From an uncultured virus (IMG/VR IMGVR_UViG_3300028572_000010) (taxonomy: Duplodnaviria; Heunggongvirae; Uroviricota; Caudoviricetes), in IMG/VR virus record IMGVR_UViG_3300028572_000010, positions 1-64,000 of that record: a stretch of DNA of 64,000 nt; one strand, 5' to 3'. Within the stretch, counting starts at the first letter, position 1; each line of letters starts with the position of its first letter. A program made the position numbers and the translations under genes. The notes beneath the pieces are model-generated. The model was given only the letters and a program-made list of their open reading frames with translations. It made no database searches and was not told the DNA's origin. Below are positions 1 to 64,000 of the stretch, piece after piece.

Positions 1-1151
1 TCAAGCCAGGAATGTCCCCAAAGATCAAGTTGGGTTATAGTAGGTGGTGGTGGACCGTAAGATATATTACCACTTCCATCATTCTGAAATACCCCTGGAG
101 TATTGGCTACTGATGTTAAATTATCAGCTAAGTTAATGACTTTTCCTGTTGATACCGTACTACCAAAATATTGAGTATTCCAGGTACCAGCTGAAGTTCC
201 ATTACTAGTTAATACTAACTCTAAAAATGCTCCAGCTCCTACAATCCATAAAGTAGTTCCACCATTCATATTTACAGTAACAGCTCCAGTTGAACTATTA
301 TCAATAAAGAATGACGCCCCATTAGAAAGTGTAGTGGCATTAGGTAGTACACAAATCTGAGTTAATGTACCAGTAAAAATTATATAATTAGTAGCTGATC
401 CACTTAATGTAGTTGTACTTCCAGCTGTAGCTACTGAAGAAAACCCTAACACACCATAAGATGCTGTCGTTTGATAAGGTCCACCAGGCAAATCACCAGA
501 CGCTGCAATACTAGGAACACCAGTACCAGTAGTGTTTTTAAGTATACCGGTAGCAAGACCTGCTAATGAAGTACCGTTAATCTTTGCTACTGTAGGACCT
601 GGATAACTACCTGATAAATCACCAGAAGCAGAGGCAGTAGCACCTAAATATGGCCCACCAGGCAAATCACCAGACGCTGCAATACTAGGAACACCAGTAC
701 CAGTAGTATTCTTTAATAACCCTGTAGCTAATCCTGCTAAAGAAGTGCCGTTAATCTTTGCTACTGTAGGACCTGGATAACTACCTGATAAATCACCGCT
801 AGCAGAACCATTAGGAGGTAACGTAGTAGGAATTGCATTTTCAATATCTGTAACTACCTTTTTAGTAACAGTATTGGCTATTTGGTATCCTACAGCAATA
901 GATACAGCAGATGTTCCTTCTTGTGCTCTAGTTATAGTAAATGTATCAGTGGCAACTGCAGTAACCCTAATAATCTCAGCATTAACTGTAGTAGGTATAA
1001 CACCTGAAGGCCAGACAGTGCAATTAAATGGGGGAGTAGGAAATAATGCACCCTGACCAGTAGTTACAGTTAGTGAAGTACCAGAAGTAGGTGGTGATGG
1101 AGCAGTGGCTACTTGTGATATTGCTAGATTTGAATGGGCATCAAAAGCCAT
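1..1151 (-). CDS. Tail fibre / virion structural protein, truncated at the window edge (not in ORF track)
   Basis: Open frame from ATG at 1151 to base 1: MAFDAHSNLAISQVATAPSPPTSGTSLTV...EIIRVTAVATDTFTITRAQEGT...; Gly/Thr/Ser-rich with a 58-aa internal repeat; ends ...LDLWGHSWL. Confidence 0.8.
   Translation of the reverse strand, partial: MAFDAHSNLAISQVATAPSPPTSGTSLTVTTGQGALFPTPPFNCTVWPSGVIPTTVNAEIIRVTAVATDTFTITRAQEGTSAVSIAVGYQIANTVTKKVVTDIENAIPTTLPPNGSASGDLSGSYPGPTVAKINGTSLAGLATGLLKNTTGTGVPSIAASGDLPGGPYLGATASASGDLSGSYPGPTVAKINGTSLAGLATGILKNTTGTGVPSIAASGDLPGGPYQTTASYGVLGFSSVATAGSTTTLSGSATNYIIFTGTLTQICVLPNATTLSNGASFFIDNSSTGAVTVNMNGGTTLWIVGAGAFLELVLTSNGTSAGTWNTQYFGSTVSTGKVINLADNLTSVANTPGVFQNDGSGNISYGPPPPTITQLDLWGHSWL
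481..806. repeat. Intragenic tandem duplication, period 174 bp (58 aa)
   Basis: 481-632 and 655-806 both encode ASGDLSGSYPGPTVAKINGTSLAGLATGxLKNTTGTGVPSIAASGDLPGG with synonymous differences. Confidence 0.9.
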
Positions 1152-1154
1152 ATA

Positions 1155-1748
1155 TTACATGCTAGTACTATATGATACTTGAATTGTATCACCAGGGTTA
1201 ACAATCTTATCACCACCTGAGAATAGACCAGCAGACCAAAGAGTACCTGAAGTATTAGCAATAGTGGACGAAGCACCAGAGCCAAAGATAATAAAACATC
1301 CTTTAACTGTACCACCAGTAGTGATAATAGGAAAACTTAGAGCTGCGGAAAGTGAAATCGAACCAGCAGAAGCAGCAGACCAGGCACAAGTTTTTCTAGG
1401 AGTAGTGTATAATGGATAATTAGTGCTGGAACCTGCTTCCTTCCAACCATTAGTACCATTAATTTGAGCAGCTGTATCACCAGCAGCTACGGTAGAATAA
1501 GATACTGAACTAATTAAACCCATATAAGGCCCAGTAACAGTATAAGCAGAGCCGTTTAAAAATGTATTAAAAGCCAGGTTTTTACCTTCAGTATTAACTA
1601 CATTATCTATAGTATCTTCCCAAATTAAATTATTATTAGAGTCTATACATCTAGCAGTATAAACACCATGAGCTTCACAAGTTTCAGTGTGTTGGGCTCC
1701 TCTTAAAACAGTACAAGAATTATAATCAATCGCATTAGATGTTTCCAT
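1155..1748 (-). CDS. Putative tail/virion structural protein
   Basis: 197 aa, beta-rich (DNVVNTEGKNL...GDKIVNPGDTIQVSY), lies within the fibre gene cluster. Confidence 0.6.
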   Translation of the reverse strand: METSNAIDYNSCTVLRGAQHTETCEAHGVYTARCIDSNNNLIWEDTIDNVVNTEGKNLAFNTFLNGSAYTVTGPYMGLISSVSYSTVAAGDTAAQINGTNGWKEAGSSTNYPLYTTPRKTCAWSAASAGSISLSAALSFPIITTGGTVKGCFIIFGSGASSTIANTSGTLWSAGLFSGGDKIVNPGDTIQVSYSTSM

Positions 1749-1790
1749 AATTCCAACTCTAACACAAACTTGATATACCAGTCAATTCAA

Positions 1791-4685
1791 TTAAGTTATT
1801 AGCGATATTAAAGCTGAAGTATCGGTAACAAATGCTGCACATATAGGAGATTGTACTACTTGACCTTGAGATACACTATTAGTAGAAGCAATAGCTAATG
1901 CTTGAACATCAACTCTTTCACTACATTGATATACTAAGGCATCACTTGTAAATATGGGCCAAAGAACTTGATTAGTTGTACCAGTATTATAAGTTGCAAA
2001 TGGACTAAATACACTACTTCTAATACATCCTAAAGTTACAGCTACGGTTCCAGCAGTACTAGCTATTCTATTAATAGATACACTATATATCCACCAACCA
2101 TAAGCTTTTCCTTTAGCTGGTGTATCAGTAGGACCTACTTGATGCCAACCTTGATCAAAGCTAGGAGAATTATAAGTATTATATTGCCACTGATCATAAG
2201 CTCCCCAAATAGTATTACCGCTAGTAAGTGTAGGGGGCATCATTCTAGGAATTGTCTCACTATACCAATAAACAGGGTATCTAGGAAGTGGTGGGATTCT
2301 ATGTTGGCCTGGTTGGAAAGCTTGATAACGAGAAGTAAATTTCCAGGTTATAGTATTATCAGTTACTGTACCTCCTAAAGTTCCAGGCCAGGCAGGTGCT
2401 GATGAATTACTAGTACCGGTATTTTGAGCAGTTTCAATATTACCGTTAGAATCTATTATAGTTTGTCCTGATTGAAATACTGTACTAGCTATCCAAGTAG
2501 TAGCCGGTGCAGTAAATACTTTAGAACAATGCCATACCACTCCATTATCAGTAGTAGATCCACCAAATGCCCCAGACCAAACTGGATGTGAACCGCCAGA
2601 TATACCACCTGTAAATACTGTTTGATAATTACCGTTAGAATCTATAATTGTAAATCCAGACGTAAAATATATAGAAGCAGCCCAACTAGGAGGCTCGGAT
2701 TGACTTTCTACTGGACTGAGTTGATTATATGAGTTAGATACTTGAGCATAAGCACCAAACATACCTGAACCGTTAGGAGCCAAATCACCTTGTAGCATTG
2801 GATTTACTGTAGCATTACCGGCTACTGCATATTTAGTTCTAGTTAAATTCCAAGGCATTGAAGTTAAACTAGGAATAGCTAAACTACTAATAGCAGGTGA
2901 CATTGAAGACCAAAATCCAGCCTTACTAGTACCAATACTCCAACCATTACCAAATATTTTTTCCGGATCATATGTAATAGCAGGAAATGTAGGGCCAGCT
3001 CCAGAATTCCAATTATTATTAGGTATATCCTGCACAAATAATAATCCTGGGCCGTGAGAAAGTCCATCACCAGGTAAGTTTATCTTTTTAATTGGCCATG
3101 CATTATCAATTCCATAAGCTGTAACTGCTGTACTATAACTAATACTGGCTGTGACAGGGCCAAATAATTTTCCATTGCCGCCGCTGCCATCATCTAGTGG
3201 GTTAGTGCCATTTGGGAAAAGGCGTGTATATGTGGTCTGTGTACCGGTTATAGGAACTGATGTGTCATCCGGTAATTGTGGTATGTCCACCTCAAGTTCA
3301 TACCGCCCCGGTGCTAGAGTCGCGCTCACCGCTATTGAAATTTCGACAATCCCAATACTACAAAATCCTGTATCAGCCACCAATGTAGAATAAGAAACTG
3401 AACCAGGAAATGCATTATAACCACCACTAGGAGATAGATTTACAGACCAAAGCGTATTAGGGTCAACTGTATCGGGTGTAATGGTTGTGGTTGGTCCAGG
3501 GTATGTTATCACAGCAGTCCCTCCACGCACATACTCCGCAGTTATATGGAAGGTCCCACTAACAAAGAGAGAATCAACACCACCAACCACAAAGGCTTGT
3601 CGTTGCTTTGTTGTTACTGGATAATAGTATGGTGATGGTGGAAACGTTGACAAAAGCATACTGCAAACGGCATTAGTTCTTAAACCTGCAGAAAAAGGTG
3701 CACCACTACCAGGGAAATTACTACTAATTGTAACTGTTGCTCCACCACCAGTATCTTCAAAATAAAACCAGGTACTTGCATAATTATCATTTGGTCCACC
3801 TACAGGCCAGGGTCCAGAAACACACAATAATGAAGGTGAAGTAACATTCATAAATGTAAAAGAATCATCCAAATCCTTCAACCCCCAAATAGCACTACGA
3901 AGTCTATTTAGTTCAGCTAGCCAAGTAGGTCTTTGAGGAACTATAAACAAACCACCAAAAGTTGCCCCACTACCGGTTCCACCACTAGCAGCTAAATATT
4001 GTGGAGTATTAGATAAGTATTGAAGAAATCCTATATAAGTAGTATTAGGTAATGTGAATGTTAATATCTTGCCACTACCATCAACACTTACAACATGTAC
4101 TGGAACTGGACTGCCACCAACTATCTTAGCTCCAGGCAAAGTTAAATTATCGCCAGCAGTATAACCAGTACCTCCAAAACAAAGATAAAAATCGGTAAAA
4201 TAACCATTACCAGGATTATAGTCTGGAAATGAATAATTTTGAGAAGGGCCTACTTGACTAACAGTAAAAGTAATAGTAGCTCCAGTACCAGAACCAGTTA
4301 CTGTATTAAGTGCGCCAGGAGTAGGGTCTGTATATGAAGGGAATGGAGGTGTGGTAGTCAGATCACCGGAAGGAGAAAAGGCAGAATTAGTATAAGTTAC
4401 CAATCCTATAATAGCTCCAGTAATATCTACTGAACCAACTTCAAAATATGTAGTATAGCCTGGGGAAACTACTATATCTCCAACAGCATAACCACTTCCT
4501 CTAGCAGTTAAAGCAAAAGCACCACAAATACGATAACCATATGGATTACTACTTAAGTCATAAAACATTGGATACACATAATAAAATGTACTCAAGTCAA
4601 AACTAGTAGATGAGACTGCATTAGCTTGAGTTGCTAATGCTTGTAAATCAGTTAATTTAAAGTTATTACCAGGAGCTACAGACAT
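1791..4685 (-). CDS. Large tail fibre/baseplate-like protein with carbohydrate-binding-like repeats
   Basis: 964 aa; GxGYxxGD repeats; two W-x-AS..IIDSNGN..P-x-W..TDNxxxW modules. Confidence 0.65.
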   Translation of the reverse strand: MSVAPGNNFKLTDLQALATQANAVSSTSFDLSTFYYVYPMFYDLSSNPYGYRICGAFALTARGSGYAVGDIVVSPGYTTYFEVGSVDITGAIIGLVTYTNSAFSPSGDLTTTPPFPSYTDPTPGALNTVTGSGTGATITFTVSQVGPSQNYSFPDYNPGNGYFTDFYLCFGGTGYTAGDNLTLPGAKIVGGSPVPVHVVSVDGSGKILTFTLPNTTYIGFLQYLSNTPQYLAASGGTGSGATFGGLFIVPQRPTWLAELNRLRSAIWGLKDLDDSFTFMNVTSPSLLCVSGPWPVGGPNDNYASTWFYFEDTGGGATVTISSNFPGSGAPFSAGLRTNAVCSMLLSTFPPSPYYYPVTTKQRQAFVVGGVDSLFVSGTFHITAEYVRGGTAVITYPGPTTTITPDTVDPNTLWSVNLSPSGGYNAFPGSVSYSTLVADTGFCSIGIVEISIAVSATLAPGRYELEVDIPQLPDDTSVPITGTQTTYTRLFPNGTNPLDDGSGGNGKLFGPVTASISYSTAVTAYGIDNAWPIKKINLPGDGLSHGPGLLFVQDIPNNNWNSGAGPTFPAITYDPEKIFGNGWSIGTSKAGFWSSMSPAISSLAIPSLTSMPWNLTRTKYAVAGNATVNPMLQGDLAPNGSGMFGAYAQVSNSYNQLSPVESQSEPPSWAASIYFTSGFTIIDSNGNYQTVFTGGISGGSHPVWSGAFGGSTTDNGVVWHCSKVFTAPATTWIASTVFQSGQTIIDSNGNIETAQNTGTSNSSAPAWPGTLGGTVTDNTITWKFTSRYQAFQPGQHRIPPLPRYPVYWYSETIPRMMPPTLTSGNTIWGAYDQWQYNTYNSPSFDQGWHQVGPTDTPAKGKAYGWWIYSVSINRIASTAGTVAVTLGCIRSSVFSPFATYNTGTTNQVLWPIFTSDALVYQCSERVDVQALAIASTNSVSQGQVVQSPICAAFVTDTSALISLIT

Positions 4686-4688
4686 AAT

Positions 4689-6509
4689 TTATAACCAGGT
4701 AGCATAAGAACAGGCTTGAAACCAGCCAGTACCAGTATCAGGACTATTAGTATTAGAATTTATTAAACATATATACATACCAGACGAAGTACCTGCCCCT
4801 AATACTGCAACATCATTAAGATTATAAGTAGATAATGCACTCCAAACTCCTCGATAATTAAGCCCGGAACCAGCTGGACTTATTGTAATTGTAGCACTGG
4901 AAGTAGTACCACTTAAAGTACCACCTACAAAAGTAAGCATCTGTGCCCCATTTAATGTAGTAGTGCCATCAGTTAACTTAGTTCCAGTTACGGTAGCTGC
5001 CCCACTAGTACCTCCAACTGTCATTCCATTAAAAGTAATATTAGATACATTACTTAAACTTGTAGTACCATCAGTTATTCCTAAACTTGAAGCACTGCTA
5101 AATGAAAATGAACCAGAAGGAGTTATACCACAAGTAGTAGGAGTTACAGTTAAATAGCTGCTAGTAGTAGGAGAACCACTAGAAATAGATAATGTAGTAG
5201 TTCCACCTGAAGTAGAAGAATTTAAATACCAATTAACAAAATTACCAGGAGCACAACCAGGAACTATTAGATTACCTAGATTTGATAATCCTAAACAAGC
5301 TGAGGGGGTTATTTGAAAAGGTGTATTTCCTCCACCAGTCTGACTAACTGTATTTCCTAATACATCCTTTACACTAGTTACTGAAACTGCGTTTGCTGTA
5401 TAACCTGAAGCACATTTTAAAGCCGGGAAACTTATATTAGTAATACCAAAATTTAAATTACAAGAACTAATAGATAACGCAATAGTTGGATCACCTACTG
5501 GAGCACTATAACCTATATCACCAGGGAATAAAAAGGTAGCTGTCCCACTACCTCCTACACTTAAACCTGATGGACAAACAATACCTAATTCAAGATTACC
5601 TAACAATACTGAACCGCAATCTTTGGTAGTAGGGGGAATTCCATGTATTAATCTATAATAATCATACTGACTTAAAACATCAACATAAGCATAGTTACTT
5701 ATTGATGCTTGAGACATGGTCCAGGTAACATTATGATCTACAGTAGTACCAGATATAGCCCAGGTAGGAGCAGTTACACCGGATGTACCATCACCAGTAA
5801 TAGCAGTGACTGTTTGTAGATTTCCATTAGTATCAATTATGCTCTGTCCTATAGAATAAACCCTTGAATATAAATATGTTATTACTGGTGGTAGAGCTGT
5901 ACTATTATTTAGATTTACCGTTACATTGCTCTGAAATGAAATACCAGCTGCGCAATTAGGGGTTGGTAGATTTATTATAGTATCAATATTCCAGGTACAA
6001 GGCTGGGTTATATCTCCACTAATTCTAGTAGTGCTTAATGAAAAATCATCTGCAATTGGAGAACCATCACCAACCATCTTAAACTGTAAAACTCCACTAA
6101 ATAAAGGACCAGTAGGATAGCAAGGTATAATTAGTGTAGGTGGGATGTCTAAATTAAAATGACAAACATCAACTCCTGGAGTTATACCTACAGTAATAGA
6201 AGTATAAGGAATCATTCCAGAAGTATTTAATATCCCTATAGCTTGAGTATTAGGAGTAAATGAAATACCTGAAGGGCAATTCTCAGGTAATGGAAAGGGT
6301 TCTGGTACTAATGGAAATTGTACGAATAAAGGTACACAAGCTTTTACATTAGATGGTGGTGTGACTGCTCCGATAGTAGGAGGTGTGAGCAATGCTGGTA
6401 AAGTACATCCAGAACTAGGAATACTACTAGACGGTTGTGGTATATACTGTGCTTGATGATTAGTAGAATTAGTTACCTCAATCAAGCTATCTATGAAACT
6501 ATTACTCAT
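4689..6509 (-). CDS. Cys/Thr/Gly-rich virion structural protein
   Basis: 606 aa; shares the IIDTNGNLQTV..PTW..TVDHNVTW module; C-terminal YRGVWSALSTYNLND module. Confidence 0.6.
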   Translation of the reverse strand: MSNSFIDSLIEVTNSTNHQAQYIPQPSSSIPSSGCTLPALLTPPTIGAVTPPSNVKACVPLFVQFPLVPEPFPLPENCPSGISFTPNTQAIGILNTSGMIPYTSITVGITPGVDVCHFNLDIPPTLIIPCYPTGPLFSGVLQFKMVGDGSPIADDFSLSTTRISGDITQPCTWNIDTIINLPTPNCAAGISFQSNVTVNLNNSTALPPVITYLYSRVYSIGQSIIDTNGNLQTVTAITGDGTSGVTAPTWAISGTTVDHNVTWTMSQASISNYAYVDVLSQYDYYRLIHGIPPTTKDCGSVLLGNLELGIVCPSGLSVGGSGTATFLFPGDIGYSAPVGDPTIALSISSCNLNFGITNISFPALKCASGYTANAVSVTSVKDVLGNTVSQTGGGNTPFQITPSACLGLSNLGNLIVPGCAPGNFVNWYLNSSTSGGTTTLSISSGSPTTSSYLTVTPTTCGITPSGSFSFSSASSLGITDGTTSLSNVSNITFNGMTVGGTSGAATVTGTKLTDGTTTLNGAQMLTFVGGTLSGTTSSATITISPAGSGLNYRGVWSALSTYNLNDVAVLGAGTSSGMYICLINSNTNSPDTGTGWFQACSYATWL

Positions 6510-6886
6510 TTATTCATTAGTTTAACCAAAATATAGTACATTAGCAAACTAAAGTAAGCTGCTATAAATATACTTACAGGAATAAATATTAAAGGAAAAT
6601 CTATAAATACGATAATAGGAATATGTAATAGTATAGATAACCAGACTACTATACATTTGGGACAACTAATAATTTTTACAAGGAAGTTAGACCGATTAGC
6701 AGCTAAATATTCTAGATAAGACAAACTAGGGTCATCTACAGTAATATTATTGTATTCTTCTATATAAAAGAACTTAGTCAATCTTAGTAAATTCATATAT
6801 TCAACAAAAGTATTATTAAACCATATAACTAAAAACATGGCTATACTTGCACTTAATAATAGGTATGAAATTAAAATATCAATCAT
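6506..6886 (-). CDS. Membrane protein, DUF1360-like (possible holin)
   Basis: Three hydrophobic segments and a KIISCPKCIVVW motif. Confidence 0.55.
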   Translation of the reverse strand: MIDILISYLLLSASIAMFLVIWFNNTFVEYMNLLRLTKFFYIEEYNNITVDDPSLSYLEYLAANRSNFLVKIISCPKCIVVWLSILLHIPIIVFIDFPLIFIPVSIFIAAYFSLLMYYILVKLMNK

Positions 6887-6945
6887 ATAAATAAAATGAG
6901 GCTAAACTACATTAAATAGCCTAGCCTCATATTACTTCAATCTAT

Positions 6946-7140
6946 TTAATCGTCAATACTCTTTTGAGCATTCTTTACAACTTCTGCTTCTTCATTCAGA
7001 ATATCCTTAATTTCAGATTTAATCCGTTTAATATTTTCTGAATGCATCTTACTAGTAGCTTTCTTTTCTTCCTCTGCTTCCAACTGTTCTATATAAAGGT
7101 TGTATATTCTAGTCTTGGTGTCATTTAGCGTTATAGCCAT
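6946..7140 (-). CDS. Hypothetical coiled-coil protein
   Basis: 64-aa ORF tightly packed in the operon. Confidence 0.6.
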   Translation of the reverse strand: MAITLNDTKTRIYNLYIEQLEAEEEKKATSKMHSENIKRIKSEIKDILNEEAEVVKNAQKSIDD

Positions 7141-7143
7141 AAT

Positions 7144-7398
7144 TTATTTAGTCTCTTCTTTAGGTGTGTCTACCGTCTTACTTAGTATATCTTGTATCAA
7201 TTGTTTCTGTCCTACTATAATCAACTGCATTCTCTTCCATTCATTCAATTTATTTGTAGCATCATCTATATTAGATTGTAAACTAGTTAAACTAGTATCT
7301 GCTTGTGCCAAATAACCCTGCAATAACTTAACTATCTGCTCAGTCGACATCTTAAAATTAGGTATCACTGGTGTGTCTAACGTAGCTTGTTCATTCAT
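7144..7398 (-). CDS. Hypothetical coiled-coil protein (start revised to MNEQAT)
   Basis: ATG at 7398 follows a TTGACA promoter-like element. Confidence 0.6.
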   Translation of the reverse strand: MNEQATLDTPVIPNFKMSTEQIVKLLQGYLAQADTSLTSLQSNIDDATNKLNEWKRMQLIIVGQKQLIQDILSKTVDTPKEETK

Positions 7399-7485
7399 GT
7401 TTAGTATCATTTCAAAATAGAGGAAAGTTGTCAAATAAAAAAGCAACCTAAGTAAATAGGTTGCTTTGTGATAAGATTAAATAGC

Positions 7486-8619
7486 TTACTGAGGTTGCAA
7501 GATAACAGTACCAGTCAACCCAGCCAAACCTGTGACAGTACCAGTAAATCTAAGGGCCAAAGCCTGTCCAGTAGTTATTTGAGTATTAGCAATAGTGGCA
7601 TTCAAAGTACCAATTTGTACAATACCCGGACTTGCAGTGAGTGGGATGGTAGCAGTAAACACATTAGTACCATAAGCTGGCACACCAATAAACAAGGTGC
7701 TATATGACCAAGTTGTAGCAGCTGCATTAAAAGCAGCATTGGCGGTTAGAGTAAGAGATGTAGTACTATTAACGGAAGCAATCACACCAAGAGTTCTACC
7801 ATATTGATCATACAAGTTACTACCAACTGTAACAGAACTAGCAAAACCAGCAGCAGTAACAGTCACAGCAGAAGTTGCAGTAGACGCAGTAAGGTTACCA
7901 GTACCAGTAAGATAAGGGCCGTAATTCCAGGCAGAACCAGTCAATACCTGAGTACCACCACCCCATGCATTAGAAGCAGCCACAGCCAATGTAAGAGAGG
8001 TTGTGCTACCTACAGCTGAGACTGTACCAATATAAGTACCTGAAGGACTGAAAATTGCGGAACCAATTAGTGCAGAAGTAAATGTAGTACTAACACCATT
8101 AACAGTAGCAGAAGAGTTAGTAGTAGTAATAGTACCAGCACCAGCTAATATACCTTGAGAGAAAGGACATACACCTAACTGAAGTGCACAAGAAGAGCCA
8201 CCAGGAGTAGTATATACAAATGAACCACTCAATACGTTATAAGGACGGTCAGCTACATAAACATATTGATCAATAGCATTAGCGGCGAGGGGGACATTGA
8301 TATCTAGTGGATTGTTACCAACTGGAGTCCACTGCGTGCCTGTATTAATGTAAGCCTGACCAGTTTCACGGAGTCTACTAATACCACTTGTATCAGTATA
8401 AGTGAAATAATACCCAGATGGATTTAAACAAAATCTGATACCACCAGCAAAAAATCCAGCTGCTGTGGCTTGAGCACCAGCAAAGCCAGTACCACCAGGG
8501 TTATTTTGTTGTGAACCAGGAGTCAAAACTCCAGGCAATGTACCAGGCTTAGGGTTAGCATTACCAGAAGTTGGAGCTAAAACTGCTGATGTCCTTCTAA
8601 TACTAGAGGCGTCTGACAT
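7486..8619 (-). CDS. Virion structural/fibre protein
   Basis: 377 aa, Thr/Ala/Gly-rich, with two GTxTxxTxSxxV...IGTVxxVxSTTSLTL repeats. Confidence 0.6.
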   Translation of the reverse strand: MSDASSIRRTSAVLAPTSGNANPKPGTLPGVLTPGSQQNNPGGTGFAGAQATAAGFFAGGIRFCLNPSGYYFTYTDTSGISRLRETGQAYINTGTQWTPVGNNPLDINVPLAANAIDQYVYVADRPYNVLSGSFVYTTPGGSSCALQLGVCPFSQGILAGAGTITTTNSSATVNGVSTTFTSALIGSAIFSPSGTYIGTVSAVGSTTSLTLAVAASNAWGGGTQVLTGSAWNYGPYLTGTGNLTASTATSAVTVTAAGFASSVTVGSNLYDQYGRTLGVIASVNSTTSLTLTANAAFNAAATTWSYSTLFIGVPAYGTNVFTATIPLTASPGIVQIGTLNATIANTQITTGQALALRFTGTVTGLAGLTGTVILQPQ

Positions 8620-8718
8620 AGATTGTATAATTAGTTAAAATAAACATAATTGTTTATTCGTATATTTCTATATTAACTATTATTATAAGTTTAGTCAACA
8701 GATATATGCGCTATAATA

Positions 8719-8747
8719 TTGACAGCGTGGTAGCTAATGTGTACTGT
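8719..8747 (+). promoter_or_regulatory. sigma70-type promoter, probably leaderless
   Basis: TTGACA-N17-TACTGT, 6 nt before ATG 8754. Confidence 0.7.
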
Positions 8748-8753
8748 CATTAT

Positions 8754-9404
8754 ATGGATTTAACTAATATAACAGCAGAGACAGCATATACGTTAGGATT
8801 TATCTGGGCCGACGGGTCTATATCTAAAGAAAATAAAATTAAAATAGCTATAAAACAAGTTGATGCAGTAATTATTGAACCAACACTTATGAAAGCCTGG
8901 AATTGGAATATACGTAGAAATATACAAAAAACAAATCCACCAGGGCAATTACAAATGAGTTTTCAAAAAGGTAGTGTAGAATTAGCAACTAAATTAATTA
9001 GTTACAATTATAGAAGTAAAGATCAAGCTCCTACAATATTAAGCATTATACCTGAAAACCTAACTCATTACTGGTGGAGGGGTTACAGTGATGGGGATGG
9101 TTGTTTTTGTATATCCAGAGATGGTCATTGTTCTTATAGTATTTGTGGTCCCTACACTCAAGATTGGTCTGCTTTTGAGAAATTAGTATTACCTATGGAG
9201 ATTCATTATAGAATAGGGAGGGAGATTAATAAAAAAACTGGACATAAGGGTTCTAGAATAGTTATACCTAGCATTTGTGGTGGTTATAAATTCGGTAACT
9301 ATATTTATCAAGGCTTTCTAGAAGACAGAATTGGACTGACTAGAAAGTATGAGAAATATCTACAATTCAACTTACCAAGAAATGAAAGAAGAAGGCCTGC
9401 TTAA
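8754..9404 (+). CDS. Free-standing LAGLIDADG homing endonuclease (start revised to 8754)
   Basis: Motifs AYTLGFIWADG and WWRGYSDGDG; oriented opposite to its neighbours; has its own promoter. Confidence 0.85.
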   Translation: MDLTNITAETAYTLGFIWADGSISKENKIKIAIKQVDAVIIEPTLMKAWNWNIRRNIQKTNPPGQLQMSFQKGSVELATKLISYNYRSKDQAPTILSIIPENLTHYWWRGYSDGDGCFCISRDGHCSYSICGPYTQDWSAFEKLVLPMEIHYRIGREINKKTGHKGSRIVIPSICGGYKFGNYIYQGFLEDRIGLTRKYEKYLQFNLPRNERRRPA

Positions 9405-9685
9405 CTATGATGTACAAGCAGTAAAGTCTGAATACACCAGCCCGCAAAAATTAATATCACATTTACGGCTACCAATACTCCAGTAGTTTTAGCTTTAGAT
9501 AATTCAAGTTTTTCGACCTTTTCTCTCAGACTTTTTACTTCATCTGCTTGAGCACAACTTAGCTTAATATCAGTAATATCCTTAGCTAATTGTTTTTGAC
9601 CAGTCCTGAGTTCTTCAAGATTATCTTTAATAGTTTTTCTCCATTCAGCATTCAATTGCTGTTCTAATTGTGTTTCGTTCGACAT
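9401..9685 (-). CDS. Coiled-coil protein with C-terminal TM helix (holin-like)
   Basis: 94 aa; hydrophobic C-terminus GVLVAVNVILIFAGWCIQTLLLV. Confidence 0.55.
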   Translation of the reverse strand: MSNETQLEQQLNAEWRKTIKDNLEELRTGQKQLAKDITDIKLSCAQADEVKSLREKVEKLELSKAKTTGVLVAVNVILIFAGWCIQTLLLVHHS

Positions 9686-9697
9686 ATATTTGAGTAG

Positions 9698-10396
9698 TTA
9701 TTCTTCTTCATTACCTATGACTTTATTATACAATTTATCAAATTCTAGTCCAGTATATTGAGATTTATTTTTATTGAATATTTCAGAACCCCAAACTTTC
9801 TCCATCTCACTATCAGATACGCCCATTTCTTTAAGTAATCCATATAGCTTAATTTGAGTAGTTCCAACTTGATAAACGAATAATGCACGGTCAGGGTAAA
9901 AAATTACTTTGCCACCTACTCCAGTTCCAGGTAAGACATTGATGTGGGCTTCAGCTTCTCCAGATTCCTTAGTACGAGTATAGACACCTGGTAGTAAACG
10001 TTGTTGATGTGCAACTGAGTATTCCGCACCATGTAAGATTACTGTATTCCTTTCAGTAAGCCAGGGGATATGAGCGATAGTTGTAGTTTTGGTATCTAAT
10101 ACATTACCAGTTTTCTTATCTATCATCTGAAAAGTACCTCGTAATGGAGTGGACAAATCTCTTTTCTCCATTATAGCCTTATTTTGTTCTTTATAAGTTG
10201 GAGAATGTTCAGGAGCATTATAAGATAAGTCTGTTACTTTTAGTTTGTAGGCTGGACTTTCAATTGTATTAAGCTTCTTCTGAAAAGAATCCAAGGCTTT
10301 AGTATGTAACCATTCCCTAGTCTTCTCTGGATCGAAAAAACCACGCACATTCTTTGGAATAGGCAAACTATATAATGGATCTATATGATTGTTCAC
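9698..10396 (-). CDS. rpoB: Phage RNA polymerase beta subunit, N-terminal fragment
   Basis: DLSTPLRGTFQM...IAHIPWLTERNTVILHGAEYSVAHQQRLLPGVY matches the RpoB YSAPLRV...[32 protein letters not shown] region. Confidence 0.85.
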   Translation of the reverse strand: MNNHIDPLYSLPIPKNVRGFFDPEKTREWLHTKALDSFQKKLNTIESPAYKLKVTDLSYNAPEHSPTYKEQNKAIMEKRDLSTPLRGTFQMIDKKTGNVLDTKTTTIAHIPWLTERNTVILHGAEYSVAHQQRLLPGVYTRTKESGEAEAHINVLPGTGVGGKVIFYPDRALFVYQVGTTQIKLYGLLKEMGVSDSEMEKVWGSEIFNKNKSQYTGLEFDKLYNKVIGNEEE

Positions 10397-10398
10397 AA

Positions 10399-11199
10399 TT
10401 ATAATGATTGTGGAGCATTCAGCCTAGGTTGTAAACTATTTTGTTGAGTTTGTTGGGTAGCTTGGGCTGTGGCTGCGGTATTTTTCATAATACTATACAC
10501 CAAACCTATCAAAGCTGTTCCACCTATCACACTAGCCAGAGTCTGCCAATTATTCTTTAACCACTGACCACTAAGTTCTCCAGCCCTCCCTAACATAGAA
10601 TTAGTGACTAGAGACTTTATTTTAGGATCTTGCATCATCACACTAGATAATGTTTTATGATCTCCAGTTAGGCCTTGTTTAGCAGCACTACCTAAATCAG
10701 ACCAGGAAGCATTACTAAAACTGGATTTAGCTCCTCTCTCTATCTGACTACTTAAGAATTTGGCTAAATCTGGATGATAAGTACCTATAGTATTTATTGC
10801 TACTGCTTGCTGTTCAGGAGGTAAATTTTGAAAACTAGTAAATACATCATTAAGTTTACCTTGATTATCAGCTAATGAAGCACTATTTATAGGATGTGCT
10901 AGTATCTGTGAAAATGAAGGAGTGACTGTATTTTTAAATTGCTCAGGAGTAGTGGAAGCTAATTGATTATCTGGTATACTACTAATAGATTTCTCTATAT
11001 TAGGCAAAGCTGATTCTACTTTAGGATAAACACTTTCAAAATCATTTATTGTATGCTGAGTTTGAGAGAGAAGAGGTGCCTTAATACCTGAGATAACTGG
11101 ACTAGGAGCTGAAGGTGTTATTTGAGGTGTAGGAGGAGTTACTTGAGCAAACTTATTTATCTCACTAAGTACTCCTCTATAAAAAGCATTATTTTGCAT
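10399..11199 (-). CDS. Putative internal virion protein (FxxG..KxA N-terminus, C-terminal TM)
   Basis: Starts MQNNAFYRGVLSEINKFA; hydrophobic segment LASVIGGTALIGLVYSI. Confidence 0.55.
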   Translation of the reverse strand: MQNNAFYRGVLSEINKFAQVTPPTPQITPSAPSPVISGIKAPLLSQTQHTINDFESVYPKVESALPNIEKSISSIPDNQLASTTPEQFKNTVTPSFSQILAHPINSASLADNQGKLNDVFTSFQNLPPEQQAVAINTIGTYHPDLAKFLSSQIERGAKSSFSNASWSDLGSAAKQGLTGDHKTLSSVMMQDPKIKSLVTNSMLGRAGELSGQWLKNNWQTLASVIGGTALIGLVYSIMKNTAATAQATQQTQQNSLQPRLNAPQSL

Positions 11200-12157
11200 A
11201 TTCAACACCTACAGGATATTGAGCTTTTTCTTCCTTCTCTTTTTTCTTTAGATGATTATTTAATAGTATACCGAATGTACCAGCTGTACCTAAACCAGCT
11301 AATGCCTTCCAAGTATCTTTAGTCTGTCCCCAATAATTACCAGTAAGCTTGTTTACAAATGCATTACCACCTTTAGAAGCTTTATTAGATAAACTATCTT
11401 CAGCACTTAACAAGCTAGCATCATCAGTAGGGAGATTCTTCATAATAGTACTACTATCAATACCAGGTACTGCTGAGGGAGCAAATCCCATAGCATTTGG
11501 TGCATTTTCTGTTAAAGATTTAGTAGTTGGTTCTACATAATTATCAGCCACACCTAATGCACCTAAACCTGCGATAGGGGTAACCCATTTATGTTGATTA
11601 GTGAAACCTTTTACAGCATTAAGACCTGGTACTTTATTTATCAGACCTTTTGTCAAACTAAGTAAAGAAGCAGCTTCTTTATCCAATTCTTCTGCAGCAG
11701 CTTTACAGAATGCATCTACTAATGGTGTTTCTTCACTCATTTTATTCATTTGTTGAGCTAGCATTAACTGCTTAGTATAATTCTTTTTAGCTTCGGCTAT
11801 CTGAGCATTTCCTTGATTCTCCTGATATTTGTCATAAAGCGCTTTAGTTCCTAAGAATCCTATAGGCAAACCTACTAAGGCTGAGAGAGGAGAAACATAC
11901 CAATCAGGCTGCATTGGTTCTGCTGATTTACCGAAACCTTGTAATGGACCAGCTTCCCCAGGAGTTACTGAAGCAATTCCATTATTTTCCGGTAATTGTA
12001 GCTTGATTTTATTTTGCTCTACTTTAGGTGGATTTAATTTACTCCCCATATCTGTGAGCAACCTTAGTCCGGCAAATACACTTCCGCCACCCAAAGCAGA
12101 TAACAACATCAATTCTGGGGGAGTATAGCCTGAAGCTTTCTTTAAAATTTCATTCAT
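11189..12157 (-). CDS. Putative internal virion protein with Gly-rich hydrophobic segments
   Basis: 322 aa; KKA, KSA and KEA motifs; several GxxxG segments. Confidence 0.55.
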   Translation of the reverse strand: MNEILKKASGYTPPELMLLSALGGGSVFAGLRLLTDMGSKLNPPKVEQNKIKLQLPENNGIASVTPGEAGPLQGFGKSAEPMQPDWYVSPLSALVGLPIGFLGTKALYDKYQENQGNAQIAEAKKNYTKQLMLAQQMNKMSEETPLVDAFCKAAAEELDKEAASLLSLTKGLINKVPGLNAVKGFTNQHKWVTPIAGLGALGVADNYVEPTTKSLTENAPNAMGFAPSAVPGIDSSTIMKNLPTDDASLLSAEDSLSNKASKGGNAFVNKLTGNYWGQTKDTWKALAGLGTAGTFGILLNNHLKKKEKEEKAQYPVGVEYAK

Positions 12158-12558
12158 ATATTGTTTTCCTTCTCTTTCTCCAACTCTGCTTTAACATCCA
12201 GGTTTTCAACATATTCAACAAACATTACCAAATCTCCTTTATGGGTCCAATTATCAGACCGATTCAAAACTCTATATCTTCTAGAGTTATTATATAAATC
12301 TTGTAATAATTGAGCATGTTCATCATCACTACATGGTTTTAAAAATATACACTTATAGATCTCATTAGGAATAGGTACATTATTTGATTTTATACCTAGT
12401 TGAGTTTCAAAAGCATCAAGTATCTTATCCGGGTCACTACTTTTAAATAAATCTTTCTGAATCTGTTCTTCAGACTTTGGTTCCCAAGGTACCTCACTCA
12501 ATGTTCCTTGCAGCATGAAGTCTTCACGATTCTTAATCTCAATATTTTTCTTAGGCAT
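12154..12558 (-). CDS. Hypothetical protein
   Basis: 134-aa ORF with a 4-bp overlap to its neighbour. Confidence 0.65.
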   Translation of the reverse strand: MPKKNIEIKNREDFMLQGTLSEVPWEPKSEEQIQKDLFKSSDPDKILDAFETQLGIKSNNVPIPNEIYKCIFLKPCSDDEHAQLLQDLYNNSRRYRVLNRSDNWTHKGDLVMFVEYVENLDVKAELEKEKENNI

Positions 12559-12560
12559 AA

Positions 12561-12899
12561 TTATAGAGTTGAAGGGTTTTTAATATGTTCTATTAAAGAT
12601 CTGGTAGCTTCTTCGTATTGTTGTTTTTCCCTGATTTTCTTTAATTGTTGATTAGTACTATCCTCATTAGCCTGCAACCCCATATAAGCACCAGTACCTC
12701 CTAATGCACCTACCGCTAATGCTGAGGCTCCGTAAAGATTTAATAGACCTTTACCTACATTAGTGAACGATTCTGGTGAAAAGAACAAGCCACCTCCACC
12801 AGCCTCTTTACTCAAGGCTCTCTCCAAGTCTAACAATGTCTTACCTTCTTTAGCTAATTCAGCAGAGATTGCTTCTTTTATCAATTCAGCTTTATTCAT
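12561..12899 (-). CDS. Glycine-zipper putative virion protein
   Basis: LSKEAGGG; ALAVGALGGTGAY. Confidence 0.55.
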   Translation of the reverse strand: MNKAELIKEAISAELAKEGKTLLDLERALSKEAGGGGLFFSPESFTNVGKGLLNLYGASALAVGALGGTGAYMGLQANEDSTNQQLKKIREKQQYEEATRSLIEHIKNPSTL

Positions 12900-12902
12900 A
12901 TA

Positions 12903-13205
12903 TTAATATTTATCAGTATCAATCTTATAAGTTCTAGTCTTGTCATCGTAATTAGCAAACTTACTACGATGATAATAATCATAAATCACACTACCCAGAC
13001 CAAAACCTAATAGTGTTAACAATACTTGGGTAGTCTTGCTTAAATCATTAAATTTAGCAACTACCAATCCTATAGCGGAACCAGCTACACTAGATAATAA
13101 CTTTTCAAGTTTCTGTTTATTCTCTGCTTGATTCAATTCCTGTTTCTGCTCACTACTCAGGTTATTATCATTATTAACCAGATTCATTATAGTATCAATA
13201 TCCAT
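12903..13205 (-). CDS. Small two-TM membrane protein
   Basis: SSVAGSAIGLVVA and LLTLLGFGLGSVIY. Confidence 0.6.
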   Translation of the reverse strand: MDIDTIMNLVNNDNNLSSEQKQELNQAENKQKLEKLLSSVAGSAIGLVVAKFNDLSKTTQVLLTLLGFGLGSVIYDYYHRSKFANYDDKTRTYKIDTDKY

Positions 13206-13209
13206 TTAA

Positions 13210-14121
13210 TTAAGGAAATATGTTTAATTTAGGATCATTAATAGCGTTAGGTAGCATCTGTCTACCAGCTATATTTAAACCAGCCATACCTAGAGCTGGT
13301 AACATCACTCTTTTACCAAGTTTTCCACCTTCTGCATCTTCTTCAGCATTTTCTTGAGTCGTATTTAACAGATTACGTTTAGCTAAATGATATAATAAAC
13401 CACTACCAGCACCTATCCCACTAGCTAGCAAGGCATTACCGGCTATAGTTCCTGCACCCTCAGTAGATATTGGACCGTTATCTGATTGTTGTACTGGTAC
13501 TTCTCCACCAATTCTACCAGGTAATAGAGGAAGTTTAGTAATTCCATTAGCCAATCCTTGCACTCCTCTACCTATTACATGATTGGCATTATCAAAAAAA
13601 CTTGGTCCATCACCTTCTTTAATGAATTCCTCCAACTCTTTTAACATACCTTCTTTTACTTTTTCCAAGTTTACATTAAGAGGAGTAACTGTTTCTTTTA
13701 GTTGGGCTTTGACTTTTCTAGGTTTAGGAATAGCTTTCCATTTACTATCTCCCTGATGTTTTAAAGTATAGGTTGGATTATTTCGTCCTTCTTGCAAAGT
13801 AAAATATATACTACCTGGATCTGATCTATGTACCTGAGCCCTACCCTTAATCTTAGCATTGGAAAATACATTAGGTAGTGGTGCTTCTGGCATCTTCTCC
13901 AATTCTGTATCATACTCACTTAGATCACCTTTAAAACTATAAGTATGAGTACCATCAGAGAAATGTATATTACCATTATCCTTGGCGAACTGCCAGGTAG
14001 ATTGAGAAGTGTTGTGAGGGAATAAATCACCACTCTTCATTTCAAAGATATTGTTACCTTGTTTATATAGTGCCAGGATATCTTTAACACCTTCACTAAA
14101 ATCATTAATATCTAGTTTCAT
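13210..14121 (-). CDS. Hypothetical virion protein with C-terminal glycine zipper
   Basis: 303 aa; ALLASGIGAGSGLLY. Confidence 0.55.
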   Translation of the reverse strand: MKLDINDFSEGVKDILALYKQGNNIFEMKSGDLFPHNTSQSTWQFAKDNGNIHFSDGTHTYSFKGDLSEYDTELEKMPEAPLPNVFSNAKIKGRAQVHRSDPGSIYFTLQEGRNNPTYTLKHQGDSKWKAIPKPRKVKAQLKETVTPLNVNLEKVKEGMLKELEEFIKEGDGPSFFDNANHVIGRGVQGLANGITKLPLLPGRIGGEVPVQQSDNGPISTEGAGTIAGNALLASGIGAGSGLLYHLAKRNLLNTTQENAEEDAEGGKLGKRVMLPALGMAGLNIAGRQMLPNAINDPKLNIFP

Positions 14122-14330
14122 ATAGTTCTGGTAAACCCTGGGCTGTTTGTCTGTATATTAGGTGTCATACCGCCAATACTAGGAACAGGACTAGGTCGTG
14201 GGGCAGGATTAGGAGGAGGTAATGAAGCTGATTGTGGAGCTGGATTTGTATTACTAAAACTTGTATTTGGTTGATTAGCGAAACCAAACTCATTAGCTTC
14301 TTTAAGGATTTGTGTAAGATATAGAAACAT
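14118..14330 (-). CDS. Small Pro-rich protein (start revised to MFLYL)
   Basis: LKEA motif followed by a Pro-rich tail; fills the gap between neighbours. Confidence 0.5.
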   Translation of the reverse strand: MFLYLTQILKEANEFGFANQPNTSFSNTNPAPQSASLPPPNPAPRPSPVPSIGGMTPNIQTNSPGFTRTI

Positions 14331-14334
14331 ATGA

Positions 14335-15096
14335 TTATTTATGTGGTACTGTATTTGTTGCATTATTAACAGGACTAATAGGTTTAACATTAGGAATACT
14401 ATTAGTAGGAGCTGAGGTAGGAGTTGGTTCTATAACACCATGACTCTGATTACTAGGAGCACTAGTAGGTAGATCGTCAGGACCATGATTCAGACTACTA
14501 GGAGCCCTGTCTGGAAGTTCTTGAGGAGGAGGAGTAGGTTTGGGAACTCCATCTCCAGAATTAAACATATCTCTAATACCTTGATTACCTAAGAATGCTC
14601 CTGAAGCTGCACCACCTAAACCACCCAGCATCAGACCAGACATTGGATGACCTAGCAATGCACCAATTAATAGTCCTCCTAAACCACCACCCATACTACC
14701 AGAGAGTAGACTAGATAATAGGTTTGGATTGTTATGTAATGCTTGCTGTATAAATTGAGGCATCCAGGATTGATGCTCCAGCCAATTTTGACCCTGGCTT
14801 AATCCTCCATTATTAAGTCCGCCTAGGAAGTTTTCATAACCTTTCTCAGTATCTTGTAAATCTGCTTGTTTATGTATTTGAGGTAGTAGTTGAGTAAATC
14901 TAATAATCTCATTAGCTAGCTTAACCTTGTATTGAGGGTCACCAGATTCTTTAGCTAGTACGTCAAAGGCTTGCGTCCAAATATCTACTATTTCATCAGC
15001 TTGCTTAATATAGCCTTTGAGGAAATCTACGTCACACTTCTCTTCTTCAGCCAGCTTTAAGAAACCGCTTACAAATTCATTATATAAGTTACTCAT
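14335..15096 (-). CDS. FxxGFxKxA-tag glycine-zipper protein
   Basis: Starts MSNLYNEFVSGFLKLA; contains GGGLGGLLIGALLG..GGLGGAASG. Confidence 0.6.
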   Translation of the reverse strand: MSNLYNEFVSGFLKLAEEEKCDVDFLKGYIKQADEIVDIWTQAFDVLAKESGDPQYKVKLANEIIRFTQLLPQIHKQADLQDTEKGYENFLGGLNNGGLSQGQNWLEHQSWMPQFIQQALHNNPNLLSSLLSGSMGGGLGGLLIGALLGHPMSGLMLGGLGGAASGAFLGNQGIRDMFNSGDGVPKPTPPPQELPDRAPSSLNHGPDDLPTSAPSNQSHGVIEPTPTSAPTNSIPNVKPISPVNNATNTVPHK

Positions 15097-15098
15097 AA

Positions 15099-16118
15099 TT
15101 ATTTGGTTAACTCTGCCTCTCTACGTACTTGTTCTAGTAAATGTGCAATAGTCTGAAAATTCTCAGTATTTCCTTTATTAGACCAAGGAGTAGGGTTATA
15201 ACCTATATTAGCTAATGTACCAGGACTTGTCACTAGATTATTTGATCCAGAACTAAAGAAACTATTTAATCTTTGTTTAGCATCATTGATTAAGGCCGGA
15301 TCGCCAGACCTTAGTTCCTGTCTTATACCAGGGTTATTCTTAGTACCTACTAGACTATCTGCTACACTACCTAGCAAATCTGAATGTTGTTGAGCTTTAT
15401 CTCCTCCTTCATTTAATAAAGCTTGAACTGCAGCCCCACCAGATAACGGTACAGCAGCTACACTACCAGCAGCAGCAGTCATGGCTCGAGGTGCAGCAAA
15501 ACCTGGTAAGAAGCTTTGTATAGCTGGGGCAGTACTTCTAAGAGCTGATGGTAGTAGTTTGGAGGCAAGGTTGGTTATTGGTCTCATAGATACTGATCTA
15601 CCTAGACTACCAAATCCACCCATAGGAACAGATTTACCAGCCAAACCTAAACCACCTAATACTGCTTGAGATGCACCACCTACACCTTGAACTGCTCTTA
15701 AACCAGGACTTAAGTTATCAGGATTTGAAACACTATCATATATATTATTAATTCCACTAAGAGCATCAACTCCACCAGATACTCCATTAAGGCCCCATTT
15801 CTTTACAGCCAAACCACCTAAACCTGCTCCAACTCCAGTAGCTATTCCATTATTCAAAGAGTTAAATGAGGTAGGGGCAGGAGTGGTAGGAGTGGTAGGA
15901 GTAGAGGTAGTAATTGATTGGGTTGGGCTTGTTGCAGGATTATCAAAATATCTATTCAATCCATAAGTACCTAGAGCGCCAGCACCAATACCTAATCCTC
16001 CTAATACATAAGGATTCTGATACCAATGTTTTTTAGATGGTTCTTTAGCTAGTTCAGATAGTTTGGTTAGTTTGGTTAACTCAGCTAGTAAACCTTTATA
16101 GAAGGATGTTTTATTCAT
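15099..16118 (-). CDS. Gly-rich putative internal virion protein
   Basis: Starts MNKTSFYKGLL; multiple glycine zippers. Confidence 0.55.
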   Translation of the reverse strand: MNKTSFYKGLLAELTKLTKLSELAKEPSKKHWYQNPYVLGGLGIGAGALGTYGLNRYFDNPATSPTQSITTSTPTTPTTPAPTSFNSLNNGIATGVGAGLGGLAVKKWGLNGVSGGVDALSGINNIYDSVSNPDNLSPGLRAVQGVGGASQAVLGGLGLAGKSVPMGGFGSLGRSVSMRPITNLASKLLPSALRSTAPAIQSFLPGFAAPRAMTAAAGSVAAVPLSGGAAVQALLNEGGDKAQQHSDLLGSVADSLVGTKNNPGIRQELRSGDPALINDAKQRLNSFFSSGSNNLVTSPGTLANIGYNPTPWSNKGNTENFQTIAHLLEQVRREAELTK

Positions 16119-16924
16119 TGAGAACGAAGTAAATGCAGGGCTACAGTTGACTTTAATTCATTATATTTGATTAATTCTAAAGAGTCTAAAGAATCTATAT
16201 GTTTGATCAATTCATTAACACGATAATGCCAGGAATTACCTAGTACATCTCTTAAAACCATATTATAGGATTCACTAGTTAATTGCAAGCCTTCAGCAAA
16301 TGACTTGAGCTTATTACGGTATGCTTTAGTATACTTATTTAATATCTGACATTTATCTACTACCGCCATACCCCAACTAAAGAAGAATCTAATGTATTTA
16401 TCTCTCTTTTCTCTTTTATAAGGAACATTAGATACTAAATACCATTTATATGCAGTTAGATTCTTTCTAATAGGGGTTAGGAATATTCGACCTAAACCCA
16501 GCTTTTTACCTATACTCATTAGTTTACTATTAATAACTTGCCAGGTAGTAGGGAGGCTATTTCTATACTTCTTGGTATAATAGTTGTAGAATTTCAAGCT
16601 ATCCTTATCTTTAAAATGCTTATATAGATTGTAGTATCTTTCACTCTGTTCAAAAGCTACCCAGTCAAAGTTAGTGACAGGACCAGGCATCTCCACACCT
16701 ATATGAGCATGTAGTTTACCAGAATCAGACCTGGTTACGATAGAGACTCCTTTACTAAACAACTTCTTTAAGCAGGCATTCAGCTTATTTAACTTGTTAG
16801 GAAATTCACCGTCATACTGATCAGACCTTTTAGCCGTAACCAGTATATCTCCAACCAAGTTCTGAGCTGATAGTTGGTCAATACTATAGACTAATTTAGA
16901 GATGATCTGACTACGTGAATACAT
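16115..16924 (-). CDS. HUH-motif rolling-circle Rep-like protein (possibly degenerate)
   Basis: TRSDSGKLHAHI (HUH motif); LGLGRIFLTPI..AYKWYLVS (motif III-like region). Confidence 0.5.
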   Translation of the reverse strand: MYSRSQIISKLVYSIDQLSAQNLVGDILVTAKRSDQYDGEFPNKLNKLNACLKKLFSKGVSIVTRSDSGKLHAHIGVEMPGPVTNFDWVAFEQSERYYNLYKHFKDKDSLKFYNYYTKKYRNSLPTTWQVINSKLMSIGKKLGLGRIFLTPIRKNLTAYKWYLVSNVPYKREKRDKYIRFFFSWGMAVVDKCQILNKYTKAYRNKLKSFAEGLQLTSESYNMVLRDVLGNSWHYRVNELIKHIDSLDSLELIKYNELKSTVALHLLRSQ

Positions 16925-17059
16925 TTAGATAAATAAAGAGTTTAGAGGTATACGGATTATTGTCAATTACTATTAGCTAAAAAAAGGAAACACATGAGAT
17001 ATTTCCTTCTAAAAGAATGACCTAAGAGAGCCTTATTAGAAGAAATAAGAGGTCATATT

Positions 17060-17455
17060 TTATAGTTCAAGTTCTAGCCTTCTATCATTAATATTCAGTT
17101 CTGGTCTAGTATCATTTTGAATTATTTTAGGTCTGGGCGATGGTTCACAATCTATTAAATTAGTACAATTACTGCAACTACTACACTCACTACAAGTAAT
17201 ACAATTAATACACGCAATACAATCACTACAATCATCACAATAACTACAATCAATACAATCTCTACAATCAATACAATTACTACAATTATAACAATCTCTA
17301 CAACCATTACAACCACTACAACCACTACAAGCATTACAATCTCTACAATTATAACAATTAGTTAAGGTAGGTGAATATGTAGTAGCTGATTCTTCTGTAG
17401 ACCAACTATTATCGTTTTCGTCATACCATCTATCAGCTCTTTTTGTTAGTTTCAT
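17060..17455 (-). CDS. Cys-rich (Cxx)n repeat protein
   Basis: NCYNCRDCNACSGCSGC... encoded by a 9-nt periodic tract. Confidence 0.75.
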   Translation of the reverse strand: MKLTKRADRWYDENDNSWSTEESATTYSPTLTNCYNCRDCNACSGCSGCNGCRDCYNCSNCIDCRDCIDCSYCDDCSDCIACINCITCSECSSCSNCTNLIDCEPSPRPKIIQNDTRPELNINDRRLELEL

Positions 17456-17589
17456 AAGTCATCAAAGCGTTTATTTTCAATGTCAGAATTAATATCCCTA
17501 CGTCTTTTACTTTCACTTCTGATATAGGTGGACCAGAACCAATAGCTGAGCAGGGAGACTACCAGGATTAAAGGTATGAATAATCTCAT
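17452..17589 (-). CDS. Small membrane protein (45 aa, not in track)
   Basis: MRLFIPLILVVSLLSYWFWSTYIR...; ATGA overlaps with both neighbours. Confidence 0.6.
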   Translation of the reverse strand: MRLFIPLILVVSLLSYWFWSTYIRSESKRRRDINSDIENKRFDDL

Positions 17590-17954
17590 AATTTAGGACA
17601 GATAGTATCAACGTAAATACAGTATATGCCAGGAATTGCAGCCACTACTTGATTATATAAGGATTTCAATTCATTTTCACAGTAAGTTCTATTACAGGTA
17701 ATTATAGTATCGCCGTAGTGACTAGTATCAAATCCTATCCACCACAATGTTGTATCATATATATTATTAGGTAAATACGGGTTGGAATAAGTAAGCCCAC
17801 CGTGAATGGAAACGTCAAGATTAGTATAATACTTACCGAACCAAGGATGTTCAGGAGGCATACCTACATAACCATTAGCATATCCACCACTTAAACTAAG
17901 AGGTAGCTCCATAATACTGCGTTCAATCAATACTTTCTTAATCTTATCTTTCAT
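17586..17954 (-). CDS. Conserved phage hypothetical protein (HGGLTY / WWIGFDxxH family)
   Basis: GYANGYVGMPPEHPW...HGGLTYS...WWIGFDTSHYGD. Confidence 0.75.
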   Translation of the reverse strand: MKDKIKKVLIERSIMELPLSLSGGYANGYVGMPPEHPWFGKYYTNLDVSIHGGLTYSNPYLPNNIYDTTLWWIGFDTSHYGDTIITCNRTYCENELKSLYNQVVAAIPGIYCIYVDTICPKL

Positions 17955-18307
17955 AATATCAGTTGTTTAAGTAGTTCGTATTCATGTTCAGTTAGCAGAT
18001 TAATAACTCTGCTTCCTCGTTGATATGTAAGCGTCTCGGCCAAGTTCTGACTATTCTTTATATATACTAGTATTCTTACCCACTTAGTTCTTTTACTAGT
18101 AGGTAGAGTTCGCCAGTAATCACCTAGATTAACAGTATCCCGTTCCAGGTTATTTACTATACTATTAATAACTATAAAAGAATCAATTAATATAGTATGG
18201 CTGAAATTACTTATAGCTAGTTTACATAAGGCTTTAATTAGTAGTAGTTTGGCCTCACTACTTAAATTGAGGATAAATGGTTCATTAAAGATAGGATTGT
18301 TATTCAT
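17951..18307 (-). CDS. Hypothetical protein, paralog 1 of a tandem triplet
   Basis: LSSEAKLLLIKAL...YIKN...LTEHEYELLKQLI. Confidence 0.55.
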   Translation of the reverse strand: MNNNPIFNEPFILNLSSEAKLLLIKALCKLAISNFSHTILIDSFIVINSIVNNLERDTVNLGDYWRTLPTSKRTKWVRILVYIKNSQNLAETLTYQRGSRVINLLTEHEYELLKQLIL

Positions 18308-18615
18308 ATAATTGATTTCAGTAGTTTTATATGTTTCTTAGTAAAATATATATTGATATTAGGATCAGCCTCTAGTTCATCTTCTTTAATGTAAGTTAGG
18401 AGCTTTTTATAATATCCTGTTATCGGATACCAGTCTGAGCTAGGAAAAGATAATGCATGTACTACGGTTAATAGTGATACTTTATCTTTATTACTTCTAC
18501 CAGTATTAACTAGAATGGTATCAAAGAATATATTAGTTAAACTATAAATAAGGTCTAGTCTATCAGTTTTGGATATTAGCTTGATTTTGTTCGGTAGTAA
18601 GGTCATGGAATTCAA
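18304..18615 (-). CDS. Hypothetical protein, paralog 2
   Basis: ISKTDRLDLIYSL...YIKE...FTKKHIKLLKSII; the start codon is uncertain. Confidence 0.5.
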   Translation of the reverse strand: MNSMTLLPNKIKLISKTDRLDLIYSLTNIFFDTILVNTGRSNKDKVSLLTVVHALSFPSSDWYPITGYYKKLLTYIKEDELEADPNINIYFTKKHIKLLKSII

Positions 18616-18910
18616 TCAGGTTGGAGAGGATTTGCATGTCAGTTTCGGTTAAGTATTGGTTAGCATTAATATATACTCTATCTTCAACTTTATTATTCTT
18701 AATACATTTAAATAGTTTATAAAAGAATCTACCAATCTCATAATAGGTAATATTAGTGGTAGCGCTAGTTAAGGCATGTATAAGAACGATTAAATAATAG
18801 TGAGTAGTTGAAGAGAGGGGGTATAGGAGGGTTAGTTTATTTATCAGGGTTAGTTTGTATTCTGGAGGTAGGGAGTGGTGGTTTATTGTAATTCGAGTTG
18901 TATGTTTCAT
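18563..18910 (-). CDS. Hypothetical protein, paralog 3
   Basis: LPPEYKLTLINKL...CIKN...LTETDMQILSNLI. Confidence 0.55.
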   Translation of the reverse strand: MKHTTRITINHHSLPPEYKLTLINKLTLLYPLSSTTHYYLIVLIHALTSATTNITYYEIGRFFYKLFKCIKNNKVEDRVYINANQYLTETDMQILSNLIEFHDLTTEQNQANIQN

Positions 18911-19080
18911 ATAGATAAAATAATACTACAGTTTGATATAATGAGTAATGTTTATAGGGTAAAGGTGAGGGTTAGGGGATGCAGAGAGGGGTGGAGGGAG
19001 GTGGATAGGAGGGTAAATGTGGTATATAAGGTAAAACAGTTACTTATAGTTAAAAATAAGTTAAATTATTTATTTTTAAG

Positions 19081-19121
19081 GAATTGGTAGAATAGCCAGA
19101 GTTGAACTATTCTACCAATTC
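19081..19121 (-). terminator. 15-bp perfect hairpin downstream of the Ser/Gly-repeat gene
   Basis: GAATTGGTAGAATAG-N11-CTATTCTACCAATTC. Confidence 0.55.
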
Positions 19122-19146
19122 AAATTGCTTACTTAATAGCACCTGC

Positions 19147-19462
19147 CCTTGACCCTGACCATTACGATGACCCTGCCCTTGACCCTGACCCTGACCCTGA
19201 CCATGACGATGACGATGACCCTGACCCTGACCCTGACCATGACCTTGTCCCTGACCATGACCTTGACCCTGACCATGACCTTGACCTTGACCCTGACCTT
19301 GACCTTGACACTGACTCTGACCCTGACCTTGACCATGACCTTGACCCTGACCCTGACCCTGACCCTGACCCTGACCCTGACCCTAACCTTGACCCTGACC
19401 CTGACCCTGACCCTGACCCTGACCCTAACCTTGACCTTGTCCCTGACCATGACCTTGACCCT
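19147..19462. repeat. Degenerate hexamer tandem repeat (TGACCC/TGACCT/TGACCA)n
   Basis: Directly visible; roughly 50 units. Confidence 0.95.
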
Positions 19463-19500
19463 GCGTTATCATATTGTGCTCGTAGTAAAGAAATGTTCAT
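19162..19500 (-). CDS. Ser/Arg/Gly dipeptide-repeat protein, copy 1
   Basis: MNISLLRAQYDNAG followed by SRSWSGSGS repeats; ATG preceded by an A/C-rich leader. Confidence 0.6.
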   Translation of the reverse strand: MNISLLRAQYDNAGSRSWSGTRSRLGSGSGSGSGSGSRLGSGSGSGSGSGSGSRSWSRSGSESVSRSRSGSRSRSWSGSRSWSGTRSWSGSGSGSSSSSWSGSGSGSRAGSS

Positions 19501-19621
19501 GTTGTTTGTTATTGTTAGCTGGCAAAAAAATTAGATGACAAAATAGTAAGTAAACTGCTTACTAAATATAATTAGGAGAGGCTGAAGACTATTCTTCTCC
19601 AACCCCTCCTATTAACTTCAC

Positions 19622-19984
19622 TTACTTGGTCTGGGTAGGTAACACCGGAATCATTACTGCATCCAAAATCGCAGCCCTACCAATAATCACTTTCTGGCAA
19701 GCCGGGTACATCTCAACTTCATTGAAATTACCAGAACTGACCGCTGCTGAAAACTTACCATCATCTGCAACCCATGCGGCCTGGGAGAGGACCAACTCAT
19801 GTTCCGATACCTGCTCTAACTGGCCGGTATAGTGATGGGTAACGGTCCGTACGAAATATTTATCACCGACTTGGTACGGATGGGAGTTATTTTCAGGAGC
19901 AGGTTTGGAACAGAGGTTTAACGACTGAGCAATTTTTGCCAGTTCCTTGACTTCCCCAATAGTTAGTTCATTAATGTTAATCAT
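19622..19984 (-). CDS. Conserved phage protein with a probable Sm/Hfq-like fold
   Basis: YFVRTVTHHYTGQLEQVSEHELVLSQAAWV (Sm1-like) ... KVIIGRAAILDA (Sm2-like). Confidence 0.55.
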   Translation of the reverse strand: MININELTIGEVKELAKIAQSLNLCSKPAPENNSHPYQVGDKYFVRTVTHHYTGQLEQVSEHELVLSQAAWVADDGKFSAAVSSGNFNEVEMYPACQKVIIGRAAILDAVMIPVLPTQTK

Positions 19985-20059
19985 ATTTTTGTTGTTGTTT
20001 GTTGTTTGTTGTTTGTTGTTTGTTGTTCGTTGGTAGAGTTGATCAGAACTTTATTATTT

Positions 20060-20332
20060 TTACCATGTCCCTGACCTTGACCCTGACCTTGACCTTGACC
20101 TTGACCCTGACCTTGACCTTGACCTTGACCTTGACTCTGACCATGACCTTGACCCTGACCTTGACCATGACCTTGACCCTGACCTTGACACTGACCATGA
20201 CCCTGACCTTGACCCTGACCCTGCCCTTGACCTTGACACTGACTCTGACCCTGACCTTGACCCTGACCTTGTCCCTGACCATGACCTTGACCCTGCGTTA
20301 TCATATTGTGCTCGTAGTAAAGAAATGTTCAT
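20060..20332 (-). CDS. Ser/Arg/Gly dipeptide-repeat protein, copy 2
   Basis: Same N-terminus as copy 1 (MNISLLRAQYDNAGSRSWSGTRS); more RS-rich. Confidence 0.6.
   Translation of the reverse strand: MNISLLRAQYDNAGSRSWSGTRSGSRSGSESVSRSRAGSGSRSGSWSVSRSGSRSWSRSGSRSWSESRSRSRSRSGSRSRSRSGSRSGTW
20061..20293. repeat. Second degenerate hexamer tandem repeat
   Basis: (TGACCT/TGACCC)n directly visible. Confidence 0.95.
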
Positions 20333-20373
20333 GTTGTTTGTTGTTCGCTAGCAAAAAAAATTAGATGACAAAA

Positions 20374-20417
20374 TAGTAAGTAAACTACCTATGAGTATCT
20401 AGGTAGTTTACTTACTA
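20374..20417. repeat. 18-bp perfect inverted repeat
   Basis: TAGTAAGTAAACTACCTA-N8-TAGGTAGTTTACTTACTA. Confidence 0.9.
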
Positions 20418-20521
20418 CTGAATGTAACTGGAAGGATAGGGGCTGAAGACTACTCTTCTCCAGCCCCCTCCTACCGCAACCGTTGGCTTACTGCTGGGCG
20501 CGCCAGGGTTGAAACTTGTAC

Positions 20522-20635
20522 TTACTTCTGGGCAGTAGGGGCCGGGGCTCTGCTCCCAGAGGGGGTGGTCTTGACAATGGCCCAGCCCAGTAAAACGACA
20601 CAGGCCACGGATAAACAGATAACAGTGATCTTCAT
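20522..20635 (-). CDS. Small membrane peptide (37 aa, not in track)
   Basis: MKITVICLSVACVVLLGWAIVKTTPSG...; first ORF after the leftward promoter. Confidence 0.45.
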   Translation of the reverse strand: MKITVICLSVACVVLLGWAIVKTTPSGSRAPAPTAQK

Positions 20636-20700
20636 AATGTTTTGTAGTAACGTTTGTTGCGGTTTACTGAGAACATCTCTAAATATTTAAAGACGCTCTA

Positions 20701-20749
20701 TCAGACTATTATACCTTTATTTAGGCAAAATAATTAGGAGGGGAGGGGT
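20701..20749 (-). promoter_or_regulatory. Putative phage-specific promoter (leftward)
   Basis: ACCCCTCCCC-N24-GGTATAATAGTCTGA. Confidence 0.55.
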
Positions 20750-20783
20750 CGGGTACTATATTACACGATACATATGAATAACG

Positions 20784-20833
20784 ACCCCTCCCCCCACCAT
20801 CTATATTTACCATAATCAGGTATAATATATTGA
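20784..20833 (+). promoter_or_regulatory. Putative phage-specific promoter (rightward)
   Basis: ACCCCTCCCC-N25-GGTATAATATATTGA. Confidence 0.55.
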
Positions 20834-21000
20834 ACAGAGTTTGTTAACTTAATGAAAATCAAAATCGCAAAAATTCAATTGCTGGCTTTTGTTCCAGCAA
20901 TAAAGATAAGGCAGGAGGGGGTTGTTAGAACTCCTGTAAAACTCACAATCAATAATAGGGACAAGATAAATTCCTTGTTCCTCCTTCAAACTAAAAACAT

Positions 21001-21843
21001 ATGCGCGTTCACGAATTAGCTAAGAAGTTGGGAATCTCTAGTAAGGAGATTCTCAAGTATGTCCCTCGGCTCAACTCAACCTCCTGCTCCTTAACAGAAC
21101 TTGAGGTTGAGGAAGTTGTTAAACTCACTAAACTCACTAATATTCAACCAGAGATGAAGTCGGTCAAGGTCGAACAGGAGGTAATCGATCTGGTTATTGA
21201 CATTACATTGGCGGGTGGGAAGTATGCCGGATTCATGCTCCGGAAACTGCAGGCTGGGAAAATTCAGCTTAATGTGGTAAAGCGTGATCCGGTTAGTGGC
21301 GAAACCAACTCCATTGCTACTTTGGTAGTGAAGGAGATCAAGCCGGAGGCATTCCCACCAATATCAGATGTAGTGAAGCAGCAAATCAAGGCTGCCTATT
21401 TAGCTACGATAAGGCAGTTGGGTGGGCCGAGTGCGAACTTAGCATCTGTAGGGGAGACTTTGAAAAAGCTCAACCCAGAGATAGACTACACTGAGTTCGG
21501 AGTTACATCGCTCTCCGAAATCATTGAAATGTTACCTGAGTTCGAGATGAAAACCGTTTCTTCAGTTGGTGGGCAGATTCGGTACATTGGGTTGAAGGAA
21601 CTGACCTCATCTAATGAAAGGGTGGAGGGTACTGTCATCTCCATCTTCACTAATGGGTATGGATTTATTCTTCCCAATATCCCTGGGGCACAACGGCTAT
21701 ACTGGCACGTCACTAACTGGGAAGATGTAACATTTCCCATCGATAGCGGGAAACTATATGAAGGAGATACCGTCTCTTTCGTATATTCCACTAATAAGAA
21801 GGGGCCATGTGCAGATAAGATCAGGTTTGTTCGGGAAGGGTAA
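21001..21843 (+). CDS. IF2-N-like + LOTUS/OST-HTH + cold-shock domain RNA-binding protein
   Basis: MRVHELAKKLGISSKEIL; NLASVGETLKKLNPEIDYTEFGVTSLSEII; GTVISIFTNGYGFI...LYEGDTVSF...KKGPCADKI. Confidence 0.75.
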   Translation: MRVHELAKKLGISSKEILKYVPRLNSTSCSLTELEVEEVVKLTKLTNIQPEMKSVKVEQEVIDLVIDITLAGGKYAGFMLRKLQAGKIQLNVVKRDPVSGETNSIATLVVKEIKPEAFPPISDVVKQQIKAAYLATIRQLGGPSANLASVGETLKKLNPEIDYTEFGVTSLSEIIEMLPEFEMKTVSSVGGQIRYIGLKELTSSNERVEGTVISIFTNGYGFILPNIPGAQRLYWHVTNWEDVTFPIDSGKLYEGDTVSFVYSTNKKGPCADKIRFVREG

Positions 21844-21913
21844 AATAATATAGTTGGTTGACTATAATAACACAACCTGGACTAGCTCCCATAAGAAGCT
21901 GTAGTTAATCTAA

Positions 21914-22300
21914 ATGAAAACAAAAACTAACCGACTAGTAGGAGAGGTTTTAAAAACCCTCTTCACTGAATTGGAAAATATAGGGGTACATGGAGATCAT
22001 ACCCTACTATTACATCATCCTGATTACCAGGAGTTAATTCAGGAATTCGTTCCGATGTGCTATGCCTTCGGACTTAACCCGTTAGGAGCCTTGAGACTTC
22101 GGTTTCCAGGCTTTGTATTCACATATCACCTGTTCCAGCTAGATGATAGTTTGGAGCAACTACAAGGATTCAATAGACCGGTTGCATTAGTGCAGCACGG
22201 TCATGTAGTTAAAATAGAGCTAGTCAAAGCTCTCAAACTAGACCAACCAACGAAAGCTGGGTACATTCCGTATCTAGTAATAACCAAAAAACAATATTGA
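21914..22300 (+). CDS. Hypothetical protein
   Basis: 128-aa ATG ORF in the rightward operon. Confidence 0.6.
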   Translation: MKTKTNRLVGEVLKTLFTELENIGVHGDHTLLLHHPDYQELIQEFVPMCYAFGLNPLGALRLRFPGFVFTYHLFQLDDSLEQLQGFNRPVALVQHGHVVKIELVKALKLDQPTKAGYIPYLVITKKQY

Positions 22301-22301
22301 T

Positions 22302-22631
22302 ATGGCATCATTAGATAACTATAATAGGGCGAACCGTCTCTTTAAGAGGCGGACAGATCCGGGGAAAATTCCACTGCATACTGATATTGCAGTGAACTTA
22401 GGGCAGCAGAATAGTAGTGCTAATCCTCACAAGATTCTGAAGTTGGAAAGCATTACTTTTTGTGGCAAGACGATCAACGGTCACTTCACTGTGATCGTAG
22501 TAGGGCATTACCAGGGTGGTGTGCATATCGAGAAGCACTACTCTGATGATATGACGGCAACTGCTGGCGATCTACCAGCTTATGTTAATGTTCCGGTAGA
22601 GTCTCAGCCCGTTCACTGGTCTCAAATTTAA
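22302..22631 (+). CDS. Hypothetical protein
   Basis: 109-aa ORF abutting the upstream gene. Confidence 0.6.
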   Translation: MASLDNYNRANRLFKRRTDPGKIPLHTDIAVNLGQQNSSANPHKILKLESITFCGKTINGHFTVIVVGHYQGGVHIEKHYSDDMTATAGDLPAYVNVPVESQPVHWSQI

Positions 22632-22693
22632 ACTAGGAGTGGTGGATTCTAAATGAGTCCACCCTCTTTAATAAAATGATAAAATATGAAAAA
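22628..22693 (+). repeat. ~66-bp intergenic direct repeat, copy 1 (hairpin + leader + ATG)
   Basis: TTAAACTAGGAGTGGTGGATTCTAAATGAGTCCACCCTCTTTAATAAAATGATAAAATATGAAAAA. Confidence 0.9.
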
Positions 22694-23324
22694 ACATAGA
22701 AGATTAATTGCAGCTTTGATGGCTGCAAAGGAAAATGGAATAAAAGAGGTTGCCCAAAAATGGGCAGAATCCATGACTAAATCCCAGCAAGACTGGGAAC
22801 ATGGGTATCTGGCAGGGACGGCGGAATGCCAATCTTATTGGATAAAAGAAATTCCGGAAAACTATCCGGACGAGTTGGTTTACACCCCATTCAGCCGGTG
22901 GGATGGTAGAAAGTTCATATCTACCGGCATTAATGCCGAATTCAGGGACACATCGGAATCGTACCGAGCCGGATATATTGCTGCTTTAAAGCAGTATATG
23001 GCTGATGAAACAGCCAAGCACCTTTGTTACCTCGAAATAGCAAGGCTAGGTCATTGGATAGGCCTAGCAAAAGAGGTGGCCCTATATCTATGGGCTAATA
23101 ATCAGGACTTCACAGAAGTTCGCAAACTGAAAACAGAGTTTATCCGATGGGATGTCGGTGGTACATACCGCCATCAAGTGCTGCTAGTAGGTGCACATAT
23201 ATGTACCAGCCACCATGGGCATTATAGGCCAGGCATAGTGGGCTACCTGTTTGGTCGTGGTAGCAGTTCTAAATCTGGAGTGGTTGATACTCTAGAAGGG
23301 ATCTTGGTCTATCAAGATCAATAA
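22686..23324 (+). CDS. Hypothetical protein flanked by direct repeats
   Basis: 212-aa ORF whose start lies within repeat copy 1. Confidence 0.65.
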   Translation: MKKHRRLIAALMAAKENGIKEVAQKWAESMTKSQQDWEHGYLAGTAECQSYWIKEIPENYPDELVYTPFSRWDGRKFISTGINAEFRDTSESYRAGYIAALKQYMADETAKHLCYLEIARLGHWIGLAKEVALYLWANNQDFTEVRKLKTEFIRWDVGGTYRHQVLLVGAHICTSHHGHYRPGIVGYLFGRGSSSKSGVVDTLEGILVYQDQ

Positions 23325-23330
23325 CTACAA

Positions 23331-23395
23331 TTAAACTAGGAGGGTGGATTCTAAATGAGTCCACCCTCTTTAATAAAATGATAAAATATGAAAAA
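23331..23395 (+). repeat. Intergenic direct repeat, copy 2
   Basis: Identical to copy 1 except for one missing T. Confidence 0.9.
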
Positions 23396-23657
23396 TTTTG
23401 CAAATGCAGTTTGTTGTGAATGCCAACGATTCGTAGTTAATGGAGCATTCTTGGATAATCCGGCTAATCAAGAATATGTAATGAAACGCCATCCAGCTAA
23501 CAGTGTTTTTGTTGATGTATCGAAGGATGGATGGGAAGCCGAGTTCGATCCGGCAGTCCATACTTCTTGTTTAGGAGGTGGTTCTACTCCTCAACTAGTT
23601 GAAGGAATGGTACCTTTATTTGAACGAGGTACAGTTCTATGGTTGGAAAAAGAATAA
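23388..23657 (+). CDS. Hypothetical protein with CCEC motif
   Basis: 89 aa; start lies within repeat copy 2. Confidence 0.6.
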   Translation: MKNFANAVCCECQRFVVNGAFLDNPANQEYVMKRHPANSVFVDVSKDGWEAEFDPAVHTSCLGGGSTPQLVEGMVPLFERGTVLWLEKE

Positions 23658-23658
23658 T

Positions 23659-23916
23659 ATGAAAACTACTCAAGAAACAATTAACTGGCTGGTAGGAGTT
23701 GTTAAAACCTCTCCTACCCAAATCACAGTGAGAGACTTGATAAATTCTGCTCTCAACAACGGGGTGCGTTCAAAAGATATTAGTCACTCTGGTAATTTGT
23801 TCCAAGCAATCCAAGCCTTGATAGTATTAGGCTTCATTAAATCATCAGAAGAACTAGTCTTTATGAATGATGATACAATATTGACTCTTGGAGAAACAAC
23901 GCTATTACAATCATGA
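23659..23916 (+). CDS. Hypothetical protein, possibly winged-helix (start revised to MKTTQ)
   Basis: ITVRDLINSA...LFQAIQALIVLGFIK pattern. Confidence 0.5.
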   Translation: MKTTQETINWLVGVVKTSPTQITVRDLINSALNNGVRSKDISHSGNLFQAIQALIVLGFIKSSEELVFMNDDTILTLGETTLLQS

Positions 23917-24037
23917 ACACTACAATTAAAACTATGAGGGCAGCAGGATTTTCCCTCCAAGATTTCCGGGGCAAGTCCAAATTCAAAAGGTACTTGCTCT
24001 GGTGTCTTGTAATTTCCTGCTCATTTCAAGAACCACT

Positions 24038-24376
24038 ATGAAATACAAAACAGTAATAACCCTCTCTGTTGAAGAGGCACAGGAAGAACTTGCAAGGCAA
24101 AAAAAGGAATTGTCAATAAACCAAGAGTTGCCTATTACTACTGAGTATGTTATTGAATTGCCTACTACTAGACGGAAAGCTGGTGATCCTCTTCCTCTCC
24201 GTCTCCGTCTTTACAAAGACCAAAAATTAGAACTGGCAAAATTTCTGATAGAAGTTATGATAGCCCTGGAGTCTGGTGAACTTAAATATGAGGTTACCGA
24301 TAATGGTTGTAGTGTTCCAGTTACAATCGAACGCGCAAAACTGTTTGTAGATAATTATCTTGCTAGTCAACCTTAA
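24038..24376 (+). CDS. Hypothetical protein (start revised to MKYKT)
   Basis: ATG ORF in the operon. Confidence 0.55.
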   Translation: MKYKTVITLSVEEAQEELARQKKELSINQELPITTEYVIELPTTRRKAGDPLPLRLRLYKDQKLELAKFLIEVMIALESGELKYEVTDNGCSVPVTIERAKLFVDNYLASQP

Positions 24377-24391
24377 ACAAGAAAGGAAAAA

Positions 24392-24644
24392 TATGGAAGT
24401 AGACTTTGAGTTAGTCCAAACCTGCATTCTTGAAATTAACAAGATTGCAGGGAAAAATTTGCAGTTCACCAAAGTCCTGTGGCATAATGACTTGGACAAT
24501 CCTGAAAATGAAGAAGCGGTTGTCTCGGTAGTGGTTAATGTCAAGGCGATGAAAAAGTTGCCAGGCATTGGTGATAAAAAAGTAGGTCAACTATTAGTCC
24601 AGCCTTTGAAAGATGCTGGATACCGGGTTTTCACTGAGCTTTAA
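24392..24644 (+). CDS. Hypothetical protein (start revised to MEVDF)
   Basis: AAGGA precedes the ATG. Confidence 0.55.
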
Positions 24645-24703
24645 ATAATCAATAAAAGTTAGTAGAGTGCATGCTACTAACTATAATAAAAAGGAATTAA
24701 GAT

Positions 24704-25136
24704 ATGAATAAAGCAATCCATGCTATACATTATGTTGGTTTCGGGGACCGAAAACTTATTCAGGACGTGCTGGTAATCATTACGAGCGGACAGGAGCTCG
24801 ACTTGCAACGGTTTGCCGGGGGTCGAGCAGGCCGGAGTCAAAATATTCAGAACTAAACCTAAGGACCTAGCTTTTCAGCTAGTTGACGGTATAGTGTATA
24901 ACGCGAACGTACTCACTAATGGAGTTAACCATGGTGGGTATTCACGGACGTTATGGGTAGATGATTCCTTGGTTAGTATATGTCTAACTATAGATTCAGT
25001 ATTAATAAGAGACAGTTACATCTGGGACATGACTGGTAACTTGATTGTTGAACCAAGACAATCAGTGTTAGCCCAATTTACTGACAAAGAGTTGACAGAA
25101 TTCGCCAGGACTGGGCTTCTCATTAAGATGAAATGA
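24704..25136 (+). pseudogene. Possibly frameshifted hypothetical gene
   Basis: The 50-aa ORF from ATG 24704 overlaps the +1-frame ORF 24813-25136, which has only a TTG start. Confidence 0.35.
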
Positions 25137-25149
25137 AATTCACTTACCT

Positions 25150-25198
25150 ACCCCACCCCTCTACCATGATTTCAAGTAATTGTGGTATAACATAATGA
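25150..25198 (+). promoter_or_regulatory. Third copy of the putative phage-specific promoter
   Basis: ACCCCACCCC-N24-GGTATAACATAATGA. Confidence 0.55.
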
Positions 25199-25245
25199 AC
25201 AAGGATATTAGCCTTTGTTATAAGAACAATCAACAATTAATAAAT

Positions 25246-25647
25246 ATGAAAAAAGCATTGTGGTTTTCACGGCATACCCCAACCCCTGTCCAAACCGCTG
25301 AGGCGGTGGGGATGGGGTTCGAACTGGTGATATTGGAGGAGGCAACAAAGTATGCCTCCATGTCAATCCAGACTGATGACGATTTATTGGGGGTGGTGGC
25401 GTACTTGCAGTACGCGGAGCTTCCTGACTGTCCTCCTGACTGTCCTCCCTCCGAGAATATATTCTCGGCGGTGTTTGGTGTCTTTGCAGCACCGGTGCAG
25501 TCCCATTTGGTTAATGAAACTGCAAGATATGTAACTGGAGGTGGGACGGCAATTCCATGCTACTCTGCATGGAATGTGCAACGGACGGTGGAAGGTGGGA
25601 AACCTACTTTCGAACACAAGCAGTGGGTGTTTGTAGGGCGGATTTAG
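25246..25647 (+). CDS. Conserved hypothetical protein, WFSRH..T..Q type (start revised to MKKALW)
   Basis: MKKALWFSRHTPTPVQ...FEHKQW; contains a 12-nt tandem duplication encoding PDCPPDCPP. Confidence 0.6.
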   Translation: MKKALWFSRHTPTPVQTAEAVGMGFELVILEEATKYASMSIQTDDDLLGVVAYLQYAELPDCPPDCPPSENIFSAVFGVFAAPVQSHLVNETARYVTGGGTAIPCYSAWNVQRTVEGGKPTFEHKQWVFVGRI

Positions 25648-25654
25648 TATTTCA

Positions 25655-25681
25655 TGAGGGATTAATCATCCCTCTTTTTTA
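25655..25681 (+). terminator. Rho-independent terminator
   Basis: GAGGGAT-TAATC-ATCCCTC followed by a T run. Confidence 0.7.
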
Positions 25682-25733
25682 ACAATACAATCCCAGCATA
25701 ACAAACTAAGCAAAAGGATGAAAGACAAAAAAT

Positions 25734-26174
25734 ATGAGAACGAGGCAGGAAATAAAAGAAATATTTGAGGGAAGGGGCTGCACCGTAATAGTGGCTTCTT
25801 GTGAGCGTTGTTGGCCTCAACTGCCGGCAAGCGATGGATCCGGTGAGATATGGATTTTGGCACCAGGCTTGCCAACAAAAGGACCATTTGAAATAACCAA
25901 AGCTCCTTTTGGGGCTTCTGATGCTGCAAATACTAATCATCCTGATACACAGGAAACCTATGATATATGGGTGTTTTCAAAACCTGATGAAACCGGCGAT
26001 GGTTATGTTCCTTGTTCTGAGCAGGAATTTAATGAGGCAGCGGCAGATAAGAAAATGTTGTTTAAATACAACTTTTTACCAACAAGCAGAGGCGTTGGTT
26101 GGTTCTGTAGGGCCTCAGAAAAGAAGCGTCTCCAAGCTGACCTTACTAGTACCTTTAAAGTATTAGGAGTATAA
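25734..26174 (+). CDS. Hypothetical protein
   Basis: 146-aa ATG ORF followed by a terminator. Confidence 0.6.
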   Translation: MRTRQEIKEIFEGRGCTVIVASCERCWPQLPASDGSGEIWILAPGLPTKGPFEITKAPFGASDAANTNHPDTQETYDIWVFSKPDETGDGYVPCSEQEFNEAAADKKMLFKYNFLPTSRGVGWFCRASEKKRLQADLTSTFKVLGV

Positions 26175-26185
26175 GTTAAAACAAC

Positions 26186-26216
26186 AGGTTGAGAGTGCAA
26201 ACTCAACCTCTTTTTT
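26186..26216 (+). terminator. Rho-independent terminator between convergent genes
   Basis: AGGTTGAG...CTCAACCT followed by a T run. Confidence 0.7.
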
Positions 26217-26221
26217 AACTA

Positions 26222-27016
26222 TCAATTTTGCCCAAAGTACTTCTGATACAATTCTTGAGCTAAAGGTGGATTAGTAGTGGCTAGATGTTTAACCATCTGC
26301 AATAGTTGACCCATACCTTGTTCATGAATTCCAGGATCACTATTCCACAATCTACCAGGCAGACCATTAGCAGCACTTTGTAATTGATCGAATAGACCGT
26401 TATTATTCGTCATATTGTGTTGCAGTCTTTGATATAACTCATTAGGATCAGGTTCAGGACTACCACCTCTAGTAACGCTATCTACTCTAGGAAGACCAAC
26501 ACTAGTATATGGATCACCTAATATATCGTTAGCAGATCTATTCAAATCCAGATCTGGTTTCCCTAAATTACTATAAGCTGAACGCAAAGCTTGGTTCTCT
26601 ACTTCTGGAGTAATAGCTTGTCTAGCAATTGGTTTTTCATTAGATATACTATTATCGTTGTTAAAATCCTCCAAACTTTGAGCACCTTCACCTAATTCAT
26701 GATTCATTAAATGATACTTACCAGCAGTATCTTGGTAATCATAAGTTCCACCATTATTAGATTTAGCATATCCCCTCAATTTCCAACCATCATATTGTGG
26801 CATAATACCATGATTTAGATTAGTAGGTGGTTGAGTAGGTAGAACTTGAGGTGGAGGAGTGTTGGCTAAAGGAGGAGGTGGAGCTGGGTTAGGTGAAGGA
26901 GCTGATTGAATAGGTGGAGAGCTGGGTTTAGGAGCTGGCTTAGGTTGACTAATATTGCCTGGATTAGTTAGAGCAGCCTTAATAAAACCATTAATAAAGT
27001 GTTCATTTAAATGCAT
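26222..27016 (-). CDS. FINGFIKAA-tag protein with Pro-rich linker and unknown cargo
   Basis: MHLNEHFINGFIKAALT, then a Pro-rich stretch. Confidence 0.7.
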   Translation of the reverse strand: MHLNEHFINGFIKAALTNPGNISQPKPAPKPSSPPIQSAPSPNPAPPPPLANTPPPQVLPTQPPTNLNHGIMPQYDGWKLRGYAKSNNGGTYDYQDTAGKYHLMNHELGEGAQSLEDFNNDNSISNEKPIARQAITPEVENQALRSAYSNLGKPDLDLNRSANDILGDPYTSVGLPRVDSVTRGGSPEPDPNELYQRLQHNMTNNNGLFDQLQSAANGLPGRLWNSDPGIHEQGMGQLLQMVKHLATTNPPLAQELYQKYFGQN

Positions 27017-27061
27017 AATGATATAATACCAAACAATAACAATTTTTACAATAACAACAAT

Positions 27062-27508
27062 ATGGCTTTAATAATTTATACAGATGGTGGAGCAAGTTCA
27101 AAAGATAAGGTTGGTGGGTGTAGCGCCATTATATGTAATGACGATATAGTAATAAAAAGATTAACTGCGGCTTACCCTGATGTTACTAATAACCAGATGG
27201 AAATTTATGGTGCTATTTTAGGATTATCATACATACTAGACAATCCCGAACTAGGTACTATAGTTAAAGTAATTGCTGATAGTGAGTATGTAGTATTGGG
27301 AGCTAGTCTATGGATAACTAATTGGAAGAGAAATGGTTGGAGGACAAAAGATAAAAAACCAGTAAAAAATAAAGTACTGTGGGAAACTATGGATTGTTTT
27401 ATGGATAAATTAAAGATTACCTGGGAATGGACTAAGGGCCATGCCGGAAATCCTCTAAATGAAGAAGCAGATAGTTTGGCAGTACAGGCTTATAAAGACT
27501 TGTTGTAA
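27062..27508 (+). CDS. rnhA: Ribonuclease HI
   Basis: IYTDGG, TNNQME, DSEYV, WKRNGW, VKNKxLW, WTKGHAGNPLNEEADxLA. Confidence 0.95.
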   Translation: MALIIYTDGGASSKDKVGGCSAIICNDDIVIKRLTAAYPDVTNNQMEIYGAILGLSYILDNPELGTIVKVIADSEYVVLGASLWITNWKRNGWRTKDKKPVKNKVLWETMDCFMDKLKITWEWTKGHAGNPLNEEADSLAVQAYKDLL

Positions 27509-27510
27509 TG

Positions 27511-27538
27511 AGAGGGGAGACTGCAAATCCCTTTTTTT
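27511..27538 (+). terminator. Rho-independent terminator
   Basis: AGAGGGGA...TCCCTTTTTT. Confidence 0.6.
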
Positions 27539-27585
27539 AGCTATCAGTAATTGACATAAGAAAATATTAAGCTATATTTACAGTT

Positions 27586-27840
27586 ATGATAAATATTAAT
27601 TCTTATATCGTTACAGAAAATTCAGTGGTTAGTGGAGTTACTTCTGGAGTTGAGGCATTACTTAAAGATGTGAATAACTTTAGCAAACCTGAGGTAGTTA
27701 TAAATACAATCGCTAGTTCGGTAATGGATGAACTATGCAATGTATTTGATTTCGGAGATCAGCCGCTAAGATTCACCCCAGACTTGATGCGGAAAATACT
27801 GCAATTAGCTAAGGAGCAGGAAAAGGAAGAGAAAGCTTAA
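27586..27840 (+). CDS. Hypothetical protein
   Basis: 84 aa; TTGACA-N16-TATATT lies 7 nt before the ATG. Confidence 0.65.
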   Translation: MININSYIVTENSVVSGVTSGVEALLKDVNNFSKPEVVINTIASSVMDELCNVFDFGDQPLRFTPDLMRKILQLAKEQEKEEKA

Positions 27841-30692
27841 TTGTAGTTAAGCCAAGATTTAGGTTCTTGATTCTTGGCTATTAAATTAGTTATTTCTTGA
27901 TTAAGATTATCTTTTGGTTTACTGATTGAATTTCTAATATATGAATCTGTACCAGTAGGTTTGGGATTGAATGTAAGTTTATCCAATAAACTAGGTTTTG
28001 GTGTGGCAAAATAACGTTGCACTAAAACCTTTCTCTTTTCTGGAGGCAAACTATCATGACTATGGAAACGTACTGATCTTCCGATAACTTGTCTCTCTTT
28101 AGGAAGGTTCCAAAAAGGTTCCAAAAGTTGTGTCAAATTTGTAGCCTTCAAATCCAATCCTTCAGCCCCAGCTCCTGATACTAATAATGCTCTTAATTTA
28201 TTAGCATTATAATCTTTAACTGCCTGGTCTCTTATAGTAGGTGTTACAGCTCCACTAAACTCTCCAAATGGTATATTATTCTTTCTTAATAATGATTCAT
28301 AAGGTCTAAGACCATTATTAAGATAATTACTATATACTAGAGCTTTATAGTTTGGATCTTGTTTTAATTGTATTTGTAAAAACTTAAAAGCTGCATCTAT
28401 TTTAGGGGATTCCACGTCTCTTAAATTTTTAGTAAATCCAGCAGTTGAATTGCTTACTTGTCTAGGTCCACTTAAAAATGCTCGCATACCTTCTAATTCA
28501 CCACGTCCAGGAGGTAAATTATGTTTAATTCGATAACGTGTCCAAAATGGTGTCTTTCCGAGTATTGTATCATATATCTCTTGTTGTTTAGCACCCATAG
28601 GAACATTAACTTCTTGCTCCGTCACAGTAGGATATCCTTCTTGAGTAGGTTTATAGTAGTCAACATACTTATCCAGAATCTTAGATAGTTGAGCTTTATT
28701 CTGTAGCTTATATTGAATGCCTGGAGAAACTCCCATTAATCTACCAAAAAATCCAGGTTTAACTTCTTCCTGTTTAAAATATTGTTTTTTAAACTCAGAT
28801 AAATTATTAGGTAATACTTGTTTCTTTGCTACTAAGTTAACAAGATTACTTAATTCAGTAGGATCATTTAGAATTGGAGTTCCTGAAAGGAGAAGGCGCT
28901 TGGCTGGATTCGTTTTAACCAATGCTTGATATAATTCACTATTACTATTTTTAGCTTTTTGAGCTTCATCTACTATCTGCAAACCAGTATTGTATATTGG
29001 AGTATTTAACTTAGAATTAGCAAATCTTTGTTGACTAATTAAGTTGATATTAGAAGGATTAGAATTGCCATACCATCTCTGCAACTCTTTACGATAGTTG
29101 GATTTTAATGAAGCTGGAACAATGATATCAGTCTTAGGTAATCCTAATGCTTTCCAGGATTCAATACTTTCGCGTGTATTGTGCGTAACTATACAATGTT
29201 CAGTAATATATAGATGAGAAGGGTCATCGATTGCAATACAGATTGTCTCTTTTTTTCCAACATATTCTATACTTTTTATATATCTAGTTGGTTTATATTT
29301 AGTCTTAGGAATTACTTGAATTGCTTTTCTGTGTAATCTAAATGGATTGATATTTGGTGGTAAACTTAACCAAACCCTATAACATAAAGCTCCTTTCTTT
29401 TTTTCTCCTTTATATGAATATGTTGGAATTCTAGTTGTTATCTTTGCTAAACCTCCTAGTGATTCAACAAGGAATTGCACACCATCTGCTAACTGTTTTG
29501 AGACGGACTCATAAACTATAGCCATACCATCTTTACTTACAGTACCATCAGTATCCATTAACCCTTGTAATAATGCTATGCGAGATTTCACTGTGTTAAA
29601 CATATAAATATCAGGTATAAATTTTGTAAAACAATTCATACCTTGTAATTTTAATTCTTTAAATGCTTGAACAATGTAACTGTTATATCCTTTTGGTTTA
29701 CCTAATCCATAAGTATATTTAGAATATTTTTTAAGAGTAAAATTTGGAAATAAAGACTTAATTGATTGCAGAATTTCGTCATCTGCTGTTGTTATCGCAC
29801 AGCCACCTCCACAAATACTACCATCTCCTAAAATCAAACCAACAAAATACGGGTCTAGTGGAAGTTTTCTATATTTAAAATGAATAGGTTTCACAATAGG
29901 AATAGTATAATTTAAACTATTATCATTAGATAATACTGTATCTTTAATTTCGCTTGTACTCCTGACTTTACCTACCCACCTATATTTAAATTGATCCTTG
30001 CTTTTAACGTAATTTTTACGTTCACATCTAGATTGAGTGAACCATAAATGAGAATCATCACATTCTATAGTAGCACCATCCCTAAAAGTAATTTTATACA
30101 CATCTTTATACCCTTGAGGATAGACTCCAGTCACATTAGCTTTCACACCATTAACAGAAATCACTTCTGTGTTTTGTTTTATATCTTCTATATTTATCCA
30201 CCCTGTAGGTGTTAATATCTTTGAGCCTATAACCAATCCTTTTCCACTACCCATCCCATGATAAAGCACTAACCCTGAAGTATTCTTATCTTGAATCTTC
30301 TTAATTACTCTAGCTTGTTGAGGTTGTAACGCTTCTTCACCAGCCTCCTTCTTCAAAGGTACGGTTCTAGGATTCCCACCTACTACTGGATAACCCTCAG
30401 CCCTTAACTTCTTTGCCAACCATTCCTCGGTTCTTTCAGCTTTATGAAATGGCATGGGATTTAAATCTTTATAATGTTCAGGCCTAAGTCTAAGCCCATG
30501 ATTCTTTACCCAGATATTGGCTTTTAGTCCAGTTTTATGTTTCTCGAATCTAGCTTCAGGACTCAAACCAGTCTCTCCTACATAAAGTGGAGGTAGTTCT
30601 GGATTGTAGTTAGGATTCAACTTTAAAAACTTTTTTTTAGCTAAGACCTCCTTATCCAATTCAACTACATATACATTGTGTCGGTCTGTCAT
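27837..30692 (-). CDS. GIY-YIG-like nuclease fused to an SNF2-family helicase, containing an intein (start revised to MTDRH)
   Basis: NVYVVEL..LYVGETG..RFEKH; HGMGSGK|T Walker A; IVDEAQ; LSGTP; EGLDL; QVIGRSVR. Confidence 0.85.
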   Translation of the reverse strand: MTDRHNVYVVELDKEVLAKKKFLKLNPNYNPELPPLYVGETGLSPEARFEKHKTGLKANIWVKNHGLRLRPEHYKDLNPMPFHKAERTEEWLAKKLRAEGYPVVGGNPRTVPLKKEAGEEALQPQQARVIKKIQDKNTSGLVLYHGMGSGKGLVIGSKILTPTGWINIEDIKQNTEVISVNGVKANVTGVYPQGYKDVYKITFRDGATIECDDSHLWFTQSRCERKNYVKSKDQFKYRWVGKVRSTSEIKDTVLSNDNSLNYTIPIVKPIHFKYRKLPLDPYFVGLILGDGSICGGGCAITTADDEILQSIKSLFPNFTLKKYSKYTYGLGKPKGYNSYIVQAFKELKLQGMNCFTKFIPDIYMFNTVKSRIALLQGLMDTDGTVSKDGMAIVYESVSKQLADGVQFLVESLGGLAKITTRIPTYSYKGEKKKGALCYRVWLSLPPNINPFRLHRKAIQVIPKTKYKPTRYIKSIEYVGKKETICIAIDDPSHLYITEHCIVTHNTRESIESWKALGLPKTDIIVPASLKSNYRKELQRWYGNSNPSNINLISQQRFANSKLNTPIYNTGLQIVDEAQKAKNSNSELYQALVKTNPAKRLLLSGTPILNDPTELSNLVNLVAKKQVLPNNLSEFKKQYFKQEEVKPGFFGRLMGVSPGIQYKLQNKAQLSKILDKYVDYYKPTQEGYPTVTEQEVNVPMGAKQQEIYDTILGKTPFWTRYRIKHNLPPGRGELEGMRAFLSGPRQVSNSTAGFTKNLRDVESPKIDAAFKFLQIQLKQDPNYKALVYSNYLNNGLRPYESLLRKNNIPFGEFSGAVTPTIRDQAVKDYNANKLRALLVSGAGAEGLDLKATNLTQLLEPFWNLPKERQVIGRSVRFHSHDSLPPEKRKVLVQRYFATPKPSLLDKLTFNPKPTGTDSYIRNSISKPKDNLNQEITNLIAKNQEPKSWLNYN
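29178..30239 (-). mobile_element. Class 3 intein with LAGLIDADG endonuclease (354 aa, Gly1) in Walker A
   Basis: GLVIGSKILTPTGW...CDDSHLW...VGLILGDG...LQGLMDTDG...TICIAIDDPSHLY..VTHN|T; WCT triplet present. Confidence 0.85.
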
Positions 30693-30693
30693 A

Positions 30694-31371
30694 TCAGTAA
30701 TTATAGTAAGTCCCTTTATCCACCCAATTAGTACCACCTTGTAGATTATATTGATGAGGCAAGCTTGTAGTTATTGGATCATTAGGATTCCTATCTTTAA
30801 TAATTCTATTTATTATATTCACTACGTCTGGGTATTCATTAGTCTTAAATTGACTTGGAATTAATGGACCATAATGCCTGGGAGGGATTTGAACAACGTT
30901 AGTAAGATTAGGGAATAATTTACGGTACATAGCTGGAGTAGCAAACCCTTTAAGCACTTCGTTTGGACTCACATTAGTATTGGAGCAATCCCCACCATTA
31001 CAAGCAGTAGTATAAATATTATTGATATTGTTAGTAGCTGGACCAATAAGTTTAGCCAATGTTTGAGGAGTATAAGTTAGTGGTTCATTGTTATAAAGCA
31101 AGTTTTTAGAATTATTAGAATCACTTTGAAATGCATATTCTCCATTAATAGCACTATCAGGACCACCGTGAGCATTTATATTAAGGGTATTACCACCTTT
31201 ATTAACAAAATTATGCATATTTGGAGGGAGACCACCAACAGTATAAGCATTGTGTGGTAATGAAATCATCGGAATTTTTGGAGGTGTAGGAGGTGTAGGA
31301 GGTGGAGGAGGTGGAGGGAGTGGGCCAGCAGCCTTGATAAAACCATTAATAAATGCATCTAACTTATTCAT
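30694..31371 (-). CDS. FINGFIKAA-tag protein with a putative clan CD (caspase/CPD-like) protease domain
   Basis: MNKLDAFINGFIKAAG, poly-Pro linker, LNINAHGG and IYTTACNGG. Confidence 0.55.
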   Translation of the reverse strand: MNKLDAFINGFIKAAGPLPPPPPPPTPPTPPKIPMISLPHNAYTVGGLPPNMHNFVNKGGNTLNINAHGGPDSAINGEYAFQSDSNNSKNLLYNNEPLTYTPQTLAKLIGPATNNINNIYTTACNGGDCSNTNVSPNEVLKGFATPAMYRKLFPNLTNVVQIPPRHYGPLIPSQFKTNEYPDVVNIINRIIKDRNPNDPITTSLPHQYNLQGGTNWVDKGTYYNY

Positions 31372-31714
31372 ACTGTTTCATTATTAAAGATACATTCTTA
31401 TACCAGTTATCATTTAAATGATTAGGGTCATTTTTAGCATTTATAGGACAATAGTGTTGTTGTAGATATCTTAAGAAATCTGTTTTAGAACTACTATTTA
31501 ACCAGTTATTGTAATTATGTTTTATAGTATTGGCAGCTATAATTCTTGGACTCTTTTTAAAATCTCCAATCACTCCATAAGGATATTTAGTATTAGCCCC
31601 ACCCTCAGCTAGATAAATAGCGTCTAATAAGTGATTTAGATAGACTTTATTTAATTGTTGTGCTTCAATACTAATACTAATCAAGCTAAATACAATAATA
31701 ATCCAACTCTTCAT
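31364..31714 (-). CDS. Signal-peptide-bearing lysozyme-like/transglycosylase-like protein
   Basis: Hydrophobic N-terminus ending IEA; AIYLAEGG...YGV...YCP..NDP..LNDNWYKNV. Confidence 0.55.
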   Translation of the reverse strand: MKSWIIIVFSLISISIEAQQLNKVYLNHLLDAIYLAEGGANTKYPYGVIGDFKKSPRIIAANTIKHNYNNWLNSSSKTDFLRYLQQHYCPINAKNDPNHLNDNWYKNVSLIMKQYE

Positions 31715-31805
31715 AAATCTAACCTAGTTTAATGTATATTCCAGGTTAATTAAAGACTAAAGTTTGAGGTTGTGGAAATCAATAATAAGAGTATATAATC
31801 AAAAT

Positions 31806-34559
31806 ATGAGTTATACTGTACTTAATAAGGGAAATTTTGAGAAGGTGGACAAACTAAATGAAGATCATATATCCATGCCTTCGAGTAGGGATTTATTTGC
31901 TTTACCTACTAACATGATTACTGGGCTAAATTCAGTTTCCGGCGGGCGTGTGTTACTAGGAGCCAAGGCTTCTCTCCAAGCTATACCTTTAGTAAATCCT
32001 GAACGTCCGTTAGTAGAAAGTTCAGATGACACTAACAAAGAAAGTACTCAAGAACTATATGGTAAACATTATTTATCTGTAACTGCAACTAAACCTGGTA
32101 CTGTTACTGAAGTTACTGAAAATCATATTAAAGTAGATAATACAGATAAAACCAAGTCTACCTATCAACTATATAATAACTTTCATTTAGGCAGGAAAAG
32201 CTTTATTACTCATACCCCTAAAGTGAAGGTTGGTGATAAAGTTAAAACTAATGAAGTAATAGCTTACAGTAATTATAATGATAAAGAAGGTAATATGGCG
32301 ATGGGAACTAACCTTACTACTGCTATAATCCCGTACCGCTCAGACAACTTTGAGGATGCTTTTGCAGTGACTGAAAGTGGTGCTAAAAAGTTGGCAGCAG
32401 AACAAATGATCAATTTTAGTATTGAAGAGAAATTTGGAGTAGAGGCAGGCAAGGATAAATTTGTAGCACTATTTCCTAATAAATATACGAATAATCAAAT
32501 TAAAAATATAGATTCAGATGGAGTGGTTATAGTAGGGTCTAGATTGAAAGCTGGAGACCCGGTAATCCTGGCTTACTCACCCAGAGCATTAAAGAGTACA
32601 GATTTGGCATTAGGTAAGCTGAGTAAAGTATTAAAACATGCATTCAAAGATAATTCAGAAGCCTGGGACTACGAACATGATGGAGAAGTAGTGGATGTAA
32701 CCAAACATGGCCCACTTATTACAGTACATATCAAGACGGTAAGAAGTCTATTACCTGGTGATAAGATTTCTAATTACTTTGGAGCTAAGGGTGTAACGAA
32801 GATTGTATCAGACTCACAAGCTCCACTACTACCTAATGGGAAGCCAGTTGATATCATGCTTAACTCCATGTCCATCACGTCAAGAGTTGCACCAGCCTTA
32901 GCCATAACTCTAGGCCTTGGTAAATTAGCTGAGAAGACTGGTAAGACTATTAAAATGGATCAGTTTAGAAAGGATTCATCTATTAAGAATGTAATTAATG
33001 TATTAAAGAAGAATAATATAAATGATACTGAACAACTATATGATCCAATTACTGGTAGAAATATTGAAGCAGTTGTAGGTCCATTATTCTATAGTAGGTT
33101 AACTCATATTAGTGAAGATAAACTAAGTACTAGAAGTCAGGGGTCCGGATACAGTTTCGACCGGCAACCAAGTAAGTCAGCAGTGGAAGGTGGTTCATCA
33201 AAGAGAATAGGAAATTTAGGTACTACAGCTTTGCTAAGTCATGATGTCAGACATGTATTGGAGGATATAGGTACTGTTAAAGGTACTCAGAATGATGAAT
33301 TCTGGCGTGCTATTAAATTGGGCCAAACCCCACCCAGCCCTAAAGTTCCATTCATCTTTAACAAGTTCATAGATAGTTTAAAAGCTGCCGGTATTAATGT
33401 AGATAGAGTTGGTAATACCTTTAATATCCTACCTTTAACAGATAAGGATACTACTGCTTTGAGTAATGGTGAAATTAAGAAACCTTCATTATTCAAGCCA
33501 CATCAAGAAGAACTAATACATGAACCTGGCGGACTATTTGATCCTAATATAATAGGCATATTAGGTGACAAGTTTAATCACATAAATCTTAATCATCCCA
33601 TACCTAATCCTATTAGTGAGGATTATCTCAGAAAGTTGTTAGGAGTTACCAAGTTTAAGTTTAATGATATGGTAGTGGATGGGGAAATGGAAAAAGCCCT
33701 TAATAATATAGATCTGGATAAGAAGATAGAAGAAATGAAGAAGTATATAGGTAGTGAGAAGAAGACTAGAAGAGATGATGCCGTTAAATTGTTAGAATTT
33801 CTCACTACACTAAAAGAACATAAGTTACATCCTAAAGATTTGATGTTGCATAAAGTACCTATTCTACCAGCCCAATACAGACCTGCTAGTAAGATGGGTG
33901 ATGTAGTATTAACTAGTGATGTTAATAATCTATATAAAGACCTCATACTAAATAACAATGCACTTAAAAATACTGAGAATGTGCCGGACGAAGTAGTTAG
34001 GAAATTAAAACAAAATGAATATGATGGAGTAAAAGCTGCCTTTGGTTTGGGTGATCCAATTAATAAGAAACACCAGGATAAGAATGTTAAAGGTATATTA
34101 GCTACTATGTTTGGATTAAAGGGTGGAACGGCTAAAAGTACAATGTTTCAGAGTAAGGTGGTTAATAAGAGTCTGGATTTGGTGGGAAGAGCTGTGTTAA
34201 CTCCAGATACTAGATTGGATGTAGACCAGGCTAGTGTACCTCAAGATATGCTGTGGCAGATATATAAACCTTTTGTTATTAGAAGGTTGGTTATGAAGGG
34301 TGTACCAGCTATTAGTGCGGTTGATTATGTTAAAAAACATAGTCCATTAGCAGTTATGGCATTAAAGGAAGAGATGGCAGTAAGACCTGGTATTATAACG
34401 CGAGATCCAGCCTGGCATAAATATAATCTATTAGGGTTTAATTTAATTGCTAATCCAAATTCTAAAGATAAAACTATTAAAATGAATCCATTAGTATTTA
34501 AGGGGTATGGTGCGGATAGTATTGTAGATTATATTATTTATAGAGAGAAAATTAATTGA
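31806..34559 (+). CDS. rpoBC: RNA polymerase beta C-terminal part fused to beta-prime N-terminal part, ending in a 13-aa N-intein (start revised to MSYTV)
   Basis: RVLLGAKASLQAIPL, GTNLTTAIIPYRSDNFED, GDKISNYFGAKGV, PVDIMLN, RLTHISEDK (RpoB); GEIKKP..GGLFDPNIIG, VPILPAQYRP, NKSLDLVGRAV, RDPAWHK, MNPLVFKGYGAD (RpoC). Confidence 0.92.
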   Translation: MSYTVLNKGNFEKVDKLNEDHISMPSSRDLFALPTNMITGLNSVSGGRVLLGAKASLQAIPLVNPERPLVESSDDTNKESTQELYGKHYLSVTATKPGTVTEVTENHIKVDNTDKTKSTYQLYNNFHLGRKSFITHTPKVKVGDKVKTNEVIAYSNYNDKEGNMAMGTNLTTAIIPYRSDNFEDAFAVTESGAKKLAAEQMINFSIEEKFGVEAGKDKFVALFPNKYTNNQIKNIDSDGVVIVGSRLKAGDPVILAYSPRALKSTDLALGKLSKVLKHAFKDNSEAWDYEHDGEVVDVTKHGPLITVHIKTVRSLLPGDKISNYFGAKGVTKIVSDSQAPLLPNGKPVDIMLNSMSITSRVAPALAITLGLGKLAEKTGKTIKMDQFRKDSSIKNVINVLKKNNINDTEQLYDPITGRNIEAVVGPLFYSRLTHISEDKLSTRSQGSGYSFDRQPSKSAVEGGSSKRIGNLGTTALLSHDVRHVLEDIGTVKGTQNDEFWRAIKLGQTPPSPKVPFIFNKFIDSLKAAGINVDRVGNTFNILPLTDKDTTALSNGEIKKPSLFKPHQEELIHEPGGLFDPNIIGILGDKFNHINLNHPIPNPISEDYLRKLLGVTKFKFNDMVVDGEMEKALNNIDLDKKIEEMKKYIGSEKKTRRDDAVKLLEFLTTLKEHKLHPKDLMLHKVPILPAQYRPASKMGDVVLTSDVNNLYKDLILNNNALKNTENVPDEVVRKLKQNEYDGVKAAFGLGDPINKKHQDKNVKGILATMFGLKGGTAKSTMFQSKVVNKSLDLVGRAVLTPDTRLDVDQASVPQDMLWQIYKPFVIRRLVMKGVPAISAVDYVKKHSPLAVMALKEEMAVRPGIITRDPAWHKYNLLGFNLIANPNSKDKTIKMNPLVFKGYGADSIVDYIIYREKIN
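34518..34556 (+). mobile_element. Split intein N-fragment (SIVDYIIYREKIN)
   Basis: Follows YGAD exactly where the catalytic motif breaks; begins with Ser and resembles the intein block A beta-strand. Confidence 0.75.
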
Positions 34560-34584
34560 CAAGTTCAACTAGTCACCGTATTGT
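34556..34584 (+). promoter_or_regulatory. sigma70-type leaderless promoter in the intein split
   Basis: TTGACA (overlapping the TGA stop)-N17-TATTGT-N6-ATG. Confidence 0.7.
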
Positions 34585-34590
34585 GTCTAT

Positions 34591-36312
34591 ATGATTAATT
34601 ATAAATATACACTAGTACCTATTTCAGATTTCCCTAGAATAGAAAATTCAGCCACTACTACTATAAATGGTAATATCCTTTATGATGTACCTAGTAATGT
34701 AGAAGTAAAATCATTAAACCTTATAACTGGTGAAGTAGATTGGGTAAATCCAAAGACATTCTCGATTCATCCTAATGTACCTTTATATTTGGTACAATTT
34801 ATAGATGGGGATTTTATATTTGCAGCCAAAGATCATAGTTTATTAGCTTATACTGATAGTGGTATTGAAGAAGTTGATACCGAAGAGGCAGTAGGTAGGT
34901 ATTGTCCTAGTGATGTTACAACTATAGCACCCAATATTCAATCAAGTGTATTAGCTGAAGGTATGATGGGTACTAGAGGAATGAAAGGAATACGAGGAAA
35001 AGGATTTGTTAAAAATTCATTTAACTTGCAACTTAATTATAAAACCGGACTTTTTATAGGAATGGTTTTAGGTGATGGTTGGGTAGATAATGCTAATCAA
35101 CTTTTCTTAGCCGGTTCTACCAAAGAAAAATTAATGAATAGAAAAGTATTTGCTGATTTATGTAATAGTGAATATCTTCCTTATGAAAATGGAGTTAAAG
35201 AAATAGATAGAGTTAGTGAGAATATGATGGGGCAATTTACTTCTAGAGGTAAAACTAGAGCTTCTTGTGCCTGGTTTAATAAGTGGTTAAAAGAGCAGAT
35301 AGGGAGTGGAGCTTTTAATAAGAAAATACCTACTTTTAGTTTAAACGGTCCTGAAGAACATCTACTAGGTATATTAGATGGGTTAATCTCAACTGATGGA
35401 ACAGTAAGTGTCAGTTCTTCTAATAAAACAGTTATAAATATAAGTATCTGCACATCATCAATTCATTTAATTAACGGTTTAAGATATATGAGTAAACGGT
35501 TAAATTTAAATTATGGAGTATATAAAGGGGCATCTAGGCTGAGTAGTAAAGATAATTTCTCCTTCAGATTTCATACTGGGACATTTAAAAAGTTAGTTGA
35601 AAGAACAAAATTTAGAATAAGTCATGAGTTGAAGAAGGAAAAATTAGAGAATAGCTTAAAAGATATAACAGGTATAGGTGATAACTTTAATGACTTAGTA
35701 CCACTTCCTTCAGAAACTGTTAAAAAAAATATAATTACAGCTATTAATAATAAATATAAATTACAAAAGAATAAGGAACTTTATAATTTAAAATATAGAT
35801 TAAGCCAGGAATTTAAAACAGATAGATTTCGTAAAAGCACTTTAAAAGAAATAATTGAAATACTTCTAGTTGAGTTAAAGAATAATGAACAATGGATATC
35901 ATATTTAGGTAAGGTGTATAATGGTAGTTTAAAATGGAAGAAAGTTAAAAGAGTAACTAAGTTACAATCTAATACTGCTTACGATTTGGAAATACCAAAC
36001 TACGGAAGTTTCTTAACTATAGGAGGATATACAAAAAATTCCGACGGAGACCAACTTAATGTCCATATTCCAGGCACTGAAGAAGCACGTAAAGAAGTTA
36101 TAGCTAAAATGATGCCTAGCAAAAATTTATTATCTGTTAAATCTTTTCAACCTGTATTAATCCCTAGTAATGAAGCAGCTTTGGGCCTTTATGGACTAAG
36201 TACAGAAAACAAACATAACACTCCTAAAAAATATAAAACTGAACAAGAAGTAGTTGCTGCATATAACAGAGGTGATTTAGAGCCAGGAGACAACATAGAA
36301 ATAGAGAAATGA
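34591..36312 (+). CDS. rpoC: Split intein C-fragment with LAGLIDADG endonuclease (483 aa) + 90-aa beta-prime middle fragment (SDGDQLNVHIP...)
   Basis: LVPISDF, AAKDHSLL (block B), FIGMVLGDG, LDGLISTDG, AYDLEI (block F), TKN|SDGDQLNVHIPGTEEARKE..MMPSKNLL..PSNEAALGLY. Confidence 0.9.
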   Translation: MINYKYTLVPISDFPRIENSATTTINGNILYDVPSNVEVKSLNLITGEVDWVNPKTFSIHPNVPLYLVQFIDGDFIFAAKDHSLLAYTDSGIEEVDTEEAVGRYCPSDVTTIAPNIQSSVLAEGMMGTRGMKGIRGKGFVKNSFNLQLNYKTGLFIGMVLGDGWVDNANQLFLAGSTKEKLMNRKVFADLCNSEYLPYENGVKEIDRVSENMMGQFTSRGKTRASCAWFNKWLKEQIGSGAFNKKIPTFSLNGPEEHLLGILDGLISTDGTVSVSSSNKTVINISICTSSIHLINGLRYMSKRLNLNYGVYKGASRLSSKDNFSFRFHTGTFKKLVERTKFRISHELKKEKLENSLKDITGIGDNFNDLVPLPSETVKKNIITAINNKYKLQKNKELYNLKYRLSQEFKTDRFRKSTLKEIIEILLVELKNNEQWISYLGKVYNGSLKWKKVKRVTKLQSNTAYDLEIPNYGSFLTIGGYTKNSDGDQLNVHIPGTEEARKEVIAKMMPSKNLLSVKSFQPVLIPSNEAALGLYGLSTENKHNTPKKYKTEQEVVAAYNRGDLEPGDNIEIEK

Positions 36313-36328
36313 AAGAAGAAGACCTTAT

Positions 36329-36550
36329 ATGATAACTAGAGATGTATGGTTAGTATTGAACGAACAACAGAAATTAGATAAGTTGATAGAAGCTCTAACT
36401 CAACTAAGAGATATTGATTTGCCTAAAAGTAAATTAAAGGGTAGAATAGACCAAGGTAGATTAGCTAATGTTAAAAAATCCTTGGAAGAATTTATTATTG
36501 ATGAAGCTGTGGCCTGGGAAAGTGAGAAACTATTACAAAAGTATCATTAA
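36329..36550 (+). CDS. Hypothetical protein
   Basis: 73-aa ORF. Confidence 0.55.
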   Translation: MITRDVWLVLNEQQKLDKLIEALTQLRDIDLPKSKLKGRIDQGRLANVKKSLEEFIIDEAVAWESEKLLQKYH

Positions 36551-36613
36551 TATAACTACCATCAATCTCCATAATAGATAGAACTTTGAAATAGAGATAA
36601 TACCAATTTTAAT

Positions 36614-37267
36614 ATGACTTACAGACAAATCTTAGAAGAAATAGGTAGTATGATGCATAAACAAGCATTTATACCATCACCTAATAGTACTGCTGCTCAA
36701 CAACAAGGAGGTTTACCTGGGCAACAACCTCAACCTCCACAATCTTCACAATCTCCACAACCAAGTCAAGGTGGATCAGGTCAACAACCAGACCCACAAC
36801 AGATGGCTCAATTAGCTCAACAAATGGGTCAAGGCCAAGGAATGCAACAAGAAGGCCAGGGTCAACCTCAGCAAGATCTGAGTCAGGGAGGTCAGCCACA
36901 ACCAGGACAAAGTGATGATTTAGCCCCAAAACAACAGTCTAGAGGGTTAAAAGATACTACAGTTACATTAAGTGTAGCTGATCTATTAGATTTACATAGT
37001 GGCGGGAAGGCAACACAGAGTCATTTGAAGACTGAACAATTAAAAGAAAAGCATCAATATGAACGTGCTAAGATGCATAGGGAAGAGCAACAGAAGCAGA
37101 GAGAAGAACAGCAGAAGCAACAACAAGAACAAATGATGCAACAACAGCAACAACAAGGTATGATGGGTGGAGGTATTTATGGTAGTGGGCCGATGGATGG
37201 TAGTAATCCTGCACAACCAACCCAACCAGCACAATCAGCCCAACCCCAACAAGGTCTAGGTATATGA
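36614..37267 (+). CDS. Gln/Pro-rich low-complexity putative head protein
   Basis: MMHKQAF followed by Q/P/G tracts. Confidence 0.65.
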   Translation: MTYRQILEEIGSMMHKQAFIPSPNSTAAQQQGGLPGQQPQPPQSSQSPQPSQGGSGQQPDPQQMAQLAQQMGQGQGMQQEGQGQPQQDLSQGGQPQPGQSDDLAPKQQSRGLKDTTVTLSVADLLDLHSGGKATQSHLKTEQLKEKHQYERAKMHREEQQKQREEQQKQQQEQMMQQQQQQGMMGGGIYGSGPMDGSNPAQPTQPAQSAQPQQGLGI

Positions 37268-37965
37268 ATCTAAATAACGCATTTATTAACGGATTTATTA
37301 AAGCTTCTGCAAATCCTATTAAGTCATTTGAAGAATTGGCTAATGTACTTAAACCTGAAGTTACTGGTGCTACTGAGGCTACTGGTGCTTCTATACCAGA
37401 GGCAGCTGTTTCTAATTTAGCTATACCTAAAGCTCCTTCTAGTTCTGACTTTCCATCTAGTAAACTTAATCTAGGTTCTATAAGTAATAAGATTAAATTA
37501 GATGGCTTTGGAGGAAATCAACTTAAATTAAATAGTAAACCAGAACCAGCTAATATTGATGCCAAATCCGTATTGAGTAAACTATTCAAAAGTAAATCAG
37601 TTGGTGACATGGGACTAGGTACTGCTGCCGGACTTGGAGTAGGTGGAGGCATAGGTGCTCATTATGCTGGTCAAGGATTAGGTAATGTATTTAATAATGT
37701 AAATGCTAATACTACTATTAAACCTAGTATACATGGAGCTATAACTGGAGCAGAACAAGCTTTACATAAGAATGATATTTCTCCCCAATCTTTATTTGAA
37801 GTATTATCCAATCATATTAGTAACAACAAAGTTCCTTATGAATTAGGTTTGGGCGCTGCAGGTTTAGGTGGTTTAGGGGCTTATCTATATAGCAAGCATA
37901 GAAAATCAGAAGATAGTGAATATGATAATGGTGAAGATGAACCAGGCGGAAATCCAGAAATCTAA
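37264..37965 (+). CDS. FINGFIKA-tag glycine-zipper protein
   Basis: Starts MNLNNAFINGFIKASA; contains GLGAAGLGGLGAYLY. Confidence 0.65.
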   Translation: MNLNNAFINGFIKASANPIKSFEELANVLKPEVTGATEATGASIPEAAVSNLAIPKAPSSSDFPSSKLNLGSISNKIKLDGFGGNQLKLNSKPEPANIDAKSVLSKLFKSKSVGDMGLGTAAGLGVGGGIGAHYAGQGLGNVFNNVNANTTIKPSIHGAITGAEQALHKNDISPQSLFEVLSNHISNNKVPYELGLGAAGLGGLGAYLYSKHRKSEDSEYDNGEDEPGGNPEI

Positions 37966-37967
37966 CA

Positions 37968-38639
37968 ATGAACTTTAATGTTATCCAATCATTTCTTGAA
38001 AAGTCAGCAGAGTCCAAGGATGTAAAAGTAAAGAAGGCTGCTTCATCCTTACTAGACCAGCTAGTTAATGCTGAAGAAACAGAAGAAATCGAACAACCAG
38101 CTTTACATGCCCAGGAACAGAATCAGCCACTAACAAATCGTACTAAAGATGAGGTTGACCAAAAAATTGATAAATGGATGCCTGATATAGCTAAACCTGA
38201 ACCGAATAAGTCTGAATTTGGCAAGGTTGCTTCTGCTTATGTAGCTGATATTACAGTAAATAGCCTACCCAAAGATACTCAAGCAGATGTATTAAAATTT
38301 GCTCCTGGAGCTGATAAAGATACCAAACTCGTACTTTATGGTATGACAACTAGTGAGCTATTACCTAAAGTAGATATACATAACTACGAATCTGCTAAAT
38401 CTCATATAAAGAAAGAAATGACTAAACTAGGTAAGAAAGCTTTAGCCGATAAATTTCAAGCCAAGAATAATAATAAGTATATATTGTTACTCAATGATAG
38501 TATCCTTGACGGACATCATCACTTAGCTATGGCGGATATATTAGGTATTTCTTGCAGTCTTAAAGTATTAGATCTTACACCTGCTAGATTTCAAATAGTA
38601 AAGAAATCTTCTCTATTTGAACTATATAGCAATCACTAA
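37968..38639 (+). CDS. Protein with a C-terminal ParB/Srx-like domain
   Basis: ILLLNDSILDGHHHLAMA; N-terminal EKSA, KKA and KVA motifs. Confidence 0.55.
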   Translation: MNFNVIQSFLEKSAESKDVKVKKAASSLLDQLVNAEETEEIEQPALHAQEQNQPLTNRTKDEVDQKIDKWMPDIAKPEPNKSEFGKVASAYVADITVNSLPKDTQADVLKFAPGADKDTKLVLYGMTTSELLPKVDIHNYESAKSHIKKEMTKLGKKALADKFQAKNNNKYILLLNDSILDGHHHLAMADILGISCSLKVLDLTPARFQIVKKSSLFELYSNH

Positions 38640-38641
38640 TT

Positions 38642-40981
38642 ATGTCTGAGGTAACAACAGTAGGCAAAATCCTGCTTAAGCATTACTCTCCTGCTAACTC
38701 TCATTCATTTATAGAAAGCAAAGATTTGGATAAGAAGAATATAGGTGCTTTCTTCTCTAATTTAGCAGAGCATAATGAAGATAGTTATAAGAAAGTAGTA
38801 TCAGATTTAACTAGACTTGGGTTTGAATCAGCTACTAGGTTGGGTAGTACTGTCAGACTAGGTGACTTGCTTCCACCCTCCTTTAAAGATGAGAGATTTA
38901 AAGAACTCAATAAAGAGATTAAGAGCATAAAGGATAAAAAGTTACCTAAAAAGAAAGAAGATGATGAACTAACAAATTTGCTCAACAAGTTTTCTGACAC
39001 TGCAAATAAGGAAATAATAGAAGAAGGCCTTAAAGATAATAAGACTCTAGCCAAGGTAGTTAAAGCCGGAGCGAGAGGGAGTCCCGAACAATATCGTCAA
39101 ACTATTTTCTCCCCAGTAGCCGTTAACGATAATAAAGGCGGTATTCTAACTGATTTTATTATTGATAGATCTTTTGCTGAAGGATTAACCTTGCCCCAAT
39201 ATTTGGCACATACTTTTGGTGCGAGACAAGCCAGCGCGGCCACAAAATTATCAGTGGCAGAAGGTGGGTTTTTAGGCAAGCAATTAGCTAGAGCAAACAT
39301 GACAATGGTGATAGAAGAACATGATTGTGGTACTCATAATGGAATACCTGTAAAAACAAATGATAATGATTACATCGGTTCGTTCTTAGCTCATCCTATA
39401 GACAAATATCACTATAATAATGAAGTTACCTCTAGTATGCTGGGTATTCTAAAAAGCAAAGGCATAGAAGAGATTGTAGTTAGAAATCCTATAACTTGTG
39501 AAGCTAGTCATGATGGAACTTCTAGTGCTCTTTGTCAATTATGTGTGGGTATCAGAGGTAAAGGCTTGTCTGAACTTAATTCTTTTATTGGAGTTGTTGC
39601 CGGTACTTCAGCAGCAGAACCAGTAGCACAAGGGGCGTTAAACTGTTTAGCTGAAGGAACACTAGTAAGAATGGCAGATTATTCTATTAAAGCTATTCAA
39701 GATATAAAGGTCGGAGATATGGTGCTTGGCTCTGATAACGCTGGTCAAACCTCTCCAGTCAAAGTTCTAAGGTTATTCAATCAAGGATTACAACCTGTTA
39801 ATAAATATATATTTATAGATAATAAAGATAAAGTAATTGAACTATATGCTACAGAGAATCATAAGATACTTTGTGAAACCCTGGAATGTAGTAATGTATT
39901 AACAGAAATGCCTCTAAAAGATATTGATGAAACTATAGATGTAGTTACTACAAATGATTATTGGGTAGTACTATACAATAAACCAGAGTATCTAGGATTA
40001 ATACAATGTTGGGATATTGAAGTAGATAGTAAAGATGCTTTATTTGTATTAGCGAATGGCTTAATAGTACATAATAGTAAGCACAAGGGAGGTAGTGCAA
40101 CTGGTTCTAATCAATTTGGTGGCTTTAAATACATCAATCAATTATTTAATATCCCGGATTCATTTGTCCATGAAGCCCCAATAGCTGACTCTGATGGTAA
40201 GATAGAAGAAGTAAGAGTAGCACCACAAGGAGGTCATTATATAGTTATTAAGCATGATAATGGAAAACTTGAAGAATATTATGTACACCCAGATTTGAAA
40301 GTATTGGTTAAATCAGGCCAGCTAGTTGAAGAAGGTGATGTGTTAAGTGATGGTATACCTAATCCAGCTAAAATAACAAAGCATAAAGGTATTGGAGAAG
40401 GTAGAAGGTATTTCTCCAAAGCTATTAAAGATACATTTGAAACTAGTCAATTAGGTGGAATAAATAAACGTAATTTTGATATTATAAGTAAAGGTTTAAT
40501 TACTCATGTTAAAATAACCAATCCTAAAGGCTTAGGGAATAACTTGCCAGACAGTATAGTAAATTATCATACACTGGAGAAAGCCTATTCTCCTAGAACT
40601 AATAGTAAGAAGGTCAGAACTGATATGGCTCAAGGTTTATACTTGGAAATACCTGAATTACACTATACAATAGGAACTAGAATCACCAGTACTGTAATTA
40701 ATGAGTTGAAGAAACATAATATCGATTATGTTACGGTAAATGAGACAAAACCTGAATTTGAACCAGAAATGCAAAGATTATTAGATGTCCCAGCACATGA
40801 ACATGACTGGATGCATACCTTATATAGTACTAATCTGGAACGTAGATTAATAAAGGCTGTCAATACTGGAGCTTCTAGTAGTTTGGAGGGACCATCTCCA
40901 ATACCAGGGCTTGCATATGCCAAAGGATTTGGGACCCATAAATTTGCAGAAGAACTGGAAGAGCAGTTATCATTTGAGTAA
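38642..40981 (+). CDS. rpoC: RNA polymerase beta-prime C-terminal part with mini-intein
   Basis: TTVGKILL, AGARGSPEQYRQ, SFAEGLTLPQY..TFGARQ (bridge helix), EHDCGT, CQLCVG, AAEPVAQGALN|SKHKGG (trigger loop). Confidence 0.92.
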   Translation: MSEVTTVGKILLKHYSPANSHSFIESKDLDKKNIGAFFSNLAEHNEDSYKKVVSDLTRLGFESATRLGSTVRLGDLLPPSFKDERFKELNKEIKSIKDKKLPKKKEDDELTNLLNKFSDTANKEIIEEGLKDNKTLAKVVKAGARGSPEQYRQTIFSPVAVNDNKGGILTDFIIDRSFAEGLTLPQYLAHTFGARQASAATKLSVAEGGFLGKQLARANMTMVIEEHDCGTHNGIPVKTNDNDYIGSFLAHPIDKYHYNNEVTSSMLGILKSKGIEEIVVRNPITCEASHDGTSSALCQLCVGIRGKGLSELNSFIGVVAGTSAAEPVAQGALNCLAEGTLVRMADYSIKAIQDIKVGDMVLGSDNAGQTSPVKVLRLFNQGLQPVNKYIFIDNKDKVIELYATENHKILCETLECSNVLTEMPLKDIDETIDVVTTNDYWVVLYNKPEYLGLIQCWDIEVDSKDALFVLANGLIVHNSKHKGGSATGSNQFGGFKYINQLFNIPDSFVHEAPIADSDGKIEEVRVAPQGGHYIVIKHDNGKLEEYYVHPDLKVLVKSGQLVEEGDVLSDGIPNPAKITKHKGIGEGRRYFSKAIKDTFETSQLGGINKRNFDIISKGLITHVKITNPKGLGNNLPDSIVNYHTLEKAYSPRTNSKKVRTDMAQGLYLEIPELHYTIGTRITSTVINELKKHNIDYVTVNETKPEFEPEMQRLLDVPAHEHDWMHTLYSTNLERRLIKAVNTGASSSLEGPSPIPGLAYAKGFGTHKFAEELEEQLSFE
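39644..40075 (+). mobile_element. Mini-intein (144 aa) in the trigger loop
   Basis: CLAEGTLV...ATENHK...CWDIEV...LIVHN|S; no endonuclease. Confidence 0.9.
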
Positions 40982-40982
40982 T

Positions 40983-42266
40983 ATGAATGCCAATACTAAA
41001 GCTTTGACTAATTTCATTGATAAGAAAGCTAACGTATTATCTCAATTAGGACGTATATTTGATTATAGTAGAGCTGGTTTGAAAGGTGCTGCCGGTCTAG
41101 GTTTGGGAGCAGGGTTAGCCTCAGCAACTCTAGAATCAGGTGGAAGGACTATTAATAATGCTTTACACGGTCATCTAGAAATGGGTGGTGCTCCTTGGAC
41201 TGGTAGACAAGTAGGCCATCTAACTAGTGCAATACTTAATGCTACTGGTGCTGGTCCTGCTCTTGGTTCTGCTTCTGATAGTGTATTAAATAGTGTAGAT
41301 AAAAATCCTAATGCTCAGAAAGTATTGGATTCACTATCTAATATAACTAATCCTACTACTAGAAATGAATTTGCTGAAGCATTAATAGACAAGGCTAATG
41401 AGAAAATGGGTCCTCTTTATAATGAGGCAGGCAAGGAATTTGGTAAAGGCATATTCTCTAGTACTATGCAAGATATGGCGAATCATCCAGTTAAAAGCAT
41501 ATTAGGGGCTACCGCTCTTTCTGCTGGCCCGGTTATGGCTTATGATGCCATTACTAGGAAGCATAGAAAAGAAGAAGCTGAAAGAACAAATGCTTTATTA
41601 CAGATGCTTACTCATAAACAAGCATCAGTATTGGATAGAATAGTAGACAACCCTCTGTTTAAAAAATATATAAACCGACCATCTAATATTGGAGTTGATA
41701 AATTACAAGAACTGATAAGTAATGCTAAAGATAATGCAGTTCCTCTAAACATATTACAAAAGAATGTAAATCATCCTAATACTCTGTTAAACAATTTTAT
41801 TACTAGGAATCCAGTCAAGAGTTTAATGATTCCTTCAGCTATATTAGGTAGTGCAGAGACTATAGCTGAAAGACAAAATGATAATAGTGGTAACTTTGAT
41901 ACTCTTCCAAAAGCATTAACACGATTAGGCAGTAATGTATTTAAGACTCCAGCTAATCTTATTGAAGGTATTGAAGGTGCTGGTGCTGAGAATATTAACT
42001 TTGACAAATCCAACTCAGTTCAAAAGATTAAGCAGATAGGACAGAATATTAATGATAGTTTTAAACCTGGCTTACCCGTAGCACCTTCTAAGCCTGCTAC
42101 GGGATGGGAAGCTTTAAAACCATATCTAGTAGCTGGTGGTATTATTGGAGCCCCTACAGCTGCTATAGGTGCTTATAATCATTATCATAATAAAGACATA
42201 GACAACTTGAATAATGAGAATAAAATGATGCAAAATAAAGTTAGGAGTGAATTAGCTAATGTATAA
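40983..42266 (+). CDS. Gly/Ala-rich putative internal virion protein (start revised to MNANT)
   Basis: FIDKKAN and HKQAS motifs; repeated NHPVKSxL modules; glycine zippers. Confidence 0.6.
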   Translation: MNANTKALTNFIDKKANVLSQLGRIFDYSRAGLKGAAGLGLGAGLASATLESGGRTINNALHGHLEMGGAPWTGRQVGHLTSAILNATGAGPALGSASDSVLNSVDKNPNAQKVLDSLSNITNPTTRNEFAEALIDKANEKMGPLYNEAGKEFGKGIFSSTMQDMANHPVKSILGATALSAGPVMAYDAITRKHRKEEAERTNALLQMLTHKQASVLDRIVDNPLFKKYINRPSNIGVDKLQELISNAKDNAVPLNILQKNVNHPNTLLNNFITRNPVKSLMIPSAILGSAETIAERQNDNSGNFDTLPKALTRLGSNVFKTPANLIEGIEGAGAENINFDKSNSVQKIKQIGQNINDSFKPGLPVAPSKPATGWEALKPYLVAGGIIGAPTAAIGAYNHYHNKDIDNLNNENKMMQNKVRSELANV

Positions 42267-42350
42267 TAGACATTGCTTAACTATAACTTTCCTAATATGA
42301 TAATAATAAGTGAAGATGAGTATATATAAGAAGCCTTCTTCTTTCAATTT

Positions 42351-44594
42351 ATGAATAGTTCAACTAAATTAGCGAGTTCTGAGGATGATTTTGAGAAAGC
42401 GTTCTTTACTCTTGCATATGATAAGTTACAAGGCAAACTAAGTAACCTAGTACCATTCTTAGTAGGCTTCCAGCTAATTAAAAAGAGTGATAACGATACC
42501 AAAGCTGTGGGTGTTTTTGGATTTAAGAGTAATAATGGACAAATCATGTTTGTCCCTGCTTTCTTTGTTGATGGAAAAATTAAAGACTTGGACATACTAT
42601 ATAGTAAGAACAATCAACAAATGTACCCACTTACTGAAGATTTTGCAGAACTATTCTTAAAAGATGATGTAACTGGGATGGGAAGTGTAAGCAATCAACG
42701 TAAAGAGGATGTGCAAAAAGATATTGTTGCTCCTAGTATGCGTAATGTGATCTGGCCTCCTCGTACTGGACGTATTAGTTATGCTGAAGCTAAAGATTTG
42801 GAAGAAAAGAATTCAGAAGTATTTGATAAGGTTGCTGAGAGCTTGTTAGATAAAAAAGATTTTCTCCCTATCCCTTCTTTATTAGATTATATAAAAAACT
42901 CGGATAATTCAGTTAAAGAAGCATTTTGGGACGTTATGAATAAGAATGCTGAATTTACTGATGCTGTCAGGACATTCTATTCTGATAATGCAATTGCTGA
43001 AGCTTTGACTGTTCCAGCTATTGTAAAAGAAGCTAAACCTAAGAAATTAAAGGTAATAGACTTTGATACCGAAACTAACTTTAAAGATTTGTCTGAACAT
43101 ACTAAGAAAGAACTGGTTACTAAAGGAATTTCTATTGTAGATAATAGAATGAAGGAAGAGATATCTGAAGTTGGTATCTTTAAGTTTACTGAGCAGTTTA
43201 GCAACCCTGTACAAACTGGTTTTTATCCATATATAACTGAGTTAGGTACTATTAGATATGGGTTAGTATTAACTAGTGTTGAATCATTAATACCTGGTTA
43301 TGGTCATGATAAAGCCTTGGTTATAGATTTACAAGCAGCTAGACCGGGACAGGCCTATGATTGCAATGTAAAGGATATATTTATTAAGGACCAAATAGTA
43401 GTTAAAGATATAAGTGAGGCTATGAAGAATTTGGAGGAATTAGCTGAAGCCTTGCCTAGCTATGATGACTATGTATTATTGAATGAGAATCTTAAAGCTA
43501 CTGAACCTTTTAGAATCATTGAGAACTATAAAGATGGTTCTGGTATTAGAAGGCTTAAAATTGAACCTACCTGGTATAATGAAGCTAAAAAAGCTTATAA
43601 CTGTGGTGAACCTAGGAAGAAAGACAATGGCGAAACAATATTGGTACTTACTAAAAAACCAGGGGATAAACTAGAACATCGTAATAAGGCTGTCTATGTT
43701 CCTAAAGGATTCAAATTGCTTAAAATACATTTAAGTTCTTATTATCGTCCTGACATAGATTATTCTGCTTCCAAGACACAACAAGATAAACAGAGAATGG
43801 AGGGTCAGAAACAGCAGTCTGAAATCAAGTCTGGCAAACCTGGTGGTCTATGTTATCTAACTAGTTTCCTTAGAGAGAACAATACTTTCCCGTTAACTTT
43901 ACACACAAATGGTAGTGACTTCTTCCTTAATGTAGCTGGCGCAAAAGTAACTTATGCAAATCCACTTGAAGCTAAAATTGCAATGGTTACTGATATTGGA
44001 TTGAGAGAAAAGGATGCAGAGGCAGTTTTGGCTGACCTAATTCCTAATAAGAAAAGAGAAGGAATGGTTAAAATATCTGTGTTAGGTGACCATACTTTAA
44101 CTCTACAAGATGAAACTCCGGAAAGTAATGAAGCTGGGCAACCTACTTATTATGGCATTCCTTGGGTAGACCAGCATGATTGTAGTGATGGGTATACCAA
44201 AGATCCTACACAGCAAGGTTTGGGGGTTAAGCCTGATGAAGCACAATTAGACGGTACAATCAATCATGCAGTTCAATTAGCTCAACAAGGACAAAAAGAA
44301 ATATTCGATACCCAGACTATTGGTGCATTGGCTAAATATACTAATTCTGGAGATAAAATACAGGAATACGTGCCTAACTTTGTATCGGCTCTAGATAAAC
44401 TTGGTAAAATGTTGTTTTTAACTTATTGGAATACTGATGAATTTGATGAATTGTTCGGCAAAGATCAACTTCCAGAACTAATTGAATTAGTTAAAAATGT
44501 ATTTAATAATTTAGGAGATCTGGTAATCTTCCTAAAAAAACAGATGCCAAATATGGATATCAATTCTAATGACCAATCTAAAAATGATATATAA
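42351..44594 (+). CDS. Large hypothetical (head-associated?) protein
   Basis: 747 aa; starts MNSSTKLASS; lies in the head module. Confidence 0.7.
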   Translation: MNSSTKLASSEDDFEKAFFTLAYDKLQGKLSNLVPFLVGFQLIKKSDNDTKAVGVFGFKSNNGQIMFVPAFFVDGKIKDLDILYSKNNQQMYPLTEDFAELFLKDDVTGMGSVSNQRKEDVQKDIVAPSMRNVIWPPRTGRISYAEAKDLEEKNSEVFDKVAESLLDKKDFLPIPSLLDYIKNSDNSVKEAFWDVMNKNAEFTDAVRTFYSDNAIAEALTVPAIVKEAKPKKLKVIDFDTETNFKDLSEHTKKELVTKGISIVDNRMKEEISEVGIFKFTEQFSNPVQTGFYPYITELGTIRYGLVLTSVESLIPGYGHDKALVIDLQAARPGQAYDCNVKDIFIKDQIVVKDISEAMKNLEELAEALPSYDDYVLLNENLKATEPFRIIENYKDGSGIRRLKIEPTWYNEAKKAYNCGEPRKKDNGETILVLTKKPGDKLEHRNKAVYVPKGFKLLKIHLSSYYRPDIDYSASKTQQDKQRMEGQKQQSEIKSGKPGGLCYLTSFLRENNTFPLTLHTNGSDFFLNVAGAKVTYANPLEAKIAMVTDIGLREKDAEAVLADLIPNKKREGMVKISVLGDHTLTLQDETPESNEAGQPTYYGIPWVDQHDCSDGYTKDPTQQGLGVKPDEAQLDGTINHAVQLAQQGQKEIFDTQTIGALAKYTNSGDKIQEYVPNFVSALDKLGKMLFLTYWNTDEFDELFGKDQLPELIELVKNVFNNLGDLVIFLKKQMPNMDINSNDQSKNDI

Positions 44595-44595
44595 T

Positions 44596-44883
44596 ATGAC
44601 AATAGAAGATGCATATATTAATGGTTTTATAAAAGCAGCGTTAGGAGAAGGTGGTCAAATTCCGGCTTTAGGTGCAATGAGTAATATGTCACAACCTAAC
44701 CCTGCAATGAATCAACCAGGACCTCAAGCTACTAGACCAGCTCAACCTTCACAACCACAAAATCAATCAGGAGCACAACAACTCCCTTTCTACCAATTAC
44801 TCTCCCAGTTCAGACAACAAAATCCAATATCTCAAGTACCGGGAGTAGTTCCAAATCTAAATAATAAACCATTTAGTATTTAA
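44596..44883 (+). CDS. YINGFIKAA-tag Gln/Pro-rich protein (start revised)
   Basis: MTIEDAYINGFIKAALG. Confidence 0.65.
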   Translation: MTIEDAYINGFIKAALGEGGQIPALGAMSNMSQPNPAMNQPGPQATRPAQPSQPQNQSGAQQLPFYQLLSQFRQQNPISQVPGVVPNLNNKPFSI

Positions 44884-44906
44884 TTAGATGGAATCAGATA
44901 GTAATC

Positions 44907-45977
44907 ATGCTTTTACCTATAGTTCCAATCAGCAAGATGGGGACTCAGTTTCAATCCCCTTCCTGGAGATATCAATTAGCTTTTTACCCTGAACGATTTG
45001 GATTTGAAAAGTTCTGTTCCCAGCCCGGTGTTAACTCAGGCAATTTAAAGCGTTTAATTTCTAATGGTATCGTTCCTGTAGATTCTTATGATCTACCTAT
45101 ATATATTAAACAATTATATAACAAGCTTCCAGCCTTACTTTATCAACAACTTATAAAAGTTTGGGATAAAAGATACTTTAATAATAGGGTTAGAAAAGTT
45201 ACTTTCAATAATAACCGGGCAGGGATGATTAACTGGAACATTAATAAGGTTAAAAAGATTAATGACGATTATGTTCAAAAACTTATCTTTCATTGCTATA
45301 ACTATGAAGCTAATGAGTATATTTCAGAAGCTATAAAGTTCTATAAAACCAAGACTAATGAGACTAATTGTAAATGGTTAAATTATAGTATATATGGTAA
45401 TAAAACAGATATAGAACTAGCTAAACAATGGTATAAGCCAGTTAAATTCATAGAAGCTTTAAGATTAATATTCTTTGACTATTCTGGCTGGCCTAAAGAT
45501 AAGTTAGTTCAATATAGTTGCTTAAGACAATTAGCCAATAATAAAGAGATAGATGATGCTGATTATCATGCATTTAAGCGTATTTATGATTTAGGAGAAC
45601 TGGGTTTAAGAAGTATATTGGGACATCAAGTATTAACTGAAGATGAAAGGGATGAGGTTAAGTCTTATTTAGCTGGAGCAGGTGTGGATAACTTAATGGA
45701 TCAGAGATTTGCCATAACTAGTCTTAAAGAATCAGTTATCTTTAATAATTCTGTAGTAGGTTATGTTAATGCTAATCTACACAGACTTGAACTTGAACAA
45801 AGGGCTGCAGTAATGAGGTTGAATGCTCAAAGAATAGAAAAAGAGTTGGGTATCAATGAAACTGTAAGTCTTACCGTAGAAGATAATACTTTAATGGAAA
45901 ACTTAAGAGAAATGATGTTATTAGAGAATCCAGGCAAATATCCTTCATATGTAGATGTGTTGGAGGTAAAGCCTTAA
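44907..45977 (+). CDS. Hypothetical protein
   Basis: 356-aa ORF. Confidence 0.7.
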   Translation: MLLPIVPISKMGTQFQSPSWRYQLAFYPERFGFEKFCSQPGVNSGNLKRLISNGIVPVDSYDLPIYIKQLYNKLPALLYQQLIKVWDKRYFNNRVRKVTFNNNRAGMINWNINKVKKINDDYVQKLIFHCYNYEANEYISEAIKFYKTKTNETNCKWLNYSIYGNKTDIELAKQWYKPVKFIEALRLIFFDYSGWPKDKLVQYSCLRQLANNKEIDDADYHAFKRIYDLGELGLRSILGHQVLTEDERDEVKSYLAGAGVDNLMDQRFAITSLKESVIFNNSVVGYVNANLHRLELEQRAAVMRLNAQRIEKELGINETVSLTVEDNTLMENLREMMLLENPGKYPSYVDVLEVKP

Positions 45978-46029
45978 TGAATTGACTAGAATTATATAAC
46001 ATATTAATATAGATATAACAAACACTTTT

Positions 46030-47421
46030 ATGCGCACACCTGAAGAATTGGTAAAATTTGCAGTCCATGAGATAGTTACTGAGATAAATACTGGTACTCC
46101 ACCTCAAGAAGCAGCTACTAAGGTTGCTAAATCACTGGAACTTAATCATAACTTTATTAAGCGTAGTTGTGAAGCTATTAATGTAGCTTTGCACTATGAT
46201 CACTTTAAGAAGCATCCAGACTCAAAAGCTGATGATTTTCCCATAGTTGATGCAGCCAAAGTTGCTGAAGATATATATAGCGGAAAAGAAAAGACTGCCT
46301 CAGAATTGGAATCAGAACTATTCTCTTCTTTTCAAATCCAAGAAACTGCTCCTAAATTTGCAAGATATTTGGAGCCAGGACCTTATAAAGAAGCTTATGC
46401 TAAACTAATACTTACTGAAGATGTAGGTAAAAATGAATTAAGTAAATCTGGTGCTTATGATAAGAGTGTAAAATATATTAGTAAATTACAAAAACAAGCC
46501 TATGATGCTGAAGCAGATAGATTAGATGCTGAATTTGAAGTAAATAAAAACTTCTGCAATATACTTAGAAAATTCGCTGAGAGTAATGATTGTAGATCTG
46601 CCTGGCATGAATTTGAAACTAGCGTATTTAGTAAGTATGGTAATGCTAGTAATGGATATTTGGATTTGTTATATAAAACCTCTAATCTAAAAGAAGAAAG
46701 AGGTGTTCATGATTCCAACATTAAATTAGCTGCACTATGTAATGAAACTGAACTATATGATAAGTTTATTAATAGTGTAACATATCTTAAAGAAGCTACC
46801 GTAAAGTCAGAAGATGCAGCCTATAACCTTAATTTTGAACAGAGTTATTTTAAAGGATTGTTTAAACAAGATATAGAAAAGATAGCAGATACTGATTCTT
46901 TGTTAGCCCAGGTCGATGCATCTATCAAGGCAGAAAGAAGTAAGATTGCCAAGGCTGACCCTGAAGATCCGGTTATGACTTGTATTGCTGAAAAGAAAGC
47001 TGCGGTAGAGGAGGAGTTTGATAGTAGAATTAAGTCTGCAATTGACCTCATGAATATAACTAAAAGCTTTTCAGGTTATAAGGATAAACAAGGTAAACCA
47101 GAATTGAGTGCCAGTACTAATACTCCTGAAGCGAACAGGGATAGAGCATTATTACTACAAGAACTTGTAGCTACTGATCCTATTATAAGTAAGTTTCCTA
47201 CTCATCATGTAGTAGATGCTTACCAACAAATGCTTAGAATTGCTCCAGAATTAAGTAGTGAGAAGGAAATTACTAGAGCATTCCTTAGACAAGCTGGTGC
47301 GAGTCAGGCCATTTCACCATTTGAGGCAGCTGACTTAATTAAGGCGAATACAGGTTTATTTAAGCAACATCAACTACAAAGAGGACTACAACCGCCTCCT
47401 AATCCAGTAGCAGGGGAATAA
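46030..47421 (+). CDS. Helical K-x-A-rich putative head/core protein
   Basis: 463 aa; KFA, KTA, KQA, KLA, KIA, KKA, KSA motifs. Confidence 0.6.
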   Translation: MRTPEELVKFAVHEIVTEINTGTPPQEAATKVAKSLELNHNFIKRSCEAINVALHYDHFKKHPDSKADDFPIVDAAKVAEDIYSGKEKTASELESELFSSFQIQETAPKFARYLEPGPYKEAYAKLILTEDVGKNELSKSGAYDKSVKYISKLQKQAYDAEADRLDAEFEVNKNFCNILRKFAESNDCRSAWHEFETSVFSKYGNASNGYLDLLYKTSNLKEERGVHDSNIKLAALCNETELYDKFINSVTYLKEATVKSEDAAYNLNFEQSYFKGLFKQDIEKIADTDSLLAQVDASIKAERSKIAKADPEDPVMTCIAEKKAAVEEEFDSRIKSAIDLMNITKSFSGYKDKQGKPELSASTNTPEANRDRALLLQELVATDPIISKFPTHHVVDAYQQMLRIAPELSSEKEITRAFLRQAGASQAISPFEAADLIKANTGLFKQHQLQRGLQPPPNPVAGE

Positions 47422-47457
47422 TGAAAGAAGAGTGCTTCTTAACTATATAACAAATTT

Positions 47458-47823
47458 ATGGCTAAACTAAGAGTACAACAACAAATAGTAAATGATAACT
47501 TTAAGTTTCTATTCACTATTGATCCTGAAAGCATTAGTGATACAGATTATTTGTTAGTCAGGAAATTTGGGCAACCTAGTATAGATTTTGGTGGCTCTTT
47601 TACTAATGGAACTCAAATGTATACTATGCCTAGTAATTACTATGACTTCCCTAACGATTTCCCAGTCTGTATTTCATTCTCAGGAACTGTACCATTTGAT
47701 GTTACTGTAGAGGCTAATCTAGACTTATATAGAACTACAATGGTTACTAGAATTACTAGTGCTATAACTACATTGAGATCTACCACAGATAACTTCAGCA
47801 ATGAATTTATTACTGTAATTTAA
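47458..47823 (+). CDS. Hypothetical virion protein
   Basis: 121-aa ORF. Confidence 0.6.
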   Translation: MAKLRVQQQIVNDNFKFLFTIDPESISDTDYLLVRKFGQPSIDFGGSFTNGTQMYTMPSNYYDFPNDFPVCISFSGTVPFDVTVEANLDLYRTTMVTRITSAITTLRSTTDNFSNEFITVI

Positions 47824-47827
47824 TTTT

Positions 47828-48451
47828 ATGGACCAACAAACAATCGATTTACTTAAAGGTTTGGGTAGTAGTGCAGGTGTAGGTGCTGGAATTGGAGCAG
47901 TTGGTATGGGTGCTGCTAATCTACTATCTCCAGAAGAACACAAGAAAAGAAGTTTGTTAAAGAGTATGCTATTAGGTGGTGCTTTAGGTGGTGTTACTGG
48001 TGGAGGTATGCGCGCTGCCAAAGATTATTTAGATCCAGAAGCATCACATGATCCTTCTGCTGGGTTAGGTGATTTGCTTAACCCTGCTTCTACTCCTAAA
48101 CCTACAGAACAGAAAGGCATGATACATAGTGGTTTAGATTGGGTGGCAGGACATCCAGGACTAAGTTCATTGGGTGGAGGGGCAGTGTTACCTGGACTAT
48201 CACAATATGCTAGAAAACAAATAGATACAGAAAAATATCCAGATCATTGGTATGCCAAATATAAAGGTGCTCCTCCAGAACTCAAATTTGGCAAGTATCC
48301 TACAAAGACGTTATCATTTAAAGGTTTGTTAGGTGCAGGTTTAGGTTATGGATTATCTAGTGGGCTACATGAATATGGGCTGCAAGATGAAAGATATAAC
48401 GATGTTAACAATCTTAATGCGGTAAGAGAGAATGCAGCTAATTTAAAGTAA
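47828..48451 (+). CDS. Glycine-zipper protein
   Basis: GVGAGIGAVGMG; LLGGALGGVTGG. Confidence 0.6.
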   Translation: MDQQTIDLLKGLGSSAGVGAGIGAVGMGAANLLSPEEHKKRSLLKSMLLGGALGGVTGGGMRAAKDYLDPEASHDPSAGLGDLLNPASTPKPTEQKGMIHSGLDWVAGHPGLSSLGGGAVLPGLSQYARKQIDTEKYPDHWYAKYKGAPPELKFGKYPTKTLSFKGLLGAGLGYGLSSGLHEYGLQDERYNDVNNLNAVRENAANLK

Positions 48452-48455
48452 TATC

Positions 48456-51014
48456 ATGATTCTTAAATTTACTGGTAATAATGACTTTGATTTTGATTGT
48501 GAAAGTGTGGTGCTTTTAAAAGACTCAGGCAAAGAGTTAAAGAAGAGGGCTTCTGCTAAATCATTATTGAAGTACGAAAAGACTCCAAATCAAGAGGATT
48601 TGCATATAATTGCTGTAGGATCATATGAAGGTACAGGATGTTTCTTTAAAGGAGCACCAGTACAAACTATCAATGGTATAAAACCTATAGAAGATATAAA
48701 AGTTGGAGATTTAGTACTTACACATAAAGGCAGATATAGAAAAGTGCTAAAAACCTACGAAAATGATTTTAGTGGAGTTAAAGTATCATTAGATATTGTT
48801 AGTCTGTGTGATAGAATAGAATGCACTGATAATCATCCTATACAAGTAATTAAAGCTGTAGATTTTAGAACTAAACATCGCTGTCCTTCATTATTAGATG
48901 ATGGTGTGAATCCCAAAGATGTATTGGATGATATTATAAGCAAAGCCCCCTATATTCCAGCTAGTGAGATTAAACCTGGAGATTATGTATTAACTCCTAT
49001 TAATATAGATAATGAAGATAAAAAAGAAGTATTTTCTGAAGATGATGCTTATTTGTTTGGTTATTACTTAGCTGAAGGATGTTTGGCGAAAGAATATAGA
49101 GAAGATAGAAGTCATTGTGGTGAGTATACAAAAATCCTGTTTACTATGGCGGTTGGGGATCAGCCTTGTATTGATAAGATCCAATCTATTATAAAGAAAC
49201 TGAATGGGGCCGAAACTAGTATTCAAAAATCATTTACTAGTGAATATGGCAGAAGATTTTCGTTCCAAAATTATGAAAAAGCCCAACAATGCCTAAAACT
49301 ATTTGGTTGTCATTCCACTATAAAATTCTTATCACCTATAATATTCCAGCAATCTATTGAGTGGAAACTTAAGTTCTTAGCTGCTTATTTTGATGGTGAT
49401 GGACATGTTATAGGACCTGATTCAAATGGAGCAGCCAGATATATAGGTTCAATGTCAGCCTCCACAGCTTCTAGAAATCTAGCTTATGATTTACATCGGT
49501 TATTGGCTTCTTGTGGTATAACTTCGAATGTTTATAAAGGAATGAATAAACACTCTAATGGATGCTTTGGAAAAACTGACCATGTTATTTATACTGTAGG
49601 GGTTGGGAGTTGTCATTCGAATAAAATACTACAATATACTCTTCGACTAGCTCCATCAAGTAAACAACCAAAATATCTTGCAGGTAGATCTTGGATTAGT
49701 AGTAATCATTTAGTATTACAAGTTGGACTGGTTGAACTATCTGAAATAGAAGATACAATAAAGTATAATCTAGAAGTTGAAGAAGATAATACATATGTAG
49801 TGGACATCCAAGTACATAATAGCAATCGCAACGGCGATTGCTTTTTAGAGAAGGATTGTATCAAAAATCATCATTATTTCTCTGATAGTAAAAGAGCTGT
49901 GCATAGGCATCATCAAAATAAACCAAATGATCCTAAGTATGGAACTATAAAAGCTTCAGCTTATAATGACAAGATGCGTAGAATAGAATTAGTAGTAGGA
50001 TTGGATAGAGATAAATGTGCAGATATTCTAGATGAGCAAGAACGAACAGGTAATACGAATTGGAGTATGGCTGCAAAAATGGCCTCTGACCTATGCTCTT
50101 GGTGTGGTCATAGAGCTAAAACAGAGAATGATAGATGTGATTGCGTTAAGAATCATTTAGGAGAAATTAATAAAGAGGGTGAAATGTGCCGAATGATTAA
50201 TACTCCGGACCCTAGATGGTTTGAGATTAGTTATGTACGTAGACCTGCTGACAGGATTGGTATGAGCTTATCCAAACTAGCGTCAGATTTAACTTATAAA
50301 CCACTTCCTCCCTCTCACTTCCTTAATCTATACAGTGATATTTATATACCTGATGAATTAATGATTAGTAAGAAAGCTTCGGATAAAAGGGAATTACTAA
50401 CGAAATTAGCAGAATTAGAAAAGTATGTGGATGCTGTAACTAAAGGTAATCCAGTTACTAGTAAGGATAAGTTTATTAAGGAACATGGACATAAACTTAA
50501 GCATACTCCTAATATAGATAGTAATAGCATAGATTCATTACGTAAACTAGATCCAGGTACTGTATTGAAGACATTGGCAGATCATGGAATAGTTTTAAAG
50601 CCTGAGGATTTTAGTAGATATGTGTTTGATGATAAGGTTAAGCCTGAGCGAGTAGAAGGAATGAAGACACATTTACCTCATATCTATAATAAGCTGGATA
50701 ATGATAAGGCTGTAAACTCTGAAACATTTGATCCTAGCCTGCATACTCATACTCCTCATGATTTGGATAAGACGGTTAAAGGTTTGGAGGAAGGGCATAG
50801 TTTGAAAGAAGGTCCAGTAGTTAGAAGACTAATGATTGTAATTTGTGGTAGTGGGAATATTAAGAGAGAAGAACAAGAACCTACTAAAGAAGCATGTGAC
50901 CTGGAATTTGCAAAGAAGTATGCGGAGTATCAGCTAGCTAGTTTAAACTACATTAATGAACAAGGTAAGCTAACTGATGATATTCTACTTAATACTATTT
51001 TAATGAATCAGTAA
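48456..51014 (+). CDS. Prohead protease (HK97/assemblin-like fold with Zn-finger insert) containing an intein
   Basis: Extein: SNRNGDCF...HRHHQN...YGTIKASAYN...WSMAA..CSWCG..C..FEISYVRRPAD. Confidence 0.7.
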   Translation: MILKFTGNNDFDFDCESVVLLKDSGKELKKRASAKSLLKYEKTPNQEDLHIIAVGSYEGTGCFFKGAPVQTINGIKPIEDIKVGDLVLTHKGRYRKVLKTYENDFSGVKVSLDIVSLCDRIECTDNHPIQVIKAVDFRTKHRCPSLLDDGVNPKDVLDDIISKAPYIPASEIKPGDYVLTPINIDNEDKKEVFSEDDAYLFGYYLAEGCLAKEYREDRSHCGEYTKILFTMAVGDQPCIDKIQSIIKKLNGAETSIQKSFTSEYGRRFSFQNYEKAQQCLKLFGCHSTIKFLSPIIFQQSIEWKLKFLAAYFDGDGHVIGPDSNGAARYIGSMSASTASRNLAYDLHRLLASCGITSNVYKGMNKHSNGCFGKTDHVIYTVGVGSCHSNKILQYTLRLAPSSKQPKYLAGRSWISSNHLVLQVGLVELSEIEDTIKYNLEVEEDNTYVVDIQVHNSNRNGDCFLEKDCIKNHHYFSDSKRAVHRHHQNKPNDPKYGTIKASAYNDKMRRIELVVGLDRDKCADILDEQERTGNTNWSMAAKMASDLCSWCGHRAKTENDRCDCVKNHLGEINKEGEMCRMINTPDPRWFEISYVRRPADRIGMSLSKLASDLTYKPLPPSHFLNLYSDIYIPDELMISKKASDKRELLTKLAELEKYVDAVTKGNPVTSKDKFIKEHGHKLKHTPNIDSNSIDSLRKLDPGTVLKTLADHGIVLKPEDFSRYVFDDKVKPERVEGMKTHLPHIYNKLDNDKAVNSETFDPSLHTHTPHDLDKTVKGLEEGHSLKEGPVVRRLMIVICGSGNIKREEQEPTKEACDLEFAKKYAEYQLASLNYINEQGKLTDDILLNTILMNQ
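48639..49820 (+). mobile_element. Intein with LAGLIDADG endonuclease (394 aa)
   Basis: CFFKGAPV...CTDNHP...LFGYYLAEG...FLAAYFDGDG...YNLEVEEDNTY..VHN|S. Confidence 0.9.
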
Positions 51015-51017
51015 GTT

Positions 51018-51680
51018 ATGAATGAAGAATCTTTTAAATACGGTTTCATTAAAGCTGCTATCGATAATGGATTAAATCTATTACAGACAGGAGAACTACT
51101 CAAATTAGCTGAATCTTCTGGGTTAGGTAGATACTTTGCCCAAAAAGCTATAGCTGCGCAAACATATGTAGATAATCCAGCTAGATCAGTTCCTGGTATG
51201 ATGTTAGGTTCTGTTCCTTATGTTAGTTTGTTAGGTACCCCAGAAATGTTCGCCAGCCGTTTCTTAGGTAAAAAAGATGAACGAGGGAAAAGGATGAATC
51301 AAAGTTTGCAAGATATGAAGGCAAGGACAACGGGTGAAAATACATGGCATAGTGCTAAACAATGGGCAAAACCTATGGCACTATTAGGTGGTCTTGCTGG
51401 TGCTGCTATTGGTGGATATGCAGGTAGCCACGTTGGGCCTGACCCCGAAATACTAAACACAAAAGAAATGCTAATGAATGGTGGAGTAGGAGCCTTAATT
51501 GGTACTGGTGTTGGAGGTTTGGTTGGAGGTTTGGGCGGAGGTTTGGGTGGTGCAATAAACAAATATATTACAAATAATACTACTAATGAATCACAACATA
51601 GGGCACTTAAAATGAAGAATGAACATCCTTATCTCACTGCTTTGCCTTTTGGTGATATGATTGGTGCAAGGATGGGTTAA
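51018..51680 (+). CDS. FKYGFIKAA-tag glycine-zipper protein
   Basis: Starts MNEESFKYGFIKAA; long GGLxGGLxGG zipper. Confidence 0.65.
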   Translation: MNEESFKYGFIKAAIDNGLNLLQTGELLKLAESSGLGRYFAQKAIAAQTYVDNPARSVPGMMLGSVPYVSLLGTPEMFASRFLGKKDERGKRMNQSLQDMKARTTGENTWHSAKQWAKPMALLGGLAGAAIGGYAGSHVGPDPEILNTKEMLMNGGVGALIGTGVGGLVGGLGGGLGGAINKYITNNTTNESQHRALKMKNEHPYLTALPFGDMIGARMG

Positions 51681-51685
51681 ACTCT

Positions 51686-51832
51686 ATGAATAAGTCAGTT
51701 AAAGAAAATAAAATAAAAATAGCATTCAAAGCTGGTTTCTTCAAAGCTGCTGCAGAATTAGGTATAGATAATAACTTCACTAACAAACTATATAATAAGA
51801 GGGCTGGTTGGCTTAAACAATATATTAAATGA
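51686..51832 (+). CDS. 48-aa tag-only protein (not in track)
   Basis: MNKSVKENKIKIAFKAGFFKAAAELG...NKRAGW; ATGA overlap with the ligase gene. Confidence 0.55.
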   Translation: MNKSVKENKIKIAFKAGFFKAAAELGIDNNFTNKLYNKRAGWLKQYIK

Positions 51833-53229
51833 GTTTTGAAGTACTAAGAGATATAATAAAGAACTCCACCAAATTTGGTGGAGTTCCTCTTTATACTAAG
51901 CTAGCTGATTTTGCTCCTGGAATTAAAGATAGAAACAACTATGGAAATGTAAAAGATATTCCACTCTATAAAAAGCTTAAGTTCGTTGTTCAAAATCATT
52001 ATGCTAGGAAGGCTGGATTTCACCATGATATTAGATTAGGAGATAAAGAACTCCATAGTTTTGTATCTAAACATGGACTACCTAAACCTGGAGAGAAGAG
52101 GTTATTTATCCAACAACCTTTACATACTAGAGAATATGCAGATTTTCGAGGAGAGATTAAAAGTGGATATGGGGCTGGAAAAGTAACCACCAATGAATCA
52201 GGCAGTGCTATTGTAACTAAAGCTGAACCTAAAAAGATTAACTTCACCTTATTACATAGAAAGTTTCCTGAACAGTTCTCCTTAATCAATACTAAAGGTA
52301 AAAACTGGTTGGCATTAAATACAAGTCCTACCAATGCTAAGAAGTATATTAAGAATCCAGAAGCATTGAATAAATTAAAAATGAAGTCTCTAACTAATCC
52401 AGACTTAAAAGAACTATCTAAGACACATCTAATCTCAGCTAAATTGAGTGGGGCTTCGAACTTGTTTAGACTTAATAAAAATAGTGTAGATGTAGTATCT
52501 TATAGAGTTAGTAAGACTGGGAGGCCTATAATACATACTCTTAAAATGTTCGGACTAGATAAACAAGACTTGGATATACCAGATGAATTGGTTGGTACTA
52601 TATTGAGAGGTGAACTATATGGTATTAGAAATGGTGAAGCTATACCTGAACAAACTTTAGGTGGGCTGCTTAATTCTAGTACTGAGAAGTCATTAAATAC
52701 ACAGAAGAAGGAAAAGATAAAACTTAAAGCTGCCATATTTGATATAGTAGGATTTAAAGGTGGCCCAGATAATAGAAGAGCTAAAATACAAGAGATACTA
52801 CAACACCTACCTAAAGATAAATTTGAAGAAGTACCGTATCTAGATAGAGAAAATGTAGTTAAGAAGATACAGGATATAGCTAAAGGTAAGAATAAGTTGA
52901 CTAGTGAGGGTGTGGTAGCCTGGTCTAGAAAAAATAATGAGCCTTTTAAATTGAAGAACTTTATTGAAAGAGATGTATATGCTAGAGGATTTTCTGAAGG
53001 TAAGGGTAGATTGAAGAATAAAGGAGTGGGTGCAGTTAAATATTCTTTAACACCTAAAAGTAAAGTAGTAGGTGAGGTTGCGAGTGGATTGACTGATGCT
53101 ACTAGAAAAGATATATACAACAATCCTAAAGATTATTTAGGACGAGTAGCTAATGTAAGATATAGTAAGCAGATGAGAAGTGGGGCCTTATTCCAACCCT
53201 CATTCCTAGCCTGGCATGAATCGAAGTAA
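51829..53229 (+). CDS. LigD-like phosphoesterase domain fused to an ATP-dependent DNA ligase
   Basis: FVVQNHYARKAGFHHDIRL; SAKLSG (motif I), LRGELYG, IFDIV, EGVV, KLK; OB-fold GEVASGLTD. Confidence 0.75.
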   Translation: MSFEVLRDIIKNSTKFGGVPLYTKLADFAPGIKDRNNYGNVKDIPLYKKLKFVVQNHYARKAGFHHDIRLGDKELHSFVSKHGLPKPGEKRLFIQQPLHTREYADFRGEIKSGYGAGKVTTNESGSAIVTKAEPKKINFTLLHRKFPEQFSLINTKGKNWLALNTSPTNAKKYIKNPEALNKLKMKSLTNPDLKELSKTHLISAKLSGASNLFRLNKNSVDVVSYRVSKTGRPIIHTLKMFGLDKQDLDIPDELVGTILRGELYGIRNGEAIPEQTLGGLLNSSTEKSLNTQKKEKIKLKAAIFDIVGFKGGPDNRRAKIQEILQHLPKDKFEEVPYLDRENVVKKIQDIAKGKNKLTSEGVVAWSRKNNEPFKLKNFIERDVYARGFSEGKGRLKNKGVGAVKYSLTPKSKVVGEVASGLTDATRKDIYNNPKDYLGRVANVRYSKQMRSGALFQPSFLAWHESK

Positions 53230-53230
53230 T

Positions 53231-53641
53231 ATGGAACTTAAATGTAAAAATTGTGGTAAAGTATTAAAAGGTAGATGGAAAAACTACTGTTCTAGAAAAT
53301 GTGGTTCTCTATTCTACATAGCTAGCCATCACCATGAAACTGATATAGAGAAGAAGATGAGAGAATGGTTGGAGAAACAAAATATAAACTTTAAATCTCA
53401 AGTAAGTATAAAGAATATTTCTGTTCCTGACTTTGTTTTAGATAATAATGTATTGATTTATTGTGATGGAGATAGATGGCATTCAGGAGCTAAAAGAAGA
53501 TTTCGTGATGCCAGGATAAATAGTAGATTACAAAAGTTAAATTATATTGTTCTAAGATATAAAGGTTCTGCCATACTAAAAGAGTTTGATAAAGTTGCAG
53601 AAGATATATTAACACATTTATCAGCTTGTAATAATATATAA
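53231..53641 (+). CDS. Zn-finger + Vsr/DUF559-like PD-(D/E)XK endonuclease
   Basis: CKNC..YCSRKC; TDIEKK; VPDF; IYCDGDRWH; RD. Confidence 0.75.
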   Translation: MELKCKNCGKVLKGRWKNYCSRKCGSLFYIASHHHETDIEKKMREWLEKQNINFKSQVSIKNISVPDFVLDNNVLIYCDGDRWHSGAKRRFRDARINSRLQKLNYIVLRYKGSAILKEFDKVAEDILTHLSACNNI

Positions 53642-53682
53642 ATAAGTTAAAATGATTAAAGATATCACTTACAATTAACAAT

Positions 53683-54555
53683 ATGCCTAGTACTAGTCAG
53701 AAACAAGAAAAGTTCTTTAATTTTGTGCATGCAGTTCAAAAGGGTGAAGCTAGTGGTAAAGGCTATCCTAAAGTAGAAGAAGTTGCGCACGAACTGAAAC
53801 CAAGCTCTGTAGAACATTTTATGGGAAGAGGACATATAGATAAATCACTGCCTAAAAGAGCAGAAATACTTAAAACTATTAAGAAACAGATGAATAAAGA
53901 AAAGCGAGCAGGCTGGTATGAAGAATATCGTAATAACATCAACAATATTAATGGGCACTATTCTCCAGAAAAATTCAAAGACATGACCGGTATTGATGTT
54001 AAGCGAGGTAGTTGTGAATGTGGTAAATGTCCTGAGTGTATCGGACATGGAGATGAACAAGAAGATAAGAAACTAATTAAAGAGATAGTTAAACCTGAAG
54101 CACTTAAAGACATGAACAAAGAAGCATTTGATAGAGGATTTATAAAGACTGCACTGACTAACGGAGTACAACCTCTATTAGCTGTTAAATTATTGAAGCA
54201 CGCCTTTGATATGCATCAATTACAACAATTAATAGCTCAACACCCTGAAGCTGCTGGTGCTATAGGTGGTGGATTGGGTGGAGCTAGTTTAGGAGCTATG
54301 GCTGGTGGGAAAGAACATAGAGGTAGTGGAGCTTTACTAGGTGGATTGACTGGAGCTGGTTTGGGTGGATTAGGTGGTGCTTCAATTGACCCACATGTAC
54401 TAGCTAAACTATTAGGCCAACAAGAATTACCTTCTAGTGCTCCTGGTGGTAGTCATGGTCCTTTGTCTGCCTTAACTGATGGAGCATTCAATGCACCAAA
54501 GCCTAATCAAGATGAAACTAACGTAATTAATGGTGCTATAAACCACGGTCCTTAA
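53683..54555 (+). CDS. Modular head protein: DUF3008-like N-domain, internal FDRGFIKTA tag, glycine zipper
   Basis: MPSTSQKQEKFF..; KRA; MNKEAFDRGFIKTA; GGGLGGASLG. Confidence 0.55.
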   Translation: MPSTSQKQEKFFNFVHAVQKGEASGKGYPKVEEVAHELKPSSVEHFMGRGHIDKSLPKRAEILKTIKKQMNKEKRAGWYEEYRNNINNINGHYSPEKFKDMTGIDVKRGSCECGKCPECIGHGDEQEDKKLIKEIVKPEALKDMNKEAFDRGFIKTALTNGVQPLLAVKLLKHAFDMHQLQQLIAQHPEAAGAIGGGLGGASLGAMAGGKEHRGSGALLGGLTGAGLGGLGGASIDPHVLAKLLGQQELPSSAPGGSHGPLSALTDGAFNAPKPNQDETNVINGAINHGP

Positions 54556-54618
54556 GATACTAAATAGTTGACGATTTAATCAATTTAACATATTATAATT
54601 ATAACAACACAGGATATC

Positions 54619-55419
54619 ATGAATAATTTATACGTCCAAGAGTTCACTAAGCAAGCTTTGGCTAATGGTGTACCTCAACAAAACATTGCCGCCCTTCTAA
54701 ACAAGGCCTCTCAAATTGCTAGTAGACAAACAAAAACTGCAGCTGCTCCTAAACTAGATATTGTAGATAGTTTACTTAAGAATGCTGGAATGGAAAAGAA
54801 TGCTTCTTCGATTAGTTATGTAAATGGTATTCTTAATGAAGCATTTATGAATGGTGCTAATGTTGCCCAAGCTTTGCAATTCACCAAGACTGCTCTAGAT
54901 GCCACCAATACTAAGTTGGCATTTATGTCTAAGGTTAATGCCATCGCTAATGACCCAAGACTCAGCCAATATGCTGAAGGGTTTATTGGTATGGCTAAAC
55001 AAGCTGGTCTAAGTCAAGATGAAGCTGTTTCACTTTTAGTTGATGTTGTTGATAGAGAGAAGCAAGCACATGGTTCAGATGATAGTACCGGAATGTTTAA
55101 GCAACCTCCTGATGCTGGTGCCGGTGCTCCTCCTAGTGATCCTTCTGCTGGTGCACCTCCAAGTCCTGGTGGTCCTAGTGGTCCTGGTAGTGATCCTAGC
55201 CAAGGTGCTCCAGGTGCTGATGCTGAAACTGCACAAATTATGCAGATGCTTCAAAGCTTGCCTCCTGAAGAACAGCAACAAATAATTCAAAGTCTTTTAG
55301 CTGCAATTAGTGGCCAAGGTGGTGGACCAAGTCCAGCCGGAGCAGGTCCTGCCGGAGCACCCCCAGGAGGTCCTGGTGCAATGCCTCCAATGCCAGCTGG
55401 TCCCCAAGGTCCCTCCTAA
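54619..55419 (+). CDS. Putative head/scaffold-associated protein with Pro/Gly tail
   Basis: KQA, KTA, KNA, KLA motifs; TTGACG-N17-TATTAT promoter upstream. Confidence 0.6.
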   Translation: MNNLYVQEFTKQALANGVPQQNIAALLNKASQIASRQTKTAAAPKLDIVDSLLKNAGMEKNASSISYVNGILNEAFMNGANVAQALQFTKTALDATNTKLAFMSKVNAIANDPRLSQYAEGFIGMAKQAGLSQDEAVSLLVDVVDREKQAHGSDDSTGMFKQPPDAGAGAPPSDPSAGAPPSPGGPSGPGSDPSQGAPGADAETAQIMQMLQSLPPEEQQQIIQSLLAAISGQGGGPSPAGAGPAGAPPGGPGAMPPMPAGPQGPS

Positions 55420-55461
55420 TAAAGCTAGATAATAACTAATAACCACTAACCAATAATAATT

Positions 55462-56628
55462 ATGGGTAAAATTACTAAGAATGCAGCCTTTCTAGAACAA
55501 CTTAATACTATGATCAAGAAAGAAGCCACTGCAGGAGTAGCTACAGGTAAGCCTGGAGCTGATACACATTATACAGAAGTAAGCAAGGAACATGAAAAGG
55601 TAGACAAGAATAAAGAAGGTCACCCCGAACATAATCCTCAAGAGTTTAAACAAGAGATGGGTAATGACAAGGCTATTAAGAATGCTGAAGCCACTCCTAC
55701 TCCTGAACCTGAAAAAGTAGCGGAAATTGCCAAGGAAGCCAAGAAAGAAGAATGTGCGGTTCCTAATACTAAGCCTGCTGAAGTAGCTAAAGAAGAAGCT
55801 CCTACTACAATTATGCAACATGAAGGTAAGAAAATGGCTGCTGAATCTGGCGCTAATGAAAAGTTGGCTCAGTTAGGTCAGCAATTGTTAGATACTATTA
55901 ATGAGATGCAGAAGTCAGGTGAAGCTGGTAAGGCTACCGGTAAACCCTCTGCTGATACACATTACGTCTCTGTTAGTAAAGAGACTGAGAAGGTTAATAA
56001 GAATAAGGAAGGTCATCCCGAACACAATCCTCAAGAATTTAAGCAGGAAAAAGGTAATGACAAGGCTATTAAGAATGCTGAAGAACTTGAATTGGATAAG
56101 GAAGCTAGCTTTGAGTTGGGTAGACAGTTTGCTCGTGAATTCTTGAAGAGTAAGACTGCTAGTGTAGATGCTAATATCTATAAGGAAGCGGGTAGGAGAG
56201 ACTTCGAAGCTCTTATTGCTACTGCTGCGGCTGAACTAGAAAATGAGAATAAAGTAGTTGCTCCTAAACCTGTTACTAAGCAAGCTAATGTTAATGATGC
56301 TCAACTCCAGAAACAGGCAGAAGAACAGCAAGTTAAGCAGGCAGAAGAAGCCGGTGCCCAAGCGTTCTATGCTCTTTTGAAGCAGGCACAGGAAGAAGAA
56401 CAAGCTAATCAAATCAAGGCTGCATTTGAACAGAAGGTTAATGCTTTGACTAATGAGAAGTATGCAGCTGAAAAGAAAGCTAAAGAACTGGCTGACAAGG
56501 TAGCTCATTATGAAACTACTATTGAGAAGCAGGCAGAAGAAGCTAAACTTGATGCTAAATTTGCTTCCTGGGGTGGTAGAGTAGTGGAAGAAGTTATTGC
56601 TAGACTTAAGACTGAGTCTGCTAAATAA
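55462..56628 (+). CDS. Putative scaffolding protein
   Basis: Charged, helical, dense in K-x-A; 53-aa internal repeat; between the protease and the capsid gene. Confidence 0.6.
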   Translation: MGKITKNAAFLEQLNTMIKKEATAGVATGKPGADTHYTEVSKEHEKVDKNKEGHPEHNPQEFKQEMGNDKAIKNAEATPTPEPEKVAEIAKEAKKEECAVPNTKPAEVAKEEAPTTIMQHEGKKMAAESGANEKLAQLGQQLLDTINEMQKSGEAGKATGKPSADTHYVSVSKETEKVNKNKEGHPEHNPQEFKQEKGNDKAIKNAEELELDKEASFELGRQFAREFLKSKTASVDANIYKEAGRRDFEALIATAAAELENENKVVAPKPVTKQANVNDAQLQKQAEEQQVKQAEEAGAQAFYALLKQAQEEEQANQIKAAFEQKVNALTNEKYAAEKKAKELADKVAHYETTIEKQAEEAKLDAKFASWGGRVVEEVIARLKTESAK

Positions 56629-56792
56629 TGCCTTCTCTGTTAAATAAACTTCAGACTAAGCTAGAAGTAAATAAACCTACTTCTAGCAAAGTTAATAGCA
56701 ATAGTCTGGATAAACTCCCAGATAAAGAAAAGTTAAAGGTAATCGATTATATAAGTGCAGTAAAACATCTATCTAAACAAGCTAATGGATAA
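56628..56792 (+). CDS. Small protein (54 aa, not in track)
   Basis: MPSLLNKLQTKL...SKQANG; coupled to both neighbours. Confidence 0.5.
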   Translation: MPSLLNKLQTKLEVNKPTSSKVNSNSLDKLPDKEKLKVIDYISAVKHLSKQANG

Positions 56793-57180
56793 TAATTTTT
56801 TACATCAAGCGGCATCCTTTATTAAGTTAGCTATAGAAGTAAATGAAGATTTGCAAGATAGATTGTTGAATCAAATAAAAGCTGCTACCGTTCAAGAATT
56901 AAATAAAGAAAAATATAAGATGGCTTTGAATAAGGTTGCTGATGTTTTATATGATAGTGATTTTTTGAGTGGGGAACATGAGAAGAGAAGCTTTGTTAAA
57001 AAAGCTATGGAAGATCCTATCTATATAATAAGGACACTCGAAAAGGTTTGTGCTGCTAGTGATGTGGCGCAAATAGGTAAACCTGCTAGAATTGCGGCTA
57101 GACCTAAAACTGCTGAATCCTACGACCCCGTAATGGAAGCTGCTTTCGGTTATAGTGCTAGAACTTTGGTTGACGAATAG
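56785..57180 (+). CDS. Hypothetical head-module protein
   Basis: 131 aa; KLA, KVA, KTA motifs. Confidence 0.6.
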   Translation: MDNNFLHQAASFIKLAIEVNEDLQDRLLNQIKAATVQELNKEKYKMALNKVADVLYDSDFLSGEHEKRSFVKKAMEDPIYIIRTLEKVCAASDVAQIGKPARIAARPKTAESYDPVMEAAFGYSARTLVDE

Positions 57181-57206
57181 GTTGGTTGATTGATTATTCA
57201 TATATT

Positions 57207-57246
57207 GAGGGTGGTTAATTAAGTTTAACCACCCTTCTTATTTTTA
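57207..57246 (+). terminator. Rho-independent terminator
   Basis: GAGGGTGGTTAA..TTAACCACCCTT followed by a T-rich run. Confidence 0.7.
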
Positions 57247-57326
57247 GGTATTAGTATTAATTTCAAAGCCTTCTTCTTTCATTATATTATTTGACTTAAT
57301 TATATAATTAGATATATTAGAGAATT

Positions 57327-57821
57327 ATGCCAAGCAAATGTAAGGTTGAAGACTGTGATAAAAATGTAAATAGTAATGGATATTGCCAAAAACATTACTA
57401 TAGACTTAAGAAACACGGAACACTAGAATTACCTATAAAACCAGAAAAACCAAAAGTATGTATAAGAGCAGGTTGTAATTTCCCAGTTAAACATTTAGGT
57501 CTCTGTATAACACATTATAATATAGACTATGATGCTAAACCTGAAAATAAATTAAGACGTAGGAATAATGATCTAAAAAGAAGATTTGGTATTACGCTAG
57601 AAGAATATAATAGTCTACTTAAAGCACAAGATAATAAATGTCCTATTTGTGAACAACCATTAGATCTTGTTAATACTAGGCATACCCATCTAGATCATGA
57701 CCACATAACCAGCAAAATACGTGGTGTTTTGCATAGTAAATGTAATCACTTATTAGGATTTGCTTATGAAAATCCACAAACGTTATTAAATGCTATTAAA
57801 TATTTACAAGATAATGAGTAA
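57327..57821 (+). CDS. Endonuclease VII-like homing endonuclease with N-terminal Cys/His fingers
   Basis: FGITLEEY..QDNKCPIC..HLDHDH..IRGVLHSKCN..LG. Confidence 0.85.
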   Translation: MPSKCKVEDCDKNVNSNGYCQKHYYRLKKHGTLELPIKPEKPKVCIRAGCNFPVKHLGLCITHYNIDYDAKPENKLRRRNNDLKRRFGITLEEYNSLLKAQDNKCPICEQPLDLVNTRHTHLDHDHITSKIRGVLHSKCNHLLGFAYENPQTLLNAIKYLQDNE

Positions 57822-58206
57822 TAACCCTATTTGGAATAAAATATATAGAAGCAGGCCTGAAGTTAAACTAAGAATTGCAGCTAGAGGTAAAGAATATAGA
57901 AACCGGCCTGAAATTAAACTACAGTATAGAAATAGTAGGTTAAAAAGACTGTATAATATCACACTAGAAGAATATAATAATATATTAATTAAACAGAAAA
58001 ATATTTGTCCTATATGTAATAAACCTTTAGACTTTACAATATTAAAAAGTATTCATTTAGATCATTCACACAAGACAGGCAAGGTTAGAGGTATTGTGCA
58101 TAACAACTGCAATTATATACTAAGTAGGGCTGATGAGAATATTAACACCCTCACAAATGCTATAAAATATCTACAAAAGCATTCTCCAAGTCTTCTTCTT
58201 TCATAA
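57814..58206 (+). CDS. Endonuclease VII-like homing endonuclease (start revised)
   Basis: YNITLEEY..CPIC..HLDHSHKTGKVRG..CN. Confidence 0.85.
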   Translation: MSNNPIWNKIYRSRPEVKLRIAARGKEYRNRPEIKLQYRNSRLKRLYNITLEEYNNILIKQKNICPICNKPLDFTILKSIHLDHSHKTGKVRGIVHNNCNYILSRADENINTLTNAIKYLQKHSPSLLLS

Positions 58207-58227
58207 TAGTACTTATTATATAATTAA

Positions 58228-58256
58228 TTGACATAACTATATAATTACCTTAAAAT
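58228..58256 (+). promoter_or_regulatory. sigma70-type promoter of the capsid operon
   Basis: TTGACA-N17-TAAAAT. Confidence 0.7.
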
Positions 58257-58347
58257 AATATTAATCTAGTAAGTGGTCGGTTATCTTGACCAGCATAACC
58301 TACTCATCAAAAGAGAACAATTTTAAACCTTATAAAAGGATTTTTAT

Positions 58348-58968
58348 ATGATTAACGTAAGAAAAGGTACAAGTCATTCGCTAGCACAAGCCGATCTTAT
58401 TGGCCCAGCTACTTCAGGCATTTATGCTGGAATGTTATGCCGCATCGATTCAACTACTGGTAGTATTACTGCTGGTGGCTCAGGTTCAAATGGTATTCGT
58501 GGTTTTGCTATCAATAACTCTACAGATGGTGATGTTATTGAGAGTCAGAAAATCGCCCTCTATTCTTTGGATGGAAATACTATTCTTGAAACCGACCAAG
58601 TAGATATTGCTACTGACAGCGTTTCTGTCATTTCACTCACTAACTACCCTGTCGGTACTGCTATTTATGGTAGTACTAATAACCCTGGTCTAGTACAGAA
58701 AACCTCTACTGGTACTTTGGTTGGATGGGTTAGAGACGTTCGGTTCTTGCAATTGTCAACCCCCAGCTCACTTGGTCCTCCTATTGCTGGTGCCGGTTCT
58801 TCACTTACACAGAACTATACATCTGCTACTGAAGCTGCTGACTATGCTGCTTCTAATGCATCAGGTAATACAGCTTTTCCAGCTTATACACCTACTACTA
58901 AATCAAACACTTACAAGGCCCAAATTAATGTCCCTGTTCTGACGATTAAGCTCGCTGCTACCGTCTAA
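58348..58968 (+). CDS. Capsid decoration/cement protein
   Basis: Immediately upstream of the MCP; small-residue beta-rich; YPVGTAIYG..GLV pattern. Confidence 0.55.
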   Translation: MINVRKGTSHSLAQADLIGPATSGIYAGMLCRIDSTTGSITAGGSGSNGIRGFAINNSTDGDVIESQKIALYSLDGNTILETDQVDIATDSVSVISLTNYPVGTAIYGSTNNPGLVQKTSTGTLVGWVRDVRFLQLSTPSSLGPPIAGAGSSLTQNYTSATEAADYAASNASGNTAFPAYTPTTKSNTYKAQINVPVLTIKLAATV

Positions 58969-58987
58969 CCTTAAAGGAAATAATTAT

Positions 58988-59947
58988 ATGTTAGAAAAAA
59001 TTGCTGATATTAAAGTATTCAATAATACTTTTGTTGATATGTTAGAGGGTGGAAATGAAAAGAAAGCAGCTCAATCTGCTCTTACCTTTACTCGTAATAA
59101 ACTCCGTGAAAATTCATTTGCAGAGAAGATCCTTACTCCTATTGACATCGCTAATGATGAACTTGATAAGAGTGAGAATCCTGAATTGCATGTGAAATGG
59201 TGTGATCGTGAACCTGATCAACCTCCGGCAGTTACAGTCCCACTAGGTAACGTTCCAGATGGTTACCAATTCGCTGGTACTCGTTATCCAGTTTACTTCT
59301 CTAGGTTGATGAGTCCTGTGTTCCAGAAAGATATTGATAAACTTCGTGGTTATGATTACGATATTCGCCAAATCTTGCTTGAAAACAGTACTAAAGACTT
59401 GGCTACTGAACTTGATAGTAAGCTCTTGGAAAAGGTTAACAGTATCCTTGGTGTAGCTAATACTGCTAACTCCTTTACTGCTACTGGTCTGCCTAGCTAT
59501 ATTACCTTGAGTGGTGGTATTACTAGAACAAACTTTATTGAAGCAGTTAAAGCGTTCCAGAGATTGCGCGTTCCCTTCGGACCGCTCCAACCTGATGGTG
59601 CTTCTAGTAAGGGTGTTATGCTTGCTAACAACGTAACTATGGCTGACTTCTTGAAGTTTGAACGTAGTGAAGTTGGTGGTGATGAAGCTGAACGTGCTTA
59701 TTTAGAGGGTACTCCTCCTCCTTCTATTCTCGGTATCAAGACTATCATGACTATTAAACGTGAATTGGTTCCTGATGGTACTATCTACTTCTTCAGTTCT
59801 GAGGAATTTCTAGGCAAATACTTCCGTCTCCAACCGTTAACAGTATTTATGGAGACTAAGGCGTTTTTCCTACAGTTCTTCCAGTACTTGAACGTGGGCA
59901 TGAGTATAGGTGGACCAAAAGGTGCTTTCCGTGTTGATTTTGTATAA
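58988..59947 (+). CDS. Major capsid protein (HK97-fold)
   Basis: 319 aa; RNKLRENSFAEKIL..REPD..SPVFQKDIDKL..YDIRQ..KDLATELD; highly expressed-type codon use; strong terminator follows. Confidence 0.75.
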   Translation: MLEKIADIKVFNNTFVDMLEGGNEKKAAQSALTFTRNKLRENSFAEKILTPIDIANDELDKSENPELHVKWCDREPDQPPAVTVPLGNVPDGYQFAGTRYPVYFSRLMSPVFQKDIDKLRGYDYDIRQILLENSTKDLATELDSKLLEKVNSILGVANTANSFTATGLPSYITLSGGITRTNFIEAVKAFQRLRVPFGPLQPDGASSKGVMLANNVTMADFLKFERSEVGGDEAERAYLEGTPPPSILGIKTIMTIKRELVPDGTIYFFSSEEFLGKYFRLQPLTVFMETKAFFLQFFQYLNVGMSIGGPKGAFRVDFV

Positions 59948-59978
59948 TAATAATTCCCTTTAAAATTAAGGGTTTCAT

Positions 59979-60020
59979 AGGCCTTCTACTTTCACTAGTA
60001 GGAGGCCTTCTTCTTTCATT
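59979..60020 (+). terminator. Rho-independent terminator after the MCP
   Basis: AGGCCTTCTACT-N6-AGTAGGAGGCCT followed by TCTTCTTTCATTT. Confidence 0.75.
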
Positions 60021-60061
60021 TCTTACTTGACAATTTATTTCTTTCTGATAAGGTAGTAAAC

Positions 60062-60499
60062 ATGAATAAACAGTGTACTCAGTGTAAATTAACTAAAGAT
60101 ATATCAGCATTCTATATTAGAAAGAAAGGAATACGTAAAGGCAAACCTAGAGCTAGTTGTATACTATGTGATAAACAATACAGAATAGCTCATAAATATA
60201 CTACTATAGCTAAATGGAAAGAGAAAAATCCTGATTATGATAGAAGAAGAGATTTAAAAAGAAAATTTAATATAACATTAGAAAAATATAATGACATACT
60301 ACAATTGCAAAATAATAAGTGTGCTATATGTGGTAAAGATGCTTCTACTTTTAAAGTTAATCTAAGTGTTGATCATAACCACACTACTAATAAAGTAAGA
60401 GGTTTGCTCTATATTGACTGTAATTTTGGGCTTGGGCAATTCAAAGACAGTATAACTAATCTAAATAACGCTATAACCTATCTCCAAAAACATGAATAA
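60062..60499 (+). CDS. Endonuclease VII-like homing endonuclease
   Basis: CTQC..CILC; CAICG..VDHNHTTNKVRGLLYIDCN. Confidence 0.85.
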   Translation: MNKQCTQCKLTKDISAFYIRKKGIRKGKPRASCILCDKQYRIAHKYTTIAKWKEKNPDYDRRRDLKRKFNITLEKYNDILQLQNNKCAICGKDASTFKVNLSVDHNHTTNKVRGLLYIDCNFGLGQFKDSITNLNNAITYLQKHE

Positions 60500-61634
60500 A
60501 CTCTGGACTCTGGAAGAAGAACTACAACTAAAAGACCTATATAGATTTGCCCCTCAAGAAGATCTGGAAGCCTTATTTAACACGACCTGGCCTAGGATAA
60601 AGGATAAAGCTAAGAAACTAGGTAATCTTAATCGTCAAAAAGCTAAAGTAAATATAACTGAACTAATTAACGATTATAATACTGGAATGAAGGTAGCTGA
60701 TATATGGAGTAAACATAATATAACTAATCCTACACTATTAAAGCTATTAAGAGAGAACAATATACCTAAAAGGAATAGAACCTTGAACCCTATACTACCT
60801 ATTAAAACTTGGCTGGAAGAGATAACTAGTTTGACCTTTACCTCTACTAAAGACGCAGATCTATATAATGATGACCTTAAAGTAGGTATAAACTACTGCA
60901 TATTAAAGGATTGCAATGAATCTAAAGGATGTGGGCAAAAGTATAACTACACTAAATATACTAACTGTAAGAATAACAATATACATCTAATTACTATTTT
61001 TGAAGATGAATGGATAAATAGAAATAAGCAGGTAAAAGGTGCTATCTTATCCATGCTAGGTAAGAACTCCCGGATATTCTATGCTAGGAAATGTGAAGTA
61101 CGGATTATCTCCAAAGATATGGGTAATGCATTTTATGACGAAAACCATATACAAGGGAAGAGCTTTTTGAGCTTTGTATTTGCGGGTCTGTATTTTAACA
61201 ATGAGTTGCTAGGAGTTATGAGTTTTGGCAAGCATCATAGAGACATAGGTAAGTTTGTATTAGATAGACTGTGCTTTAAATATGATGTTAATGTTACTGG
61301 TGGGGCTTCGAAATTATTTAAGTTCTTGTTGAATCATACTGGAATTACTGAGTTGATTAGCTGGTCTGATTGTAGGTGGTTCTCGGGTGGAGTATATCCT
61401 AAGCTTGGGTTTGTACTAGAAGATAGTTTGGATGCAGACTACAGCTATGTTAATATTAATAGTAGTAAGATAGTTAGATTATCGAAGCAGTCACAGAAAA
61501 AGGGAAATACAAATTGCCCTGCAGGATTGACTGAGAAACAATGGAGCATTCAGAATGGTTTATATAGAATCTGGGATGTGGGCAAATTACGCTGGGTTTA
61601 TAAGAAGATTGCTGAAGCTGATAAAATACAGTAA
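60492..61634 (+). CDS. Putative homing endonuclease (large-phage IFEDEW / ARKC family)
   Basis: HLITIFEDEW..YARKCEV..NHIQG..GGASKLF..SWSDCR..RIWDVG. Confidence 0.7.
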   Translation: MNKLWTLEEELQLKDLYRFAPQEDLEALFNTTWPRIKDKAKKLGNLNRQKAKVNITELINDYNTGMKVADIWSKHNITNPTLLKLLRENNIPKRNRTLNPILPIKTWLEEITSLTFTSTKDADLYNDDLKVGINYCILKDCNESKGCGQKYNYTKYTNCKNNNIHLITIFEDEWINRNKQVKGAILSMLGKNSRIFYARKCEVRIISKDMGNAFYDENHIQGKSFLSFVFAGLYFNNELLGVMSFGKHHRDIGKFVLDRLCFKYDVNVTGGASKLFKFLLNHTGITELISWSDCRWFSGGVYPKLGFVLEDSLDADYSYVNINSSKIVRLSKQSQKKGNTNCPAGLTEKQWSIQNGLYRIWDVGKLRWVYKKIAEADKIQ

Positions 61635-61719
61635 TATAAGAATAGAATATAAATAATGTTACAATTACTAGATTTATATAAAATGAAAGAAGAGTGCTTG
61701 AATTAACTACAATAATAAT

Positions 61720-62160
61720 ATGGCAATAGCTCAAATTACAGAAACTGATATAAGAACCTTCTGCATGGACCGTAAAGAACTTAACTCTCTCTTACGTGGG
61801 GTTAGATGGTCTACTGAAGATATAGATAATGCCTTGAATCGCTGTACGGATTTTTTTAATGAAACTGCACCTTTTGTAGTATCATTTACTCCTCAAACCT
61901 TTCCTTATAGATACACACTTCTTATAGGTGTGGCAGGGCATCTATTAAGAAGTGCTAGTATAAATGAAGCTAGCAATCAATTAGACTATTCTGCGGATGG
62001 GGTAACTGTTCAAGATAAGAATAAGGCACAGATTTTTGCTAGTATAGGTAATCAATTCTGGGAAGAGTTTAAAGATAAGGTAGTTAATATAAAGATCACT
62101 ATCAATGTAGCTAATGCATTTGGAACTATGCCTTCAGAGTTGATCTATGTAGCTAGATGA
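61720..62160 (+). CDS. Putative head-tail adaptor
   Basis: 146-aa helical protein downstream of the MCP; WSTEDIDNAL..FNETAP. Confidence 0.5.
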   Translation: MAIAQITETDIRTFCMDRKELNSLLRGVRWSTEDIDNALNRCTDFFNETAPFVVSFTPQTFPYRYTLLIGVAGHLLRSASINEASNQLDYSADGVTVQDKNKAQIFASIGNQFWEEFKDKVVNIKITINVANAFGTMPSELIYVAR

Positions 62161-62161
62161 T

Positions 62162-62464
62162 ATGGCTGAATACGATAAGATAGTAGATAATGCTAAAAGT
62201 GGACCTACCACTAATCAAATACTAGGTGATAAGAAGTTTGCATTGAACTTAAGGCAGTGGTGTTGTGAGAAGAAGATTAAATCATCATTAAAGAGACTGT
62301 CTGGTAGTAAGGTTGTGGCTCAGGATCAAATACAGAAAATGATTCACGATAAGATAATGAATAATCCTAACCTATTTATGAGTGGTAGAAGTAAGGGGAA
62401 AACTGCCTGGAATATTACTAAAGAATACTACGATAAATTTACTAGACTAAATGTTAAACACTAA
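62162..62464 (+). CDS. Hypothetical protein
   Basis: 100-aa ORF. Confidence 0.55.
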   Translation: MAEYDKIVDNAKSGPTTNQILGDKKFALNLRQWCCEKKIKSSLKRLSGSKVVAQDQIQKMIHDKIMNNPNLFMSGRSKGKTAWNITKEYYDKFTRLNVKH

Positions 62465-63251
62465 TCCATTCATTAATATACAATTAAGTATAGTTGGAAA
62501 TGTCATTACGGTACAATATGACATTGACCCTTTATTTAATGGCAGGGCACCTTATACTTTTGAACTACTAGCATTTGAAGATGAATCATTTAAAACTACA
62601 CTATATTGTATCCCTAGTACTACTTTCTTTGTAATAGATAATACTAATATTAGGCAGAATCAACTACCTGGATTCTTCTACAAACTAAGGTTAACAGATT
62701 TAAATAAGAAATGTTATTATAGCAATTTCTTTGGCTGGCATCCTTCAGATTCAGTAACTCAACATCACTATCTATTAGCTTCGGAAATTACTAGAAGGGA
62801 ACAGGTAAGATTTAACTATGCTGGACTATATGTTTACTTATTAAAGCGAAAGAACTATGCGACTGACTGTATAGCAGAAACAGATCCTATAACTGGGGAA
62901 CCTATGCTAGATACAGTTAAGACTTTCGGTACTGGTGTGGTAGGTGGATATTATGAACCAGTATTGACTAGGATAAGTATTGAGAACAGGGAAGTTAAAG
63001 AAGATTATGATGCTGCGGGTCGAGGGACACAATTTTCAGAAATGTTGTTAATTAGAAGTGCAGGGTTCCCATATATAGATCAACATGATATAATAGTAAT
63101 GAGAGATGGTAAGAGATTCATAGTAATAGACCCGGCAAATAAATACTTTCCTGGTACTACTATGATATTACTACAATCTCCTACACTAAGATTAATACCA
63201 AGTACTGATACTACACAAAGCATTCAAGTTCCTCCATTTCCAGTTCTATGA
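62451..63251 (+). CDS. Putative neck/head-closure protein
   Basis: FGTGVVGGYY..P..HDIIV..GKRF pattern and gene position. Confidence 0.5.
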   Translation: MLNTNPFINIQLSIVGNVITVQYDIDPLFNGRAPYTFELLAFEDESFKTTLYCIPSTTFFVIDNTNIRQNQLPGFFYKLRLTDLNKKCYYSNFFGWHPSDSVTQHHYLLASEITRREQVRFNYAGLYVYLLKRKNYATDCIAETDPITGEPMLDTVKTFGTGVVGGYYEPVLTRISIENREVKEDYDAAGRGTQFSEMLLIRSAGFPYIDQHDIIVMRDGKRFIVIDPANKYFPGTTMILLQSPTLRLIPSTDTTQSIQVPPFPVL

Positions 63252-63931
63252 GCTACAATATTACCTCAACTGCACTTACCCCTAGTCAAAGACATGGACT
63301 TGAAGTATGTGAACATGATAGATTATTTTTAAATACTATCACCATACCTAGAATAGTATATGAAATAATAAAGAGGTATATGCTCACTAATAAACCTTGT
63401 GATGTAGGTGTCAGGCTAGCTCAAAAATATAGTGCGATAGAAGCTGAGAGTGACATTCTATTAGCTATTGGTTATGATTGGAAACCTAAGACGATGAGTA
63501 AGGTTCCAGCTATCTATGTTCAAAGAGGTGAGGCAGATTTTCAGGCCAAAGTACTGAGACAGGCTATAGCAGGTAATCAACCAGATGGATTAGAGATTAG
63601 AGATGTATTTGTTAAATTACCAGTCATCATTACTTGTGTAGCAGCCGAACCAGTAGAGGTAGTTGAAAACTTAGCTGAATACGTTAAACAACCACTATTA
63701 TATTTTAGACGTACTATTCAACAAGATTTCGGTATTAGAACATTTGAACTAGAAAAGATGTCAGCTCCTGAACTCTTAAAAGAAGGTAAAAACAACTTTT
63801 CCATCCAATTAATGCTTAATGTAACTTATAATGATAGTTGGTCTATTACTAGAAACTCACTGAAAATGAAGCATATATCTATTGAGATTTATAATGCAGT
63901 GCAGGACTTAATAGAAGAGATTTCGTTATAA
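63248..63931 (+). CDS. Putative tail terminator/completion protein
   Basis: KVPAIYVQRG...IITCVA..VENLAE pattern and gene position. Confidence 0.5.
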   Translation: MSYNITSTALTPSQRHGLEVCEHDRLFLNTITIPRIVYEIIKRYMLTNKPCDVGVRLAQKYSAIEAESDILLAIGYDWKPKTMSKVPAIYVQRGEADFQAKVLRQAIAGNQPDGLEIRDVFVKLPVIITCVAAEPVEVVENLAEYVKQPLLYFRRTIQQDFGIRTFELEKMSAPELLKEGKNNFSIQLMLNVTYNDSWSITRNSLKMKHISIEIYNAVQDLIEEISL

Positions 63932-64000
63932 AAAGTAGTTGCCTAAGCCAGTATAACAAGATAATATTATAGTAAGACATTTAAGTAATCTAACAAGAGA

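Follow-up and report, generated by a model that had tools for sequence, protein, structure and literature searches.

The closest known systems to the element described here are two natural inteins with very short N-terminal fragments (Int-N), PolB16 OarG with 15 residues and VidaL with 16, as they are described in the excerpted parts of the papers cited in these opening paragraphs. PolB16, for which splicing was shown experimentally (Pasch et al., 2023, PMC10189870), resembles the present intein in being natural, of class 1 and of metagenomic origin, split at the S1 position near the N-terminus, and of the Ser1/Ser+1 oxyester type, with an Int-N that is called there the 'shortest characterised'; VidaL likewise combines a natural S1 split with an ultra-short Int-N, but it is cysteine-dependent and occupies another host gene (PMC13014065, citing Burton et al., 2020). 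In the terminase inteins AceL-TerL, GOS-TerL and Cat-TerL, the split is at S2, past the first helix, and the Int-N measures 25, 37 and 30 residues, respectively (PMC11766414). The S1 position is also that of engineered inteins such as Ssp DnaX S1 (11 + 122 residues) and the M86 variant of Ssp DnaB (11 residues) (PMC3620165; PMC11766414; PMC13014065), for which an Int-N of about 11 residues suffices for trans-splicing (PMC11766414; PMC13014065), while the fractured genes of Dassa et al. (2009, PMC2677866), hosted by functions of DNA synthesis and repair, carry a free-standing endonuclease gene between their halves.

The element in question belongs to a large peat-soil phage in which the catalytic loop of the RNA polymerase (RNAP) is encoded on two adjacent genes, ORF1 and ORF2, within a window of 64,000 nts (the whole stretch of DNA analyzed) that forms part of a 127-kb IMG/VR record. 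Most probably it is a natural class 1 intein of the atypical S1 type, located between the first and the second Asp of the DxDGD motif of a jumbo phage multisubunit RNAP. It differs from PolB16 in several respects: (i) the Int-N has 13 residues; (ii) the C-terminal fragment (Int-C) has 483 residues and includes a LAGLIDADG domain, in contrast to the 168 residues of PolB16, too few for an endonuclease domain, a term that does not appear in PMC10189870; (iii) the host gene is that of the RNAP beta' catalytic loop and not PolB; (iv) Ile precedes His60, whereas in PolB16 the histidine of the NX motif is preceded by Arg or Lys (PMC10189870); and (v) splicing was demonstrated by experiment for PolB16 and is predicted for the phage intein. 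It shares its break point with the engineered S1 inteins (ORF2 residue 4 corresponds to Ssp DnaB residue 12), although these are man-made mini-inteins and the phage form is natural, with an endonuclease; unlike the fractured genes, its halves are only 31 nts apart and the endonuclease lies inside the Int-C. The contiguous inteins PI-TkoII (2cw7), TliVMA/PhoVMA (7qsu, 7qss, 7qst), PI-SceI (1vde) and PI-PfuI (1dq3) have the same HINT-plus-LAGLIDADG architecture, but as single chains, with ORF2 beginning at their residue 11-15 and an identity of 12-17%.

Layout and reality of the junction

ORF1 (31806-34559; all features lie on the plus strand) ends ...NPLVFKGYGAD-SIVDYIIYREKIN-TGA, and its stop (34557-34559), read directly, is the same in three further IMG/VR contigs (L003-L005). 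Its start is listed as TTG 31764; the relatives (P0012, P0013) and the database gene call (P0007, 917 aa) agree on ATG 31806, and both the start and the label 'fusion ORF' used in the original prediction are acceptable. A spacer of 31 nts (34560-34590), unique within the 127-kb record, leads to ORF2 (34591-36312; 573 aa, stop at 36310-36312), in the +1 frame relative to ORF1. The spacer holds a TAG (34570-34572) that shuts the ORF2 frame upstream, so that ATG 34591 is the earliest possible start of ORF2; the context of this ATG resembles that of other genes in the genome, in which the comparison of start contexts revealed no Shine-Dalgarno motifs. Stop codons are present in every one of the three frames between 34557 and 34594, and thus no single indel, frameshift or stop read-through can fuse the two ORFs. 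The end of ORF1, the gap, the change of frame, the TAG and the intein features of ORF2 all read as had been described. In the spacer, an Rfam search matched no family, and a sigma-70-like TTGACA-17-TATTGT (34556-34584) does not go beyond shuffle expectation.

It had been proposed that reads should be mapped across 34500-34600, and the junction is upheld by other assemblies: its 240 nts are letter-identical in the three contigs L003-L005; a 218-kb metagenome contig (L009) carries the same ORF pair, with ORF2 100% identical and the N-extein again in another frame; one DNA contig covers 33800-36400 with zero differences from the window; and a contig from an RNA library, colinear over 34286-34625, bridges the junction with no joint or indel reported. 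As RNA libraries may contain DNA, the latter is candidate evidence of co-transcription. All the sampled words were present in 14 peat DNA runs among the runs listed.

The junction is also framed by a direct repeat, ATTAAT(T) (34551-34599), bracketing 43 nts, in which codons 2-3 of ORF2 (34594-34599) repeat, in frame, the final two sense codons of ORF1 (34551-34556). Such a tail-head recurrence is found in 15 of the 3364 gene pairs of the window (p about 0.004, for a feature picked after being seen), and it may be either the footprint of an insertion that broke the intein or a pair of matched take-off and landing codons.

Anatomy of the intein and its relatives

The N-extein (31806-34517, 904 codons, delimited by Pfam and by the alignment with P0010) joins the C-terminal half of RNAP beta to the beta' N-terminal part, and ends ...FKGYGAD, at the first Asp of DxDGD; the Pfam matches on ORF1 are Rpb2_6, Rpb1_1 and Rpb1_2 (profile positions 2-48). 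The 13 codons of the Int-N (34518-34556, read directly), with Ser1 as the nucleophile, are homologous to the SILGVVKVY... that opens the contiguous intein of P0129. ORF2, which begins with MINYKYTLVPISDFPRIE and matches LAGLIDADG_3, Intein_splicing and Rpb1_2 (profile positions 137-164), contributes the Int-C (34591-36039, 483 codons, based on Pfam, the AF2 model and VIA matches), a HINT fold minus its first strand with an inserted LAGLIDADG domain, in which block B (...FAAKDHSLL) provides His82, block F (AYDLEIP) provides Asp465, and the end is Lys482-Asn483. The endonuclease domain (35023-35670, approximately residues 145-360 of the Int-C; PF14528) has two LAGLIDADG motifs, LGDG at 160-163 and STDG at 267-270, with both Asp residues kept (Asp162, Asp269) and with G161-D162-G163 and D269-G270 invariant across the 13 aligned sequences; residues 145-360 match I-DmoI and I-Tsp061I-type structures (Z 15-17). 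At the boundary ...GGYTKN/SDGDQLNVHIP, followed by 79 further residues to the stop, begins the C-extein (36040-36312; SDGDQLNVHIPGTEEAR..., 90 codons plus stop), which carries Ser+1, the second nucleophile, and the second and third catalytic Asp, aligns with bacterial beta' around NADFDGDQMAVHVP (PDB chains), and terminates where Arash gp206 does. The pair Ser1/Ser+1, the Lys before the terminal Asn and the retention of the endonuclease in the Int-C, as originally predicted, are all confirmed in the sequence.

Two diverged lineages (P0004 and P0005), with inteins 57% and 55% identical over full coverage, have the same break, and start at the same Met as ORF2 (MNNYKYT and MNTYKYT). Their N-partners end GFGAD/STIDYIVYREKLTS (P0012, P0127, P0128) or GFGAD/SVIDHIIYREKLTS (P0013), and the N- and C-partners pair on contigs of matching size (12695 and 9834). 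The 14-residue tails of these relatives are identical to that of the window at 8 of 13 positions, the others being mostly conservative changes, and indels in this tail of 13-14 residues are limited to one residue at its end; Ser1, His82, Asp465, Asn483 and Ser+1 are retained in all three split lineages. Judging from these sequences, the break in the intein is old and has been kept.

The search for contiguous or intein-less homologues, also suggested at the outset, yielded both. In P0129 (1436 aa) the intein is contiguous and occupies the same site, GAD/SILGVVKVYEQGEGKFVNIADVP......ILYQ/SDGDQ, and on the intein-free P0010 (991 aa) the exteins are colinear and abut exactly (N-extein, 1-902; C-extein, 903-990). 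The spliced product would measure 994 aa, and 105 of the 119 listed homologues measure 985-1000 aa. The claim that an F-to-S change supplied the +1 nucleophile holds in comparison with bacterial beta', but not within the phage RNAP family, where, among intein-free members, Ser is the commonest residue at this position (48 of 117; Asn 45, Cys 9); Ser+1 is native to the phage polymerase family, and the Ser in GAD-S-DGD no special change.

Structural complementarity of the two chains

The AF2 model of ORF2 (pLDDT 78) finds its VIA matches in PI-TkoII (Z 21.3), the TliVMA intein (Z 21.1) and PI-SceI (Z 17.6), and over the contiguous LAGLIDADG inteins the values are Z 16.6-21.3, with 312-400 aligned residues and an rmsd of 6-10 Å. 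The alignments start with model residues 3-6 on chain residues 11-15 (4 on 12 in PI-TkoII, Ssp DnaB and Npu DnaB; 5 on 12 in Mxe GyrA; 6 on 11 in PI-SceI), and end with model residue 483 on the final intein residue. Since ORF2 matches the solved inteins from residue 11-15 onward, only the first HINT strand is absent from the model, and what is missing matches the tail in size and lies at the S1 split position.

In the co-fold of ORF1 and ORF2, the ipSAE was 0.88 (median of 3 runs) as against 0.01 for the best of 3 controls, a pass that may reflect likeness to solved split-intein structures; among solved complexes, 116 of 157 attain the mark, and among mismatched pairs, 2 of 215. Contact agreement between runs is 63% or more, and the partner pLDDT is at least 44, its own fold being uncertain (below 50 in one run). 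The predicted interface brings residues 902-917 of chain 1 against ORF2 residues 2-12, 36-40, 60, 81-83, 461-465 and 481-484; 909-913 pair with ORF2 residues 5-10, and the 13-mer adjoins His60, His82, Asp465 and Asn483/Ser484. Thus, in the models, the tail fills the gap left by the missing strand, as the co-folding proposed in the original prediction was meant to examine.

Competing readings and proposed pathway

The idea of an atypically split intein whose Int-N, of 13 residues, lies inside DxDGD is therefore supported by the conserved split and tail, by P0129, by the colinearity of the exteins and by the models, and it is probable that the intein is functional and cysteine-independent, is split atypically and retains its LAGLIDADG endonuclease within the Int-C. 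A different explanation would be a ribosome hop as in T4 gene 60, in which 43 nts would be bypassed from a take-off AAT (34554-34556) before the TGA to a landing AAT (34597-34599), with a single precursor (...YREKIN-YKYTLVPISDF...) that would splice in cis. In gene 60 the take-off and landing codons match and a stop is close by (10.1101/2024.12.09.627546; PMC5462505), and the ATTAAT repeat and the TGA supply these features here; in addition, joining would give a hairpin of 25 residues to the FP motif, the same length as in P0257 and P0250, which are contiguous relatives. However, the repeat could just as well be the footprint left by a gene-breaking insertion, the RNA at and after the take-off site folds unremarkably (spacer z = -0.12; 85 of 200 shuffles fold as well), and in the diverged lineages the tails end in Ser and the downstream ORFs begin MNN or MNT, with no matched residue at the protein level. 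The Met at the identical place in all three lineages, with its genome-typical start context, would be unnecessary for a hop, and bypassing is very rare, whereas split inteins at the S1 position are documented; a hop is, in consequence of all this, very improbable.

Somewhat less remote, though still unlikely, is a broken or non-splicing element, an intein cut by a mutation and unable to ligate, leaving either a dead subunit or two polypeptides that assemble non-covalently, the intein parts serving just as a dimerization handle or being cleaved without ligation, with the loop in two chains. Several traits count against splicing: across the three split lineages the penultimate residue of the intein is Lys, Lys and Cys rather than His, the Thr of the block B TxxH is replaced by Ala or Gly, the invariant His60, candidate histidine of the NX motif, is preceded by Ile, and the Intein_splicing match scores 27.7 bits, under its cut-off of 35.8. 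An Asp at position -1 can, moreover, favor side reactions, and phage RNAP subunits are often divided among several genes, as here, where beta' continues at 38642-40981. Against this stand the five key residues kept in the three lineages despite the divergence of their inteins, the conserved tail, the abundance of a phage assembled in many runs, and the lack of a second Rpb1_2 catalytic domain elsewhere in the 127-kb record; Mg binding would also be hard to square with a DxDGD loop from whose middle a tail of 13 residues and a domain of 483 residues hang. That an error of assembly, as considered in the original prediction, or of sequencing, or else a non-standard code, masks one continuous ORF is scarcely conceivable: the record is a metagenome assembly, but the junction recurs in the other contigs, DNA and RNA contigs are concordant, repair would require at least two indels, the diverged relatives are called as the same two ORFs, and TGA, TAG and TAA are all used as gene ends in the window, which has no tRNA gene.

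In the split-intein reading, the two gene products most likely need post-translational joining, as the intein separates the first from the second Asp of DxDGD and an intact catalytic loop thus requires protein trans-splicing. ORF1 would give the beta/beta' fusion piece up to Asp904 plus the Int-N, and ORF2, translated on its own from ATG 34591, the Int-C and then the final 90 residues of the subunit. The Int-N strand would dock antiparallel to ORF2 residues 5-10, completing the HINT fold; Ser1 would form an ester with Asp904, the N-extein would be transferred to Ser+1, Asn483 would cyclize, and an O-to-N shift would produce the 994-residue subunit, with the junction peptide GYGADSDGDQLNVHIPGTEEAR and an intact GADSDGDQ loop binding the catalytic Mg. 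From unspliced pieces the aspartate triad would be unable to form. The role of a post-translational switch, which had been suggested, finds no support; every intein at this site, be it split or contiguous, ties activity to splicing. The endonuclease, for its part, probably still spreads the entire two-ORF cassette into intein-free alleles.

The two reading frames and their relatives

The first ORF (ORF1, + strand) had been listed with a TTG start at 31764; by the database call and the relatives it begins at ATG 31806, which gives a protein of 917 aa (P0007) closed by the stop at 34557-34559. Pfam places on it the RNA polymerase domains Rpb2_6 and Rpb1_1, together with Rpb1_2 over its first 48 positions, which identifies it as a fusion of beta's C-terminal half with the beginning of beta', and its C-terminus reads ...NPLVFKGYGAD-SIVDYIIYREKIN-TGA. 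After a spacer of 31 nt, and in a different frame, the second ORF (ORF2, 34591-36312, + strand; 573 residues) starts at ATG 34591 and carries LAGLIDADG_3, a sub-threshold Intein_splicing match (27.7 bits, under the cut-off of 35.8) and the last 28 positions of Rpb1_2, in the layout MINYKYTLVPISDFPRIE...FAAKDHSLL...LGDGW...STDG...AYDLEIP...GGYTKN, then SDGDQLNVHIPGTEEAR.... Ser1 of the intein is Ser905 of ORF1, its terminal residue is Asn483 of ORF2, and the +1 nucleophile is Ser484 of ORF2. Each item of the sequence description in the original prediction is present in its place.

The virus record amounts to 127 kb and was judged 58% complete, the window being its first 64 kb, with 36% G+C, densely packed genes, the standard code and no Shine-Dalgarno motifs. 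None of 59 gene starts in the window has a recognisable motif of that type, the upstream sequence being A/T-rich and often ending in ...TAT ATG, a pattern that fits a host without Shine-Dalgarno pairing; the stop codons are mostly TAA, with 13 TGA and 1 TAG. Another polymerase gene, the beta' C-terminal gene (38642-40981, + strand), holds a contiguous mini-intein (...GALN, then CLAEGTLV...IVHN, then SKHK). Elsewhere in the window, a contiguous intein with Hint_2 and LAGLIDADG domains lies in an unnamed 852-aa protein (48456-51014, + strand; ...GTG, CFFKG...VHN, SNRN), and a contiguous LAGLIDADG intein is found in an SNF2-type helicase (27837-30737, - strand), with the C-terminal end ...VTHN, then TRES.

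The same break recurs in relatives. Two homologues, P0004 (568 aa, 57% identical) and P0005 (562 aa, 55%), span ORF2 end to end and open at the same Met (MNNYKYT and MNTYKYT). Residues 560-931 of ORF1, used as a query, returned 363 matches, and the 120 of these that were listed include the window's own protein, P0012 (917 aa), which ends in GFGAD then STIDYIVYREKLTS, and P0013 (916 aa), which ends in GFGAD then SVIDHIIYREKLTS. P0128, of the P0012 cluster, is on a contig of 12695 nt, as is P0004 in its longest contig, and P0013 and P0005 are both found on a contig of 9834 nt; from these equal contig sizes the members of each pair are presumed adjacent. The exteins of the split lineages are 72-75% identical and the inteins 55-57%, and the break, the start Met and a tail of 13-14 residues are all kept. 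Ser1, His82, Asp465, Asn483 and Ser+1 are conserved in all three lineages, His82 of block B (N3; AKDH or GKNH) and Asp465 of block F being invariant, while the Thr of TxxH is replaced by Ala or Gly and the penultimate His by Lys, Lys and Cys, respectively. Judged from these alignments, such conservation of break, tail and catalytic residues is unlike a recent pseudogene, and in P0004/P0012 and P0005/P0013 the break and both fragments appear to have been kept under selection. At the DNA level, IMG/VR returned no match to diverged split relatives with P0004, P0005 or the C-extein-bearing query A3, and the scan of one JGI metagenome yielded the window's own pair on a 218-kb contig (L009), 34 loci in which the motif is unbroken, a single locus (L046) with the C-extein tail only, and three 5'-cut contigs (L011, L013 and L019) with a related intein 4 residues downstream of the window's site.

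Int-C has 462 matches at E <= 1e-3 in an all-against-all HMMER search, the best outside the split group being P0129 (1436 aa), which has a contiguous intein at exactly the window's site and reads ...GAD, SILGVVKVYEQGEGKFVNIADVP......GGVILYQ, SDGDQLNIQVP, with Ser1, a terminal Gln and Ser+1. The first strand of P0129 corresponds to the tail in the window, and the window's gene is broken where P0129 has its hairpin turn; no contiguous form at this site closer than P0129 was found. The flanks rejoin as a colinear host protein: the N-extein (904 residues) aligns to residues 1-902 and the C-extein (90 residues) to 903-990 of the intein-free homologue P0010 (991 aa), and the predicted spliced product of 994 aa falls within the 985-1000 aa seen in 105 of the 119 other proteins among the matches listed.

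Intein-less homologues, to which the original prediction had looked, do exist, and seven that were read out (P0006, P0009, P0010, P0011, P0015, P0017 and P0020) have an uninterrupted D-x-DGD. The same prediction had assigned the motif Ser the role of +1 nucleophile, which stands, and had presented it as an F-to-S change, which holds against bacterial beta' only. Ser is native to the phage RNAP family: among 117 proteins of more than 500 aa with the motif, position x is occupied by Ser 48 times, by Asn 45 times and by Cys 9 times. Among the matches listed, the relatives most similar in their exteins (P0009-P0011, 79-80% identical) lack the intein, and others that are 73-75% identical carry it, a patchy distribution that, on sequence grounds, fits either a still-mobile cassette or repeated loss.

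No other Rpb1_2 domain was found in the 127 kb of this incomplete record, so the gene is probably not backed up. Among GenBank phages, megablast of 31764-36312 gave no match, and tblastn found only distant relatives (<=30% identity). The nearest homologue from an isolated phage, Salmonella phage Arash gp206 (locus L001, OQ632216.1, 2552-7129; 1525 aa, ~30% identical), adjoins the portal gene and is contiguous across ADYDGD; it has ~480 additional N-terminal residues and the same end point as the window's C-extein, and the N-terminal part of beta that matches this extension must be encoded elsewhere.

The predicted fold and its proposed chemistry

As expected of a HINT fold, an AF2 model of ORF2 (13-sequence alignment; pLDDT 78, pTM 0.73) can be superposed on solved inteins across residues 3-483, with Z of 14-21. 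The top matches are endonuclease-bearing inteins, namely PI-TkoII (2cw7; Z 21.3, rmsd 6.9 Å, 389 aligned residues), the TliVMA intein (7qsu; Z 21.1, 6.1 Å, 330), PI-SceI (1vde; Z 17.6, 8.0 Å, 312) and PI-PfuI (1dq3; Z 16.6, 10.2 Å, 395), with mini-inteins at Z 14-16. A PDB sequence search with A3 returned beta' chains only, via the extein, and matched no intein. The LAGLIDADG domain is identified by PF14528 (E = 8e-8), with Asp162 and Asp269 invariant in 13 of 13 sequences, and residues 145-360 of the model match I-DmoI and I-Tsp061I at Z 15-17.

In solved inteins, residues 11-15 are the counterparts of ORF2 residues 3-6, and the last intein residue is that of ORF2 residue 483; the alignments start at ORF2 residue 4 against residue 12 of Ssp DnaB and of Npu DnaB, at 5 against 12 of Mxe GyrA, and at 5 against 11 of Aes123 PolB1. 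Since they begin at chain residues 11-15, ORF2 lacks only the first strand and is broken at the S1 position, as that split point is called in PMC13014065, and the 13-aa Int-N agrees with a break at about residue 11-16.

The original prediction requires the 13-residue tail to complete the HINT fold, and co-folding of the two chains bears this out at the level of models. With ORF1 residues 873-917 and ORF2 residues 1-500 as input, in separate alignments, the median ipSAE of three runs was 0.88, while three controls gave 0.01 at best. Of 157 solved complexes 116 reach the mark used, as do 2 of the 215 pairs that were mismatched; the runs share at least 63% of contacts, and partner pLDDT was at least 44, with one run under 50. 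In the confident part of the interface, residues 902-917 face ORF2 residues 2-12, 36-40, 60, 81-83, 461-465 and 481-484, with tail residues 909-913 antiparallel to ORF2 residues 5-10, which in the model is the geometry expected of an assembled HINT active site. In silico, then, the two fragments together build a complete fold; since solved split inteins may contribute to the pass, it indicates likeness and not binding in the cell.

Sequences and models show the anatomy, conservation and complementarity of the two halves; we infer their separate translation, association, splicing and homing. The two translation products would associate via the 13-residue Int-N strand; Ser1 would make an ester with Asp904, transesterification would transfer the N-extein onto Ser+1, and cyclisation of Asn483 followed by an O-to-N shift would yield the subunit of 994 residues with GADSDGDQ intact and a junction peptide reading GYGADSDGDQLNVHIPGTEEAR.

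The element is of the same kind as the natural atypical S1 split inteins. In the passages available, these comprise VidaL, with a 16-aa Int-N and cysteine dependence (PMC13014065), and PolB16 OarG, with a 15-aa Int-N, a 168-aa Int-C and Ser1/Ser+1, called 'the shortest characterized' (PMC10189870, PMC13014065) and described as the sole known natural cysteine-less, atypically split intein (PMC13014065, PMC10189870). The S2 splits given there have longer Int-N fragments (AceL-TerL 25 aa, GOS-TerL 37 aa, Cat-TerL 30 aa; PMC11766414), and engineered S1 splits are stated to function with 11 aa. The window's Int-N, known here from sequence and models, is shorter than those of VidaL and PolB16 (13 residues against 16 and 15), and the host protein and site are new for a natural atypical split intein. 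In fractured genes, as described in the part of the source available, a free-standing endonuclease gene lies between the intein halves (PMC2677866), whereas here the halves are only 31 nt apart and the endonuclease domain is inside Int-C; in the passages of the split-intein literature covered, no natural split intein is described that retains such a domain within one of its pieces.

The break and its possible explanations

The break is a property of the DNA. All three frames contain stops between 34557 and 34594, a TAG at 34570-34572 closes the frame of ORF2 5' of its ATG, and joining the ORFs by one indel, one frameshift or stop read-through is impossible. An artefact of sequencing or assembly deserves practically no credence: the junction (240 nt) is identical in three further IMG/VR contigs, the same ORF pair stands on L009, all sampled words of 33800-36400 are present in 14 peat DNA runs among the 24 runs listed, and a single DNA contig covers that interval with zero differences. 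Three RNA libraries (cover partial in single runs) reported no joint, indel or skipped part over 33800-36400, and one RNA contig (run X16, record 9) is colinear over 34286-34625, which shows no repair at the RNA level and leaves co-transcription unproven, since RNA libraries can contain DNA. The original prediction depended on this junction, and DNA and RNA contigs alike confirm it, with no difference that restores one ORF; as in a split intein, there are two separate ORFs, with their own stop and start, in real DNA. An intron was considered, and Rfam on 33800-36800 gave only a snoRNA at E = 0.2, nothing above chance, although an absent match is not proof; recoding of stop codons was set aside, with 0 tRNA genes in the window and TGA, TAG and TAA each terminating genes there.

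A ribosome hop across the gap (programmed translational bypass of the T4 gene 60 type) would instead produce one chain from the two ORFs. ORF2 repeats in its own frame, as codons 2-3, the ATT AAT with which the sense codons of ORF1 end before TGA, so that the AAT-TGA at 34554-34559 and the AAT at 34597-34599 form a matched pair for take-off and landing, with a stop after the former; of 3364 tail-head pairs of window genes, 15 have such a recurrence (a test chosen after seeing the repeat), and a hop would give a hairpin exactly as long as in the contiguous relatives P0257 and P0250. However, the RNA at the take-off site has no marked structure (z = -0.12 over 34520-34640), the protein ends of the relatives (...KLTS stop; MNN or MNT start) show no visible matched residue, the start Met is conserved, and bypassing is very rare. 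We regard a hop as very improbable, and the ATT AAT repeat may simply mark a 43-nt insertion that broke the gene. That the element is decayed or does not splice is somewhat less remote, though still improbable, given that the catalytic residues are retained and the tail is conserved. Trans-splicing of the two halves is the most probable reading.

In the gap itself, the fold of 34520-34640 is unremarkable (z = -0.12); a sigma-70-like site with 10 of 12 matches is present, the region having 3 such sites against 3.2 expected from shuffles, counts that are evidence in neither direction, and a terminator is absent. The spacer was considered as a repeated mini-element and occurs once in the 127-kb record with <=3 mismatches allowed. 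Within the spacer, an RNA contig of run X17 stops at 34575 and one of run X15 begins at 34576, while the contig of run X16 crosses the spot; these edges hint weakly that a transcript may end or begin 15 nt ahead of ORF2's ATG, contigs being unable to show ends.

Inteins in the phage polymerase and the meaning of the split

Most Int-C homologues sit four residues downstream of the window's site, after DFDGD (C-extein T/S-x-N-x-HVP), in proteins of ~600 to 3400 aa (P0130-P0280). In this family a hypervariable linker follows the first strand, 7-73 residues long to the FP motif, with a median of 45.5 over 76 regex-defined cases that include two clear false positives and P0129, at the window's own site. 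Many contiguous forms at the downstream site keep an internal Met ~20 residues before the FP motif, and at least nine ORFs of Int-C plus C-extein begin at that Met (P0136, P0158, P0176, P0218, P0231, P0234, P0248, P0266 and P0269), which may be further S1-type splits. Several downstream-site inteins end in Asp (VQD, then T), and P0129 in Gln, instead of Asn, and some downstream-site inteins have no block B His. Contiguous Cys1 inteins occupy three other sites of the subunit in the ORF1 homologues P0008, P0032, P0051 and P0055 (...GTGY, CFDNETEV...; ...GDK(V/L), CLT(E/P)DH(E/D)V...; and ...YDWN, CLSADTEV...), and from these sequences the phage RNAP subunit gene appears to be an intein hot spot. 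The literature search found no paper on an intein in the phage RNAP DxDGD loop, subscription journals lying outside its coverage; in the passages available on inteins and multisubunit phage RNAP, inteins are treated for other genes, or RNAP genes in general terms only.

If the halves splice, natural split inteins would be extended to a 13-residue Int-N with Ser/Ser chemistry, and the pair, or an endonuclease-deleted form, would be a candidate tool for semisynthesis under oxidising conditions, because such short peptides are easily synthesised. An early stage of gene breaking would have been captured, since a natural split still holds its homing endonuclease with the halves 31 nt apart. The phage, for its part, would have an RNAP in which the aspartate triad that binds Mg could not form before two proteins, each made on its own, meet and are ligated.

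A wider reading, to which we would give somewhat less than an even chance, is that this serine-only element, with what would be the shortest natural Int-N known (13 residues), is perhaps the tip of a large undescribed clade of inteins that occupy the DxDGD loop of phage RNA polymerases and its immediate surroundings. Genes of the clade would then be broken and re-fused time and again at a hot spot, the loop behind the first strand, as suggested by the hypervariable linker, the conserved internal Met and the many Int-C-type ORFs that start at it. If this were so, a gene-breaking event would have left the 43-nt stop/start insert, with ATTAAT on either side, as its footprint, and protein trans-splicing would be the normal route to an active polymerase for many uncultured phages.
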